64,000 nucleotides of DNA, taken from Candidatus Latescibacterota bacterium (GTDB lineage Bacteria; Latescibacterota; UBA2968; UBA8231). The notes below the pieces were generated by a model, which worked only from the letters and a program-made list of their open reading frames with translations, made no database searches and was not told the origin of the DNA. The stretch spans positions 1,120,001 to 1,184,000 of the forward strand of contig CBDAOB010000005.1 of the NCBI GenBank assembly GCA_965197905.1, written 5' to 3'. The position numbers were made by a program, and so were the translations under genes. Numbering within the stretch: the stretch's first letter is position 1; each line of letters opens with the position of its first letter. This document shows, piece after piece, positions 1-64,000 of the stretch.

Positions 1-384
1 GACAATTACGACAGGAACTTCACCGATCAATGGCAGACCCAGGTGATGCGCGAGGCACAAAGGGTCGAGGGACTCCAGCTCCCGAGCGAGCGCAAGGGTC
101 TTGTCGATCTCTACGATTGTACGCCCGACTGGATCCCGATCTACGACAAGTCGAGCCTACCCGGCTTCTATATGGCCGTTGGTACATCGGGCAATCAATT
201 CAAGAACGCGCCGGTGGTCGGGTTGCTGATGTCCGAGCTGATCGACAAGGTCGAGGCGGGGCAGGATCACGACCGGGACCCGGTTACCTTTGAAATGAAG
301 TACATCGGTCGCACCTGCGATATCGGCTTCTTCAGGCGATCGCGCGAAAACAACCCCGACTCCTCGTTCTCCGTCATCGGCTGA
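1..384 (+). CDS. FAD-dependent oxidoreductase, DAO/sarcosine oxidase beta-like, C-terminal part (5' truncated by window edge)
   Basis: Frame open from base 1; C-terminal motifs LYDCTPDWIPIYD and GTSGNQFKNAPVVG are typical of DAO-family flavoproteins. Confidence 0.75.
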   Translation, partial: DNYDRNFTDQWQTQVMREAQRVEGLQLPSERKGLVDLYDCTPDWIPIYDKSSLPGFYMAVGTSGNQFKNAPVVGLLMSELIDKVEAGQDHDRDPVTFEMKYIGRTCDIGFFRRSRENNPDSSFSVIG

Positions 385-461
385 GCCCGGCGCCGCGACT
401 TCTGAATTCCGATATGAACAGACATTCCCGGACTGTGCGCGACTGGATGATTGGTTGAACA

Positions 462-1364
462 ATGGGCAACAGGTGGACGCGTGTATTAGCGCTCGATGAA
501 AATCGGCAGATCGCGTCGGGCAGCACCGACGCACTGAACGATGCAATTCGGCGAGGCGCCGATCTGCACGTTGTCACTCGTTACAGGCACGCCGAACATG
601 TCGACGCCGGCGCTAGTGAGAATGAGGTCGTCGATGAAAACATGGATTTCCGTGTCACCTGCTTGATCGATGATCGCTGGAGCGCTGGATTTACCACGGC
701 GCGCGTCCCGGTCGTGCCGCCTGACGGCTTCGGACCGCGACCTTCACTCTCTCTCTTCCTGTACAACCAGGACGGCCTACAAGCTCTGGCACGTCCCTTC
801 CTCGATGGGCAATCGGCCTCCGGCGATCCCGCAGTCGCCGACATGCCCGACGGTGTTGACGTGCCAAGGTATCAGGCAATCGACAGCTACGACGCAGATA
901 CGCTGGCGCCGATCCGCACCTTTATCTACGACTTCGATTTCTTTAATTACCTGGTGCGGGATGCCTGGCGCGAGATTGCAGTGCACGAGGCAGGGACACC
1001 GGCACCGCCCGCAGCGGTTGCCGAGTTAGGAGAGGCGTTTACCAGCGGTTCCGACGTCAAGGTCGGTATCAGCGGATTGAACGACGATCTGGCAAGCGGA
1101 ACACCACTGCCGCACGAAGTATTCGTGCACGTCGATCATCTCTATCACTACAAAGGCTCCGGCTTGCTTATTGCGGCCACCCAACCAGTCGTGCGCACCC
1201 CACCCGCGATTCCGGTAGTCTACCACAGCGGCGCCTGGGACTTTGGTTGGCTGATGGCGCGCAGCGACGGGAACGTCGACCGATGGCTTTGCGATCCGCT
1301 CACGCAGAAATTTGCGAAGAGTAGAACGACAAACCAGATTCGCTGGTTCGTCTACGAAGGGTAG
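462..1364 (+). CDS. Hypothetical protein (300 aa) with an apparent two-fold internal repeat
   Basis: Long ORF with protein-like composition; no family recognised. Confidence 0.7.
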   Translation: MGNRWTRVLALDENRQIASGSTDALNDAIRRGADLHVVTRYRHAEHVDAGASENEVVDENMDFRVTCLIDDRWSAGFTTARVPVVPPDGFGPRPSLSLFLYNQDGLQALARPFLDGQSASGDPAVADMPDGVDVPRYQAIDSYDADTLAPIRTFIYDFDFFNYLVRDAWREIAVHEAGTPAPPAAVAELGEAFTSGSDVKVGISGLNDDLASGTPLPHEVFVHVDHLYHYKGSGLLIAATQPVVRTPPAIPVVYHSGAWDFGWLMARSDGNVDRWLCDPLTQKFAKSRTTNQIRWFVYEG

Positions 1365-1530
1365 CGGCTGCCTCCAACTTTCCCCACTCTCACACACTTG
1401 CCGCAGCTGACGATAATGGCGTTTATTCGCCGTATCCTCCACGATCTCGGGGGTAAGGTGCAGAACCAGAAGGAGGGCCGCTTGCCGCTGAAGGGTTCAA
1501 CCAACGAGAACGACAGGGAGAAATCACGGA

Positions 1531-3708
1531 ATGTCTGATTACGTAAAGCGAATCGGCTCAACCGCCGAAAGACTGGCTGCAGTGCCGTACGAAAAACGGG
1601 TTTGCCGCGTGGAAGCACACTTCCCCAGCGCTCTCGACCCGGGACAAGCCCACACGGACCTCTCCGTGAAGGACTATGTCGAGCTGATCAGCGACGTCGG
1701 GTTCGAGGTCTGTATCGTCAGCGGTGAGCACAATCGCGGAACCCCACGGTTCCCATCCGAGATGATGACACCCCATCCCAACATCGAAAACGATCTACTC
1801 CCGCGTTTCATCGAACAGGCTCACGCCAAGGGAATCATCGTCCTCACATATTACCCGATCATCTACTGCAAACCGCTCAAGCCGAAACACCCGGAATGGC
1901 TGATGAAAATGCTCGACGATGGACGGCCGCAAGAAGAGAACCTGGGCTGGTTCTGTTTCAACTCGCCCCATCGGGACTGGCTGGCCGATTACCTGAGCGA
2001 CTTCAAGAACCACCTGGATGTGGACGGGTTCTACTTCGACGATACTAACTGGGGGACTCACGAGGGCTATCCGTTCACCCCCGGCTGCCACTGCTCCTAC
2101 TGCGAAGACCTCTTCCGCGCCGATACCGGTTTGGAGATACCGCGCAAGGTGGATTTCGACTCCATGACCTTCAAGCGGTTCGTCTCCTGGCGTTACGAGA
2201 AGGTGATCGATTTCATGCATCACCTCTACGGAGAGATGAGGCGACGGTACCCCGACCTCATCCTTGACATGAATACTTATTTCTGGCCGTCAGGTGACTG
2301 GGCGTTAGGGCACCCGCTGGGTTCCTTCCGTCTGGAGGAGGTCGGCTCCTATTTTTTCGTCGAGACCTTCCGCTCGGCCAGGGAGCCCGGCTTGGTGTCG
2401 AAGATTTTGCAGTCCACCGGCACCCCATTCGGCGTATTTCGCAACGTGACCCAGAGGTTAGAAGGGTTCGGAGCCGCTCCATATATGGAACCTCATACAC
2501 CGGGCATCTTCAGCATGACCTCGATAGCCCACGGCGGCGCGCCCTGCGGCGCGCCCTTCGGGGGACAGACGATCGTCCAGAGGGAACACCAGAGAACCGT
2601 GTTCTCGGACCTGAAGAAGCGGGTCGATTACATGGGGGGAGACAGCTTCAAACATGCGGCGCTGCACTACTCCACCATCAATCGGGACTTCCGTCCCTCC
2701 GAACGTGCCAAGAACACCTTCAAAACCCAGGCCTGGGAAATCGGCATGCACGACGCATATGGAGCGTACGAGATCCTGAACCGCTCTCACGTGGTCCTGG
2801 ACATCGCCCTCGACGAACATCTGAATCCGAAGCGATTGACCCAGTACTCAGTGCTCTTTCTGTCGAACAGCGCCTGTTTGGGTGACGACCACTGCGACGC
2901 GATTCGTGGTTTTGTCGCCGCCGGTGGCACCCTGGTGGCGACGTTTCAGACCTCGCTGTTGGACGAGTGGGGGGAGGACCGGGGGCAGTTCGCGCTCGCC
3001 GATCTCTTTGGGGTGACCTACGAGGGGCTCCGCGCCAATGGTGAGGACCACAACATCATCTACGTACCGCACGATGAGGAGCTGAGCAAACTGGGTTACG
3101 TCATCTGCTGCCATGGAAAAACTGCCGTGATCAAGGTTGGCAGCGAAGTCGAGGTCTTGTGCACGCGAGCCAGTATCGACGGGCTCGAGGGGTTCGACCC
3201 GAAGGGCGACTACGACAGCGGGGAACCAACGGCTGTTTGCCATCGGCACGGCAAGGGTCAGGTGTTCTACCTTGCTGCGGATGTCGGGGGAGCGTTCATG
3301 ACTAGTCCGTATCCACCGTTGCGTCGTTTCGTTGCCGAGCTCGTTGGTCGCGCACCGGCTCCGCTGGTGCTCGAGGGACCAGAAGCAGTCGAAATGAACG
3401 CCGCATGGAAGGAACCCGGGCAGTTGATGGTTCACCTGGTGAACAATCCCATGCCGCTGGTGCCGTGGCGCATCGATTCAGCAGTGCATCCCGATCACCG
3501 GTCATACGAAGAGGAGCGCACTACGTTTCACTACACCCCCGAGCTCTATCCGGTCCACGATCTGGTGCTGCGCTTTCCCGGACTTAAGGTGGTGTCTGCG
3601 CGGTTGCCGCTGCAGGCGGTCGAGCTGACCGTTTCGGGCGATCCGGCGACGGTGGTGGTGCCAAAACTCGACATGCACGAGGTGGTGCTGGTGGAGGTGG
3701 GCACGTAG
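1531..3708 (+). CDS. Putative glycoside hydrolase (GHL6/GH42-like TIM barrel plus beta-galactosidase trimerization domain)
   Basis: 725 aa; CFNSPHRDW, DGFYFDD, CHCSYC cluster; C-terminal LFLSNSACL...FVAAGGTLVAT...SLLDEWG trimerization-type segment; GGGAG RBS upstream. Confidence 0.7.
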   Translation: MSDYVKRIGSTAERLAAVPYEKRVCRVEAHFPSALDPGQAHTDLSVKDYVELISDVGFEVCIVSGEHNRGTPRFPSEMMTPHPNIENDLLPRFIEQAHAKGIIVLTYYPIIYCKPLKPKHPEWLMKMLDDGRPQEENLGWFCFNSPHRDWLADYLSDFKNHLDVDGFYFDDTNWGTHEGYPFTPGCHCSYCEDLFRADTGLEIPRKVDFDSMTFKRFVSWRYEKVIDFMHHLYGEMRRRYPDLILDMNTYFWPSGDWALGHPLGSFRLEEVGSYFFVETFRSAREPGLVSKILQSTGTPFGVFRNVTQRLEGFGAAPYMEPHTPGIFSMTSIAHGGAPCGAPFGGQTIVQREHQRTVFSDLKKRVDYMGGDSFKHAALHYSTINRDFRPSERAKNTFKTQAWEIGMHDAYGAYEILNRSHVVLDIALDEHLNPKRLTQYSVLFLSNSACLGDDHCDAIRGFVAAGGTLVATFQTSLLDEWGEDRGQFALADLFGVTYEGLRANGEDHNIIYVPHDEELSKLGYVICCHGKTAVIKVGSEVEVLCTRASIDGLEGFDPKGDYDSGEPTAVCHRHGKGQVFYLAADVGGAFMTSPYPPLRRFVAELVGRAPAPLVLEGPEAVEMNAAWKEPGQLMVHLVNNPMPLVPWRIDSAVHPDHRSYEEERTTFHYTPELYPVHDLVLRFPGLKVVSARLPLQAVELTVSGDPATVVVPKLDMHEVVLVEVGT

Positions 3709-3733
3709 ATCGTCATAATCGAAAGGAGAACAA

Positions 3734-4171
3734 ATGGTTTCAGTGGGTGACAAAGCCCCGGAGTTTTCGATCAAGGACCACACGGGGAGGGAAGTGAGTC
3801 TCGGCGACTATCCCGGTAAAACCGTGGTACTCTGGTTTTACCCCCGCGCCAGCACCGGTGGGTGAACGGCCGAAGGCATCGGATTCCGTGATCGAATCCA
3901 AGCATATGAAGCGAAGAACGTCCAGATTCTCGGCGTCAGCACGGACAGTGTGGAAGCAAACGCCAAGTTCGCCGAAAATCAGGAGTTTTCTTACCCGTTG
4001 CTGTGCGACACCGAACGTGCGGTCTGCACGGCGTACGGAGCCTGCGGCAGCCCGTCTGACAAGTCTGCCAACCGCCATACCTACGTAATCGGACCTGACG
4101 GTTTGATTGCCCAGGTTTACGACAAGGTGAATGCCCGAAAACATCCTGAGCAGCTGCTCGCTTCGCTGTAG
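3734..4171 (+). CDS. bcp: Selenocysteine-containing peroxiredoxin, BCP/PrxQ type (145 aa, U44)
   Basis: Manual translation MVSVGDKAPEFSIKDHTGREVSLGDYPGKTVVLWFYPRASTGG-U-TAEGIGFRD...ILGVSTD...YPLLCD...RHTYVIGPDG; in-frame TGA at 3863-3865 occupies the PxxxTxxC peroxidatic Cys; AAAGGAG RBS at 3722-3728. Confidence 0.9.
3881..3899 (+). promoter_or_regulatory. Putative bacterial SECIS element
   Basis: Perfect 6-bp stem GGATTC/GAATCC with loop CGTGATC; stem starts 15 nt and loop 21 nt after the UGA; G followed by U near the 5' side of the apical loop. Confidence 0.7.
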
Positions 4172-4698
4172 GTTACGGCGCAACCCCCGATCGGCAGTCC
4201 CACCATGCCCGAGGTTGCCCAGAACCGGTCAAGAGGCAGCTCGAATACGACCCCAAGTACAATGGTCGCCGTAGTTGGACTGGGTGGTAAAGGCGGAAGT
4301 AAAGCGCTGGGCACCACGTGTGTTGCAGTCATCTCTGGGTTATACTTTTCTAGACACTCTGAATGGGAGAATGCCCAAGTGAACTCGCACCACTTCAAAC
4401 CTTCCATGTTCCTCGTCGAGCCCACGACGTCCTTCGAGAGGCGCTGGACCTCGCCAGCCGAGGTCGGTACCGAGTACCTGTGGGGGACGGAGGCTATGCG
4501 TACGAATGTGGCGAACGTCAAGCTCGTGCGCCAAGTGGAGTCCGAAGTGTCGGACTGAAGACGCCTTGGCGACGCGAACGACCGATCTTTCGCGCGTCCT
4601 TCTTGACCCGTCTAGCAATTTAATTTCCTAAGAGTGCGACCAATCGTTCCGAATCACTGATTCCAGCTCGGCTTGATCGGGCACCGAGACTAGCCATC

Positions 4699-5454
4699 AT
4701 GACAAAGCAGATCAACCTCCTCAGTGACGCGGAGTGGCCCGAAGCCGGATTCCACTTCGAGCTCCCGATTCGTCGGGAAGCTACCGCTCTTATTGTGATC
4801 GACGTGCAGGGTTACGTGATTGATACGGACGGGCACCTGGCGCACACGGTGCAGCGGCACAGTCCAGAGCTTCAAGCGGCATTCCTCGAGCGCGCGGAGA
4901 CTATGATTTCGAACATCGAGAGGCTTCTGAAAGTTTTCCGAGAAAACGACAAACGCGTTTTCTTCACCCGTCACGGAGCACAAACTCGCGATGGCGCCGA
5001 TCTCATCGTGCGCCGACGAGGCCGCGAGGAAGTGGCACTCGCTTCCACGGAAGAAGAGTCAGGTCATATGGCTGGAACCGGAGACCCAGCCTATGAGATC
5101 GACGCCCGCGTCGCGCCCCTGCCAGACGAGATGGTCCTGGACAAGAACACCAGCAGCGCGTTCCACACAACTCCAATTGACCTGTTTCTGCGCAATATGC
5201 AGGTCGAGACCATCGTGCTGACCGGTGTGGCGTCGGACCAATGTGTGCTGGCTACGGCTATCGACGCAGCCGATCGCGGATTCCACGTCATCATCGCCTC
5301 CGATGCGGTTGCCAACCACGACCCGGGAAGCGCCGAAGCCACGCAGATCCTCTTTGGCCGCGTGTGGGGTTATGTGATGAGTACCGACGACATCATACAG
5401 TGGATTAGAACGGGAGAAAAACCCAGGAACACGCGCGTCCCGGTGACGGCATGA
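4699..5454 (+). CDS. Isochorismatase-family cysteine hydrolase
   Basis: ALIVIDVQ, K-N-T-S-S-A-F, LTGVASDQCV (Asp/Lys/Cys triad), AADRGFHVIIASDA. Confidence 0.85.
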   Translation: MTKQINLLSDAEWPEAGFHFELPIRREATALIVIDVQGYVIDTDGHLAHTVQRHSPELQAAFLERAETMISNIERLLKVFRENDKRVFFTRHGAQTRDGADLIVRRRGREEVALASTEEESGHMAGTGDPAYEIDARVAPLPDEMVLDKNTSSAFHTTPIDLFLRNMQVETIVLTGVASDQCVLATAIDAADRGFHVIIASDAVANHDPGSAEATQILFGRVWGYVMSTDDIIQWIRTGEKPRNTRVPVTA

Positions 5455-6593
5455 TCGATCAGTGCAACACGCCGTTGGGGGCGACGTCCCAACTCGTAGA
5501 ACTAACCCGACAACTGATCAATTTCCCGACCGTCAGTCGTTGGAGCAACAGCGCCCTCTCCGACCACCTCGAGGAGTTGCTCAAGCAGTGCGCTTTTGAG
5601 GTTGAGCGGCTGACCTACATCGACGGAAACGGCGAAGTCAAGGTCAGCCTGGTTGCCAAAAAGGGGGATGGTGCCGATGGTCTGGCCTTCTTCTCGCACT
5701 CGGATACGGTGCCTGGCCAGGAGGAGGACTGGGATGCCTTCAATGCGACCGTTGAGCATGGTCGGGTTGTAGGTCGGGGCAGCTGTGATATGAAAGGACC
5801 GCTGGCCGCTACGGTAATCGCGGCGGCCAATGTGGATGTCAATCGCCTGAAACGAGCGGTCTATGTGGTCGTCTGTGCGGACGAAGAAATCAGTGGGCAA
5901 GGCGCGAAGCAAGTTGCGGCGGAATCCGAGTTGTTCAAAGCCGCGCTTCCCAAGTATGGTGTGGTCGCTGAACCAACCTCGCTCGTCCCGGTTTATGCAC
6001 ACAAAGGCGGGGCTCTTATCGAGGTTGTGGCCAGAGGTGAGGCGGCGCACACAAGTACCGACAAGGGCGTCTCTGCCAACTTCCTTATGGTGCCGTTTCT
6101 GGCCGATATGGTTGAACTGGCCAAGCAAGTCAATTCGGACGAGTCGTTCATGGACTCAGAGTTCGGTCCACCCACCTGCGGTTTTAATTTTGTGCTTGAC
6201 GATGGTGGATGCCGGCCCAATGTCACGGCTGCCAAGACCGTGTGCTCGGTTTGTTTTCGGACGATGCCAAACGCCCGCAGCAAAGATGTGCTCACCCGCG
6301 TCACTAGCCGCGCCGCAGATTATGGCTTTGAGGTTCAGTCACAGTTCACTGAACCATTTTACACCTCGCCGACGGCCGAGATCGTTCAGATCGCCTGCCA
6401 GATCACCGATATCGAAGATCCTAAGACCGTCCCCTACGGCACCGATGCCTTCTACCTGAGTGAGTTCGAACTGGTCGTGCTGGGTCCTGGTGACATCGCC
6501 CAGGCCCATACGGTGGGTGAATGGATTGAAATCGACCAGCTTAACCGCGCCGTCGCAGTCTATGAGCAGATGATTCAAGCAGTGTGCATGTGA
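5451..6593 (+). CDS. M20 family deacylase (acetylornithine deacetylase/ArgE-like)
   Basis: SHSDTVP, GRGSCDMKG, ADEE, AEPT, GPGDIAQAHTVGE motifs; ATGA overlap with upstream gene. Confidence 0.85.
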   Translation: MIDQCNTPLGATSQLVELTRQLINFPTVSRWSNSALSDHLEELLKQCAFEVERLTYIDGNGEVKVSLVAKKGDGADGLAFFSHSDTVPGQEEDWDAFNATVEHGRVVGRGSCDMKGPLAATVIAAANVDVNRLKRAVYVVVCADEEISGQGAKQVAAESELFKAALPKYGVVAEPTSLVPVYAHKGGALIEVVARGEAAHTSTDKGVSANFLMVPFLADMVELAKQVNSDESFMDSEFGPPTCGFNFVLDDGGCRPNVTAAKTVCSVCFRTMPNARSKDVLTRVTSRAADYGFEVQSQFTEPFYTSPTAEIVQIACQITDIEDPKTVPYGTDAFYLSEFELVVLGPGDIAQAHTVGEWIEIDQLNRAVAVYEQMIQAVCM

Positions 6594-7047
6594 CCTGCGC
6601 CGACGCCAGGTTGGTCGAGATAGACGATTGCATCGAAGCGGTCGATCGAGCTGGCCGAAATGCCTCGTCTGTGAATCAAATCATGGTAGCTTCGACCGCT
6701 GTGGCGTCCCTGTCCGTTTCCCGCCTTTGGTAGAGCGGTACGTTTTTTCCAGGCGGCGTGATGTTCATGACCGTGTTGCCCTGCCAGCTGACGGTGTATT
6801 TGCGGCCGGCCACCACCTCGGCGCAAACCTCTCCGCGCATTGAATGAAGGACTTCGACCTCCTGCCCCCCTGCGAGCCCGTTCAGCTCGAGAAAGTTGCC
6901 TCGCCACTCGGGGAGTCTGGCAGTGCCGTCAACGGATACGCTCACTCGTCCATCCGCCCAATTCGGCAGGCGCACTCTAAGTTTCGGTGCGTCGTGGATG
7001 AGCAGGCGGAGTTTACCCTCCTGCGGATGGTGGCTGACAACGTCTAG

Positions 7048-8549
7048 GAGTGTGTCCGGGTATTACGCATTTGAGATGAATGAGTCACCGCTGGTTGTGC
7101 TGTAACACGTCGAGTACCCGGTGCATGAGTTTCATCTCGCGAAGAAGGCCCTATTTTGGCTGCGCCTGCGGGCGGAATTCAGCCATCGTGATCAACCAGT
7201 CGCCGATATCGGGCTCCATCCGGAGCGCATTAGCTTAAGAATGTTGTTGGCCATGCATACCAGCGACCATTCGCCCTGCACTTTACGATGACCGCGCAAC
7301 AGAAATTGGCGAAAGCCCAGCGCTTCCTTGATTTGACCGAAAACCGGCTCGGCCGACATCTCTCGTTTTTTGTATTCGGCGCGGCCGCGTTGGGTGCACA
7401 GCTTGCGCAGCATGCGATCCTTGCGACTGAGATCTTTCGGGATCCGGCCCCGAGGCGCCGTCATCTGCCGCCATTGCGAATGCTTGATTCTCTTCGGTGC
7501 CACGAACGGCTCGATGTCGTTGGCTTCCAACAATTCGATATCCGATTCCTTCCAGTAACCAGCATCGGCGCTGACCTTCTTCGGGGCCCGCTCTTGCTCC
7601 AACGTTACCTGCTCGACCAGCGGCAGCAGTTGCCCTTGGTCGGGGGCTGTCTGGCTGACTTGCGCGACGACCACTATCTGCGAGTCCGCGTCCACCGCGG
7701 CCTGGCAGCTGTAGGCCTGGATGAAGGCTTTGTCGCTCGACAGCATGATGCGGCTCTCCGGGTCGGTGAAGTTGCGTTGCGCTTTGGCCTCGGGCTCCTT
7801 CTTGCCCCGGGCCTTGGCTTCGGCCTCCAGCGTCGCCTTGGCCGCCTGGATTTTCTCCAGCCGCCGTTTCGGGTCGGCCAGCTCTTTGGGCAGTTCGTCG
7901 CCCGTCTTGTCGGCGCCATAGAGTGCGTCCTCGGCCGCATCGACCGCGTCGCACTCTTCAAACCACCGACGGATGTCGGCGCGCAGCCGCTCTTCCTCTT
8001 TTTTCATCCGGGTATAACTCATCGCCTTGTGCTTGCCGGCATGCGCTCGCACCTTGGTGCTATCCACCGACAGGTGACCCAGCTTGACCAAACCCGCCTC
8101 GCGGCACAGGGCTACCACTTGCGTGAACAGACCCTGCAAAGCGTCCAGATGACGGGCACGAAAGGCCGCCAGCGTGCGGAAATCCGGCGCCTGACCGGCG
8201 GCCAGTACGCGAAACGCCACATCCTCCTGACAGGCTTGCTGCATCTTCCGCGAACTACGCACGCCGCGCACGTAGCCGTAAACAATCAGCTTCGTCATCA
8301 ACAACGGATGATACGGCGGATACCCACGCTCTTCCTCGTAGCAGGACAGAATAGGCTGCAGGTCCAGCGTCGCCACCAAGTCGTTCACAAAGTAGACCGG
8401 ATGGTCTTCCGGTAGCCATTCTCGAAGCGAAGGCGGCAGCAACAACAGCTGATCAGGGGCGTAAGCACGGAACGTCTTGGACATCTATCCACCTCCGGGT
8501 CATCGTCTGCCCCTAAGATAGGGATCATGACCATTACTCGGACACACTC
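7048..8549 (-). mobile_element. IS1182-family insertion sequence, 1502 bp
   Basis: Terminal inverted repeats GAGTGTGTCCGGGTATT (7048-7064) and GAGTGTGTCCGAGTAAT (reverse complement of 8533-8549), 15/17 identical; flanked by CTAG at 7044-7047 and 8550-8553. Confidence 0.92.
7192..8484 (-). CDS. IS1182-family DDE transposase
   Basis: LLLPPSLREWLPEDH, GYPPYHP, SSRK, PDFRT, VDSTKV, NFTDPESRIM, ADAGY, YKKR...EPVFGQIK...GFRQFLLRG; GGAGG RBS. Confidence 0.95.
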   Translation of the reverse strand: MSKTFRAYAPDQLLLLPPSLREWLPEDHPVYFVNDLVATLDLQPILSCYEEERGYPPYHPLLMTKLIVYGYVRGVRSSRKMQQACQEDVAFRVLAAGQAPDFRTLAAFRARHLDALQGLFTQVVALCREAGLVKLGHLSVDSTKVRAHAGKHKAMSYTRMKKEEERLRADIRRWFEECDAVDAAEDALYGADKTGDELPKELADPKRRLEKIQAAKATLEAEAKARGKKEPEAKAQRNFTDPESRIMLSSDKAFIQAYSCQAAVDADSQIVVVAQVSQTAPDQGQLLPLVEQVTLEQERAPKKVSADAGYWKESDIELLEANDIEPFVAPKRIKHSQWRQMTAPRGRIPKDLSRKDRMLRKLCTQRGRAEYKKREMSAEPVFGQIKEALGFRQFLLRGHRKVQGEWSLVCMANNILKLMRSGWSPISATG

Positions 8550-9908
8550 CTAGCCATGGCGTTCGGCGATTGAGCGGCATATTGACCCAGACCGTATCGT
8601 CGCGTTTCTGAACGATGCCGTCCCATGCCAGGAAGAGCGCCCGCGCGCCCGTTGCCCCGCAGCAGCCGGCGATGAATCGCCGCCCGTGAGTCATGAAATC
8701 GTTCGGCCAGCTCCCCCCGGCGAAACCCCCGATAGCCCGCCCCACTACATCGCGGTAAGTTGCCTGCGACGTCTCGGCCTTTTGGGTCTCGTGCTGGCGC
8801 GCCGGCAGGCTCTGCAATTGACTTTCAACGAGATGGTTCCTGGTAAAACGCTCCACGTCCTCCCAGTATCTGTCGTCGCATGATTCAGCGATCATGTGGG
8901 CGATTTCGATCATGTCGGCGAGACAGCAAGTCTCCGCGTCTATTTCATCGGGGGGCCTGGTTCCCACCCACTCCGGGAACCAACCGAACGAGGAGCCCTG
9001 GAGTCGAGCCCAGTCATACACCTTTCTGCCCAGCTCGACAAGCTGCGGGTTGTCCGTCACCAGGCCGTATCTGAGTATGCCAGCAACGACCCACATCGTG
9101 GCATGGAAGTGACCGATGAACCGACCGTCGTGGCCGAACTCCCTGGTCTGCCCCACGATGTGGTTGATCAATCCTTCGGCCAGGTCCAGTGCGGGCTCGT
9201 AGCCGGACGCCTCGTAATATCTGACCAGCGGCAGGATCATCACGCCGTTGAAGATGTGCTCCTTACCCCGACCGGTGAGCATCGTGAAATCCCAACCATC
9301 AGGTGTTATTCCGTCACAGGGGAAGTAATAGCTCTTTTTGCCCGTTTCCTCGAGCTCGTAGGTATAACTCTTTCCAATGTGGGCAGCCGTTGCGAGGAGG
9401 CCGTCAATTAGTCGTTCCGTCGTCTCCTTCACACGCGGCTCGCGGGTAGACGTGTACCAGGTCACCAATCCATTCAGCAGGTATCCCTGCTCGTGTATAA
9501 CGGCGTGCCGGACCCGACACCAGGGTAGGGAGGCGTGGTAGCGCAGTCCGTCCGCACCGTAGTCCGACAGCAGCATCTCTTTCAGCCCGGCCTCGGCCTC
9601 GATCCCTTGCCTGCTGCCCGTCATTCGGCGCGCCAAAACGATCCCGTCCACCCAGCTGCCAGGCAACTCGCTGGAATCCGGGCGGCAGTGTGAGGCCTCG
9701 GGCGGGTCCGTCTCCAGGTTCACCCGCCAATACGGCAGGTAGCCAAGCTGTGAGTCGGCCATCCCTGTGAGGTAGTTCAAGCTCAGTTCGGCGTGATGGA
9801 CTAGGTCCAGCGTATCTAGCTTGTCCACGGTCAAACCTCCGGCATCACTTGTTGATTTCGATCTCTATGATGGTGCATACAGCGAGTATCGTGGTCGAAG
9901 CTAGGCTC

Positions 9909-11420
9909 TCATGATTCTTCGAATAGCGCCACGATCGCTGGTTTGGTAACCTTGCCCATCGAGTTGCGCGGCAGTTCGCTCAAGGCCTGCAAGATGCTCG
10001 GAACTTTGTACGGGGCAAGTAGCTGCTTGCACCAGGTCCGCAGCGGTTCGAGCTCCAGCTCCTCATTGCCGTGCAGCACCACGGCCGCGGCAACCCGCTG
10101 TCCCCATTCCTCGTCTGCAATGCCCACGACGGCGCATTCCTCGATACTTGAGTGGGTGCGCAGGACCTCCTCGATCTCCAGCGCCGAAACCTTGTATCCA
10201 CCGGTCTTTATTATGTCCACCGATTCGCGGCCGAGGATGCGGTAGATCCTGTCTTCTCGCACCGCTACGTCGCCGGTGCGGAACCACCCCTCCGCGGTAA
10301 ACGCTTCCGCCGTCGCCTCGGGCCGCTGCCAATACTCCGAAAACACCATCGGTCCTCGCACCTGAATCTGACCGGGCGTACCGTCCTCAACGAAGCTGTC
10401 CCGCTCGTCCACCAGCCGCACCTCGATGCCCGGTAGTGGAGTGCCCACGCAGCCGGGTCGGCGTTCGCCCTTCAACGGGTTCGACAGGGCCATGCCGATC
10501 TCGGTCATGCCGTATCGCTCCAGCAAGGTGTGGCCGGATATCCCGCGCCATTTCTCCAGCGTAGCTACGGGCAGTGCCGCCGATCCGGAGATCATGACCC
10601 GGAGTCTCCGGCAACCCTCGGTCATCTCTGTCCGCGTGCTGCCGTCGGCCTCCTCCCATTTCTTGATGAGCCGCGAATAGATGGTGGGAACCGCCATGAA
10701 CAGGGTGGTTCCGTCGGCAACCGCAAGCCTGTCCCATACCTTGTCGGCGTCGAAACGGGGGAGCAACTCGCAGATAGCGCCTGACCACAACGCGCAGCAC
10801 AAGGCGTTGATGATGCCGTGCAGGTGGTGCAGTGGCAGGCAGTGCAACAGATGATCTTCAGGTGTCCAACCCCATGCCTCCACCAGCGAACGTATCTGAG
10901 CTTCGATCATGAGGTGAGTGGAGACGGTGCCTTTAGGTTTGCTGGTGGTCCCACTGGTGTAGATCAACATCGCCCGGCGACTCGCTTCGACCACGGGCAG
11001 CTCAACGGGAGCGCTGGTGGTCAGCTCGCCGGCGAGCGCGAATCGCAGCTTGCGGCGTTCGGCCAGCGGCCGCAGCAACGGTTCGAACTCGGGGTCCGCG
11101 ATCACAATCGACGCCTGAGAGTCATCCAGAACGTATGCGAGTTCGGGCGCCGGATGATCGACGCAGAGTGGTACGGCCATGCCGCCGCCGCGCCATATAC
11201 CCCACTGGGTGTAGACGTGAGCCATGGAAGGGCGCACCAGAAAGGCGACCCTGGCTTCCTCCAGGTCGGGCTTGCCGTCGAGCAGCCGTGATCCGACGCG
11301 CGCCGATAGATCGAGGAGTTGGCTATAGCTGAACTGGCCATCGGCCGCCACTACTGCCGTGCGGTCAGTGAAGCCGCTGGCACGAGATACGATGGGGATG
11401 GTATCGTAAACCTTGGTCAT
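9909..11420 (-). CDS. Acyl-CoA synthetase, malonyl-CoA synthetase (MatB/ACSF3)-like
   Basis: AMP-binding motif IYTSGTTSKPKG, ERYGMTE, WFRTGD, LPRNSMGKV. Confidence 0.85.
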   Translation of the reverse strand: MTKVYDTIPIVSRASGFTDRTAVVAADGQFSYSQLLDLSARVGSRLLDGKPDLEEARVAFLVRPSMAHVYTQWGIWRGGGMAVPLCVDHPAPELAYVLDDSQASIVIADPEFEPLLRPLAERRKLRFALAGELTTSAPVELPVVEASRRAMLIYTSGTTSKPKGTVSTHLMIEAQIRSLVEAWGWTPEDHLLHCLPLHHLHGIINALCCALWSGAICELLPRFDADKVWDRLAVADGTTLFMAVPTIYSRLIKKWEEADGSTRTEMTEGCRRLRVMISGSAALPVATLEKWRGISGHTLLERYGMTEIGMALSNPLKGERRPGCVGTPLPGIEVRLVDERDSFVEDGTPGQIQVRGPMVFSEYWQRPEATAEAFTAEGWFRTGDVAVREDRIYRILGRESVDIIKTGGYKVSALEIEEVLRTHSSIEECAVVGIADEEWGQRVAAAVVLHGNEELELEPLRTWCKQLLAPYKVPSILQALSELPRNSMGKVTKPAIVALFEES

Positions 11421-11548
11421 TACATCCAGCTCTATGTGGAGATCCGAACATCGTTAAATGAGGAAGACCGCTCAAGCCGATCCGGTCATTCGATTCGCCT
11501 ACACTGTTGTTTATATTCGTCGCCCACATCAAACAGAGGAGTTCTGGC

Positions 11549-13144
11549 ATGGCCGGCAGTCGAGAAGAGATTCGAGCACGAGGTAGCTACTTTCCCGGAG
11601 ACTGGGTTCGACCGCGCTACAATCCCAGCGACTGGATACCGCTGGTAGATGCCGTGGAGATATTCACCGGTCACCGCAGCGTCAACCGCCAGGGTCGGTT
11701 CGAGCTTTACGACGCGCCGGTCGGTGTCGTGCTCAGGGTTGAAGAAGCGCGAAAATCGAAACCGATTATTACACCGGAAAAGGAGTGGGAGTTGGGTGGA
11801 TCGATTAACGCGTTCTGCATCTGGGCGGAGGGAGGGCGGCTGAAGATGCTCTACGTGACGGTGACCTCAACCTGTTACGCCGAAAGCGACGACGGGTATC
11901 ACTGGGAGCGACCGAGCTTGAACCGGGTAGAGTGGAAGGGTAGCACCGATAACAACATCACCATGGACACCCCCATCGGGGCCTCCGGTTTCTTCGAGGA
12001 CCCTTCCGCTCCCGCCAGCGAGCGATACAAAGCGATGGGTGGGCACGGCTTCTGGATCGACCTCGATACCGGGGAGGAGGTTCCTGACGATGAAGCGGAC
12101 AAGCTGTGGCGGGCCTGGCAGTACGCGGGACGTAACTACCAGGGGCGCAAGGTGGAGCTGAAAGGACACCTCCATGGTTGGACCTCTGCTGACCGATTGG
12201 AGTGGAAACCGATGCCGGAGCCGCTTGCCCGATATTCGGTAAACGGAGGTATCGCGGCGCGTTACGATGAAGAGACCGGCTCCTATTTTGGCTATATGCA
12301 GCCCCAGGGCGCGGCTCCCACCGAGCTGGTAGGAATCGGCAGCGGCGCCCCCGAGACCGAAGTGGTGCGCCGGGCGGTGGGCATAGCGCGCACGAGCGAC
12401 TTCAGCAACTGGCCGGCTTCCAAACTACTGATACATCCCGACGGACAGGATCCGTTGGACATCTCGTTCTACGGGGCCTGCTATTTCGCGTACCCGGGAC
12501 GCACCGATCTGCACGCGATGATTCTGCCCGTATTCCATCAGACCAACGACAATATGGATATTCAGATCGTCTTCAGCCGCGACGGACTGATCTGGAGTCG
12601 TCCCGATCGCCGGCCAGTTCTCAGCAACGGCAAACGGGGGGATGGTGACGAATGCTCGATCCACCCCTGGCGCAATGGCATGGTTGAGCTGCCGGATGGA
12701 AACTGGGCGGTTTCCTTACAGGCCGGCTCCGTCCTTCACAACGTCGAAGAGGAATACCAGCGCGAGATCTTCCCCGAGATGCAGGAGCCGCGGCTGTGCT
12801 GGGCGTTGTGGCGGCCGCACCGGCTTTGCGGCGTAGAAGCGGAGAGCGAGGGACGTTTTACGATCCCGACCATTTTTCGCCAAGGCGATGAGCTGAGATT
12901 GAATTACCGCTGCGCGCCGGGAGGGTGGATCAGCGTGGAGCTGGTCGAGTTCCTGCCGACGATGTTTTGTGTCGATGTGGATCAGATACCGGGGTTCAGC
13001 TTCGCGGAATGCGATCGGCTTCAAGGGGATGAAGAGGACCAGGTCGTTTCGTGGAACGGCAAGAGTGACATCTCCGGAGTCGGGGAGACCGTCGGTATCC
13101 GGATTCGCATGTTCCAGGCCAAGCTCTTCGCCTATCGCGTCTAG
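11549..13144 (+). CDS. Hypothetical beta-propeller glycoside-hydrolase-like protein (Asp-box repeats)
   Basis: Repeated S-x-D-G-x-x-W-like motifs (AESDDGYHW, TSADRLEW, TSDFSNW, FSRDGLIW); ATG 11549 follows AGAGGA RBS. Confidence 0.6.
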   Translation: MAGSREEIRARGSYFPGDWVRPRYNPSDWIPLVDAVEIFTGHRSVNRQGRFELYDAPVGVVLRVEEARKSKPIITPEKEWELGGSINAFCIWAEGGRLKMLYVTVTSTCYAESDDGYHWERPSLNRVEWKGSTDNNITMDTPIGASGFFEDPSAPASERYKAMGGHGFWIDLDTGEEVPDDEADKLWRAWQYAGRNYQGRKVELKGHLHGWTSADRLEWKPMPEPLARYSVNGGIAARYDEETGSYFGYMQPQGAAPTELVGIGSGAPETEVVRRAVGIARTSDFSNWPASKLLIHPDGQDPLDISFYGACYFAYPGRTDLHAMILPVFHQTNDNMDIQIVFSRDGLIWSRPDRRPVLSNGKRGDGDECSIHPWRNGMVELPDGNWAVSLQAGSVLHNVEEEYQREIFPEMQEPRLCWALWRPHRLCGVEAESEGRFTIPTIFRQGDELRLNYRCAPGGWISVELVEFLPTMFCVDVDQIPGFSFAECDRLQGDEEDQVVSWNGKSDISGVGETVGIRIRMFQAKLFAYRV

Positions 13145-13203
13145 CAGCCAGTGGCGAAAAGCCATTCGGCCTCGCCGTTCAAAGGGCCTCTCACCACGGG
13201 CCG

Positions 13204-15372
13204 CTAGTCCAGCTCCACCAGGACAACCTCGTGCATCTCCACCTTGGGCACGACGACGCCGGCCGGACTGCCGACCAGATCCAGGATCTGGTCCTGCAGC
13301 GGCAACCGGGCAGACTTGGGGTCGAATCCGTGGAACGAGATCTCGATATTGTGGATCGGGTTGAGCTCTCGGAGGTAGAAGTGGCTGGTGATCTCCTGCT
13401 CGCCCGCCGCCATAGGCAGCATTGGCGTCGGGTTGTTGAGCAGGTGAATGACCAACTCCTTCTCTGACCGTTTACAAGCGGTGATCTCGATCGCCTCAGG
13501 CGCCTTGACAGACAGAGGTGCGGGGGTCCGCCTTACCAGATTGGCGACGAATCGCTGCGCTCCAGGATACGGATTGCTGATAAAACCCTCGCCCACATCA
13601 CAGCCGATGTAGATCGCGTTTCCCTTGCCAAACCGGTTCAGGGTCACTGCAGGTTCGCCCGAGTCGTACGGCTTCGACGGATGGAAGTTCTGCAGCGGTG
13701 GTTTCCCCTGGAGGCTGCTGCGGGTGCAGAGCGTCTTCACGTTGGCGGCTGATCGCAACGACACCTGGGTCTGATGCCCAGCGCAGCAGATGACGCGGCC
13801 GACTTCAGCCTCCAAGCTTTCGTCGTGCGGAACGTACACCACGCCGCCCAGATCGCCCTCGCAAACTCCGCTTTCGTAGTCGACAGCCAACACGTCAGCC
13901 AGAGCGAAGTTGGTGCGCCGCTGTCCGAATTCGTCGAGGAGCGAGGTTTCCTGGGTGGCGACCAGGGTTCCGCCGGCTGCTACAAAACCGCGGATGCTCT
14001 CGCATTGCTCCTCGGAGAGACAGCTGTTGGCGAGGTAGAGCACCGAATAGGCCGACAAGTGCTCCTCCTGCAGCTGGTCGTCCAGGATCATGTCGAACAG
14101 CAGGTGCGATCGATTGAGCATCTCGTAGGTGCCGTGAACGTTCCGCTGAGCAATCGAGGAATAATCCAGCTGCCACAGATTCTTCGGCATCTCCGACGGA
14201 CGAAAATCACGGCATTGCTGAGAGTAGTGCAGAGCGAGGTACTTGACCGACTCGCCGGCCATGTAATCGACCCTCTGCTTGAGAATGGAGAACACGGTCT
14301 TGCACGTTGCTCGGTGAAGATCGATAGGACCGCCGAAAGAACCGAAGATTGTGCTGCCCCCGTTAATGATCGCCTCGAGCCCATGAAGAGCGGGCGAGTA
14401 CGGTTCCTGGTACGGGGCGTACGCCGAAGTGCATTGAGGCAGGGATTGAATCGGGTTGCGCCAGACGCAGAAGGGCGTGCCCAGCGCCCGCGCCGCTTTG
14501 GCGATAAACCCGGTCTCGCGCACGGTCCGGTGTGCTTCGATGAAATAGTGATCGCCGATCTCCCCAATGGGCAACGGATTCAACTGATGCCCATCGACCC
14601 ACTCTGTCGTAGGACGGGCATAATAGTGGTGGTCGAGGATGATGTCCGGGTACTTCTCGCGCATGCGGGCGCTGAGATGCACGACGAAATCCAGAAATTT
14701 CTGGTAGCGCCAATTGAGAAACTGGCGAAAATCCGGGTTCGCGAAGTCGACCTTGCGTGGCAGCCGCAGCCCGGTGTCGGTTTTGAACAGCTCCTGGCAG
14801 TAGATGCAGCAGCAGCTGGGATGGAACGGTCTGCCCGCGTGAGAACCCCAGTTTGTGTCGTCGAAGTAGAACCCGTCCAGGTCGAGGTTATCCATCCATT
14901 CGGTGAGGTATTCGGGCAGCCAGTCGCGGTGGGGTGAGTTGAAACAAAACCAACCTTCGTTCTTGGGTTGGGGGCGATTGAAGTCGAGAAACTCCATGAG
15001 CCACTCAGGATGCTCGTTTTTGAGCGGCTTGTTAAACATCATGGCGTAGTAGAGGAGCACGACGATCCCCTTTTCATGGGCGAGCTCCAGAAACTGAGGT
15101 AGGCGCTCCTGGTCTACGTGCTCGTGAGCCGGCAGCATCGTCGATCGGAATCGAGCATACCCTCGCTCCACTTCGCCCACGATCTGCACGTCGATCCCGA
15201 CGTCCACCAGGAAATCGACATATTCCTCCACCGAGGGACCGGTGTAGGTCGGCTCATGCGACAGACAGCTTGGGTACTGCTCAACCCGGCCGACCCTCTT
15301 CTCGTACGGCAGTTCGCGCAGTCGCTGGACGATTGTTCCGACACGGCGGACGCCACTAGATTTCTCGTTCAC
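13204..15372 (-). CDS. Putative glycoside hydrolase, paralog of 1531-3708
   Basis: Shares PYEKRV, GWFCFNSPHRDWL, DGFYFDDTNWG, CxCxYC, YExLNRSH, YDSGEP, MHEVVLVE with the first copy. Confidence 0.75.
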   Translation of the reverse strand: MNEKSSGVRRVGTIVQRLRELPYEKRVGRVEQYPSCLSHEPTYTGPSVEEYVDFLVDVGIDVQIVGEVERGYARFRSTMLPAHEHVDQERLPQFLELAHEKGIVVLLYYAMMFNKPLKNEHPEWLMEFLDFNRPQPKNEGWFCFNSPHRDWLPEYLTEWMDNLDLDGFYFDDTNWGSHAGRPFHPSCCCIYCQELFKTDTGLRLPRKVDFANPDFRQFLNWRYQKFLDFVVHLSARMREKYPDIILDHHYYARPTTEWVDGHQLNPLPIGEIGDHYFIEAHRTVRETGFIAKAARALGTPFCVWRNPIQSLPQCTSAYAPYQEPYSPALHGLEAIINGGSTIFGSFGGPIDLHRATCKTVFSILKQRVDYMAGESVKYLALHYSQQCRDFRPSEMPKNLWQLDYSSIAQRNVHGTYEMLNRSHLLFDMILDDQLQEEHLSAYSVLYLANSCLSEEQCESIRGFVAAGGTLVATQETSLLDEFGQRRTNFALADVLAVDYESGVCEGDLGGVVYVPHDESLEAEVGRVICCAGHQTQVSLRSAANVKTLCTRSSLQGKPPLQNFHPSKPYDSGEPAVTLNRFGKGNAIYIGCDVGEGFISNPYPGAQRFVANLVRRTPAPLSVKAPEAIEITACKRSEKELVIHLLNNPTPMLPMAAGEQEITSHFYLRELNPIHNIEISFHGFDPKSARLPLQDQILDLVGSPAGVVVPKVEMHEVVLVELD

Positions 15373-15531
15373 GGTCCAACTCCTTGGTTCCGGGTCATCT
15401 GGCCGGCTTCGACAGCATCATGGTAGATCTTCCTCAAGGCGGATACAAGCTGACCGAATTTGAAGGGGGTCCGATCTATGTCTTTATTTTCACCGGTCCG
15501 CAGATAACGACAGAGAGGATTTTCGTCTCGG

Positions 15532-16383
15532 GTGTCAACGAACGCGGAAAGCTATTCCGCCTTTGCTCCAGGGTGTGTATCGTGCCTTTTCAAGGTTATC
15601 CCTCATGTGGATCCACGGCATATGCATTCGTTGGGCATGAGCTTCACGGTGCGCGACGGTGTCAGCGCCCGCGTTGCGCCATCGTCTAGTTGTGAGGTAC
15701 GGTTCAACGGTCAGCAAATCGAATTTCCCACTGTCCGTTCCGCGTTAGAGCGATTGACCGACGAGCCGGTCAAGGTGGAGCTGGAATCGTCCCTGTCTCT
15801 GGCCAGCGGTTTCGGGCTCAGCGGCGCCTCGACCCTGGCAACGCTCTTCGCCATTAACCGCAGGTTCGGTCTGGAGATTGCCGATCGCGACCTGGCCATG
15901 GCTGCACACGTGGCAGAGGTAGAGAATCTTACGGGACTGGGAGACGTTTGCGGCCAGTTCCATGGAGGGTGCCTGGCGAAACTGCAGGAGGGCGATCCAC
16001 TCAAAGCGTCGGTTCTGCCCGTGGCGGAGCAACCGATTTACTTTCGTTACTACGGTCCCATTCAGACCAGCGAAGTGATCGGCGATCCGCAGCGCCGAGT
16101 GCGGATCAACCTTGCGGCCGATTCGGCGCTCGGCAAACTTTCCGACTTGCAGGAGCGTAAAGAAGAAGATCTCGATTCCTACATCGAGATCGCCAGGGAG
16201 TTCGCAGAAAAGAGTGGATTGCTCACCGACGAGCGGGTGCGGGGAGCTATCGAAATGATCGAAAACGCCGGCGGAAGGGCATCAATGATCATGTTGGGCA
16301 ATGCCGTTTTCAGTACGCAACCTTTCGAAGGCTCGCGCGAAACCTCGCTGAGCGTGCGAAGAGCTGGGGCTATCGATGACTGA
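15532..16383 (+). CDS. Pantoate kinase (archaeal-type PoK, GHMP kinase family)
   Basis: GHMP loop SGFGLSGA; AHVAEVENLTGLGDVCGQFHGG and SMIMLGNAVF motifs typical of archaeal PoK; overlaps the PPS gene. Confidence 0.85.
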   Translation: MSTNAESYSAFAPGCVSCLFKVIPHVDPRHMHSLGMSFTVRDGVSARVAPSSSCEVRFNGQQIEFPTVRSALERLTDEPVKVELESSLSLASGFGLSGASTLATLFAINRRFGLEIADRDLAMAAHVAEVENLTGLGDVCGQFHGGCLAKLQEGDPLKASVLPVAEQPIYFRYYGPIQTSEVIGDPQRRVRINLAADSALGKLSDLQERKEEDLDSYIEIAREFAEKSGLLTDERVRGAIEMIENAGGRASMIMLGNAVFSTQPFEGSRETSLSVRRAGAIDD

Positions 16384-17110
16384 GGTTCCGAAAAGTCACC
16401 CGCGCTACCAATCCCTGCGTTTGCGGGAGGTTATCGTCGCCGGGGTGGAAGAAGGGGTAACCTCTGTTCACGGGCTGCTAGCCCACGGTCGTGGTGAGGC
16501 GTTCGACTATTTGTTGGGGGAACGCACGCGGCGTTTCGCCAAGAAGGCAACGCGAGCCGCGGCGGCCATGCTACTTGCGGCAGATCATCCGGTCGTATCG
16601 GTAAACGGCAACGCCGCGGCGTTGGTGGCTGGCGAGTTGGTATTTCTGGCCGAGCTCATCGGGGCACCGCTGGAGGTCAATATCTTTCATTCATCGAAGA
16701 ATCGGGAACGCGCCATCCGCAATCGCCTCACCTCGTTCGGAGCCAAGCAGGTCTTGATGCCGGACAATATGACGACCATCCCCGGGATCGACTCTAATCG
16801 ACGTCATGCGAACCCCAAAGGAATCCTGCGCGCGGATGTGGTTTTCGTGCCCCTGGAGGACGGGGACCGCTGCGAGGCATTGGTGAAGGCGGGAAAGAAG
16901 GTGATCGCGGTCGACCTGAACCCGCTGTCCCGAACCGCGCGGAAAGCGCACATCACCATTGTCGACAACGTGATCCGAGCCCTGCCGAATCTCTTGCAAC
17001 AGGTAGACCAACTCAAGAAAAAACCGGAATCACAGCTGCTCACCGTGGTGAAGGAGTATCGCCAGCGAGACGAGCTGAAGGAAGCAGTCCAAACTGTCCG
17101 GGGGAAATGA
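16376..17110 (+). CDS. 4-phosphopantoate--beta-alanine ligase (archaeal-type phosphopantothenate synthetase, PPS)
   Basis: VPKSHPRYQSL, AHGRGEAFDYLLGERT, PVVSVNGN, ADVVFVPLEDGDRCEAL, VDLNPLSRTA, TIVDNVIRA. Confidence 0.93.
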   Translation: MTEVPKSHPRYQSLRLREVIVAGVEEGVTSVHGLLAHGRGEAFDYLLGERTRRFAKKATRAAAAMLLAADHPVVSVNGNAAALVAGELVFLAELIGAPLEVNIFHSSKNRERAIRNRLTSFGAKQVLMPDNMTTIPGIDSNRRHANPKGILRADVVFVPLEDGDRCEALVKAGKKVIAVDLNPLSRTARKAHITIVDNVIRALPNLLQQVDQLKKKPESQLLTVVKEYRQRDELKEAVQTVRGK

Positions 17111-17121
17111 GCAGCATGCTT

Positions 17122-18463
17122 CTAATGGGGGTGGGTGCAGTGGTCGACCACTTCTGCGATTTCAGCCGCCATCTCGTTGCCTAGGTGTTCTTTGAGCTCG
17201 CCGGCACGCCTTTCGTCGAGGCCAAGTGCCGTCAGCACCTCGGGGTTGTAGTTGGGCTCTTCTTCGGACATATAACCCAGGTCCAGCTCCTTGCTGAGGT
17301 TGTTGGCCACGTGGATCAGGCAAACTAGATCTCCAGGCGCTTTGCCCACTGAATCGTGAGAGCCCACGGCGTCGGCCAGCTCCTTGCCGACATTCGATTT
17401 CAGCAACAGCAACTTTCCCAAGTATTCGTGATTGGCCGCGTCACCAAGCTCCTTTTCGGCCTGCCGGAAGGAAGATTGGTGTTCGGACATCTGGCGCAGA
17501 ATCTCCTCATAATGATCCCAGAAGAAAAACCAGCACGATCTTGCCGATATCGTGTAGCAGCGCGCCGATCCAGTAGTCGTTGAACTGCAGCGATTTCTTC
17601 GTCTTTACGATACCCTTGGAATAGAGCCGGTCGGCGATCATGGTACATCCGACGGAGTGTTCCCAAAAACGCCTCAAGTCGAACATGCTTTCTTCCGGTC
17701 GCACCAGACCGTTCATCATTTTGATCTGCTGCGCGATGGAGCCCACCTTCTTTCTCCCAAGTCGCACGATAGCCTCCTTGAGACTCCAACCTCCCTGGTG
17801 GCCGCTGCCGGCAAAGACCGGTGAATTCACCAGCTGCAACATTTTGTGTACGATGGCGGGATCGTTTACCACGAGTTCTTCAAGGTCTTCGGCTGTCGAA
17901 CTTGGCTCCTCCACCATTCCCATGATACGCATGGCGATTTCGGGCAAAGTCGGAAGGGTGTTGAGGTTCTTCAGACGCCGGACGATGCGTTCGCGGGCAT
18001 CCTCGTCGGACGCCCCCTCCAGTTCCTTGAAGAGATCGCCTATGCCCCGGGCATCAAACGCCGACTTGATCAAGCTCTGGAGCGACGTCTCCTCCTCGCC
18101 AAACGCTTTTTCCCAGGCGCCGAAATAGACATTCTTCATACGGTGGCATAGGGTTTTGTGCTCCTCCATAAATGTCGCGGGCAGCACCAGGAAAAGGGGG
18201 ACTGTGTCCTCTGCGTTGAGCGCCGCGAGTGAGGTGGAGCTGTCTATCTTCTTGCGCTGAATAACGAAGGTGGCGCAGATTTCGTTCTTCTGTCTCTGAA
18301 TGGTTGAGAAAGCCTCGACGAAGTTGCTCGCGACGATAAGGTCTAGGCCGTAGCGATAATTCAGGATCATCATCAGAAACTTGGCGATTACCTGGTGGGG
18401 TTTGCCAGGTTCCTGGATAATCAACGCCAGCTGCTGAGGGCTGGCTGCTTCCGCTGAAGACAT
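17122..18463 (-). pseudogene. HDOD-domain signalling protein with one frameshift near 17525 (probably a sequencing error)
   Basis: LPTLPEI, DPAIVHKMLQLVNS, AIVRLG, FWEHSV, ALLHDIGK; the C-terminal part FWDHYEEI...EKELG...HEYLGKLL continues in another frame after a T5 run. Confidence 0.75.
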
Positions 18464-18704
18464 CTTCCCTTGTGGTTTGGAGGAAGGTAATGCCGGGGAT
18501 CAAGGTCGTCGGCATATATCACGTCGATCATAAGAATATAACGACTGCGAATTCAATAGGTAAGGTAGTAGAGTTGGCGCTGGCAGCCCCTGCCGTAGAC
18601 GGATGGAGCTCACCTTGATTCGCGTTTTCCAGCCCGATATATTCGACCTGCCAACGCACACTAGCAAATACCAGACAGGTACCCATCCGACAGGCGGTGC
18701 AGTG

Positions 18705-21230
18705 ATGTCCAATCCTTTCGTGCCCATCGACTTGACCGGCAGCTTCAACGCCGGATTGGAAAATCCCGATTTAGGCGATCGGCGGCTGTGGCCCTCGTCC
18801 GCAGGGGATCCCGACGACACACCGTTGCAACGCCTACCGGCCGGCGATGTTCAGTTTTGGGGAATCCCTTTTAACCTGGCCTCGGCGAGCGCGAGCAAGC
18901 GTTTTGTCCTGGTTTGCCAGGAGGGGGCGGAGGTCGTCCCGGACTCGATCACCATACCTGTGGGCACCGAGGCGCGGCGGCTCCTGTTTGCCCATGTGTG
19001 CGCCCCCACGGGTAGCGAATCTCCAACGCTTGAAGGCGCCGGTGAGCCGATCGGCGAGTACCGGATTCTGTTCGAGGATGGCAGCGAGAGCGTGCAGCTG
19101 CGCCGTCGCTTCGAAGTGCACGACGTGGAGATTCCCTGGGGCCACCACCCGTTTCAGTGCCGCAACTGTCAATTGTTCCGCTCGGTGCCGGTGGATGATC
19201 GCAACCTGGTTTGGGGGCGGGCACAGACAGGCGTGTACAGCGGAACTCTGGACGATCAGGCCAGCGACCAGGATGGATGGTGGCTCTTCGACTGGGAGAA
19301 TCCTTCCCCTGAGAAAACGATCAAGGCGATCGAGGTCTCAGCGGCTGGGGAAGCCGCATTGGCGCTGGGAGCCATTACGGTCTGCAACGAGGATCGCGAT
19401 CCGCTGCTCTGGGTCCCACGTAAAGAGGTCGCGGTGGCGGTTGAAGGCAATACAGACGGGGCCGCACCGCAGGTTGAGATGGACCGGGGCGTAATTGCGC
19501 GGCAGGACGACCTGTTGGTTCCTGGCGAAGATTTCCTCGACACCGACGAAGCGGGGTGGGGTGTCGGGGGCCAGCGGGTGGAAAAAGGCGGATATCTGGA
19601 GATTCACGGATCGGCGGAAGGTACGATCCAAGTCAAGGCGGCGGAAGACAAAACCCAACTCTTTCGGTGGGGCGATCTGCTCGAGCAAGGAAGTCAGGAG
19701 CAGGGTCGCGTGCGGATCGAGCTTGTGAGTCCTCACGGCAAAGAATGGGTGCATGTCCGCGTTGAGGATGAAACCACCGGGAACCCCGTAGGTGCGCGGA
19801 TCCATTTCCGCTCGGCTCAAGGCGCTTATTTCGCCCCCCACGGCCATCAGGCCGATGTCAACGACGCGTGGTTCGAGGATCTCGGCGGCGACTGTCGCAC
19901 CCGCGGAACACCATACGCTTACATCGACGGCACCTGTCAGATCGAATTGCCGGTTGGTCAGGTGTTGGCGGAAGTCGTGCGTGGCTTTGAGTATGTGCCG
20001 GTGCGGCGGGAGCTCGAGATCAAACCTGGACAGCGAGATCTGACCCTCAAGATTCGCCGCTCCATCGATATGAAGGAGCGGCGCTACTATTCGGGCGACA
20101 CCCATGTGCACTTCCTCTCGTCCCAGTCCAGCCACCTGGAGGCTGCTGGCGAAGATCTCAACGTCGTCAATCTCCTTGCCAGCCAATGGGGTCGACTCTT
20201 TACCTCTTGGGAGGAATTTACCGGCGGCCTTTCCCCAACGAGCAGCGCCGACCACCTGATTTGGGTCAGTCAGGAAAACCGGCAACATGTGCTCGGTCAC
20301 ATCAGTCTCCTGGGATTGAAGGAGATGGTTGCGCCCATGTGCACCGGCGGTCCCAACGAGGATTGGATAGGCGGCGAAGTACAGACCCTGATGGCCGATT
20401 GGGCCGAAGCGTGCAGGCGACAGGGCGGCACTGTCATCATGCCTCACATGCCCGTTCCAGATTTCGAGAACGCCGCCAACATCGTGCTCGGACAGGCAGA
20501 TGCGGCGGAGATGTGCTGGGTTTGGCAGGGGGAGAAGATAGGGCAGGGAGAGCGGGGTTATTACCGATGGCTCAACGTGGGTCAAAAATTGCCCATCGTC
20601 GGCGGCACCGACAAGATGTCCAATGGGCGTATTCTCGGGGGCTCCCGAACCTATGCAAAGCTTGGGGACGACGAGGAGTTCACCTATGAGAATTGGTGTA
20701 AGGCGGTTCGTCGCGGAAACACCTTTGCCAGCACCGGGGCGATGATCGATCTCAAGGTGGAGGGTCACAGCATGGGAGATGAGATCCGTCTACCCGGCAA
20801 CGGTGGACGGATCGAAGTCGATGCCGTGGCCGAGAGCGTTTGGCCCCTGACCGGGATCGAACTGATCGTCAATGGTGAATCGGTTGCCCAGGAGACCACG
20901 GAAGGTGAGCGCCGAATCAGCATCAACTTCAAACTCAAGACCGAGGTGTCCTGTTGGGTCGCAGCCCGTTGTTGGGGCTCCTACCTCACCGATGCAGGCC
21001 CGGTCATGGCTCACTCATCCCCCGTGTACATCGATGTAGGGAAGAGGGAGGCCTTTGTTGAGGCCGAGGGGAACTATCTCCTGACCCACATGGAGGGGGG
21101 TATCGCCTGGGCCCAGCAGCTCGGCGTGTTCAAAGATGACTCCGTGCGAAACCGATTGATCGCCCTCTTTCGCGAGGCGCAACGGGAACTGCAGCGCCGG
21201 GGGTGCCACGAGCAAACCGAGCCGGCGTAA
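18705..21230 (+). CDS. CehA/McbA-family PHP-like metallohydrolase
   Basis: SGDTHVH, QENR...GHISLLG, WLNVGQKLPIVGGTDKM, RTYA, AHSSPVY. Confidence 0.75.
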   Translation: MSNPFVPIDLTGSFNAGLENPDLGDRRLWPSSAGDPDDTPLQRLPAGDVQFWGIPFNLASASASKRFVLVCQEGAEVVPDSITIPVGTEARRLLFAHVCAPTGSESPTLEGAGEPIGEYRILFEDGSESVQLRRRFEVHDVEIPWGHHPFQCRNCQLFRSVPVDDRNLVWGRAQTGVYSGTLDDQASDQDGWWLFDWENPSPEKTIKAIEVSAAGEAALALGAITVCNEDRDPLLWVPRKEVAVAVEGNTDGAAPQVEMDRGVIARQDDLLVPGEDFLDTDEAGWGVGGQRVEKGGYLEIHGSAEGTIQVKAAEDKTQLFRWGDLLEQGSQEQGRVRIELVSPHGKEWVHVRVEDETTGNPVGARIHFRSAQGAYFAPHGHQADVNDAWFEDLGGDCRTRGTPYAYIDGTCQIELPVGQVLAEVVRGFEYVPVRRELEIKPGQRDLTLKIRRSIDMKERRYYSGDTHVHFLSSQSSHLEAAGEDLNVVNLLASQWGRLFTSWEEFTGGLSPTSSADHLIWVSQENRQHVLGHISLLGLKEMVAPMCTGGPNEDWIGGEVQTLMADWAEACRRQGGTVIMPHMPVPDFENAANIVLGQADAAEMCWVWQGEKIGQGERGYYRWLNVGQKLPIVGGTDKMSNGRILGGSRTYAKLGDDEEFTYENWCKAVRRGNTFASTGAMIDLKVEGHSMGDEIRLPGNGGRIEVDAVAESVWPLTGIELIVNGESVAQETTEGERRISINFKLKTEVSCWVAARCWGSYLTDAGPVMAHSSPVYIDVGKREAFVEAEGNYLLTHMEGGIAWAQQLGVFKDDSVRNRLIALFREAQRELQRRGCHEQTEPA

Positions 21231-21245
21231 ACGAGATCGAAACCC

Positions 21246-22637
21246 GTGGACTTCGCACGTTCCTTGCCCGTAATATCCGAACCCGATGTACTAGTGGTCG
21301 GCGCGGGGTGTGCCGGCACTGCGGCTGCGTTGGCAGCGGCACGCCTCGGCGCCAACACCATGTTGGTCGAACGCTCTGGTTTCTGCGGCGGTTACATCAC
21401 TAACGTCTGCGGAGCGGGTCTGGACGGATTCGTGGATCTGCGTTCCGGGCGTCCCGTCGCAGGGGGAATCGCCATGGAACTGGCCACAGCCGCGGCGATC
21501 ACAGATGCCCCACAGCCGCTGAGAAACGCCCGATTCCACTTCAACGTGGAGCTCGGGCACGTCCGCGATGATCGTGATCGGCACCGAATTCGATTCGACG
21601 TGGAGCGCTTCAAGCTGACCGCTGATCGGCTGCTGGCTGCTGCCGGTGTGCGCGTGATCTATCACACGGTTGTAGCCGACGCCATCGCAAGTTCTCAGCG
21701 GGTGGACGGTGTGGTGGTAACCAACAAGGCTGGGCTGGGTGTCATCAAAGCCCAGATCGTTGTGGATGCCAGTGGCGATGCGGACGTGGTGGCGTTTGCC
21801 GGCGGCGAGTTCGAGTTCGATCCCATGGATTGCCAACCGATGAGTCTCCATTTTCGTGTTGGCGGTATAGCACCCACGCGCGAGCTGCGAATGGCCTGTG
21901 GTGCGGTTTTGGACGCGGCCCATCGCGACGGACTCCTTGGGTTATACGCTGGGCCGTGGATGTCGGAGATCGCCCCTCGAGAGGTGTATTTCAATGCCAC
22001 GAGGATCAATGGCAACCCGCTTGATCCGGAAGATCTGAGTCGCGCCGAGGTTCGGGGACGCGAGGATGCTCATGCGATGTTCGCCTTGTTCAAACAACAC
22101 ATTCCCGCGTTCCGCGACGCCCACTTTGCAAGCAGCGGGCCCACGGTGGGGGTGCGCGAATCCCGTCGGGTACGAGGTGTAGGAACTTTGACCGCCGCAG
22201 ACATCGTCGAGCGGCGCTCCCATCATGATGTTGTCGGCCTTGGCGCCTAGTGGCTGGATCGCCATCCATCGACAAGCTCAGGCTATCATGAACACGTGTT
22301 GGTGCGACCGTACGACATTCCGTTTGGCACTCTCGTTCCCATCGGTATGGCGAATCTGTTGGTAGCCGGCCGCTGCCACTCCGCCGAGGCAGGGGCGCTG
22401 GCGTCCAGCCGGGTCACCGTTACCTGTATGGTAATGGGAGAGGCAGCCGGCACTGCAGCCGCGCTGGCAGCCGAGAGAAAGGTGGAGGTGCGGGCCGTGC
22501 CCGTTGCGGCGTTGCAAGACAGCTTGCTGGCGAACGGGGCCGTCATACTCGAGCAGGCGGACCGTCTACGCGAGGAAGGGGATCGCATCTCCCACAGGGA
22601 GACGGCGACCCCCAATCTCGATCTCGAGGAGAAATAA
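21246..22637 (+). pseudogene. FAD-dependent oxidoreductase (FAD_oxidored family) with an in-frame TAG at 22248-22250
   Basis: DVLVVGAGCAG, VDASGDAD, GVRESRR; after the TAG the same frame continues WLDRHP...YDIPFGTLVP...NLLVAGRC...SSRV...CMVMGEAAG. Confidence 0.8.
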
Positions 22638-22645
22638 GGTGTAGG

Positions 22646-23527
22646 ATGTTAAATGAGGAACAGATCGAGTCCTTCCAAAGGAACGGATTTCTGAACGGCG
22701 GATGCGTTCTCGACGACGCTGCAATCGCCGAGTTGTCCGAGGATCTGGAGCGCATTGTTCAACAGGGGAAACGCGGTTTCACGGAAGGGAGCGGCAGCCT
22801 ATTTCCTTCAGGGATATCAATGCCCTGCGGACCGGCGATGGGGGGCAACCAGTGTGGCAGATTGTCAACATCTGGGAGGCCTCCGACCCGTTTCATCGCT
22901 TGATCTACCATCCATCCATCGTCAAGGCGGTTAGTCAGTTGACCGGAGAACCGGCATTGTCCGTATGGCACGATCAGATCCAGTACAAACCGGCGAGCTA
23001 TGGTGGCGCCACCACGTGGCACCAGGATGCGCCGCTGTGGCCCAGCATACGACCCATGACGCCGGTGTCGGCGTGGATCCCTTTGGGACGACGCGGACGA
23101 AGAGAACGGATGCATGTGGATGGTGCCAGGGAGCCACAGGTGGGGCAATCAGATTGCTTTTCTGCGACGCCAGGAGAAACTCACCGGCTTGACCGAATTT
23201 GCCGGAATCGAAACCTTTGAACCTCCCGCGAGCGCGGAGATCACAACAGTCGATCCGAAACCCTGGCCAGTGGAGAGGGGAGAGGTTTCGTTTCACCACT
23301 CGATGGCCTGGCACGGATCTCCCGTCAATCACTCCTCACGTCCACGCCGGGCAATTGCTATTCATTACATGACGGGAGAGACCCGGTTCGTAAAGGACGG
23401 GATGCACCTCATGGGCGAGCTGATAGATCTGGAAGACGGCACGCTCATGAGTGAAGCCGGCGCCCATTTTCCACGGGTATGCGAGGAGGGAAAACCGCTT
23501 GCCTGCCCAGGTGCTGTTGCCACCTAG
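22646..23527 (+). pseudogene. PhyH-family (phytanoyl-CoA dioxygenase-like) Fe/2OG dioxygenase with two compensating frameshifts (near 22787 and 23086)
   Basis: Frame pieces MLNEEQIESFQRNGF / WHDQIQYKP...WHQD...SAWIPL / DDADEENGCMWMVPGSH...FHHSMAWHGS...RRA; both shifts at GGG runs. Confidence 0.8.
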
Positions 23528-23556
23528 ACCAAAGAACCACTGGAAAGGGACGAGGA

Positions 23557-24717
23557 ATGTCTGAGGTTGAAATCGGTATTATCGGTATCGGCGGTATGGG
23601 CGGTTTCCATATCAATTACCTTTCGAAAGGCGAGGTGCCCGGCGCCAGGCTGGCGGCGGTTTGCGACCTCAGCCCAGACCGCGTGAAGTGGGCGCGGGAG
23701 AACCTGGGGGATACCGTTCGGTGCTTCGACGACGAGGAAGCGTTTTTCGCGGCCGAAAACCTCGATGGTGTCATCGTGGCTACACCCCACTACCTCCATC
23801 CGGAACTGGTTATCAAATCTCTGGACCACGACCTGCACGTACTGTCCGAAAAGCCGGCAGGGGTGTACACAAAACAGGTGCGCGAGATGAACGAGAGGGC
23901 GGCACGCAGTGACAAAAAATTCTCCCTCATGTTCAACCAGCGCAGTCACGGCCAGCATCTGAAGCTTAGGGAGTTGGTCCAGAGTGGAGAGATAGGGGAG
24001 ATCCTGCGCACTAACTACATCATCACCGACTGGTTCAGAGCGCAGAGCTATTATGACGGAGGCGGGTGGAGAGCGACCTGGTCGGGCGAGGGAGGAGGGG
24101 TCCTCGCGAACCAGTGTCCTCACAACCTGGATCTGTGGCAGTGGATCTGTGGCATGCCGAAGCGGGTCCGGGCATTTATCGGATTCGGCAAGTATCACGA
24201 CATCGAGGTGGATGACGACGTCACGGCGTACGTCGAATACGAGAACGGAGCCACCGGTGTTTTCATAACCACGACCGGGGAAGCGCCAGGATCGAATCGT
24301 CTCGAGATCACCGGTGATAGAGGCAAGCTTCTCCTGGAGCACGACCAGATCACCTTCTGGCGCACGGAGGTCCCCGTCGGTCAGTTCCGTCGCGAATGGA
24401 AGGGAGGCTTTGGCGTGCCCCCTGTCTGGAAGTGCGAGATCGCACCGAAAGCCGGCGGCGGGCATGTGGGAATCTGCAAGAACTGGGTTGCCGCCATCCG
24501 GGGCGACGAACCATTGCTTGCCGCAGGCCAGGAAGGTATAAACGGAGTCGAGCTCTCCAACGCCATGCTGTTGTCCGCCTGGCTGGACGACTGGGTGAAT
24601 ATCCCGGTGGACGAGGATCTGTTCTACGCCAAGTTGCAGGAAAAGATCGCCTCCTCAACGGTTGTCAAGGAAGACAAGGACAACGTGATGGACACCGACG
24701 GCACCTTCGGTACTTGA
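23557..24717 (+). CDS. Gfo/Idh/MocA-family oxidoreductase
   Basis: IGIIGIGGMG, VATPHYLH, LSEKPAG, WRATWSGEGGGVL-NQCPH-LD. Confidence 0.9.
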   Translation: MSEVEIGIIGIGGMGGFHINYLSKGEVPGARLAAVCDLSPDRVKWARENLGDTVRCFDDEEAFFAAENLDGVIVATPHYLHPELVIKSLDHDLHVLSEKPAGVYTKQVREMNERAARSDKKFSLMFNQRSHGQHLKLRELVQSGEIGEILRTNYIITDWFRAQSYYDGGGWRATWSGEGGGVLANQCPHNLDLWQWICGMPKRVRAFIGFGKYHDIEVDDDVTAYVEYENGATGVFITTTGEAPGSNRLEITGDRGKLLLEHDQITFWRTEVPVGQFRREWKGGFGVPPVWKCEIAPKAGGGHVGICKNWVAAIRGDEPLLAAGQEGINGVELSNAMLLSAWLDDWVNIPVDEDLFYAKLQEKIASSTVVKEDKDNVMDTDGTFGT

Positions 24718-24730
24718 GGGCATCGCCCTC

Positions 24731-25690
24731 GTGCCGATAACCACCGGCTCCTTCTTTCGCCCTCCCGCACTGCAGTTCAACGCCCATCTACAGACGGTCA
24801 TCCCTAACACTATGCGCCGGGTGATCTCGGTGCAGTACCGACGGCAGCGGATACACACGGCCGACGGCGACTTTCTCGACCTGGATTGGTCCGAAGTCGG
24901 CAGCGACCGGCTCGCCGTATTGTGCCACGGCTTAGAAGGGGATTCTCACAGGCCGTATATCCTGGGAATGGCTGCCCAACTGAACAGATCCGGCTGGGAT
25001 GTGCTGGCGTGGAATTTCCGCGGGTGCAGTGGGCAGATGAACGAGAAACCGCGGTTCTACCACGCCGGCGACACGGAGGATCTTCAGTCAGTACTGGAGT
25101 CCGCGGCCGTAAGAAGCTACGCCACACTGGGTCTGGTAGGTTTCAGTATCGGTGCGAATATGGTGGTGCGCCTTCTAGGTGATCGCCACAGCAGGGTTCC
25201 CGCGAATACGATCGGTGCGGTAGCGGTTTCGGCACCCTGCGACCTGGAATCCAGCACTCTGCAACTGCACCGCCTCCGCAATCGACCCTATCTGCACCGA
25301 TTCCTGCGCATGCTCAAGGCGAAGGTCAAAGCCAAGGCGGACCGTTACCCCGATCTCTTCGACCTGGACTACCTGAGTCGCGTGCGAGATTTCAAGCAGT
25401 TCGACGATCGCTATACCGCTCCGCTTCACGGATTTACGGACGCCGTGCAGTACTGGCGCGAGAGCGGGAGTCTTCAGGCTCTCGGTTCTATCGACCTGCC
25501 GTTGCTGATGATCAGCGCCGGGAACGATACCTTTCTGGGGCCGGAATGTTTTCCACATGCGGAAGCGACCCGCAACAACAACCTGTTTCTCGAGATTTCG
25601 ACTGCGGGTGGCCATGTCGGTTTCGCCGTGCGCGGCGGCGGTTACTGGTCCGAAATCCGCACTGCCGAGTTCCTGGGTGGACTCTGTTGA
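24731..25690 (+). CDS. YheT-family alpha/beta hydrolase
   Basis: HLQT, DGDFLDLDW, HGLEG, NFRGCSG, GFSIG nucleophile elbow, GGHVGF. Confidence 0.88.
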   Translation: MPITTGSFFRPPALQFNAHLQTVIPNTMRRVISVQYRRQRIHTADGDFLDLDWSEVGSDRLAVLCHGLEGDSHRPYILGMAAQLNRSGWDVLAWNFRGCSGQMNEKPRFYHAGDTEDLQSVLESAAVRSYATLGLVGFSIGANMVVRLLGDRHSRVPANTIGAVAVSAPCDLESSTLQLHRLRNRPYLHRFLRMLKAKVKAKADRYPDLFDLDYLSRVRDFKQFDDRYTAPLHGFTDAVQYWRESGSLQALGSIDLPLLMISAGNDTFLGPECFPHAEATRNNNLFLEISTAGGHVGFAVRGGGYWSEIRTAEFLGGLC

Positions 25691-25702
25691 GCGACCAACG
25701 AA

Positions 25703-27898
25703 CTAGGATTGATCGAGGACGCGACGTACCGTCTGCAGGAGTTCCGGAAGCCGGTACGGCTTTTTGAGCAGGGCGTCAGGGGTCTTGCCGTTCCCGTGAT
25801 CCTGCAGGTGTCCGGTGGAGACGATGATTCGAGGACACGGCGACTCGGCACGAATCTCGTTCAAGAATTCCTGTCCGGACATGCGCGGCATGCTGAGGTC
25901 GAGCATAATGAGGTTGATTCGTTCCCGCTCCAGACGAAACTGATCTAACCCCTCTTTGCCGTCCCGCGCGCTCAAGACTACGTAGCCATAGCGAGTCAGC
26001 ATGGTTTTCGTCATGCGCAACACCTCTGCCTCGTCCTCGATGAGGAGCACGGTTTCCGTGCCTCGAGGTGTCTCTTCGGGGGCAGTGGGAATCAGGCGGG
26101 AACCGGATCCCTCCAAAGCAGGCAGGTAAACGGAAAAGGTGGTTCCAGAGCCTGGCTCGCTTTCGCAGTCGATCCAACCGTCGTGTTCCTTGACGATTCC
26201 GTACGCCATGGCTAGCCCCAGTCCGGTTCCGTGACCCACCTTTTTTGTGGTGAAGAAAGGCTCGAATATCCGCATCTGGGTGGATTCGTTCATGCCCAGG
26301 CCATTATCCTGCACACAGATGCGAACGAAACGGCGCCACTTGTTTGATGGTCCAACCGAGTCGGGCCGTTCCACCAGATCGATACTTAGATCGATTCGAC
26401 GTGGCCCACCCTCATTCTTAGGGTCGACCAACGCATCCTGAGCATTGATGCAAAGATTCAGCAGGACCTGCTCTATCTGGCTGGGATCACCGAGGATGTC
26501 GGGTATTTCACTGGCGATCTCCGAACGAATGTCGATTCTCTTGTCGAAGGTTTGCTCACATATCTCCATCGCATTGGCAATAGCCATAGCCGGATCTGTG
26601 CGTTTCTTGGTAACTTCGGCGTTGCGACTGAAAAGCATGAGCTGCTTGATCATTTCAGATTTGCGCTGGCAGACGGAGATGGCGTCCTCCAACCGCTTGC
26701 GGATCGGCTTGCCCGACTCGAGAATGCCCAGTTCCAAATTGCCCATCAGAACCTGGAGCATATTGTTGAAATTGTGTGCCAGGCCGGCGGCCAACTGTCC
26801 CACGGCCTCCATTTTCTGGGCTTGCCGCAGACGCTCCTCACTGCTCCTCAGCTCGCGATATACCCGCGAATGAGACAGCGCAATGGCGGTTAGGTCGAGC
26901 AGGGGATTCATCGCATCGATTCGCGCGATCATCTCAGCTCGCTGTGAGTCGTTGCTCCCAGTCCCCAATACAGCCAAGACCCGATCGCCGTGCTTGACCG
27001 GAATGAAATATGCTACCTGTCCCTCATGTTCTTCGGGTGAGCTCCCCTCCGCATTGTAACGCTCTTCATCCCAGCCCTCTACTACTTCAAACTCTCCGGT
27101 GCGTACCACGAAAGCGAATATGTCGGGGCTGTCGAGGTCGTAACTATAGTTGATGGGTGCAGCGAAGTGTCCTCGCTGACAGTCATACTGCCAACTGCGG
27201 ACCATCTCTATCGAATGGTTCTCGTCGTCGACGAGAGCGACTGCGAGGCTGCGAAATACTCCTGCATTGACGATCTGCTCGGTGAGGCTGTCGAGGATGG
27301 TGTCGAGATCTAACGACGACAGCACGGAGCTTCCCATGCGGTGAAATGATTCCAGCAGCCGCGTCCGTTCCTCCAGCAGGTTGTTGGACTCTGCCAGCGC
27401 TTTCGACTTTTCCTTCAGCTCGTCCTCGGCAAGCTTGCGCGAAGTAACGTCCTGCAGAATGACCTGCACCGATGTGACAGTGCCATCCGGGTCGCGAACG
27501 GGGAAGCAGGAAGCGGATGCCCACCGCTGCTCTCCATCCTTGCGCACCAGGCGAAACTCCACGTGTTGCACCGGTCTGCCAATCCGCGCCTTACCGAACG
27601 CCCGCTCGCCCAGCTTGTGGTCGGCGGGGTGGGTGATCTGCCAACCGAGCCGCCATTTCGAGTAGAACTCGGCGGGCGTGTAACCGGTCACCTCCTCGAT
27701 CTTGGGGCTGACGTAGAGGTAGCGGCCGCGTCTATCCATCAGGATGACCCCCAGCGACGGGTTTTCGACCAGGGTCCTGTACTGCTCTTCGGAGGTTGCT
27801 TTTTCGCGCCGTAGACGCGTTAGCTCCGCCAGCAGCTGCGCCCGGCTCATCTCTTCGCTTCCGCTATCTATCTGGTTGGTTTCCAATGACATAGCCAT
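25703..27898 (-). CDS. Hybrid sensor histidine kinase (PAS-GAF-HisKA-HATPase-REC)
   Basis: PAS (YVSP, HPAD, RKDGEQRW), QKMEAVGQLAAGLAHNFNN, NLCINA, DNGLGM, FEPFFTTK, GTGLGL, receiver LDLSMP...KPY. Confidence 0.92.
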   Translation of the reverse strand: MAMSLETNQIDSGSEEMSRAQLLAELTRLRREKATSEEQYRTLVENPSLGVILMDRRGRYLYVSPKIEEVTGYTPAEFYSKWRLGWQITHPADHKLGERAFGKARIGRPVQHVEFRLVRKDGEQRWASASCFPVRDPDGTVTSVQVILQDVTSRKLAEDELKEKSKALAESNNLLEERTRLLESFHRMGSSVLSSLDLDTILDSLTEQIVNAGVFRSLAVALVDDENHSIEMVRSWQYDCQRGHFAAPINYSYDLDSPDIFAFVVRTGEFEVVEGWDEERYNAEGSSPEEHEGQVAYFIPVKHGDRVLAVLGTGSNDSQRAEMIARIDAMNPLLDLTAIALSHSRVYRELRSSEERLRQAQKMEAVGQLAAGLAHNFNNMLQVLMGNLELGILESGKPIRKRLEDAISVCQRKSEMIKQLMLFSRNAEVTKKRTDPAMAIANAMEICEQTFDKRIDIRSEIASEIPDILGDPSQIEQVLLNLCINAQDALVDPKNEGGPRRIDLSIDLVERPDSVGPSNKWRRFVRICVQDNGLGMNESTQMRIFEPFFTTKKVGHGTGLGLAMAYGIVKEHDGWIDCESEPGSGTTFSVYLPALEGSGSRLIPTAPEETPRGTETVLLIEDEAEVLRMTKTMLTRYGYVVLSARDGKEGLDQFRLERERINLIMLDLSMPRMSGQEFLNEIRAESPCPRIIVSTGHLQDHGNGKTPDALLKKPYRLPELLQTVRRVLDQS

Positions 27899-27930
27899 AC
27901 CGGGTCCCAGCAGTGAAACGGTATTCGTTC

Positions 27931-27959
27931 AGTATAGTATCGGGCTGCAAAGGCGGCAA
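27931..27959 (-). promoter_or_regulatory. Sigma70-like promoter for the hybrid kinase
   Basis: Minus strand TTGCCG-N17-TATACT. Confidence 0.6.
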
Positions 27960-27972
27960 GGAGGAACGCCTG

Positions 27973-28001
27973 TTGCTGCCTTCCCCGCGGTGCCATATAC
28001 T
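27973..28001 (+). promoter_or_regulatory. Sigma70-like promoter for the FlgD-domain lipoprotein
   Basis: TTGCTG-N17-TATACT. Confidence 0.6.
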
Positions 28002-28012
28002 GTTCGATCACT

Positions 28013-28753
28013 ATGGAAAATCCACCCTCTCGGCCTCTACGCGCAGGGCTCTCAATCTTCTACATCCCCGGAGTCGTGGCGGCAATGATGGCACTGTTCT
28101 TTGCCGTGCAGGGATGTGGCGGGGGTACCTCCACGTCGAAGGACGAACCCGACTCCGGTGCGCGGACCTACCGTTTGGACGGCAGAGTCCGGTTGCTGGG
28201 TCGCATCGCCGATGCCGATGGACAGATCCAGGGCGACCTGTCGGTGGACAACGCCAGCGGCGTTCCGGTCTACCTGAGCAACGCATCGGGACTGCTCGAC
28301 ATGACCCACACCGAGGATGGTGGCTACACCTTCAGCGTGGAGTCGCCGGGCAGCTACCGGATCTCTTCCTGGGTGGTAACCTCGGATATGGATTCTACCG
28401 GACTGATCAACCTGGGCGTCGACAGGTTGCTGGTTTCGGACACCCTGCAACTGCCGACAGGGGGACAGGAGTCCTTCCTGACCCTCTTCCCTAACCCGAG
28501 ATCGGACAGCGGGACAAATATCGGGTTTACCATCGCGACCAGAGGGAACTACCGCCTGGATATCCTCGATCTCTCCGGGTCGCCGCTCAAGAACGTCTTC
28601 GACGGTTCGATCGAAGCGGGATCCTACACCTTGCGTTGGGACGGCACCACCGAAGACGGTCGTGACGCCGACGGAAACTATCATTGGGTGGTGCTGGCCC
28701 CGACCCGAGGGAACCGGATCTACGGTCTCACCATGCGCGCCACGGACGGTTGA
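28013..28753 (+). CDS. Putative lipoprotein with a C-terminal FlgD Ig-like domain
   Basis: Hydrophobic leader with lipobox-like VQGC; LFPNP...T-I-F...LDILDLSG...GSYTLRWDGT...G-Y; start codon uncertain. Confidence 0.7.
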   Translation: MENPPSRPLRAGLSIFYIPGVVAAMMALFFAVQGCGGGTSTSKDEPDSGARTYRLDGRVRLLGRIADADGQIQGDLSVDNASGVPVYLSNASGLLDMTHTEDGGYTFSVESPGSYRISSWVVTSDMDSTGLINLGVDRLLVSDTLQLPTGGQESFLTLFPNPRSDSGTNIGFTIATRGNYRLDILDLSGSPLKNVFDGSIEAGSYTLRWDGTTEDGRDADGNYHWVVLAPTRGNRIYGLTMRATDG

Positions 28754-28758
28754 CCAAA

Positions 28759-30015
28759 ATGACAGACACGAATAGCGGTTCGACCCTGATTCTTCCTGCG
28801 CTCCTGTTCGACGGTACCGGCAGCAGTGCCAAAGCCGATCAAGCGGTCCTGATTGCGGACGGAGCGATCTCTGCTGTCGGAGATACGGCCCAGATCGTGG
28901 CCGGCGCGCCGTCGTCGGAGACCATTGAGCTCGACTCAGCCTGTTTGACCCCCGGACTGATCGACGGACATACCCATCTGAGCCTCGCCGGAGACGACCG
29001 GGACTACATCGGTCAATTCGCCGACAGCGACGAGGTGATGGTACTGACCGGGGCCATGAACATGCGCAAACATCTCGCTGCGGGAATTACCTCCATACGC
29101 GAGCACGGCGCCCGAAACATGGTCGGCTTCGCGCTGAAAGAGGGATGGAGCCGCGGTTACATTCCGGGCCCAACCATGTTGGTCAGCGGCCGGCCGCTGA
29201 CGTGTACCGGCGGACACTTCCACATGTGCAACGAGGTGGCAGACGGCGAGGAGGAGATCCGCAAATCGGTACGGCGTTTGGTGCACGAAGGCGCCGACTA
29301 CATAAAGATCATGGCATCCGGAGGGGGGACGATCGGCACGGAACCTGGTGTGGCGTCATATTCGCAGGAGGAGCTGCACGCGGCGGTTCATGAAGCCGCC
29401 AATTTCGGCCGCGTGACCGCCGCCCATTGTCGAGCTCGAGAATCCATGTTACGGGCCGTCAAGGCGGGTATTCACCTTATCGAGCACGCCGAGTTCCTCG
29501 ACCCGGAGATGAACTATAGCTTCGATCCGAAGCTAGCGGAGATGATGGTGGATTCCGGGGTATGGGTCAGTCCCACCATCCAGGCAAGCATCGGCTACCA
29601 GCGGAGCCTCGAGCTCGAACAGCTGCGCGAGGCCAGCGAGCTCACCTCGGCTCAAGCGGCCGAGCTGGACGGGCTGCTGGATAAGCGAACCCGTCGCCTG
29701 GAGGTGTTGCGCCGCATGCTTGAGTACGATCTGCGCGAACGCATCGTGCCGGGCACCGACTCGGGCGTGCGCTACCTCGCCTTCGGTCACATGGATTTCG
29801 AGTTGCGCCTGTTGGTGGAGGTCGGTTTTACCCCCGCAGAAGCCCTCAAGGCGGTCACGGCGATCTCAGCCACCGCCGTGGGTCTCACCGACAGAGGAAC
29901 CATCGAGCCGGGAAAGGTGGCGGACCTGGCTGCCTTCGAAGGGGATCCTACCAAAGATATCGGGGCGTTGAGTCGCGTCGTGGCGGTCTTTCAAGCAGGT
30001 CGACGCGTCCGCTAA
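28759..30015 (+). CDS. Metal-dependent amidohydrolase (prolidase-like)
   Basis: PGLIDGHTHL, GADYIKIMASGG, AAHC, IEHA, GTDSG, GTIEPGKVADL. Confidence 0.88.
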   Translation: MTDTNSGSTLILPALLFDGTGSSAKADQAVLIADGAISAVGDTAQIVAGAPSSETIELDSACLTPGLIDGHTHLSLAGDDRDYIGQFADSDEVMVLTGAMNMRKHLAAGITSIREHGARNMVGFALKEGWSRGYIPGPTMLVSGRPLTCTGGHFHMCNEVADGEEEIRKSVRRLVHEGADYIKIMASGGGTIGTEPGVASYSQEELHAAVHEAANFGRVTAAHCRARESMLRAVKAGIHLIEHAEFLDPEMNYSFDPKLAEMMVDSGVWVSPTIQASIGYQRSLELEQLREASELTSAQAAELDGLLDKRTRRLEVLRRMLEYDLRERIVPGTDSGVRYLAFGHMDFELRLLVEVGFTPAEALKAVTAISATAVGLTDRGTIEPGKVADLAAFEGDPTKDIGALSRVVAVFQAGRRVR

Positions 30016-30045
30016 TGCCACAGGCTGCCGGCTTCGAGGATTTCT

Positions 30046-30681
30046 TCATTTCAACAGACTCTTCCTGCCTACCGCGCGACACAGCGGACAAGCGCGAAAA
30101 TCGTGAGACCGCGCCGGGCAGTGTTCCCGGCCGAAGTAGATGATCTGCAGATGCAGCTTAATCCACGCTTCCTCGGGGAAAAGCCGTTTCAGATCGCGCT
30201 CGGTCTGCACGACGTTTTTGCCGGATGAAAGTCCCCAGCGGAAGGCTAACCGGTGAATGTGGGTGTCTACCGGAAAGGTCGGGATGCCGAAATTCTGGGC
30301 CAAAACCACCTGCGCCGTCTTGTGGCCGACACCGGGCAATTCCTCCAGCTCCTCCAGCGACCGAGGCACCTGGCCTTCATGCTTCGCCAGCAGGATCTTG
30401 GACAACCCGCGAATCGCTTTCGACTTTCGCGGCGCCAGTCCGCACGGCCGGATGACCCGCTCGATCTGTTGAGAAGTGAGCTTTGCCATCTGCGTGGGCG
30501 TGCTGGCGCGGGCAAACAGAATCGGTGTCACCTGATTGACGCGGACGTCGGTGCACTGCGCCGACAGGAGCACGGCGACGAGATGGGTGTACGGGTCGCG
30601 ACTCTCCAGCGGCAGCTCGACCCGAGGGTAGAGGCCGTCCAGCGTCTGCATGATGATTCGCGCCTTTTCAGCCTTCGTCAT
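30046..30681 (-). CDS. nth: Endonuclease III
   Basis: LLSAQCTD, HhH LEELPGVGHKTA, FPVDTHIHR, C-terminal Cys cluster. Confidence 0.93.
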   Translation of the reverse strand: MTKAEKARIIMQTLDGLYPRVELPLESRDPYTHLVAVLLSAQCTDVRVNQVTPILFARASTPTQMAKLTSQQIERVIRPCGLAPRKSKAIRGLSKILLAKHEGQVPRSLEELEELPGVGHKTAQVVLAQNFGIPTFPVDTHIHRLAFRWGLSSGKNVVQTERDLKRLFPEEAWIKLHLQIIYFGREHCPARSHDFRACPLCRAVGRKSLLK

Positions 30682-31528
30682 CGGGCTGCTGGCGATGGTT
30701 TTCAAGGAACGCGTCGATCAAGTGGCGCGAGATGCTTATGGAAGGTGGCAGATCGGGCAGGTTGTCGGCTGAGAACCAGTCGGCGTGGGAAAGCTCTCCA
30801 TCGTGCAGGCAAATCTCACCCCCAGCGTACTTGGCGGTAAACCCCAGCATGAGGGAGTTGGGAAACGGCCACGGCTGGCTGGCGAAGTATTCGATGTCCC
30901 GAATCTGGACACCCACTTCCTCTTCCACTTCCCGCTCAACGGCTTCTTCCAAGGTCTCGCCCGGCTCCACGAAGCCGGCAATGATGCTGTATCGACCCTT
31001 GGGGAAACGGCGATTGTGTGCCAGCAGGAGTTGGTTGTCCCGTTCGATGCACACGATGATGGCGGGCGAAAGCCGGGGAAAGGAGAGCAGACCGCAGGAC
31101 GGGCAGGCAAGGGCTCTTTCGTTGGGCCGTGGCTGCGTCGGCGTTCCGCACTGTCCGCAATACTGGTGGGTCCGTGCCCAGGCGACGATCTGCACCGCCC
31201 GTCCGGCCATCGCCATCGATTGGTCATCCAAACGACCGAACAGCTCGCGCAGTCCCGAAAACTCGAATCCGGAGGGGGCGGGAGCGTTGTGCTCCAGCTC
31301 GACAGCCTCGATGTGGGTGCCGGAAATATGCCCGAGATAATGCCTCCGGACCTCGACTAACGACGATGCATGAGGTTTGTCGTCCAGGTTCGGTACCGAG
31401 ACGACCTCGTCGGCCTGGTGGACCAGAAGCTCATCACCCCGGAAACAGAAGTGAAGCGTGGGTCCGCTGGCGTTCGGGGGGTGCGAGACCGCCGAAACGA
31501 ACGTTGCACTCGGAAACGGATTGTTCAA
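30668..31528 (-). CDS. nudC: NAD(+) diphosphatase
   Basis: Zn finger CGQCG...CPSCG, FPRLSPAII, Nudix box AGFVEPGETLEEAVEREVEEEVG, SQPWPFPNS. Confidence 0.93.
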   Translation of the reverse strand: MNNPFPSATFVSAVSHPPNASGPTLHFCFRGDELLVHQADEVVSVPNLDDKPHASSLVEVRRHYLGHISGTHIEAVELEHNAPAPSGFEFSGLRELFGRLDDQSMAMAGRAVQIVAWARTHQYCGQCGTPTQPRPNERALACPSCGLLSFPRLSPAIIVCIERDNQLLLAHNRRFPKGRYSIIAGFVEPGETLEEAVEREVEEEVGVQIRDIEYFASQPWPFPNSLMLGFTAKYAGGEICLHDGELSHADWFSADNLPDLPPSISISRHLIDAFLENHRQQPDDEG

Positions 31529-31584
31529 ATCTTCAGGACCTTCCCGGGCTCATGATGTTCTTCCGATCCAACGCGGCCGGCATG

Positions 31585-32265
31585 TCACAGAATGCCGTAG
31601 GTGTCGTAGGCTTCCTGAGCGGACATGCCGTTCTCGATCGCCGTGCGCACGGTACTTTCACCCCGCACCTTCTCCAACGCGGCAGAAACGATCTCGTCTT
31701 CGGACTCCCTCGGAACCACCAACACTCCATCCAGGTCGCCGAAAATAAGATCGCCCGGTTCCACGTGGACGCCGTTGGCAAAGGATATGGAACAACGGAA
31801 GTCCACCACGCGGCCGCGAACCTGCTGGTCCTGACCGTACCGCCCCAGCGAAAAGGTCGGAAAATCGAGTGCCAGGATCTCCCGAGTATCGCGGGAGCAG
31901 GCGTTCAATACCGCGCCTGCCGCTCCCAGCTGCAGAGCGCGGGTTGTCATGAGCCCGCCCCACGCGGCAAAGGTCGGCGATCCTCCCGTGCACAGGTAGA
32001 CTTCATTCTCGTGCAAGTCGTCTAGTGCCCTGAAGAGCAGGCCAAACGGCTTGCGCGCCTCTTCGTGGTTTATCTCGTCTCCGGCGCCGTCCGCTTCCAG
32101 CACCGGCATCGCCCGGCCTGCCACTATCATGTCCTGGCGCAGGGGTTGAATCTCACGGGGAAGAAACTGCAGCGTCAGACCGGAGGCATCCATCACGTCA
32201 CCCACCACCGCCGTGAACAACTCCGACTTCACCAAGTGAAACAATTCATTATCGCTTTTCCACAT
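31585..32265 (-). CDS. RraA-family protein (HMG aldolase-like)
   Basis: TAVVGDVMD, AWGGLM, SRD, PGDLIFGDLDGVLVVP. Confidence 0.85.
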   Translation of the reverse strand: MWKSDNELFHLVKSELFTAVVGDVMDASGLTLQFLPREIQPLRQDMIVAGRAMPVLEADGAGDEINHEEARKPFGLLFRALDDLHENEVYLCTGGSPTFAAWGGLMTTRALQLGAAGAVLNACSRDTREILALDFPTFSLGRYGQDQQVRGRVVDFRCSISFANGVHVEPGDLIFGDLDGVLVVPRESEDEIVSAALEKVRGESTVRTAIENGMSAQEAYDTYGIL

Positions 32266-32392
32266 GGCTACCCCGCCCATACATTTGGGAGATGATCCTT
32301 CACGAGAGATTCGGACTCCGGAATATCGAACCGCCACCTGGGACGGTCAATAATCGGCGTAGGCATTGTTCGCTAGTGAGGTCGGTGCCGGG

Positions 32393-34261
32393 ATGAGTTC
32401 TATTGCGGAACTCCTTGGCAAGGGATGCTCTTGGACGAAGGCCGTGCTCCTCCTGTCGGTGTCCGGGATAGCCGTCTATCTCAACGCCTTGGATTCGCCC
32501 TTTATCTACGACGACCTGGATCTGATCGTACAAAACCTGGACATCCGCCAGCTCTGGCCTCCCCTGTGGATGTCCGAGACCTCCACCTGGTACGGCTCGG
32601 TAAATCATCGGCCTGTGGTAGCCTTGAGTCTGGCGATCAACTACCGTCTCGGCGAATTGGATGTGTTCGGCTACCACGTCGTCAACCTTCTCGTGCACCT
32701 CTGCGCCGGGCTGGTTGTTTTCGGTCTCGTTCATCGTACTCTGCTCAGCGACGAGCTCAAGCATAGATTCGGCGACAGAGCTTTGGTCCTGGCCACGATC
32801 TGCGCGCTGACTTGGCTCCTGCATCCGCTCCAGAGCCAGGTCGTGAACTACACCTTGCAACGCAGCGAATCGCTCATGGGGTTCTTCTACCTGACCACCT
32901 GTTACTGCTTCGTGCGCGGCTGCCAATCTTCCCGAGCCGGCTGGTTCGTTGTTGCCGTAGGTGCTTGTGCCCTGGGAATGGCGAGCAAAGAGTCGATGGT
33001 CACAGCGCCGGTTGCGGTCTTGATTTTGGATCGCATATACTGTGCGGACTCGTTTGCGAAGATGTTTCGGGAACGATGGACCGCTTATCTAGGGCTTGCG
33101 CTCACCTGGACGATTATAGTTCTACTCACGTGGTCCGGACCGCACCGCGGAACGGTGGGATTCTCCTCCGGGATCACGAGCTGGGTGTATCTGGTAAACC
33201 AGATTGCAGTGGTCGCCCGGTACCTGCAGCTATCGTTCTGGCCATATCCTCTGCTGTTGGATTACGGCTGGCCCAACCCAAATCTGCAGCTCGCGGATGT
33301 CGTGCCGCAGCTGCTATTGATAACCACAATCGCTGCGATCACTGCGGCCGCCCTTGTCAAAGCACCCAAATTCGGTTTCCTGGGCATCTGGTTCTTCCTT
33401 ACGTTGGTCCCGACCTCTAGCGTTGTGCCGATCGTCAACGAGGTCGCTGCAGAGAGAAGGATGTACCTGCCGCTGTTAGGGATTGTGGTAGTGGTGGTGA
33501 TGGGATCGAGCCTGATGCTGCAGGGTCTTCAACGCGCAGGGCCATATGGCTGGGTGTCGCACATCCGTTTTCCTGCAGCCGCCGTGGTAATTGTGGTGTT
33601 GGGCGCGACCACCATCCTTCGCAACCAGGACTACGACAGCGGGTTGTCGATCTGGAAGTCGGTGATTGTCCAGCGACCAGAAAATGCACGGGCTTACAAC
33701 AATCTCGGACACGCCTATGCGGCTGAGGGCGCGCACGCAAAAGCAGCGGACTACTATCGAGCGGCGGTGGAGCTGCGCCCAGCTTATCCCCAAGCACACA
33801 ACAATCTCGGCAATGAGCTGGCGGCCATGGGCGCCCACGACGAAGCTATCGCCAGCTACCGGAGGGCTCTGGAGATCAAGCCGGCTTACGCGAAGGCCGC
33901 TTATAATCTGGGAAACGTCTTGAAATCGCTGCAGGAGACAGGCCCCGCGATCGCCTCGTACCGGCAAGCTCTAGCCGTCAGTCCCGATTTCGTAGCGGCG
34001 CGCAACAACCTCGCCAACACCTTGCTTTCGAGCGGGGCGGTCGACGAGGCGATTGTGCAGTACGAACGCGTCCTGTCCGTGCGCGCCAACGCCATGGTTC
34101 ACAACAACCTCGGGACGGCTCTGATGTCCCAGGGCAAGCTGTCGGCCGCGGCCGTGCATCTGCGCCGAGCCTTTGAGTTGGACCCTCAACTGACACAGGC
34201 GAGAGAGAATCTCGCCGATCTTCGCCGGCAGCTCGGAGAGCCGACGTCGACAAATGAGTAG
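32393..34261 (+). CDS. TMTC-like GT-C membrane glycosyltransferase with C-terminal TPR repeats, copy 1
   Basis: FIYDD loop, RP, YH-N-H, HPLQSQVVNY-QRSE, SKE, AERRMYLP, multiple TM helices, TPRs (AYNNLG, AHNNLG). Confidence 0.85.
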   Translation: MSSIAELLGKGCSWTKAVLLLSVSGIAVYLNALDSPFIYDDLDLIVQNLDIRQLWPPLWMSETSTWYGSVNHRPVVALSLAINYRLGELDVFGYHVVNLLVHLCAGLVVFGLVHRTLLSDELKHRFGDRALVLATICALTWLLHPLQSQVVNYTLQRSESLMGFFYLTTCYCFVRGCQSSRAGWFVVAVGACALGMASKESMVTAPVAVLILDRIYCADSFAKMFRERWTAYLGLALTWTIIVLLTWSGPHRGTVGFSSGITSWVYLVNQIAVVARYLQLSFWPYPLLLDYGWPNPNLQLADVVPQLLLITTIAAITAAALVKAPKFGFLGIWFFLTLVPTSSVVPIVNEVAAERRMYLPLLGIVVVVVMGSSLMLQGLQRAGPYGWVSHIRFPAAAVVIVVLGATTILRNQDYDSGLSIWKSVIVQRPENARAYNNLGHAYAAEGAHAKAADYYRAAVELRPAYPQAHNNLGNELAAMGAHDEAIASYRRALEIKPAYAKAAYNLGNVLKSLQETGPAIASYRQALAVSPDFVAARNNLANTLLSSGAVDEAIVQYERVLSVRANAMVHNNLGTALMSQGKLSAAAVHLRRAFELDPQLTQARENLADLRRQLGEPTSTNE

Positions 34262-36510
34262 CGACCAACGGCATTTCGTTTTGGGGGGTCTGTTGATCGT
34301 TGTCGGCCTGGGCATCTACGCCAACAGCATCTACAACCCGTTCATCTTCGACGATCTGCGTTCGATCGTCGACAACGGTGATATCAAGAGGTTGTGGCCC
34401 CCGACGTGGGCGCCCAGTGAGAATGCGCAGTATCCACCGGTAAACAGTAGGCCCTTGGTCAGCTTTTCTTTGGCCCTGAACTACGCCATCGGAGGACTGT
34501 CGGTAACCGGGTACCATCTTTTCAATCTGGGTGTTCATCTGCTCTCCTCCATTGTGTTGCTGTCGATCCTGTGGCAGCTGCTGCGCTGGAAGGAGCGCTT
34601 GAGGCCTGCCGGCGTCCGGGCTGAATGGATAGCGGTAGGGTCAGCTCTGGTGTGGATGGTTCATCCGCTTCACAGCCAGACCATCAACTACGTTGTTCAA
34701 CGAAGTGAGCTGCTGGTCGGACTGTTCTATCTGCTTACGATCCACTTCTCAATCCTCAGGTTTCACGCCGGTTCGCGCTTCTGGAGCCTGGCGGCGGTCG
34801 GCGCATGCGCCGCGGGCATGGGCAGCAAGGAGGTGATGGTGACGGCGCCAATCATGGTGCTGGCCTTGCATCGATTCTTCGCTGCGCCGACCCTCCGGGC
34901 GGCTCTGGCGGATTGTCCGAAGCTATACGCTGGGCTCTCGGCGACGTGGCTGATCCTCCTAGCTCTCCAATGGTCGGATCCCCACGGAAGCTCGGTCGGT
35001 TTCGGGGGCCGGGTTTCGCCCTGGATTTACGCACTGAACCAAAGCTGGGTGGTGCCGCATTACCTCAGGCTAGCGATCTGGCCCGATCCGCTGGTGTTGG
35101 ACTATGGTTTTCCGGATACCACCCTGACTCTCGCTACAGCAGGACCCGAAGCCGGCCTGCTGCTTCTGATGCTGGCAGCATCCCTGTTTGGTATCTGGAG
35201 ACGCTCCTCGCTCGGCCTGCTCGGTCTGTGGTTTTTTCTGATTCTCGCGCCAACCTCCAGTTTCGTGCCGATTGCCAATGAGGTGGCTGCCGAGAGGCGG
35301 GTCTATCTCTCGCTGGCCGCTGTCTCCGTGCTGGTGGTGTGGATGATGTATTGGGGTCTAGGTCTGCTCGGGTCGAATCATCAAACCGCAACAGGCACCC
35401 GCTTTCGACGCCATGAAATCCTGGGCGGGCTGGTGGTGCTCGGCGTAGCGTCAGGCTTGAGCTACCGGACGGTCGTGCGAAATGTGGAGCACCAGGAGGA
35501 AGATTGCGGTGTGGCGGTCATCGGTGGCTGCGGTGCCCGAGAATCCCAGGGCTCACAACAACCTGGGGGTGCTACTTAGGTCGGGGGGACAACTTGCGGA
35601 GGCGATCGAACAGTATCGGCACGCACTCCGCCTCAAACCGGACTACGCCGAAGCAAACTACAATCTCGGCAACGCGTTGGAAATGACCGCAGATCTGGAG
35701 CAGGCGGTCTACCATTACCGTCAGGCGTTAAAGGCCGATCCCGAATACGCGAAGGCCCACAACAATCTGGGCTTGGTTCTAAAGTCACGCGGCCGACTGG
35801 GAGAAGCTATCGGACATTACCGACAGGCGCGGCGGCTGAACCCTAGAGCGCCCGAAACCCATAACAATCTGGCCGGCGCCTTGGAAGCGATCGGGCAGAC
35901 CGACTCGGCGGTGGCCGCCTATCGACGTGCACTGGGGTTGAGAGCCGACTATGCCGAAGCTCATCAGAACCTGGCAAACCTGCTCAAACGAAGGGGGCAA
36001 GTGCAGGCCGCGGTTCGGCATTACAGACAGGCAATTGCTATCGATTCGACGTTCGTGGAAGCCCACAACAACCTGGGTGTTGTTCTCGGTGGGCAGGGTG
36101 AACGGGAGAAGGCGATCCACCACTTTCGCAGAGCGGTCCATTTCGATCTGGAGTACGCCAAGGCGCACAACAACCTTGGCAACCTGCTGAAATCCGCGGG
36201 TGAAATCGCTTCCGCCATCGAACACTATGAGGCTGCGCTACGTATCGATCCGGCGTTCTCCGAGGCGCACAACAATCTGGGTGTGGCGTTTGGGGCGAAC
36301 AGGCTTTCGGAAGCCTCCATTCACCATTTCGAGAGGGCGGTGGAGCTGGATTCGAACTATGTGCGGGCGCGGCACAATCTTGGCGTAGCGTTGCACATCG
36401 CTGGGCGCCTCGATGAGGCGATTCATCAGTACGAGCTGGCGTTGAAGATCGATCCGAATCTTGCCGTTGCTCGACGAACCCTGGAGATGGCACGGAAACA
36501 GCGAAAGTGA
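34254..36510 (+). pseudogene. TMTC-like GT-C glycosyltransferase with TPR repeats, copy 2; one frameshift near 35500 (probably a sequencing error)
   Basis: FIFDD, HPLHSQTINY-QRSE, SKE, AERRVYL; TPR domain (about nine HNNLG/NYNLG-type repeats) continues in the next frame from ...RNVEHQE/IAVWRSSVAAVPENPRAHNNLG. Confidence 0.8.
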
Positions 36511-36520
36511 GGAGCGGCTC

Positions 36521-37573
36521 TCAAAAGGAGATCACGCCGCCACCGAGGCAGGTGTCTCCTTCGTATACGACGGCATGTTGGCCCGGTGCCACCCCCATAT
36601 CCGGGGTTTGCAACGCCACGCGAATCCCGGAAGTCTCGTTGTGGTCGACGGTGCAATCGTGAAAGTCGGGTCCATGCCGAAGCTTTACCCGCAGCCGTGA
36701 TGGGTTCGGAGGGGGCTCCGAGATCCAGTTGAACGGTCCGGTCTCGAACACCCGGCGTCCGTGGGGCACAAGGTCTTTCCCATGGGCGACGTACACCACG
36801 TTTTCGTCAACCGCTTTGCCCACCACATACCACGGTCCGCCGCCGAGCGAGAGACCGTGCCGCTGTCCGATGGTGTGAAACCAGTACCCCCGGTGCTCGC
36901 CCAAAACCCTGCCGCTGGCGAGTTCGACGATCTTGCCAGGTTTCTCACCCAGGTGAAAGGCGACGAAATCCCGATAGCTGATCTTGCCGAGAAAACAGAT
37001 ACCCTGACTGTCCGGACGATCCTTGTTGCACAATTCGTACTCCGCTGCCAGCGCTCGCACCTGCGACTTGGAGAGGTCCCCGATGGGGAAACGCAGCCTA
37101 TCTAGTTGGTCCGGACGTAAGCTGGAAAGAAAGTAGGTCTGGTCTTTCACCGGATCGGAACCACACCGCAGAATGGCTCGCTCCTCGCGCCGTTCCAGGC
37201 GGGCGTAGTGGCCGGATGCGACCGTTGAGTCGGCGGGGAGCAGGTCGGCGAAGGCGCCGAACTTGATCCGCTGATTACAGAAGATGTCGGGGCTCGGCGT
37301 ACGCCCGCGACGCAGCTCGTCCAGAGCGTAGGTTACCACCCGATCCAGGTATTCCTGTTGCAGGGGTACGATCTCCAACGGAACGCCGATCTGCTCACAA
37401 ACCGATCGGGCCAAGCGAAGGTCGGCATCCCAGGGGCAGTCACCGAGGAACGCAAGCTCCTCTTCGAGCCAAATCTTCAAGTAGAAGGCAGTCAGTTCGT
37501 GTCCCTCGCGGGCGAGCAAATGCAAGGCAACAGAGCTGTCCACCCCTCCAGAAAGCAGTACGGAGATCTTCAT
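36521..37573 (-). CDS. mnmA: tRNA 2-thiouridine(34) synthase
   Basis: SGGVDS, TPSPDIFCN, GHYA, KDQTYFL, DSQGICFLG, TIGQR, PGQ. Confidence 0.95.
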   Translation of the reverse strand: MKISVLLSGGVDSSVALHLLAREGHELTAFYLKIWLEEELAFLGDCPWDADLRLARSVCEQIGVPLEIVPLQQEYLDRVVTYALDELRRGRTPSPDIFCNQRIKFGAFADLLPADSTVASGHYARLERREERAILRCGSDPVKDQTYFLSSLRPDQLDRLRFPIGDLSKSQVRALAAEYELCNKDRPDSQGICFLGKISYRDFVAFHLGEKPGKIVELASGRVLGEHRGYWFHTIGQRHGLSLGGGPWYVVGKAVDENVVYVAHGKDLVPHGRRVFETGPFNWISEPPPNPSRLRVKLRHGPDFHDCTVDHNETSGIRVALQTPDMGVAPGQHAVVYEGDTCLGGGVISF

Positions 37574-37663
37574 CGAGTCACCGACATGACGGTATCAGAG
37601 TTGTCTTCTTTTGAGCGCAGATGATCTCCTCGCTATTTTAGCAACTCTCGACCGCCGGGGGAA

Positions 37664-38869
37664 ATGCGGGGCAGCTTGGCTGAAGTATCCAAAAGAAACC
37701 TGATTTTTTCCGTCTATCTGCCCGCCCTGTGCCTGGCCTTCTGCCGCGGACTCCTGTTGCCAGTACTCCCGCTCTACGTCCGCTCCTTCGACGCCTCTTA
37801 CAGCCTGGTGGGTGTAGTTTTGGCGGCCGAGTCGTTCGGTACCCTCCTATCAGACGTCCCAGCAGGCATGCTGCTGCGGAAACTGGGGCAGAAACCGGTA
37901 ATGCTGCTGGGGCTCGGACTTGTGGTGCTGGGTACGTCCGCTCTCGCCTTTGCCGGAAATCTGCTGCAGGTGTTCCTGTTTCATCTCCTTTCCGGCGTAG
38001 GCGCGGCATTGTGGCACACATCGCGCCACGCCTACCTGGCCGAGGTCGTTCCGATGCGACAGCTGGGAAGGGCGAATTCGACCATGGGCGGCATGGGCCG
38101 GATGGGGGGTTTCTTTGGACCGGTGATGGGTGGTGTGGTGGCGTCCAGCTTCGGGCTGCGGGCGCCGTTTCTGCTGTACGGTGCCGTCGGTGCTGTCGCT
38201 TTAGTTGCGGTTGCCCTTTGGGTTACGCGGGCAGGTACCACCTACAGCCGTCGCCCCTCCCCGGCACTAGGCTCGCTGCTCAAAGACCATTCCAGGGCCC
38301 TGGCAACCGCAGGAACCGGCCAGGTTTTCGCGCAGCTTATCCGTACGGCGAGAGGGGTCATCATTCCGCTTTACGCGGCGGACGTGATCGGGCTCGATCT
38401 GAAATCGGTGGGTCTGATCATGAGTCTCGCGGCGCTCCTCGATATGAGTCTATTCTATCCGGCCGGAATTCTCATGGATCGCTGGGGTCGAAAATACGCC
38501 ACTGTTCCCTGTTTTCTGATTCAGGGGGCAGGCATGGCTCTGATCCCGCTGAGCACAGGATTCGGTTTGCTCCTGGTCGCCGCTCTGGTCATCGGATTGG
38601 GCAACGGCATCGGTGCGGGAACCATGATGACACTGGGAGCGGATCTTGCGCCGTCCAATGCCCGTGGGGAGTTTCTGGGGATCTGGCGTTTCATCGGAGA
38701 CGGCGGACACGCTGGTGGCTCGCTTGCGGTGGGAAGCCTTGGAGACCTGCTCGGCATATCCTCCACCCCGTTCGTAATCGCAGGTGTGGGTGTGCTGGCA
38801 GCTGCCATACTGGGGCTGCTCGTGCCGGAGACCCTGGTGAAGTCGGGGGATCGACGGTCTCTCGCATAA
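37664..38869 (+). CDS. MFS transporter
   Basis: About 12 hydrophobic segments; GxLxDRWGRK-type motif A. Confidence 0.88.
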   Translation: MRGSLAEVSKRNLIFSVYLPALCLAFCRGLLLPVLPLYVRSFDASYSLVGVVLAAESFGTLLSDVPAGMLLRKLGQKPVMLLGLGLVVLGTSALAFAGNLLQVFLFHLLSGVGAALWHTSRHAYLAEVVPMRQLGRANSTMGGMGRMGGFFGPVMGGVVASSFGLRAPFLLYGAVGAVALVAVALWVTRAGTTYSRRPSPALGSLLKDHSRALATAGTGQVFAQLIRTARGVIIPLYAADVIGLDLKSVGLIMSLAALLDMSLFYPAGILMDRWGRKYATVPCFLIQGAGMALIPLSTGFGLLLVAALVIGLGNGIGAGTMMTLGADLAPSNARGEFLGIWRFIGDGGHAGGSLAVGSLGDLLGISSTPFVIAGVGVLAAAILGLLVPETLVKSGDRRSLA

Positions 38870-38888
38870 GAGGGATGTAATCTCAAAA

Positions 38889-39833
38889 GTGCAACCGGTA
38901 ATTCTCGATGTCGATCCGGGGGTTGATGACGCCCTCGCCATCATCCTGGCTTTGCGATCTCCCGAGCTCGACGTCATCGGCGTGACCACGGTGTGTGGCA
39001 ACGTGCCCGTCGACCTGGCGACGACCAACGCGCTGCAGATCCTCGAGCTCATGCAGCGTTCCGACGTGCCGGTGTTTGCCGGGGCCGGCCGGCCGCTAAA
39101 ACGGAAGCCGGTTCACGCGGGGCATGTTCATGGTGAGACCGGCCTCGGCGAGGCTGTCCTGCCTGAACCCAGCACAGCTGCCTGCGGCGATGCCGTGGGG
39201 TTTCTCATCGACTCCATTTCCTTGCGTCCTGGCGACGTCGCCGTGATAGCCCTGGGGCCGTTGACCAATCTCGCTCTCGCCGAAGCTCGTCAGCCGGGGA
39301 TACTCAGTCGCGCCCGCAACGTAATGGTCATGGGGGGAGCCCTGCTGGAACCTGGGAATGTCAGCCCCGTCGCGGAATTCAATTTCTTTGTCGATCCCGA
39401 CGCGGCTCGGCAGGTATTGCGACTAAAGGCGAATCTGACCTTGGTACCGCTGGACGTTACCCGCAAAGCGGTACTGATGGAGGAATCCGCCTACGAGGCG
39501 GCGCGGGGTGGAGATCCGATTGCGGTATTCTGCGAGGCGGCTGTGCGCACCGCCATCGAGCATGGTGAGAAAACCACCGGTGTCCGTGGCATCTGTCTGC
39601 ATGATCCGCTCGTGGTGGGACTGGCGTGCGATCCGCAACTGTGCGATATGGAGGTCTCATGGATCGAGATAGAGACGGAAGGAGAGCTTACGCGGGGGCA
39701 GGTGGTCTTGGATCGCCGGCCAAATCCGGGGAGGGGTCGGTCGGGAAGGCCGGTGAAATGTGCCAGCGAGCTGAAGTCAGAGCTTTTTATGGAGATGTTT
39801 TTGCAGCGAGCGCTTGGACGCGCGGCCAGATGA
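38889..39833 (+). CDS. Nucleoside hydrolase (IUNH family)
   Basis: DVDPGVDD, HGETG, LGPLTN, AEFNF-DPDAA, LHDP. Confidence 0.92.
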   Translation: MQPVILDVDPGVDDALAIILALRSPELDVIGVTTVCGNVPVDLATTNALQILELMQRSDVPVFAGAGRPLKRKPVHAGHVHGETGLGEAVLPEPSTAACGDAVGFLIDSISLRPGDVAVIALGPLTNLALAEARQPGILSRARNVMVMGGALLEPGNVSPVAEFNFFVDPDAARQVLRLKANLTLVPLDVTRKAVLMEESAYEAARGGDPIAVFCEAAVRTAIEHGEKTTGVRGICLHDPLVVGLACDPQLCDMEVSWIEIETEGELTRGQVVLDRRPNPGRGRSGRPVKCASELKSELFMEMFLQRALGRAAR

Positions 39834-39834
39834 G

Positions 39835-40335
39835 GTGAAGAATCCTCGAGTTGTCGTCTTGATGGGGGTCACCGGCAGCGGCAAGACTACCGTTGGCAAG
39901 CTCCTGGCGACTCACCTCGGACGTCCCTTCTTCGACGGCGACGATTTTCACAACGAGGCCAACGTTGAGAAGATGCGCGCCGGCTTGCCGCTTTCGGATG
40001 AAGATCGGTGGCCGTGGTTACAGAGCCTGGCAGGGAAGATTGACGAGTGGGTTGCCTCTGAAACCGGTGCCATTTTGGGATGTTCAGCATTGAAACAATC
40101 CTACCGTGATTTGCTTGTCGGGGAGCGTTCAGAGGTCGGTCTGGTCTATCTGCGGGGCTCTGCTGAATTGATCTCCCGACGGCTCACCGAGCGCGTACAC
40201 GAGTACATGCCGGCCTCACTGCTCACCAGCCAGTTCGAGACCCTCGAAGAGCCGCGGCACGCCTGTACCGTCGATATTGCGCCGCCCTCCGAAGAGATCG
40301 TGCGGGAGATAGCTATGCGCTTGGAGTTGTATTGA
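39835..40335 (+). CDS. Gluconokinase (GntK/IdnK type)
   Basis: MGVTGSGKTT, DGDDFH, KM-G-PL-D-DRWPWL, CSALK, SQFETLE; start uncertain (39814 or 39835). Confidence 0.9.
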   Translation: MKNPRVVVLMGVTGSGKTTVGKLLATHLGRPFFDGDDFHNEANVEKMRAGLPLSDEDRWPWLQSLAGKIDEWVASETGAILGCSALKQSYRDLLVGERSEVGLVYLRGSAELISRRLTERVHEYMPASLLTSQFETLEEPRHACTVDIAPPSEEIVREIAMRLELY

Positions 40336-40359
40336 TCTCACCTAAATCAGGGACTAACA

Positions 40360-40959
40360 GTGGCTAAGCCGAAGATTGAAAACTGGGAAAAGATCGACAG
40401 CCAGGAGGTGGTCGATTGCAAGATTCTACGAGTGCGCCGGGACCGCTCGAGGTCGCCGCGTACCGGGTCGGTCCACGACGTTCACATTCTGGAGATGCCG
40501 GACTGGATCAACGTGGTTCCCGTGACCGCAGAGGGGAACGTGGTTCTCATTCGCCAGTTTCGTCACGGCATGGAAGAGACGAAACTGGAGATACCGGGTG
40601 GAGCCGTTGAGGCGGGGGAAGCGGATCCCATGCAAGCAGCGCGCAGAGAGTTGCTGGAGGAAACGGGGTATGCAGCAGAGACTCTCGTATCCCTCGGCTC
40701 GGTAGCCCCGAATCCCGCAATACAAAACAACCGATGTTCCAGTTTTCTAGCGGTGAATGCGGCGCTGGCAGGAGGGCAGCAGCTTGACGACGGAGAAGAT
40801 ATCGAGGTCGAAGAGGTGCCATTTCGTTCGATACCCGAACTGATTCGAGACGGCACCATCAATCACAGTCTCGTGGTTGTAGCGTTTTATCTGTTGGAAA
40901 AGTATCTCGAAACCAATCCGCTCTCAGTATTGAAACCAGAGAAACAGGCCGAGAAATAG
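40360..40959 (+). CDS. Nudix hydrolase (ADP-ribose pyrophosphatase-like)
   Basis: LIRQFRHG, EIPGG...AARRELLEETGY. Confidence 0.88.
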   Translation: MAKPKIENWEKIDSQEVVDCKILRVRRDRSRSPRTGSVHDVHILEMPDWINVVPVTAEGNVVLIRQFRHGMEETKLEIPGGAVEAGEADPMQAARRELLEETGYAAETLVSLGSVAPNPAIQNNRCSSFLAVNAALAGGQQLDDGEDIEVEEVPFRSIPELIRDGTINHSLVVVAFYLLEKYLETNPLSVLKPEKQAEK

Positions 40960-42606
40960 CACGACAAGCAAAGCGCCGCTACTGGTTCTCCAACCCTTGC
41001 CGAACAGTCCGCCCGGGCCGTTGAGAATCTCCGCGATGGCCATCAATCCGAACGCGAGAAGCTTTAGGCTTCCCAGGCCGACATCCCGCAGCGGAGCCCC
41101 GATTCGCGTGAATCCGCGAACGGTTGCCGGCAGTAGCTTGCGGTAGACCCAGTCGGTATCGACGTTGACGCAGGGTAGCTCGGGCGTCTCCAGATGTCGC
41201 AACGCCAGCACTGCGAACGCCAAAAGCGCGAACACCAGAAGCTGCAGCTGGGTGACCACGTGGCCGGTCGTATACGGCTCGAAGTCCACAGAGTGGGGCA
41301 GGATCGCGTAGAGTGGCGCGGGATAGACCCCAATGCCGACGCAGAGGGCCGCGGTGATTCCCATGGCTACGAGCATGTTCCAAGGTGCTTCTTTGCAGCG
41401 CAGCCCGGAGTTGTGACCGAAGAAGCCGTAGAATGGGATCTTGATACCGGAGTACACGCCGGCAGAGGCGAAGAGGAGAACGAACCAGGCAGCCGTGTAA
41501 CCTCCGTTGGCGACGGAGGTCAGAGTCAGGGATTTGGTCACAAAACCACTGAACAACGGGAATGCGGATATGGAAGCGGCTCCGATGATACAAAAGAAGG
41601 TCGTCAAAGGCATCGACTTGTAGAGTCCGCCCAACTCAGATGCCTTCACGGTTCCCACACGATGCAGGACCGCACCCATAGACATGAACAATAGCGCCTT
41701 GTAGAGGATGTGGGCGAAGGCATGGGAGACGGCGCCGTTGATCCCCATCGCTGTTCCCACTCCGATGCCGACTACCATGAATCCCAGTTGATTGTTAAGG
41801 CTATAGGCCAGCACTCTGCGCAGGTCATTCTCAATCACCGCGAAAAACACAGGAAAGGCTGTCATCGCCACCCCGATCGGAATCAGGATATCGGTGCCCG
41901 GATAACCGCGGGCGAGGGTGTAGACCGCCAGCTTGGTGGTAAAAGCACTCAGAAAGACGGTTCCCGTTACGGTCGCTTCGGGATAGGCATCCTGGAGCCA
42001 GTTGTGCAGGAAGGGGAAGGCACATTTGATGCCGAAGGCCAGAAAGATCAACTTGCCACCCAGGCTATCGATTCCCAGCTCCCCGAAGATGATCGATCCG
42101 GTTTCGTGGACGTGCATCAGCACGCCTGCCAGAAGTATTACGCCGGATCCGACCTGAATGACCAGATAACGCATGCCGGCCTTGTACGCCCGTTCGGTGC
42201 GCGAGCTCCAGATCAGAAAGACCGAAGAGATCGCGGTTAGCTCCCAGTAGACGAACAGGGTGATGAGGTCGCCGGCGAAGGCGCCCCCGATGGCGCTGCC
42301 GGCGTAGATCAACCCCGCCACATGTTGGGTGTTGTCTTTCAGGTGAAGCGCATACACCACGCTCAGAATCGCGGCGATGTGGAAGATGTAGCCGAATACG
42401 AGGCTGAGCTTGTCGATGCGAACGGCGGCGAGGGTGTAGTCGAAGATCTCGATCTGCCCGTAGATGCCCGGCGACATGTGGTAGAGGTGCGCGAGGCTCG
42501 CCACGGGCAACAGCAGGAGGTATACGGCCTGCAATCGCGTCCGCAGCAGCGGTACCAGCAAGGCACCCAGGATCATCACCGATCCGGGCGGCAGATTAAC
42601 CGTCAT
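40924..42606 (-). CDS. mrpD: Mrp Na+/H+ antiporter subunit D (third D-like subunit)
   Basis: Proton-antiporter membrane subunit: YWE, PFLHNWLQDAYP, LSAFTTK, RRVLAYS, HILYKALLF. Confidence 0.85.
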   Translation of the reverse strand: MTVNLPPGSVMILGALLVPLLRTRLQAVYLLLLPVASLAHLYHMSPGIYGQIEIFDYTLAAVRIDKLSLVFGYIFHIAAILSVVYALHLKDNTQHVAGLIYAGSAIGGAFAGDLITLFVYWELTAISSVFLIWSSRTERAYKAGMRYLVIQVGSGVILLAGVLMHVHETGSIIFGELGIDSLGGKLIFLAFGIKCAFPFLHNWLQDAYPEATVTGTVFLSAFTTKLAVYTLARGYPGTDILIPIGVAMTAFPVFFAVIENDLRRVLAYSLNNQLGFMVVGIGVGTAMGINGAVSHAFAHILYKALLFMSMGAVLHRVGTVKASELGGLYKSMPLTTFFCIIGAASISAFPLFSGFVTKSLTLTSVANGGYTAAWFVLLFASAGVYSGIKIPFYGFFGHNSGLRCKEAPWNMLVAMGITAALCVGIGVYPAPLYAILPHSVDFEPYTTGHVVTQLQLLVFALLAFAVLALRHLETPELPCVNVDTDWVYRKLLPATVRGFTRIGAPLRDVGLGSLKLLAFGLMAIAEILNGPGGLFGKGWRTSSGALLVVLFLGLFLWFQY

Positions 42607-42865
42607 AATAATCTTCCTTGCGCATTACGACGCGTCGCCAGAGCCAACCGCCACCGACGATTAACGAGTAGGCGATGAAACCGAAGATGGCGTAGAACCC
42701 GAACCACTCCTCGATGGCGTAGTGCACGTGCTTGTGGTAGACCAGGTCGGCGAGGATCAGGAGGACACTGACTACCAATAGCGAAACGAACAGCTTCTTT
42801 ATGCTGCCCGGCCGCTCCAGCCATCCGGCTTGCTGATCACCTGCCTGATTTTTTTCCTCTTCCAT
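42596..42865 (-). CDS. Small membrane protein within the mrp operon
   Basis: Two TM helices; translationally coupled between D-like subunits. Confidence 0.7.
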   Translation of the reverse strand: MEEEKNQAGDQQAGWLERPGSIKKLFVSLLVVSVLLILADLVYHKHVHYAIEEWFGFYAIFGFIAYSLIVGGGWLWRRVVMRKEDYYDG

Positions 42866-42871
42866 CTCAGC

Positions 42872-44335
42872 TCACCTGCCGACGATAGGGAGAAGCATGC
42901 GGTAAAGATCGTCGGCGTAGAAAAAGAGTACCAAACATCCCAACGCGGTAATACATAACGGCATGACGCAAAAGAAGGGCGCCTCGTTGAATTTCAATTT
43001 CGGACCCGGACTCGCGGGAGTCGCGAAGAACGCCCGCGCCACTACCGGCATCAGGTAGCCTATGTTCAAGAGCGAGCTGAACATCAGCACCGCCACAAAA
43101 ACAATCTGGTCAGCCTCGAGCGCACCCAACGCCAAATACCACTTGCTCCACGAGCCGCCCAGCGGAGGAACTCCGATGATACTCAAAGCCCCGATCAGAA
43201 AGGCGAACAAGGTTATCGGCATAGCCCGCCCGATCCCGGTCATATCGCTGATCTCGGTCTTGTGCAGAGCTACGTTTATGGCTCCGGCGCAGAAAAACAG
43301 GGTGATCTTGCCGAACGCGTGCATCGCAATGTGCATGCTGCCGCCGATCACGCTCCAACCGGTGGCCAGCGCGGCGCCCAGTACAACGTAGGCCAGCTGA
43401 CTGATGGTGGAGTAGGCCAGACGAGCCTTCAGATTGTCTTTGGTAAAAGCGACCAGGGAAGCGATGATCACCGTGCCTCCGGCGACATACATCAGCCAGA
43501 TGTTGGCGCCGGTGCTGCTGAGAAAATCGATGCCGAAGATGTAGACGATCACCTTCATCACCGTAAATACACCAGCCTTGACGACGGCTACGGCGTGCAG
43601 TAGCGCGCTTACGGGGGTAGGTGCCACCATTGCCGCAGGGAGCCATCGGTGGAACGGCATCAGGGCAGCTTTGCCGGTGCCGAAGGCATACAGAGCTAGG
43701 AGTACGACCACCATGCCTTCGCTCGCCTTGCCTTCGAGAATGCCTCCAGGAACGAAGTCAACCGTGCCCGCGATATGCCAGGTCCACACCAGTGCCAGCA
43801 GCAGGAAACCGACGGAGGTGCCCAGGAGAATACCCATGTAGATCCGCCCGGACTTTCGCGCCTCCGCGGATCTGTGATGAGTCACCAGGGGATAGGTCGA
43901 AAGGGTGAGAACCTCGTAGAAGATGAATAGAGTGAACATGTTCGCAGCAAAGGCCACACCCAAGGCGGCGGTGATAGCTACGGCAAAAAAGAAATAGAAG
44001 CGGGTCTGCTGTTCCTCGTGATGTCCCCGCATGTACCCGATGGAGTAGAGCGAGGTGATGATCCAGAGTCCCGAGGCAACCAGGCCAAACAACATACCCA
44101 GGGGTTCGATCTTGAATCCGATGGAAAGGCCAGGAAGGACCTGAATCAGTTCGACGGCCGGGTGAAATCCTGCGAGCACCTGCGGCACCAGAGAGACCAC
44201 CACCACGAAGGTCGCCACGCCCGTGACCAGCGTCGCCAGTTCGCGCAGGTTGGGGCGCCGCCCAAGCAGAGCGATGACCGGCGAGCCGGCCAGGGGCAAC
44301 AGGATGGCGGTGATGATGGCGGTGGAGGCGATCAT
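42872..44335 (-). CDS. mrpD: Mrp antiporter subunit D-like (second)
   Basis: FYE, PFHRWLPAAMVAPTPVSALLHAVAVVKAG, LKARLAYST, HAFGK. Confidence 0.88.
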   Translation of the reverse strand: MIASTAIITAILLPLAGSPVIALLGRRPNLRELATLVTGVATFVVVVSLVPQVLAGFHPAVELIQVLPGLSIGFKIEPLGMLFGLVASGLWIITSLYSIGYMRGHHEEQQTRFYFFFAVAITAALGVAFAANMFTLFIFYEVLTLSTYPLVTHHRSAEARKSGRIYMGILLGTSVGFLLLALVWTWHIAGTVDFVPGGILEGKASEGMVVVLLALYAFGTGKAALMPFHRWLPAAMVAPTPVSALLHAVAVVKAGVFTVMKVIVYIFGIDFLSSTGANIWLMYVAGGTVIIASLVAFTKDNLKARLAYSTISQLAYVVLGAALATGWSVIGGSMHIAMHAFGKITLFFCAGAINVALHKTEISDMTGIGRAMPITLFAFLIGALSIIGVPPLGGSWSKWYLALGALEADQIVFVAVLMFSSLLNIGYLMPVVARAFFATPASPGPKLKFNEAPFFCVMPLCITALGCLVLFFYADDLYRMLLPIVGR

Positions 44336-45819
44336 GCTCCGTTCCCCAGCAACCAGCGCGCGGCGTGCTTAGCGACGCCGGCTGTCTGCGATGTGAAGAT
44401 ACCCAGCACAAGGGTGGCGCCGATCAGCAGCCACATCGGAATTTGCATGGTAAAAGGCGCTTCGGTCACGGTGTCCTTGCCCTCAGGAACCGGCTGAAAG
44501 TAGGCTACTTCGACGACTCGCCATACGTAGACCGCCGCCAACAAAGAGCTCAACAGCAGCAGAAACGCCAGCGGCCACCACCCCTTCTCCAGGGCTGCCT
44601 GGATGAGGTACCACTTGCTGACGAACCCCACGGTCAACGGAACGCCGATCAGACTCAGGCCACCAAGAACGAACGCGGTCATGGTTACCGGCATTCTCTT
44701 TCCGAGTCCCTGGAGATCCTTGAGCTCTACCGAGCCAATGCGGAGCGCGATACACCCCATGGCAAGGAACAACCCGCCCTTCATCAGGGCATGGTTGAAT
44801 AGATGCACGATGCCAGATGTGAGGCCGTTGAGCGACAGCAGACTGATGCCCAGCATCATATAGCCCACCTGGGCGACGCTGGAATAGGCCAGCATGCGTT
44901 TGATGTTGGTCTGGAAGATCGCCACCGTCGAAGCGACGAAGATTCCCACTACAGCCAGGGGCATTAACACCTGGTCGACCCGCATAGTCGCAAAGGAAAA
45001 ATCGACGCCGAATATGGTGAACGCGAAACGCAGGAAAACGTAGATCGAAACCTTCGTTGCGGTGGCAGCGATAAACGCGCTGACCACCGATGGCGCATAA
45101 GCGTAGGCGTTTGGCAACCACAAGTGGAGTGGGAACAACGCCAACTTGAGAAATACACCGACACTGAAGAACGCAAAGGCGACCAGCACGGTGCGGCTTC
45201 CGCTGGCCGGTGCCATTTGCAGTCTGGTGGCGAGGTCAGCCATGTTCAGGGTGCCCGTCATCATATACATCAGGCCGACACCGATCAGGATGAAGGTGGC
45301 GCCGATGGTGCCCATCACCAGGTACTGGTAAGCTGCGGTCAGGGCGCGGCGGTCCTTGCCCATGCTGATCAGGGCGTAGGATGACAGGGACGAGATCTCC
45401 AGAAAAACGAAGAGATTGAAAGCGTCGCCGGTAGCTGCGATCCCGAGCAAACCGGTGAGGCAGAGCAAGTAGGCGGTGTAGAACAGCGTCTGGTGGCGCT
45501 TGGCAATTTCGGCCCCAACGCTTGCCGGGGCGTAAAGAAGCACGACCGTGGCGATGAGTCCCACCAGCAGCAGCACGAAGGCATTCACCACATCGATACG
45601 CAATTCGATGCCCCAGGGCGGGCTCCAGCCGCCCACGGCATACGACAGCGCACCGTGTTCCAGGACCGCCGTCAGCAGCTGCGCTGCGATCACCATCGTG
45701 CAGGCGCTCACGAGAACGGAAAACGCCCACACCAAATGCCGCTGGCGCAAGAGCAGGCAGATTGGAGCTGCCACCAGCGGTACGACGATCTGCAGGACGG
45801 GCAGGTGTGTTTCGATCAT
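44332..45819 (-). CDS. mrpD: Mrp antiporter subunit D (first)
   Basis: DAFNLFVFLE, PLHLWLPNAY, KRMLAYSS, NHALMK. Confidence 0.9.
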   Translation of the reverse strand: MIETHLPVLQIVVPLVAAPICLLLRQRHLVWAFSVLVSACTMVIAAQLLTAVLEHGALSYAVGGWSPPWGIELRIDVVNAFVLLLVGLIATVVLLYAPASVGAEIAKRHQTLFYTAYLLCLTGLLGIAATGDAFNLFVFLEISSLSSYALISMGKDRRALTAAYQYLVMGTIGATFILIGVGLMYMMTGTLNMADLATRLQMAPASGSRTVLVAFAFFSVGVFLKLALFPLHLWLPNAYAYAPSVVSAFIAATATKVSIYVFLRFAFTIFGVDFSFATMRVDQVLMPLAVVGIFVASTVAIFQTNIKRMLAYSSVAQVGYMMLGISLLSLNGLTSGIVHLFNHALMKGGLFLAMGCIALRIGSVELKDLQGLGKRMPVTMTAFVLGGLSLIGVPLTVGFVSKWYLIQAALEKGWWPLAFLLLLSSLLAAVYVWRVVEVAYFQPVPEGKDTVTEAPFTMQIPMWLLIGATLVLGIFTSQTAGVAKHAARWLLGNGA

Positions 45820-46169
45820 GATTCGCGGTCCTGATCCTGGATCTCGTCCTCTTCAATGGTTCCATAGGCGCGGTAGATGCGGACCACCAGGGCGAAACCG
45901 AGGGAGGTGGTGGCAATGCCGACGACGATGGCCGTCAGGATCAGGACATGCGGTAACGGGTTGGAGTAGATCTCGACCCCTTCGGAAACGATCGGGGCAG
46001 TGCCGCCTCTTACCTTGCCCATGGTAATGTAGAGCAGGAATACAGAGGTCTGAAAGATGTTCAATCCGATGATCTTCTTGACCAGATTGCCACGCGATAT
46101 CACCACGTAGAACCCGGTCATCATCAGAAAGACGACGGCCCAGTAGTTGAAATGGACGGGAAGGCTCAT
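45816..46169 (-). CDS. mrpC: Mrp antiporter subunit C
   Basis: NLVKKIIGL, NPLPHVLILTAIVVG. Confidence 0.92.
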   Translation of the reverse strand: MSLPVHFNYWAVVFLMMTGFYVVISRGNLVKKIIGLNIFQTSVFLLYITMGKVRGGTAPIVSEGVEIYSNPLPHVLILTAIVVGIATTSLGFALVVRIYRAYGTIEEDEIQDQDRES

Positions 46170-46588
46170 TCGGTGTAACGCCGTTCCGCGAAAGCGAAGA
46201 AGATGGCGATCATGACCGCGGCAACGGTGATGCCCACACCCAGCTCGATCACCAGGATTCCTATATGCTGTCCGTGGACCGGGTCATGTTGCAGAACCCC
46301 GTAATCGAGGAAGTTTCCCCCCATCAGGATACCGGCGACGCCGGTGCCAGCATACAGCAGAACACCGAAAGCGATCAAGGCGTGAACCAGGGGAGGTTTG
46401 GCGAATCTCTGGGTATCGTCGAGACCGAAGACGAGCGTGTGCAGGACGAACGCGGCGGCGAATATGACGCCCGCCTGGAAACCGCCGCCAGGCCCGAAAT
46501 CGCCATGGAATTGTACGTACAGGGCGAACAACAGAATGAACGGAATGAACAGCTTGGTAACGACCCGGAGAACTAGCTGGAATCTCAT
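46166..46588 (-). CDS. mrpB: Mrp antiporter subunit B
   Basis: HGDFGPGGGFQAG, IELGVG. Confidence 0.92.
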   Translation of the reverse strand: MRFQLVLRVVTKLFIPFILLFALYVQFHGDFGPGGGFQAGVIFAAAFVLHTLVFGLDDTQRFAKPPLVHALIAFGVLLYAGTGVAGILMGGNFLDYGVLQHDPVHGQHIGILVIELGVGITVAAVMIAIFFAFAERRYTE

Positions 46589-47139
46589 GTTTCGTCCTCC
46601 TCGTCCTCCAAACGCCGGGGCCAGACCTGTCCCAGCAGCAGGAGAACCCCAACTGCCGCAGCGAGCACGACCGTGGTCTCGCCCAGTGTGTCGAATCCTC
46701 TGTAGCTAGCAAGCACCGAGGTCACCATGTTCGGCACTCCGATTTCGGTGGGCGAGTCGTTGATGTACCGCGGTGCCACGTGAAGATGTATCGGTGCCTG
46801 AGGATCTCCGAAGTGGGGCATGTCGGCGGTGCCGTAGATGAGGGCCGCCCCGGTCAAAAATACCAGGACCAGCGGCCACCACGGTCTTCGGGCAGGCTCC
46901 TTCTCAGTGCTTTTGGTCAAGATCAACGTGCCGATGCCCAATACAGTGGTAATGCCAGCGCCGACCGCCGCTTCGGTGAACGCCACGTCCACCGCATCCA
47001 GAAGGAGAAACATGCCGGCCGACAGCAAGCTGAAGAATCCAGCAATTACGATGGCAGCGAAAAGATTATGCAGGCGGACGATACTGACGGCAATCACCGC
47101 AATGAAGACTAGCAACAGACCGTTGAGTAGCTCGATCAC
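46585..47139 (-). CDS. Mrp antiporter DUF4040/MnhB-related subunit (MrpA C-terminal fragment equivalent)
   Basis: DVAFTEAAVGAG, PNMVTSVLASYRGFDTLGE. Confidence 0.88.
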   Translation of the reverse strand: MIELLNGLLLVFIAVIAVSIVRLHNLFAAIVIAGFFSLLSAGMFLLLDAVDVAFTEAAVGAGITTVLGIGTLILTKSTEKEPARRPWWPLVLVFLTGAALIYGTADMPHFGDPQAPIHLHVAPRYINDSPTEIGVPNMVTSVLASYRGFDTLGETTVVLAAAVGVLLLLGQVWPRRLEDEEDET

Positions 47140-47453
47140 GCGTCGCTATTCTCCTCGGTGGTAACCGGTTCCAGGCCGGCCAGGCGGGCGGCCCGAGCGA
47201 CGGCGTGAGTGGCTGTCGGGCTGGTGATCAGCAGGATGCCTACGACCATTACCAGCTTGACCGTCACCAACTCAAATCCGGCTTGAACCATCAGGCCGGT
47301 AAGCAGAAGGCCGGCTCCGAGAGTGTCGGTGATGCCGGCGCCGTGAATGCGGGCGAAAAAGTCGGGCAGCCGAATGAGACCTATACCGCCGACAATGCAG
47401 AAAAAGGAGCCGGCGAGCAGCAGCACCCAGCTGACAACGTCGGTCAATTCCAT
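47136..47453 (-). CDS. mrpG: Mrp antiporter subunit G
   Basis: GLIRLPDFFARIH, DTLG, P-ATHAVARAA. Confidence 0.92.
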   Translation of the reverse strand: MELTDVVSWVLLLAGSFFCIVGGIGLIRLPDFFARIHGAGITDTLGAGLLLTGLMVQAGFELVTVKLVMVVGILLITSPTATHAVARAARLAGLEPVTTEENSDA

Positions 47454-47743
47454 TGTTCTGCCTGGGCCTTTTCCACGGCCTCTCCTGTTGTTGCCAGGTT
47501 GTCGTACTCGACAAACTTCAAAATCGCAAACACGCCGATGAAGTTCAGAAACACGTAGATCAGAGCCAGATCGAGGAAATCGGGGCGACCGGTGGCGAAT
47601 CCAAGCACGGCGATGAGCAGTACCGTCTTCGTCCCCGCCATATTCACCGCCAGGATCCGATCGTAGACCGTCGGACCTTTGACGGCGCGTACCATGGCGA
47701 GGATCATGGTCACGAGGATGGCGGCTATCGCGGCGAAGAACAT
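47444..47743 (-). CDS. mrpF: Mrp antiporter subunit F
   Basis: RAVKGPTVYDRILA, DLALIY; ATG overlaps the mrpE stop (TGATG). Confidence 0.9.
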   Translation of the reverse strand: MFFAAIAAILVTMILAMVRAVKGPTVYDRILAVNMAGTKTVLLIAVLGFATGRPDFLDLALIYVFLNFIGVFAILKFVEYDNLATTGEAVEKAQAEQWN

Positions 47744-48219
47744 CAGCGCGATCCCTCCAGTCCGGTTACCTTGCGGTCCATTTCGCCGGTCTGCAGATCC
47801 TCGGCGCTTTCGCTCGTTAACGCGTGTACGAGGATGCGTCCTTCCCCGACGTCGACCGATACGGTGCCCGGTGTCAGCGTAATCGAATTGGCGTAGATAA
47901 CCTGCCCGAGAGCGGTTTTCTGCCCGGATTTGACCTCCACCAGTTTCGGGTTGATTCGCAACCGGGGGCTCAATATGCGCGCCGTAACATCCACGTTGGC
48001 TTTGGCGATCGCCCAAAGGAGCCAGGGCAGATAGACGATCATCCGGAACGCCAGACCGATCACCGAGCCCTCGTTGTCGTTGATGTCGAGACGGACAGCC
48101 ACGAACGCGACGAATAGGCAGGAGATACCCCCGAGCGAGATGAGCAGGGAGTTGTAAATCCCCGACCATAACAACCAGATTCCAAACAGGCTGAGGAATA
48201 AACCAACGGTGTATCGCAT
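47743..48219 (-). CDS. mrpE: Mrp antiporter subunit E
   Basis: WLLWSG, ANSITLTPGT, VHAL. Confidence 0.92.
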   Translation of the reverse strand: MRYTVGLFLSLFGIWLLWSGIYNSLLISLGGISCLFVAFVAVRLDINDNEGSVIGLAFRMIVYLPWLLWAIAKANVDVTARILSPRLRINPKLVEVKSGQKTALGQVIYANSITLTPGTVSVDVGEGRILVHALTSESAEDLQTGEMDRKVTGLEGSR

Positions 48220-48282
48220 AACTGCTGTTTCCAGCTCTCTTTTAGACCTTAAAACAGTTCGCAAAGGCAATAATTTCACTAA

Positions 48283-48310
48283 TTTATAACCCCCCCGACA
48301 CGAAAGTCAA
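48283..48310 (-). promoter_or_regulatory. Sigma70-like promoter of the mrp operon
   Basis: Minus strand TTGACT-N16-TATAAA (or N18-TAAATT) in an AT-rich patch about 65 nt upstream of mrpE. Confidence 0.6.
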
Positions 48311-48635
48311 GGACAAACTTGGAACCGTGATAACGGTGAATTTCGCGGTTGGACCCGCCGCCGGAGCTGGCTGGACTCGGGGAAAGCCGACACCCATATT
48401 TCGCCGTCAATGGCGGCGGACACGCGATAGTGCCATGCCCGTTTTCGGTGTCAAATGGCAGCATTCCGCCCGGATGTTGATCTTAATGAGTAGACCGGGT
48501 GACGACTCCCGGATCTAGAGTCATGAAACGAAGAGCCACCCGCGGGTCGGATTCGAGGCGTCGAACGTCCGGGCGGCTTGTCAGAGTCTGCGTTGTACCA
48601 CCCTGAAGTCCCCGTGATTTCCATCACGGAGGCCG

Positions 48636-50328
48636 ATGCGGCTGTCGAACTACAATTTGGATATGAAACATTCCGTAAACATGAGCACCGAGCGCCTGCG
48701 TTGGTTGCTGGCGGAGCTACACAGGAACGAGAGTGACTATCGCGTCTGCGCCGCGGACGACATCGTAGGTCCCGGGGGGGCTGCTTACATCACTGCAAAG
48801 ACCGAGCTGACATCCAAACATCTGGAGTGGTTGGACCGTCGCAATCCGGATCCCGAAAACGCTCCCACGACGCTGGATGTGGTCTTTTACCGCGGCTCAG
48901 CCGTCGAGAGCCGGCCGCCTGAGGGGGCCCAAGGCAGAGGAACCTGTGCCGCAGGGAGATCGCCGGCAGCGGGCTGAGGCGGCCGCTTCCGAGGTGACAG
49001 AGCGGGCGCGTTTGGTGGCGACGAAAGCCGAAAAGGTCTACAGGAGCATCGGGAAACTCGAGTTTACGGCGGCAGATCTGCGGACGGACGAATCGTCGGC
49101 GCGTTTGAAAGAGCTGGAGGAGAACCTGCGGGATTTTCACGCCTCGGTACGCAAGGCGATCGATGAGTATCTAGAAGGAAATACCCTGGTTCTCGATCTG
49201 ATCCTCAAGTTTCAGCTCGATAAACAGACAGTGAGGCATGCCCTCAACGTGGCGGCATTCGCTACCGAAATGGTGGCGCAGATGGCGCTGAAACCGGGCG
49301 AAGATGACGAGCGTCTGAGGACTTATTTCAGCAATATCTCCGACGCCGAAATGGTCGAACTGCTCGGGGAGGAATCTCCGGAGGAGGCCTGGTCCTCACA
49401 AGAACGGGCGGACAAGCTGATGCAACTCTTCAGGCTTGAGCTGGTGGAGATTTTCCTCGCCGGATTCATGCACGACTGCGGATTATGGAACGAACCGTAT
49501 TTTCTTGACGAAGGGCACGAAATCAAAGGGGCCAAGATCGTCTCAGAGCTCCCTGAAGTAAGCACCTACGCGCCGGCGCTCATCAAAATCGTCCTGATGC
49601 ACTCGGATCTGTCGCGGTTGGCCAAGAGATTCGGGGTCGTGAAAATAACGGAATATCCCGATGATCCCGAGCGCATAACGCTGCGGCGGGAGTTTTTCAG
49701 CACAGAGGAAGAAGCGGAATCCGCGCTCAAGCTGAGGCGCGGAGATTTCAAGGCCGAGCTGTTGTCCGCAGCCGACTTGCGAAAGATTCTGCCGGTTGCT
49801 CTCGCCGAGTACTACATAACCCAGACCCAGGACGTCCACGCCAAGTCGCACTCCACCGTCGTTACTGATCTCGTCAGATATGCGGACCAGGGTGCGTTCA
49901 TCAAATACATGGTGGTGTTGTGCAACTCGCAGATTGATGTGGTCGCCCCCCGCAGATCCTACGTGAGGCTTGGGGGAGCGATCTCGGTACTGGTGCCAGA
50001 CCGGAAGAAAGAGTTGAAAGCAAAGCTGCTCGACGTAAACGGATTTGACGCAGGGAGCCTCTACCACGGCGATGACCGGCACTCGCCTCATCTCATATCG
50101 ATTTTTGTGCGTCAGGCGGATGGCAGCCGCGAGAAAGCCGAGTACGTCGCCGCCGACAGCAGCGGGTTGTGGGACCGGTCAGCCGGTCTGCACAGCCGAA
50201 TGTACATACCGGCGGGGCGCTTTCAGAATACCCTCGATTTCCGGGTCACCGGATTTATGGGTGAAGAGGCGTATGAGAAGATCCTGGGGGAGTACGAGGA
50301 GGAGCTGAAGAAACGCAAGATTTCGTAG
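48636..50328 (+). pseudogene. HD-domain protein (HD-GYP-like architecture, no GYP motif seen) with one frameshift near the G5 run at about 48925
   Basis: N-part DDIVGPGG...TELTSKHLEWL resembles HD-GYP N-termini; C-part RHALNVA...AGFMHDCG...HEIKGAKIV...IVLMH; GGAGG RBS. Confidence 0.6.
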
Positions 50329-50352
50329 GTCGAAAGTCATAGAGAAGCGGAC

Positions 50353-50395
50353 AAAAAAATTCCCTGCCGAGTGCCTAGCGGTACTCGACAGGGAG
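50353..50395 (-). terminator. Intrinsic terminator, U-tract on the minus strand
   Basis: Minus strand TCCCTGTCGAGTACC-GCTA-GGCACTCGGCAGGGA followed by ATTTTTTT. Confidence 0.75.
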
Positions 50396-50726
50396 CCCCA
50401 AGAAGATTGGACTCTAAGTCCACTAACAGAGATCGACCGCCGCGGCTGAAACTTGAGAAAAATTCGCTGAAAGCGAGAAAGTTTTCGACTGAAGGAGTAT
50501 GAACCAACGCTCGAGTTGATCTCTGCAATCGCCAGGTGGACAACAAATTGCGCGTCTGGCCACGGCGATGTATTCAGCTCCGTCCAGGCTCATGGGATAG
50601 CCCGGGCAGACCAAAAACAGTGCCAGCCATGGGCCTGGCTGCCTGGGTCTTTGGATCCCCGTTGCCACGGTTTTGCCGAACTCCGTTTTTTAAGAGGGTC
50701 ATAATGGCGAATGAATAAGGAACATC

Positions 50727-52106
50727 ATGATTGACATTAGAGCGATTCGTTCCAATCCGGACGGCCTCCGGGAGGCAATCCGCATCCGCAACGTGGATCC
50801 CAGCCTGGCGGATCTGGATCGTTGGTTGGAACTGGACGAGAGAAAACGACAGCTGCAGCTAGAGATCGATGGCTTGAATGGCGAGAAGAAAAAGTTGGCA
50901 CGTCTTGGCAAGTCCGATCCGGAGAAGGCGCGGGAGCAGGGCCAACGGCTGCGGGAAAAGGGGAAGCAGCTGGAACAGGAGATGAGCGAAATAACCTCCA
51001 AATGGCAGGAAATTCTCGACTGGTTTCCCAACTGGCCCCACCCCGACATGCCCGCGGGAACATCCGACGCCGAAAACGTCGAGTTAAAAGCCTGGATTCC
51101 AGGAAGCGGTTATCTGGACGGATCGCTGCTTGGTACCGGGGAAAAAAGTGCGGCGTCCATGCCCAATCGCCCCTGTCATGCCGCCGCCGGCGATTTCACG
51201 CCGTTGCATCACGCCGATCTGGGCGCCATGCTCGGGGGCGTCGACACCCTCCAGGGATCGAAGGTCTCCGGCTCCAGATTCGCCTATCTGATCGGCGACA
51301 TCGCTCGCTTGCAGTACGGTTTGACGCAACTCCTCGCAGATGAACTCCTGAACCGCGGCTACGACATGGTGGTGCCACCGCTCCTGGTGCGGGAACGCTC
51401 GCTCTACGGAACCTCGCACTTTCCAGAGGGACGCGATCAGGTCTACGAGATCAAATCCCACAATGTAGAGGAAGACGTGCAGCTTTTTCTGGTGGGATCT
51501 TCGGAGCCGACCAATTTCAGCTATTTTATGGATCGCACGTTGCGCGAGGACCAGTTGCCGGTCAAGATCTTTGCCGCCACCTCCTGCTTTCGTTCCGAGG
51601 CAGGCTCATGGGGAAAGGATGTAAAAGGTATCAAGCGGGTTCACCAGTTCGACAAGATTGAAATGAATGCCGTTTGCGCACCGGATCAGTCGGATGTCAT
51701 CTACGAGGAGTTCAGCGAGATCAATGAGTGGTTGCTACAGACGTTGCAACTGCCTTACCGGGTGGTGGAGAAATGTGCTGGAGACGCCGGGTATCTGGCC
51801 AGTCACCGACAACGGGACATGGATGTATGGCTCTCCGGCTCCCGTGAGTACATGGAGGTGATGACGGACACCAACACCACCGACTACCAGGCTCGTAGAC
51901 TCAACATCCGCTTCAAGGGAGAGAAAGGCGGGCCCAAGTTCTGCCATACCATCAATGATACCGGCTGCGCCATGGGGCGCATGCTCATCGCCATCATGGA
52001 CAACTACCAGCAGTCCGAGGGAGATGTCGTCGTCCCCGAGCCGCTCCGGCGCGTGATGGGGAAGGAGCGGATTGTGCCCAGACCCCCCGCTAGCGTGAGC
52101 GCTTGA
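50727..52106 (+). CDS. serS: Serine--tRNA ligase (bacterial type, divergent)
   Basis: MIDIRAIR N-terminal coiled coil, GSRFAYL, CFRSEAGS-GKD-KG-RVHQFDKIE, DYQARRLNIR, NYQ-G-V-VPE-LR; TAAGGA RBS. Confidence 0.92.
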   Translation: MIDIRAIRSNPDGLREAIRIRNVDPSLADLDRWLELDERKRQLQLEIDGLNGEKKKLARLGKSDPEKAREQGQRLREKGKQLEQEMSEITSKWQEILDWFPNWPHPDMPAGTSDAENVELKAWIPGSGYLDGSLLGTGEKSAASMPNRPCHAAAGDFTPLHHADLGAMLGGVDTLQGSKVSGSRFAYLIGDIARLQYGLTQLLADELLNRGYDMVVPPLLVRERSLYGTSHFPEGRDQVYEIKSHNVEEDVQLFLVGSSEPTNFSYFMDRTLREDQLPVKIFAATSCFRSEAGSWGKDVKGIKRVHQFDKIEMNAVCAPDQSDVIYEEFSEINEWLLQTLQLPYRVVEKCAGDAGYLASHRQRDMDVWLSGSREYMEVMTDTNTTDYQARRLNIRFKGEKGGPKFCHTINDTGCAMGRMLIAIMDNYQQSEGDVVVPEPLRRVMGKERIVPRPPASVSA

Positions 52107-52996
52107 TGAGCGCCAGGCGACTCAGTGGCAAGAAGATTTCCGCCGAGATGCGGGAAGAGATGAGGCTGGAGGTGGCAGCTCTGTTCGAGGAGCAGGGCCT
52201 CGTACCCGGGCTCGCGGTTGTGCTGGTAGGGCACGACCCGGCCTCCATCTCCTACGTGGACAGCAAGCGTCAGGCGTGCGCCGACGTCGGTCTCAACTCT
52301 GTAGAACGCCGACTGGATGCGGATGTTTCTACCGAAACGGTGCTGCAGGTAATTGCGGAGCTCAACACAGACCATGATATACACGGAATTCTGGTGCAGT
52401 TGCCATTGCCGGCACAGGATGAGCAGCAGGTTCTCAGCGCCGTCCAACCCGATAAGGATGTGGATGGGCTCCACCCGGTGAATCTGGGGCGGTTGATGCG
52501 GGAAGAGCGGGGGTTCTTGCCCTGCACCCCGTTCGGCATTCAGCAGATGTTGGTCCGCGCCGACGTCCCGGTGGAGGGCAAGCATGTGGTGGTTGTGGGT
52601 CGCAGCACCCTCGTGGGACGACCCGTGGCAAACATCCTTTTGCAAAAGAAACCCGGTGCCAATGCCACGGTAACCTTATGCCATACCGGAACGGTCAATT
52701 TGTCCAACTTCACGCGCCAGGCCGATGTTCTCATCGTCGCCGCAGGCCGACCCGACACGATCACGGCCGACATGGTGAAGGAGGGGGTAGTGGTGATCGA
52801 CGTCGGCGTCAACAAGGTGGATGCCCCGGATCGCGAGCGGGGATGGCGGCTCGTGGGGGACGTGGCCTACGAGGAGGTGAGGGGCAAGGCAGCGGCCATC
52901 ACGCCGGTTCCCGGCGGGGTGGGACCGATGACCATTACGATGCTGCTGCAGAATACGATCCTCGCGGCCAAATGGGCCCAGGACCTCGCTCCCTAA
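52106..52996 (+). CDS. folD: Bifunctional methylenetetrahydrofolate dehydrogenase/cyclohydrolase
   Basis: PGLAVVLVG, YxxxK, GILVQLPLP, KDVDG, PCTP, GRS-VGRP, TPVPGGVGPMT. Confidence 0.96.
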   Translation: MSARRLSGKKISAEMREEMRLEVAALFEEQGLVPGLAVVLVGHDPASISYVDSKRQACADVGLNSVERRLDADVSTETVLQVIAELNTDHDIHGILVQLPLPAQDEQQVLSAVQPDKDVDGLHPVNLGRLMREERGFLPCTPFGIQQMLVRADVPVEGKHVVVVGRSTLVGRPVANILLQKKPGANATVTLCHTGTVNLSNFTRQADVLIVAAGRPDTITADMVKEGVVVIDVGVNKVDAPDRERGWRLVGDVAYEEVRGKAAAITPVPGGVGPMTITMLLQNTILAAKWAQDLAP

Positions 52997-53026
52997 CCTA
53001 TTTTTCGAACCATTAGAGATGAGAGT

Positions 53027-55114
53027 GTGACTGGCAACAATCTTCGCATCGGCGCCGATGTAGGCGGCACCTTCACCGATGTGCTGCTTATGGATTCCAA
53101 CGGCAAGATCTGGACGCAGAAAGTGCCGTCCACGCCGCCAGACTTCGAGCGCGCCGTGCTCGAAGCTTCCCAGTTGTTGTTGCACAAGGCCGAAACCTCC
53201 GGCGATGCCGTGAGCCAAGTTGCCCACGGCACGACCGTCGCGACCAATGCTGTACTAGAACACCGGGGAGCGAAGACCGCCCTGATCACGACCCGGGGAT
53301 TTCGCGACGTCTTGGAATTGCGGCGCATCAGAGCGCCGCAGATCTACGATCTATTTTTCGACAAACCCGACATTCTGGTGGAGCGTTATCTGCGCTTCGA
53401 AGTGACCGAGCGGATCGCAGTGGATGGCGAGGTGCTCATCCCGCTCCAGGAAGCGGATCTGGAGAAAATCGTCCTGCGCATGGAGACCGAGGCGGTGGAA
53501 TCGATCGCCGTCTGTTTCTTGCACGCCTATGCCTTTCCCCAACACGAGATCGCGGTGGGGGAGTTCCTGCGCACGCGGTTTCCTGAGATGCCGATCTCTC
53601 TCTCCCATGAGGTGCTGCCCGAACGCAAGGAGTACGAACGTACGGCGACGACCGTGGTGAATGCCTACGTGCGGCCGATCATGCGCGGATACCTCGTCAA
53701 CATGCGCGCCGGGCTGAGCCTGCAGGAGATCGAAGCCCCGCTCCACATCATGCAATCGGCCGGCGGATTGACTCCGGACGACGACGCGGCGCTGCGCCCG
53801 GTCTTCATGCTCGAGTCGGGGCCGGCCGCTGGAGTGCTGGCCGCGGGGTTCACTGCACGCCGCATGGGTGTGGACAACGTCATTACCCTCGACATGGGAG
53901 GCACCACTGCGAAGGCGTCCATGATCGAGAACGGCCGCATCGACTACAGCCCTGAATACGAGGTTGGATCCTCCCTGTCGGTGGTGAACCGCCTGGTCGG
54001 GGGGGGCGGCGAGCTGATTCGAGCTCCCAGTATCGATATCGCCGAGGTCGGGGCGGGCGGCGGGAGCATTGCGTACCTGGACAGTGCCGGCGGTCTTCGG
54101 GTTGGGCCCCGTAGCGCCGGCGCAATTCCCGGTCCGGTCTGCTACCAACGCGGGGGCACCGAACCGACGCTCACTGACGCAAACGTGGTTCTCGGTTATA
54201 TACGTCCCGGCGATCTGGCCGACGGCGAAGTCAGCATCGACCGCGAAGCAGCCGAGCGCTCGATTGCGGACAAGATCGCCCGGCCGCTGGGAATGGACCT
54301 CATCCAGGCGGCGGAAGGAATCCACCGGATAGGCAACGCCCGGACCATGCGAGCGCTACGTGCAGTTTCTACCGAACGCGGCCGCGATCCGCGCCGTTTC
54401 ATTCTCATGGGTTTCGGCGGCTCCGGGCCGATTCATGTGGCGGGTCTCGCCGCCGAGCTGGGGATCTCGCGGGTGATCATACCGCCGCTTCCAGGGTTGT
54501 TCAGCGCTCTGGGATTACTGTTTTCGGGGATCGAACATCACGATGTACGCAGCTGCCTGCTCTCCGGGGCCGGCCTGAATCCCGATTCGGTGGGCAAGGT
54601 GGTGAACGAGATGCGAACCCAGATGCTGCGCCAGTTTGGTGAGGAGGGATTCTCTTCCGAAGACGTCGAGCTCGATTGCGAATGCGACATGCGTTTCAGG
54701 GGACAGACGTCGGAAATCCGGTTGGATTTGGTTCCTGGCCAGATCGATGAGCGCTCTATCTCGACCTTGCACCAGGCATTCACCGAAGAACACGAGCAAC
54801 TCTACGGGCACCGCTCTGATCCGGACAACCCAATCGAGGTAGTGGCCGTCCGACTCATCGGTCGCGCCGGGGTGCCGGACCGCGAAGGTTCCATGGAACC
54901 GGCCGAATATCTCGGCGTTGCGGCATCACGGCGAGAGGCCTGTTTTTCCGGCACCGTTAGGGAAACCCACATCGTGACCCGGCGCGATCTGGCATGCACG
55001 CTCGAGGGGCCTCTGTTGGTCGACGAATACGACTCCACCATCGTGATCCCTCCCGGTGCCAGCGCTCATCTGGACGAGTTCGGTAACATTGTCATGGAGA
55101 TGCACAATGCCTGA
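53027..55114 (+). CDS. Hydantoinase/oxoprolinase subunit A (ATP-dependent cyclic amide hydrolase)
   Basis: DVGGTFTD, HGTTVATNA, SGPAAG, DMGGTT, GAGGGS, SAGA-PGPVCY-RGG-PT-TDAN. Confidence 0.92.
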   Translation: MTGNNLRIGADVGGTFTDVLLMDSNGKIWTQKVPSTPPDFERAVLEASQLLLHKAETSGDAVSQVAHGTTVATNAVLEHRGAKTALITTRGFRDVLELRRIRAPQIYDLFFDKPDILVERYLRFEVTERIAVDGEVLIPLQEADLEKIVLRMETEAVESIAVCFLHAYAFPQHEIAVGEFLRTRFPEMPISLSHEVLPERKEYERTATTVVNAYVRPIMRGYLVNMRAGLSLQEIEAPLHIMQSAGGLTPDDDAALRPVFMLESGPAAGVLAAGFTARRMGVDNVITLDMGGTTAKASMIENGRIDYSPEYEVGSSLSVVNRLVGGGGELIRAPSIDIAEVGAGGGSIAYLDSAGGLRVGPRSAGAIPGPVCYQRGGTEPTLTDANVVLGYIRPGDLADGEVSIDREAAERSIADKIARPLGMDLIQAAEGIHRIGNARTMRALRAVSTERGRDPRRFILMGFGGSGPIHVAGLAAELGISRVIIPPLPGLFSALGLLFSGIEHHDVRSCLLSGAGLNPDSVGKVVNEMRTQMLRQFGEEGFSSEDVELDCECDMRFRGQTSEIRLDLVPGQIDERSISTLHQAFTEEHEQLYGHRSDPDNPIEVVAVRLIGRAGVPDREGSMEPAEYLGVAASRREACFSGTVRETHIVTRRDLACTLEGPLLVDEYDSTIVIPPGASAHLDEFGNIVMEMHNA

Positions 55115-56819
55115 GGTAGATCCGATCACCAGAGAGATCGTACAGAACGCGTTGTCGTCGGCGGCTGACGAGATGTCGCTGGGTCTGTATCGCACCGCTT
55201 ATTCCACTATCGTCCGCGACTGTTTGGACTATTCCACCTCGCTATGCAACGGCGCAGGAGAGATGATCGCCCAGGGTGTGACCATTCCGTTTCATCTCGG
55301 ATCCGTGCCCCACGCCATGGAAACCCTGCTGGAGAAATATGGTAACGAGATGGAGCCGGGGGACAGCTTCATCATGAACGACCCGTTCGGGGGCGGTATG
55401 CACATCCCCGACATCTATGTGGCCAAGCCGATTTTCTGGGAAGGCGAGCGGATCGCGTTCTCGGTGACTACCGCCCATCACCTCGATCTGGGGGGTCGAT
55501 TGCCGGGAAGCTCTGCGTGCGACAACACCGAGATCTTTCAGGAGGGATTGCGCATTCCCTGGCTGAAACTGTGCCACCGTGGCGAAGAGGACGAAGCGAT
55601 CTTCGCTTTGTTGCGAACCAATGTCAGGGTGCCGGAGAAGACCATTGGGGACCTTCGCGCCCAGATGTCGGCTGCAAACATCGGCGAGCGCTCGGTCACG
55701 CAGCTGATAGAGCGCTACGATCCTGAAACCTTCGCCGCCTGCACCGACGATCTCATCGCTTACACCGAGCGGCTGATGCGTTCGGAGATCGCCTCGTGGC
55801 CGGATGGGAGCAACAGCTTCGTCGACTACATGGACAGCGATGGCGTTCAGGGGCCGCGGGTGAAGCTGGAGGTGAAGGTGACCATCGAGGGAGACACCTT
55901 CACCGCCGACTTCACCGGCACCGACGGTCAGGTTCGTGGTGCGCTCAACGCCACCCGTTCCTTCACCGAAGGAGGCGTCGCCATGTGTGTACGGTGCGCC
56001 ACAAGGGAAGAGATGCCCAATACGGCGGGCATGTTCAAACCGTTGAATATCATCACCCAACCCGGCACGGTGGTGGACGTAGTGATGCCCGGCGCCTCCT
56101 CCATGCGGGGAGTTACCGGTTTCCGCATCGTCGATCTGGTGTTCGGCGCCATGGCCGGGTTGTTGCCCGATCGCGTGCCCGCTGCCGGGGAAGGGGGCAA
56201 TAGCCTCATGGTGATCGGCGGTCAACGTGAAGACCGTTCACCGTACGTCTATTACGAGCTCGTCACCGGAACCTGGGGTGCCCGCCCCGACCGCGACGGC
56301 AACGACGGTCTGTGCAATCCGGTGAACGTCGCCAGCAACATTCCGATCGAGCAGGCCGAAGCGGAGTATCCGGTGCGCATAAATCGGTACGGACTTGTGG
56401 ATAACTCCGGTGGCGCGGGAAAATATCGTGGCGGCCTCGCGGTCGAGCGGGAGTGGGAGCTGCTGGAAGGGGAGTCCCACCTTGCCCTGCGGACGGACCG
56501 GCGGGATCATCTGCCCTACGGGCTGTATGGGGGGTCGCCCGGTGGCGGGTCCAACACAGTGCTGACCGGGGAGGAGAAAGAAGAGGTGCTGCCGATCATG
56601 CTCTCCAGCACCATAAAAGCCGGAGAGCGACTATACCACCGCCAGGCCGGCGGCGGCGGATGGGGAGACCCGGTCGAACGGGAACCGGAGGCGGTTGCTC
56701 GCGACGTCAAGAACGGCAAGGTGTCGCCGGCGGCAGCTCGTGAGGAGTACCGCGTAGCGCTGGACTCTTCGGGTGCCGTGGACCCGGAAGCCACCAATCG
56801 CTTGCGAGCAACCAGGTGA
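55107..56819 (+). CDS. Hydantoinase/oxoprolinase subunit B
   Basis: RTAYS-RD-DYS, HLGS, NDPF-GG-H-PD, HH-DLGG-PGS, FQEG, GGAGKYRGG, GGGGWGDP. Confidence 0.92.
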   Translation: MPEVDPITREIVQNALSSAADEMSLGLYRTAYSTIVRDCLDYSTSLCNGAGEMIAQGVTIPFHLGSVPHAMETLLEKYGNEMEPGDSFIMNDPFGGGMHIPDIYVAKPIFWEGERIAFSVTTAHHLDLGGRLPGSSACDNTEIFQEGLRIPWLKLCHRGEEDEAIFALLRTNVRVPEKTIGDLRAQMSAANIGERSVTQLIERYDPETFAACTDDLIAYTERLMRSEIASWPDGSNSFVDYMDSDGVQGPRVKLEVKVTIEGDTFTADFTGTDGQVRGALNATRSFTEGGVAMCVRCATREEMPNTAGMFKPLNIITQPGTVVDVVMPGASSMRGVTGFRIVDLVFGAMAGLLPDRVPAAGEGGNSLMVIGGQREDRSPYVYYELVTGTWGARPDRDGNDGLCNPVNVASNIPIEQAEAEYPVRINRYGLVDNSGGAGKYRGGLAVEREWELLEGESHLALRTDRRDHLPYGLYGGSPGGGSNTVLTGEEKEEVLPIMLSSTIKAGERLYHRQAGGGGWGDPVEREPEAVARDVKNGKVSPAAAREEYRVALDSSGAVDPEATNRLRATR

Positions 56820-56867
56820 TGCGCTGGGAAGGGCGCAGCGGCTCATCTTTCAGTACGCAACGAGACT

Positions 56868-58463
56868 ATGGAGTGTGACCTTCTCATTTCCGGCGGTACG
56901 GTGATCGACGGCACCGGCGCCGATGCTATGGCGGCTGATGTGGGCGTAAAGGACGGCAAGGTCCTCGCCATCGGGCGGCTGGACGAGGTTGAAACATCCC
57001 GGCGTCTGGAAGTGGAAGGCCTCCTGGTCACACCCGGTTTCATCGATATCCACAGCCATTCTGATTTGACCCTGATCCTCGATCCGCGGGCCGTTAGCTC
57101 CATCACCCAGGGAGTGACACTGGAGGTGGTCGGCAACTGCGGTCACGGTTGCGCGCCGATCAACGACGTGGAGTTGGTGCGCTCGAACATCTACGGTTGC
57201 AAGCAGGAGCACGAGCTCGACTGGACCACGATGGCGGGGTATCTGGAGCGCCTGGAGACAGGCAAACCTGCGGTGAACGTATTGAGCCTAGTTGCCAACG
57301 GGAACCTGCGTCTCGCCGCCGCTGGACTCGTGGACAGGCCATCCACGGACACTGAGCTGCAAGAAATGAAGCGGACGTTGATGCAGGGGTTGGAAGAGGG
57401 TGCGTTCGGCTACTCCACAGGGCTCGAGTACGGGCCCGAGAGAGACTGCCCCGAGCAGGAGATCGCCGAGCTCTGCAAAGTAGCGCGCCAAGCCGGAGGA
57501 TTCTACGCTACGCACACCCGAAACATCGACGGTGATCCGGCGGAGACCATCGACGAGGCGATTCGCACGGCGCGAACCGCCTCTGTCCCGCTGCAGATCT
57601 CCCACATCTCGGTGGTTTCGCGCTTGGCGGATGACGGCCGCTGGGCGATTGAACAGGCGCTCCGTCAAGTGGACGAGGCTCGCAGATCCGGGTTGGACGT
57701 GGATTTCGATATGCATACTCGCCTCTTCGGCACCACCAACCTCAGCGCCGTCTTACCCCCGTGGGCGCTGGAGGGTACGAAAGCAGAGATCGGTAGCCGA
57801 CTGGGAAACGCCAGCACGCGCCGGGAGCTGAAAGCGAGTCCGAACATCATCTCGGCGCTGGCTCGGGGCGACTGGAGCCGCATCGTCATCTTCCACAGCA
57901 AATTCAATCCCGATCTGGCTACCAAAAGCATTGCCGAAATCAGCGACGGCCGTGGCCGTGAGCCACTCGATGCGATCTACGACATTCTGAGCGCGGAGGT
58001 TGAGGATCTGCACAGTACCATGATCGTCGCTTTTACCTACAACGAGGAGGACGTGCGCGTCGTCTTCGAGCATCCAAGATGTATGATCGGTTCAGACGCC
58101 ACCGCGCTGGCTCCAGATGGACCGCTGGCAGGCTCTTCCTTCCACGGGGCGTACACCTGGGCGTCGTGGTTCTTTCGTTATTTCGTGCACGAGAAGGGGA
58201 TCCTCACTCAGGAGGAAGCAGTGCGCCGATTGACCTCGTTGCCCGCCGACCGATTGGGGCTTGCGGATCGTGGGGTCTTGAAAGAGGGCAGCTCTGCCGA
58301 CGTGGCGGTTTTCGACCCAACCCAGTTCAAGGAACGGGGTACCACCTTCGAGCCGAACCAGACGGCGAGCGGCATGACCCATGTTATCGTGAACGGGGAG
58401 TTGGCGGTTGAGAACGGGGAGTTGACCGGGAACCGGTCAGGTCACGTTTTGCGTCGTAGCTAG
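56868..58463 (+). CDS. N-acyl-D-amino-acid deacylase (D-aminoacylase family amidohydrolase)
   Basis: PGFIDIHSHSD, QGVT-V-GNCG, STGLEY, H-R, ISH, IGSD, ADVAVFDP. Confidence 0.88.
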   Translation: MECDLLISGGTVIDGTGADAMAADVGVKDGKVLAIGRLDEVETSRRLEVEGLLVTPGFIDIHSHSDLTLILDPRAVSSITQGVTLEVVGNCGHGCAPINDVELVRSNIYGCKQEHELDWTTMAGYLERLETGKPAVNVLSLVANGNLRLAAAGLVDRPSTDTELQEMKRTLMQGLEEGAFGYSTGLEYGPERDCPEQEIAELCKVARQAGGFYATHTRNIDGDPAETIDEAIRTARTASVPLQISHISVVSRLADDGRWAIEQALRQVDEARRSGLDVDFDMHTRLFGTTNLSAVLPPWALEGTKAEIGSRLGNASTRRELKASPNIISALARGDWSRIVIFHSKFNPDLATKSIAEISDGRGREPLDAIYDILSAEVEDLHSTMIVAFTYNEEDVRVVFEHPRCMIGSDATALAPDGPLAGSSFHGAYTWASWFFRYFVHEKGILTQEEAVRRLTSLPADRLGLADRGVLKEGSSADVAVFDPTQFKERGTTFEPNQTASGMTHVIVNGELAVENGELTGNRSGHVLRRS

Positions 58464-58477
58464 CGACGGTCGCGGCC

Positions 58478-59515
58478 TCACAGCCGCACCTCGGCTCCGG
58501 TGGTCGCGGATTCGTAAACCCCGTTGACGATCTTCTGCACTGCGATCGCCTCGTCGAAGCTAACCGCCGGATCCATATTGCCTTTCATCGCCTCCACAAA
58601 CACTCTGTGCTGTTCGACCTGACGCTTCTCGTGTTCCGGCTCGTGTTCCAAGATCAACTGCCGCACCTTTTCCCTTTCTTCCAGTTCCACGATACAGCCA
58701 TCTTCCTTGACCCGAATGACTCCCTCGATCCCGTTGATCTCCACCCCTGCGGGTTCGGAGCATGGGTGCAGAAGCCAGCTCCCCTCCAAGGACATGGAGC
58801 TGCCATCTGCGAACCGCACGTGGGCGTGAACAAAGTCTTCCACGTCCGCGTCAGCGGCCACGCCATCGAAATGAACCAGTGGGTCGGGCATCTTGTCGAT
58901 GCGGCGAAAGGTAGAGGCGGAGACGGTAACGGGCTGGGGTGTCCCGAGGATCCACATGGCCAGATCCAGGAAATGCACAACGGTCCCAGCGAAAACTCCA
59001 CCGAGGGAGTATTCTCGACGGTGAAAGAACCTGCCGGCGGGGTATTCCATGATGTGGCCCGCCCACACGCGGGAATGGTAGACATCTCCCAGTTTCCCTA
59101 GAGCCAGGAACTGCTGCACGGCCTCGTAGAAATGCATCTGTCGGAGCTGCAGACCCATGGTGAATAGTTTGCCCGACTTTAGCGCCGCGTCTCGCATCGA
59201 TTCCGCTTCCCCCAGGCTCATGCAGAGAGGTTTCTCGCACAGTACGTGGGCCCCGGCCTCGTAGGCGGCTATGGTCTGCTCAGCGTGATAGAGCGGGGGA
59301 GAAACCACCACGACGTAGTCGGGCCGCTCGCGCTCCAGCATTTCGCGTACCTCGGTATAGGTCTGCGGAATCTGAAATTCCTTCGCCGCCGCGACCGCAG
59401 CCTCTTCATAGGGGTCGACTACGGCTGCAAGCTCGATCTCAGGAACCTCATTGAGCGATTCCATATGGACCTTGCCCATTTCTCCGGCCCCTATGACGGC
59501 CGCCTTTATAGCCAT
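58478..59515 (-). CDS. Gfo/Idh/MocA-family oxidoreductase
   Basis: AVIGAGEMG, HVLCEKP, GG-VHFLDL. Confidence 0.9.
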   Translation of the reverse strand: MAIKAAVIGAGEMGKVHMESLNEVPEIELAAVVDPYEEAAVAAAKEFQIPQTYTEVREMLERERPDYVVVVSPPLYHAEQTIAAYEAGAHVLCEKPLCMSLGEAESMRDAALKSGKLFTMGLQLRQMHFYEAVQQFLALGKLGDVYHSRVWAGHIMEYPAGRFFHRREYSLGGVFAGTVVHFLDLAMWILGTPQPVTVSASTFRRIDKMPDPLVHFDGVAADADVEDFVHAHVRFADGSSMSLEGSWLLHPCSEPAGVEINGIEGVIRVKEDGCIVELEEREKVRQLILEHEPEHEKRQVEQHRVFVEAMKGNMDPAVSFDEAIAVQKIVNGVYESATTGAEVRL

Positions 59516-59530
59516 CGACCATTCTCCATG

Positions 59531-60310
59531 TTATAGGGTAGAGGTCTTTGCCCGGACCTCTGTGGTAATATCGTCCATGGCACGGATCAGGAGTTCGAAG
59601 TCGTTCCCCATCTGCAGCCAATCTACACCGCGGCGCACCTGATTTGCTGCAAACTCCGCGTCAATGGGCATGCCCGAGCCGACGAAAACCCCGGCAGCCG
59701 AGGCGGCGGCAATTACGGTCTCCATGGCGGTAACCACAGTCGGGTGTTCCACATCGCCAAGCATGCCCAGGGATCCGGAGAGATCGTAGGGCCCTAGGAC
59801 CACGGAATCCAGGCCCGGGATCGCAACGATCTGTTCGATCTCGGCAACCGCTCCGGCGGTCTCGATCATCACAGCCGCGAAAACGCCGGCGTTGGCTCTT
59901 GCGACATATGCCTCGCCTCGTCGACCGTAGTCGGTGGGAATCATGGGGCCAAACCCGCGGCTTCCCTGCGGCGGGTAGCGACATTCCGCCACCGCCTGGC
60001 GCACCTGTTCGGCCGATTCGAGCTGGGGCACGATTATGCCGTGGGCTCCGGCGTCGAGGACCGGTTTGATCTGTTCCGGGCTGGCGCCAGCCACCCGGAC
60101 AAGTGCCGGTTTCGATCTGCTGCGAATGGCGAGCAAGTGTGTCCTGAGCGATTCGGGATTGAGCGGCGAGTGCTCCTGGTCGATCCACAGGAAATCCACC
60201 GAATCCGCCAGGGCTTCGCTAACCAGCGGGTCGGCAATGGCGATGCTGGTCCCGATTGCCAGCTCGCCGTCTGCGAGTTGTTGTTTCAAACGTTCAATGG
60301 GTTCGAACAT
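59531..60310 (-). CDS. HpcH/HpaI-family aldolase
   Basis: WIDQEHSP, LDAGAHGIIVP, RYPPQGSRG, MIET, GPYDLS-SLG. Confidence 0.9.
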   Translation of the reverse strand: MFEPIERLKQQLADGELAIGTSIAIADPLVSEALADSVDFLWIDQEHSPLNPESLRTHLLAIRSRSKPALVRVAGASPEQIKPVLDAGAHGIIVPQLESAEQVRQAVAECRYPPQGSRGFGPMIPTDYGRRGEAYVARANAGVFAAVMIETAGAVAEIEQIVAIPGLDSVVLGPYDLSGSLGMLGDVEHPTVVTAMETVIAAASAAGVFVGSGMPIDAEFAANQVRRGVDWLQMGNDFELLIRAMDDITTEVRAKTSTL

Positions 60311-60473
60311 CAAGTCTCCTAAGCTGAAGTCGCCTGAAACTGCCGAGTGGCCATGCGAGTCATGCGGGGCAGAACATAGGAACAAATCCAGGGTCGAGCA
60401 TCGGTCCTCAGCCCGGCCGAGCATCGCTCTCCTTCAAGGTGAATGTCTTGCGCGACGCTATGGTGATCGCAGC

Positions 60474-60502
60474 TTGCCGGGCGAGTTTGGTGCGGGTAGT
60501 TT
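60474..60502 (+). promoter_or_regulatory. Possible sigma70-like promoter of the CHAD gene
   Basis: TTGCCG-N17-TAGTTT. Confidence 0.4.
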
Positions 60503-60529
60503 CCCATTAGTCCGAAGCCGGAATCATTC

Positions 60530-61477
60530 ATGCGTGAAAAAGGACAGGTAGCACCGGTGGCATTCAAGTTCGAGCCGGGTGAAAACCCTTCGACAGCCGT
60601 CAGAAGGGTGGCTTCGGAACAGCTGCGTCTGGCGATCGATCACCTCAACTGCACCGATGACAGGCGGGACAGGCATGTCCACGAGGCTCGCAAAAGTATG
60701 AAACGGCTGCGTGGATTGGTACGCCTGGTCCGCGCCGACCTGGGAGCGGACAACTACATGCGCGAAAATGCCACCTTCCGCGATGCCGCGGGTTTGATAT
60801 CCGGTCTCCGCGATGCCGCGGTCCGGGTGCAGACCCTGGACAAGCTGATCGAGTATTGCGCTCCGGACATTCCCCGAAGCGGTTTCTCCGCAGTGCGCCT
60901 ATGGCTCGTGCAGCGACGCAGGAATGCCTATTCGAGGGTTGCGACTGATAGCCGGGCCGTACAAACCATAGTTCGAGAGTTGGAACGGGCCCACGATCGG
61001 GTTGTGTCCTGGTCCTTCTCTCAGCGCGATTGGGAGGGCGTGGGTGCGGGATTGAAACGGACGTACGCCAAAGGTCGGAGAGAGTACCGGCTGATCTATC
61101 GAGATCCCAGCGATGAAGGCCTGCACAACTGGCGCAAGTCGGTGAAATATCTGTGGTATCATGTACAGCTGTTGGGGGACTCAGACCCGGTTGCGCTTGG
61201 GGTTATGGTCGAGGAGCTGGACCATCTGGGCGAGCTCTTGGGCGACGACCATGATCTCGCCCTGCTCGAAGGGACCCTGACGGAGGCGTATCCAAGGGGG
61301 CATGGACCATCGACGATCAGAGCCCTGCGCAGGAGAATCTCCCAGAAGCGACGACAGCTGCAACAGGCGGCTCGAGCGCTCGGGTCGCGTGTCTATCTCG
61401 AAAAACCGAGGACCTTCCAGGTTAGGTTGCAGAGAACCTGGCCTGGTCGGAATCAAGATCATGTGCCGCAAGCGTAG
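60530..61477 (+). CDS. CHAD-domain protein (polyphosphate-binding family)
   Basis: VHEARKSMKRLR, RD, LHNWRKSVKYLWY, LGDDHDL. Confidence 0.9.
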   Translation: MREKGQVAPVAFKFEPGENPSTAVRRVASEQLRLAIDHLNCTDDRRDRHVHEARKSMKRLRGLVRLVRADLGADNYMRENATFRDAAGLISGLRDAAVRVQTLDKLIEYCAPDIPRSGFSAVRLWLVQRRRNAYSRVATDSRAVQTIVRELERAHDRVVSWSFSQRDWEGVGAGLKRTYAKGRREYRLIYRDPSDEGLHNWRKSVKYLWYHVQLLGDSDPVALGVMVEELDHLGELLGDDHDLALLEGTLTEAYPRGHGPSTIRALRRRISQKRRQLQQAARALGSRVYLEKPRTFQVRLQRTWPGRNQDHVPQA

Positions 61478-61671
61478 GTCGGAAAGCCATGAGACGGGCG
61501 CCGGCTCCACGCAACCGCGTGCAAGAATCTTGCCGAATACTCAGAATTCCGAGTTCCTCTCTCAGTTTTTCGACACCCGTGACGAAGACAGACGGCGCAT
61601 CCCTTCCAACTATCCCGCATGGATCGGGCCAACCTCTCTCTGCGCAGGCGTTGCTGTTCTGCGGCCATGGC

Positions 61672-61686
61672 TGGCACGCAGCTTGC
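61672..61686 (+). promoter_or_regulatory. Sigma54 (-24/-12) promoter
   Basis: TGGCAC-GCAGC-TTGC, exact GG-N10-GC consensus, 135 nt upstream of the kinase ATG. Confidence 0.7.
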
Positions 61687-61742
61687 CTATGCAATTGACC
61701 GAAAACAGGAAAACCAGAATGTTCGCCGGCTGCGGCTCTTGC

Positions 61743-61771
61743 TTGTCGGCTATACCAAATACCGGTAGTTT
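61743..61771 (+). promoter_or_regulatory. Possible sigma70-like promoter of the two-component operon
   Basis: TTGTCG-N17-TAGTTT. Confidence 0.4.
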
Positions 61772-61821
61772 TGTGTAAATAAAGGATATACGCCCGATTC
61801 TCAGAGCCGAAAGCGCAGTCT

Positions 61822-63288
61822 ATGCCGGCGGTCGAACCGACCAACAACAGACCCTCGAGGGGTCGCATCGGTACCAAGCTCGTTCTGAGCTTTGTATTGC
61901 TGGTTATGGTAGTGGTGGGCAGCTCCGGTTGGGTTCTTTTCCAATTGATCGAACGCAGCCTGGAACAACAGATGAGCCAGCAACTGGTGGCCGCGGCGCG
62001 GTTGGTCACGACCAGCGTTGACGGCGACGTGTTGCGACGTCTGCAGCCAGGCAACGAGAATTTTCGTGTTTACCGTTTGCTCAACGCCCAGTTGGAGCGC
62101 GGAAAGGAAATGGTTGGTGCCAGGCGCATCTACGCCTTCGATCGCTCGGGGCGCAGTTTGCTCGATACCGAAGGGGAGGTGCCCATCGGTCGCGAGTATC
62201 CGCACCTCCGGATCCGCGATCGGCTTGAGCTGGAGCAAGTATGGAACGGCCAACCTGCCCACTCGGTGTTGTTCGACGGTGAAGATGGAGTCACCTATAT
62301 GACAGGTTATGCCCCGGTGTGGTCCGGAGACAGGATCGTCGCGGCCGTGGGCGTCGATATCGGCGCAGCCTACGTCGACACAATTCGGGTCTTCAAGCGC
62401 TCGGTCTACGTCTTTGCCGGCGTGGGCGCGCTGCTAACCGTGGTGGTGGGATTGATCCTGGCACGCACCATAACGCGGCCGATTCAGAAGCTGGTAGCTG
62501 CGGCGCGGGAGATCGGTCAGGGTCGGCTGCAGCAGGTGGTGGATTCGTTCGCCCACGACGAAATAGGGTACCTGGGCGAAACGATGGAAGAGATGCGCAA
62601 GAAATTGCTGGCGCGCGATGCGCAGCTGCGGCAGATGCTGGCGGGGGTTGCGCACGAGATCCGCAATCCACTCGGAAGCATTGAGCTCTACACCGGGCTC
62701 ATCGCGGACGACTTACCCAACGATGACCCGCGCAAGATCCACATACAAAAGGTCATCGGAGAAGTTCGCAATCTCGATCATGTAATATCGGAGTTTCTGG
62801 AATTCGCCCGTCCCGCGCCTCCGGCGTTGGAGCGCACCCTTGTCGGGCGCCTCGTAGACGACGCGGCCTTTCTATTGGCGCCGGAGATGGAGCAGGCTGG
62901 CGTCCAGTACCATCAGGATGTGGACGTGAACCTGGACGCTCTCGTCGACCCGGAGCAGATCAAACGGGCCTTCTTCAACCTGATGCAGAATGCGGTGGAG
63001 GCGATGAAAGAGGGCGGCGATCTCCGCGTCCATGCGCATGATGAGAACGGCCATGCCATGGTGGAGGTCTTAGACAGTGGTCCCGGCATCAGCCGCGCCG
63101 TTCAGGAGCGACTGTTCGAGCCGTTTTTCACCACCAAAGAGAAGGGTTCGGGCCTCGGATTGGCGATTGTCCGCAAGACGTTGGAGGAAAATCAGGGCCG
63201 TATTGAGGTAGACAGCGAGGAAGGTCGTGGTACGAAATGCCGCGTCTATCTGCCTCGCGCCTCGGCCCGAACGGGGCTGGGCAGATAG
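61822..63288 (+). CDS. Membrane-bound HAMP-domain sensor histidine kinase
   Basis: Two TM helices, HAMP (ITRPI...DEIG), AHEIRNPL, NLMQNA, DSGPG, FEPFFTTK, GSGLGL. Confidence 0.92.
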   Translation: MPAVEPTNNRPSRGRIGTKLVLSFVLLVMVVVGSSGWVLFQLIERSLEQQMSQQLVAAARLVTTSVDGDVLRRLQPGNENFRVYRLLNAQLERGKEMVGARRIYAFDRSGRSLLDTEGEVPIGREYPHLRIRDRLELEQVWNGQPAHSVLFDGEDGVTYMTGYAPVWSGDRIVAAVGVDIGAAYVDTIRVFKRSVYVFAGVGALLTVVVGLILARTITRPIQKLVAAAREIGQGRLQQVVDSFAHDEIGYLGETMEEMRKKLLARDAQLRQMLAGVAHEIRNPLGSIELYTGLIADDLPNDDPRKIHIQKVIGEVRNLDHVISEFLEFARPAPPALERTLVGRLVDDAAFLLAPEMEQAGVQYHQDVDVNLDALVDPEQIKRAFFNLMQNAVEAMKEGGDLRVHAHDENGHAMVEVLDSGPGISRAVQERLFEPFFTTKEKGSGLGLAIVRKTLEENQGRIEVDSEEGRGTKCRVYLPRASARTGLGR

Positions 63289-64000
63289 ATGAGTCGCATT
63301 CTGGTGATCGACGACAACGAATCCATGCGCAGCGCCGTATCGGAGGTGGCTAAACGGATGGGTCATGAGGCGATTGGCGCCGCCACTGGAGCTGAGGGAC
63401 TCAGCCGTTTGCAGGAGCAGGTGTTCGATCTGGCTATCATCGATTATCGGATGGACGATATGGACGGGCTTCAGGTTCTGGAAGCTTTGAAAGCTCAGGC
63501 GCCAGACACCGAAGCGATGATTCTGACCGGGTTCGGAACCATCGAGATCGCGGTCGAGGCGATGAAGAAGGGGGCTGCCGACTTTATCGAGAAAACCAAT
63601 CTGCGGGAAGCGCTGCCGATCAAGATCGAGAAGGTGTTGGATTATAGGGACGCACGCCGAGATCGCGAACGTCTGGGAGAAGAGAACAAGTACCTGCGAG
63701 AAGAGATCAGCGGTCGCTACAATTTCGGAGAGATCGTCGGGGCGTCCACTCAAATGGCGCAGATCCTGGCGACGGTGAAGAAGGTCGCCAGTACCGATTC
63801 CTCGGTTCTGATAAGCGGTGAGAGCGGAACAGGCAAAGAGCTCGTGGCGAGGGCGCTGCATTACCAGAGCCAGCGGCAGTCCCGACCTTTCGTCAAGGTG
63901 AACTGCGGGGCCCTGCCCCGGGAGTTGGTGGAGAGCGAGCTGTTCGGCCACGAGAAGGGCTCGTTCACCGGGGCGGTGCGGCAGAAGAAAGGTAAATTCG
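63289..64000 (+). CDS. Sigma54-dependent NtrC-family response regulator (3' truncated by window edge; absent from the ORF track)
   Basis: Manual translation [12 protein letters not shown]...IDYRM...[15 protein letters not shown]...VKVNCGALP...[15 protein letters not shown]. Confidence 0.92.

Follow-up and report, generated by a model that had tools for sequence, protein, structure and literature searches.

An archaeal-type pantoate kinase and phosphopantothenate synthetase gene pair in place of panC and coaX in a probable Latescibacterota genome

The order of the two steps from pantoate to phosphopantothenate in the synthesis of coenzyme A (CoA) has been used as a marker to separate archaea from bacteria. 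Bacterial PanC and type III pantothenate kinase (PanK, encoded by coaX) have the same input and product as pantoate kinase (PoK) together with phosphopantothenate synthetase (PPS), but they are unrelated enzymes that act in the reverse order. The window, that is the whole stretch of 64,000 nucleotides analysed here, carries two overlapping genes that an initial annotation had read as PoK and PPS in a bacterial setting. This locus raises the question of whether a bacterium makes phosphopantothenate in the archaeal order and, if so, what became of its panC and coaX. We consider it probable that PoK and PPS make 4'-phosphopantothenate in the archaeal order in this genome, following one gain of the pair and the displacement of panC and coaX.

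The first gene (15532-16383, plus strand) has a GTG start and encodes a GHMP-family protein of 283 aa, assigned as PoK by NCBIfam models, a PDB profile and a predicted structure. Its top two NCBIfam models were both pantoate kinases, at 138 and 65 bits, and the next family scored 30 bits. Both scores are below the equivalog cut-offs (138 against 380 for NF040725 and 65 against 500 for NF041122); since all eight control proteins occupying the PoK slot, six of them archaeal, were also below both, with 131-185 bits on NF040725, these cut-offs appear to be lineage-bound. A single-sequence search of PDB returned the pantoate kinase 6JBC (E 5.6e-15), and with a profile of 60 sequences the match to 6JBC reached E 1.6e-50, against 9e-9 for the next GHMP kinase. 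The AlphaFold model (pLDDT 95.5) matched 6JBC with Z 33.3 and rmsd 1.9 over 263 residues, the second structural match being mevalonate kinase at Z 26.2. Membership of another GHMP subfamily was ruled out by the differences in all three comparisons, each of which placed pantoate kinase closest. The PoK of close relatives is often annotated as 253 aa, equivalent to an internal ATG at 15622. The GTG is preferred here because a start at that ATG removes the first beta-strand (residues 8-23), including the invariant Pro13. A purine-rich, Shine-Dalgarno-like run in the sequence 12 nt 5' of the GTG (15512-15519, plus strand) is a putative ribosome-binding site; no sigma70-like promoter was found upstream of PoK, the promoter scan being at chance level.

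The second gene (16376-17110, plus strand, ATG start) encodes 244 aa and was assigned as PPS, the 4-phosphopantoate--beta-alanine ligase, by Pfam, NCBIfam, PDB and motifs. It matched PF02006 with E 2.8e-69 and 232.7 bits (cut-off 26.4) and scored above the cut-offs of both NF010324 (344 bits, cut-off 227) and NF041123, the model for the 4-phosphopantoate--beta-alanine ligase itself (303.5 bits, cut-off 300). The solved enzymes 3WDK and 4MB0 were matched at E 1.2e-70 and 2.3e-70, respectively, and the motifs HGRGEAFDY, VNGN, PLEDGDR and DLNPLSR are common to all three proteins in the alignment. Residues G38-E41, N77, G78, E161-R165 and R186 did not vary in any of the 108 homologues aligned. The host proteins therefore belong to the same folds and families as archaeal PoK (6JBC/6JBD) and PPS (3WDK, 4MB0), and the initial reading of the two genes was borne out, with coordinates that proved exact.

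By the ORF coordinates the stop of PoK and the start of PPS overlap by 8 nt (16376-16383, plus strand), an arrangement that likely reflects translational coupling. The PoK stop was located -8 to +12 nt from the PPS start in 26 of the 27 loci measured in the family, and the 27th is frameshifted. At this last locus (L030; G164:C2, ~977500-978900) the second half of PoK joins the frame of PPS, possibly through a sequencing error. A PoK-PPS fusion was considered and rejected for the loci examined, where the long frames that stay open around PPS come from upstream overlap in a different frame and the two genes are separate ORFs save in that frameshifted copy. No Rfam match was obtained in the 64-kb window.

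The host genome (G000) is metagenome-assembled, with 6.69 Mb in 5 contigs, 91% completeness and 4.5% contamination. The metagenomic origin and the contamination, together with a PoK GC3 of 0.655, which is low beside the 0.657-0.761 of its neighbours, might suggest that archaeal DNA bearing the pair was wrongly joined to a bacterial contig or placed in a bacterial bin, yet we regard this as exceedingly improbable in view of the continuity of the locus. Window positions 12000-21500 were compared with contigs from sequencing runs of three studies; the best-matching dataset may be the source sample and is left out of the count. One contig from a second study covers 13414-16075, from the upstream gene into PoK, with 1 difference; another covers 16955-18368, from PPS into the HDOD gene; and a contig from a third study covers 14041-16558 at ~97% identity. 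Each of these bridges part of the stretch, and no one contig runs across the whole of it. In the single-contig genome of another member of the genus (G098), the gene order is colinear here except for two genes. The GC of the pair, 0.58-0.59, equals that of the genome, and PoK is 50-90% identical to bacterial homologues as against 22-43% to any archaeal one. A chimera is thus rejected, since independent contigs bridge both flanks and the congeneric genome keeps this gene order. The bacterial setting described in the initial annotation is upheld by mnmA, confirmed in the window, and by a bacterial rpoB on the same contig as the pair; the sigma54 activator that it also named was not recovered in a scan of 31 ORFs at E<=1e-20. 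Elsewhere in the window, a DDE transposase of the IS type (DUF772; 7192-8484) is located upstream of the locus, with no match in the corresponding region of G098, and three MrpD-like Na+/H+ antiporter subunit genes stand in tandem at 40924-45819.

The host probably belongs to the Latescibacterota. Its RpoB shares 82% identity with the protein of a Ca. Latescibacterota-titled record and 80% with that of a record bearing the title Gemmatimonadaceae; both records fall inside the family clade in the RpoB tree, so that the record labels conflict. Among the 120 nearest RpoB proteins eight carry an organism label, five of them Latescibacterota or Latescibacteria, two Gemmatimonadetes and one 'bacterium'; none is labelled Poribacteria. 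A poribacterial host was rejected on this ground and because the RpoB of five Poribacteria is 49-59% identical and forms a separate clade. Another rpoB-like match, a partial one over model positions 453-846, was observed in a 1937-codon open frame of the host genome (G000:C3:766537-767655) and is also found in G098.

If the pair is the working route, the enzymes of the bacterial one may be dispensable, and the gene content of the genome is consistent with this. PanC, coaX and coaA were not found in the host genome, at 91% completeness, with searches whose controls matched in 9, 7 and 10 of 14 genomes, respectively. A search for type II PanK gave zero matches in the host and likewise zero in the control genomes. 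Present are panB, five PanE-family matches and two full-length IlvC matches, as well as coaBC, a coaD motif and a bacterial coaE (PF01121). The rest of the pathway is accordingly bacterial, in contrast to the archaeal route, and neither panD nor a PF00282 decarboxylase (the PLP-type aspartate decarboxylase) was found in the genome. In the proposed pathway PanB, followed by a PanE or IlvC enzyme, would yield pantoate; PoK would phosphorylate pantoate at the expense of ATP; PPS would ligate beta-alanine in a second ATP-dependent step to give 4'-phosphopantothenate; and CoaBC, CoaD and CoaE would complete CoA. The pair would then be the only route in this genome from pantoate to phosphopantothenate.

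The absence of panC and coaX can be followed to their old positions. In the panC-bearing genera of the same family (f1), panC lies after folB-folK and coaX between genes for an M23 peptidase and an S41 protease. Both neighbourhoods are intact on contig C5 of the host, which means that the absences there do not stem from missing sequence. After folB-folK a GH113 gene takes the place of panC with the flanking genes in order, and ~320 bp of intergenic DNA separate the M23 peptidase and S41 protease genes. No convincing remnant of panC or coaX was found at the old sites. The best candidate, a match of 147 aa at 22% identity (E 0.003 in 2.3 kb of sequence), was discarded as it lies inside the ORF that Pfam calls GH113. 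Since PoK and PPS are present and panC and coaX are gone from these sites, the archaeal route is likely the one in use.

The distribution of the genes in the family corroborates the exchange. Among 168 genomes of the phylum PPS was found in 33, PoK in 32, panC in 125 and coaX in 130. Family f1 comprises 76 of these genomes in 18 genera, and PoK and PPS occur together in 32 of them, distributed over 14 genera, none of the 32 having panC or coaX. Another 43 genomes, in four genera, carry coaX (40 of them also panC) and neither PoK nor PPS, and one lacks all four genes. Both routes were thus found together in 0 of 76 genomes, a count made on related genomes and hence on non-independent observations. 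Two of the carriers (G147 and G164) have a partial or frameshifted copy. The bacterial route of PanC and CoaX is accordingly that of 43 of the 76 genomes and of most of the phylum, and outside the family PoK was found in 0 and PPS in one of 92 genomes. In that one genome (G031, family f13, 96% complete) PPS adjoins a divergent CoaX-like gene scoring 63 bits (L027:657-2280; contig C45), and neither panC nor PoK was found; as FastTree placed this PPS with Bathyarchaeia, it was probably acquired separately. The loss of panD is not tied to the exchange, given that panD is present in only 4 of the 76 genomes of f1 whichever route is used and is absent from most panC-bearing relatives.

The carriers probably form one subclade of the family, with moderate support. 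An RpoB+RpoC tree of 41 genomes united them in a single clade within the family (FastTree 0.968), and IQ-TREE recovered the same clade from 27 genomes with an SH-aLRT of 72.9. In an AU test of four trees the carrier clade was best, with two alternatives rejected (p 0.003 and 0.031) and one not (p-AU 0.09). A tree of RpoB only, with fewer taxa, did not recover the clade. The surroundings of the pair were also compared by synteny in relatives. Downstream (17122-21230) are a 122-aa ORF, an HDOD-domain gene and an 875-aa ORF without a Pfam match, of which at least one stands beside PoK-PPS in seven of the nine relatives examined (of genera g1, g9, g10, g15, g17 and g18) and none in genera g7 and g8. 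These neighbours are not CoA genes; they mark the ancestral site of the pair, and those that are shared occur in both halves of the carrier clade. The probable single subclade and the mostly shared downstream neighbours make one old gain likely. The 875-aa ORF (18603-21230) is conserved across the family, with orthologues 58-95% identical, and in carriers it usually lies 3' of PoK-PPS. An empty insertion site was sought in panC-bearing relatives, and in the four regions fetched the 875-aa neighbour was present without adjoining HDOD or glycosidase neighbours. With these two located away from the 875-aa gene, the entry point of the pair is not mappable.

The history of the genes themselves was approached with a concatenated PoK+PPS tree of 54 of 79 genomes under LG+G4, from which 25 near-redundant rows and two duplicate loci were left out. 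The sequences of the family, Poribacteria, two Gammaproteobacteria, Methylomirabilia, Dehalococcoidia and one more bacterium formed one clade (100/99). This clade joined Verrucomicrobiales and Woesearchaeota/Nanoarchaeia-like sequences, two of them titled Methanosarcinales, at 100/100 and apart from other archaea. On this sampling the closest archaeal kin of the bacterial PoK/PPS clade are the Woesearchaeota-like sequences. Within the clade the genus of the host groups with Gammaproteobacteria (95/88), and monophyly of the family's sequences alone was rejected (p-AU 0.0009). A gene tree forced onto the split of the species tree was not rejected (p-AU 0.35), nor was monophyly of all bacterial sequences (p-AU 0.22) or a position of the host genus next to canonical archaea (p-AU 0.099). 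Poribacteria nested inside the family, a matter of donor direction, were favoured, the alternative with Poribacteria outside being borderline (p-AU 0.057). With archaea represented by the nearest hits, an uneven composition and an assumed root, the trees cannot fix donor or direction. As the clade of the genes spans several bacterial phyla, the immediate donor to the host lineage may have been another bacterium.

These trees also bear on a different history, in which the ancestor of the family held both routes and its descendants lost one or the other, or in which the pair entered several times, instead of once in one subclade. The rejected monophyly of the family's genes, the grouping of the host genus with Gammaproteobacteria, the modest support for the carrier clade and the missing neighbours in g7 and g8 would all fit such a history. 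The rejected monophyly is, however, also explained by export, with other phyla nested in the sequences of the family, and the downstream neighbours common to both halves of the carrier clade, as well as the lack of any genome with both routes among the 76, argue against it. We consider this history unlikely. In the preferred reading the pair would have been gained once by the ancestor of the 14-genus subclade of one Latescibacterota family, rendering panC and coaX redundant, and both would then have been deleted in a non-orthologous displacement. The initial annotation had proposed an inter-domain transfer that may have replaced panC and coaA or coaX. The replacement stands, in that panC and coaX are gone from their ancestral sites and coaA was not found; the transfer is old and shared, and among the archaea sampled the bacterial clade lies nearest to Woesearchaeota-like sequences.

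The pair extends beyond the family. PPS stretches were also sought across species genomes, and 534 were confirmed; by title, the best 80 of these 534 comprise 23 Poribacteria, 15 other bacteria and 42 archaea. Eight of the 23 Poribacteria, 13 of the 15 other bacteria and G031 were tested for PoK, panC and coaX. PoK was found in 17 of these 22 genomes, with panC and coaX both missing from all but one of the 17; the carriers in this set include Gammaproteobacteria, Verrucomicrobiales and Dehalococcoidia, and some may be misbinned contigs. A bin titled Methylomirabilia (G171) combines PoK-PPS with a match to coaX and with a panC that is frameshifted (L043:4167-5735 and L180:3889-4591), possibly a replacement in progress or else a binning mix, the contig GC being 0.66 vs 0.63. 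In a bin titled Klebsiella pneumoniae, where panC was not found, PPS-coaX lies on a 9-kb contig with a GC of 0.63 (L062:5001-6511) that is probably misbinned.

The substrate of the kinase deserves separate consideration. The host kinase is 26% identical to 6JBC, in which His10 corresponds to Cys15 here and Arg155 to Lys150. The other archaeal PoKs sampled have both His and Arg (22 of 22), while all 55 bacterial and Woesearchaeota-like sequences covering the His10 site have Asn, Ser or Cys there, with Cys in the genus of the host and Asn or Ser in other bacteria. This subfamily without the His mostly has Lys in place of Arg. The kinase specificity could differ owing to these two changes. Ser28, Ser104, His131, Glu134, Asp143, Arg155 and Thr186 of the T. 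kodakarensis PoK were reportedly mutated by Tomita in 2012, and six of these seven residues are identical here, Arg155 being replaced by Lys. The six, Ser28, Ser104, His131, Glu134, Asp143 and Thr186 of 6JBC, which are reportedly functional residues, align with Ser33, Ser97, His126, Glu129, Asp138 and Thr179.

One may speculate that the same genes lead to the same end product by relaxed or reversed chemistry, the kinase also or mainly phosphorylating pantothenate, the ligase taking pantoate, or both. Such a pair would act like PanC and PanK and be able to salvage vitamin B5. The missing N-terminal His and the mostly replaced Arg would be compatible with this, as would the family title in Pfam and NCBIfam, 'phosphopantothenate/pantothenate synthetase'. 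Furthermore, in five of the 22 genomes tested a PPS-family gene adjoins type III PanK with no PoK found, three of the five having the arrangement panB-PPS-coaX; these three, however, also retain panC. The six matched residues with a reported functional role, the PPS score above the 4-phosphopantoate ligase cut-off and the co-occurrence of PoK and PPS in 32 of 32 carriers in the family speak against altered chemistry, and it appears quite improbable to us. The activities predicted for PoK and PPS are those of a pantoate kinase and a phosphopantoate ligase, and family membership and genome content make their pathway role likely; no assay of a bacterial PoK or PPS was found in the literature searched. 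The three panB-PPS-coaX arrangements are in Acidobacteriota records, where the genes are consecutive (L050:3948-6669, L058:4117-6663 and L075:4102-6532), PoK was not found with the query used and panC lies elsewhere in each genome. Such genomes may use a mixed route, or their PPS or CoaX may have changed its substrate.

Archaeal PoK and PPS have been characterised as a pair in T. kodakarensis, and PMC6650551 calls the two enzymes unique to archaea. The exception that the initial annotation named in Poribacteria does exist: according to PMC7883664 (Thomes and Lescure 2020), 31 of 38 Entoporibacteria have PoK and 34 have PPS, free-living Poribacteria have the bacterial route, and no coexistence of both routes is known. 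Entoporibacteria, as described there, lack PanK and PanC, and in the present host neither PanC nor PanK of types I and III was found; both have PoK and PPS together with CoaBC, CoaD and CoaE of the bacterial kind, and in both cases close relatives retain type III PanK and PanC. Identity between the poribacterial proteins and those of the host is 52-56% for PoK and 56-60% for PPS, and both sets belong to the same bacterial clade. The cases differ in lineage, in that the split here falls within one family and the deletion sites are mappable, and in that PanE-family genes are present, whereas the paper reports no classical KPR in Poribacteria. It also puts the poribacterial enzymes near Euryarchaeota, while a direct grouping of Poribacteria with archaea was rejected in our trees (p-AU 0.003 and 0.016). 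In the literature searched, whose coverage left out most subscription papers, no PoK/PPS report for Latescibacterota was found and the exchange in bacteria is published for Poribacteria only. As the host is not a member of the Poribacteria, its lineage is new relative to PMC7883664. Two records with the pair have groundwater titles (L045, and L082 with PPS and with PoK elsewhere in the genome), showing that it is not confined to sponge symbionts.

A wider scenario can be offered tentatively, and we think it somewhat doubtful as a whole. The PoK/PPS lineage without the His would have long been mobile among bacteria, with the Latescibacterota family as a hub to Poribacteria, some Gammaproteobacteria, Methylomirabilia and Dehalococcoidia, and panC and coaX would have been expelled each time. 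The poribacterial case would then be a transfer from bacterium to bacterium and not a sponge-specific archaeal gift, and the kinase might also phosphorylate pantothenate.

Here, a known phenomenon is extended, and the mechanism is not new. The additions are the host lineage, the mutual exclusion within one family with mapped deletion sites, and a bacterial origin in common with Poribacteria. A second host lineage with a clean exchange inside one family, where the vacated panC and coaX sites can be mapped, makes a neat example of how central metabolism can undergo non-orthologous displacement; the published exception had been read, in PMC7883664, as an adaptation of sponge symbionts. Annotation pipelines that seek PanC and PanK would call these genomes CoA-defective, and the kinase loses its N-terminal part in the shorter gene calls. 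Should the kinase accept pantoate alone, free pantothenate would be neither released nor salvaged by these cells, and models of vitamin B5 cross-feeding would have to take this into account.
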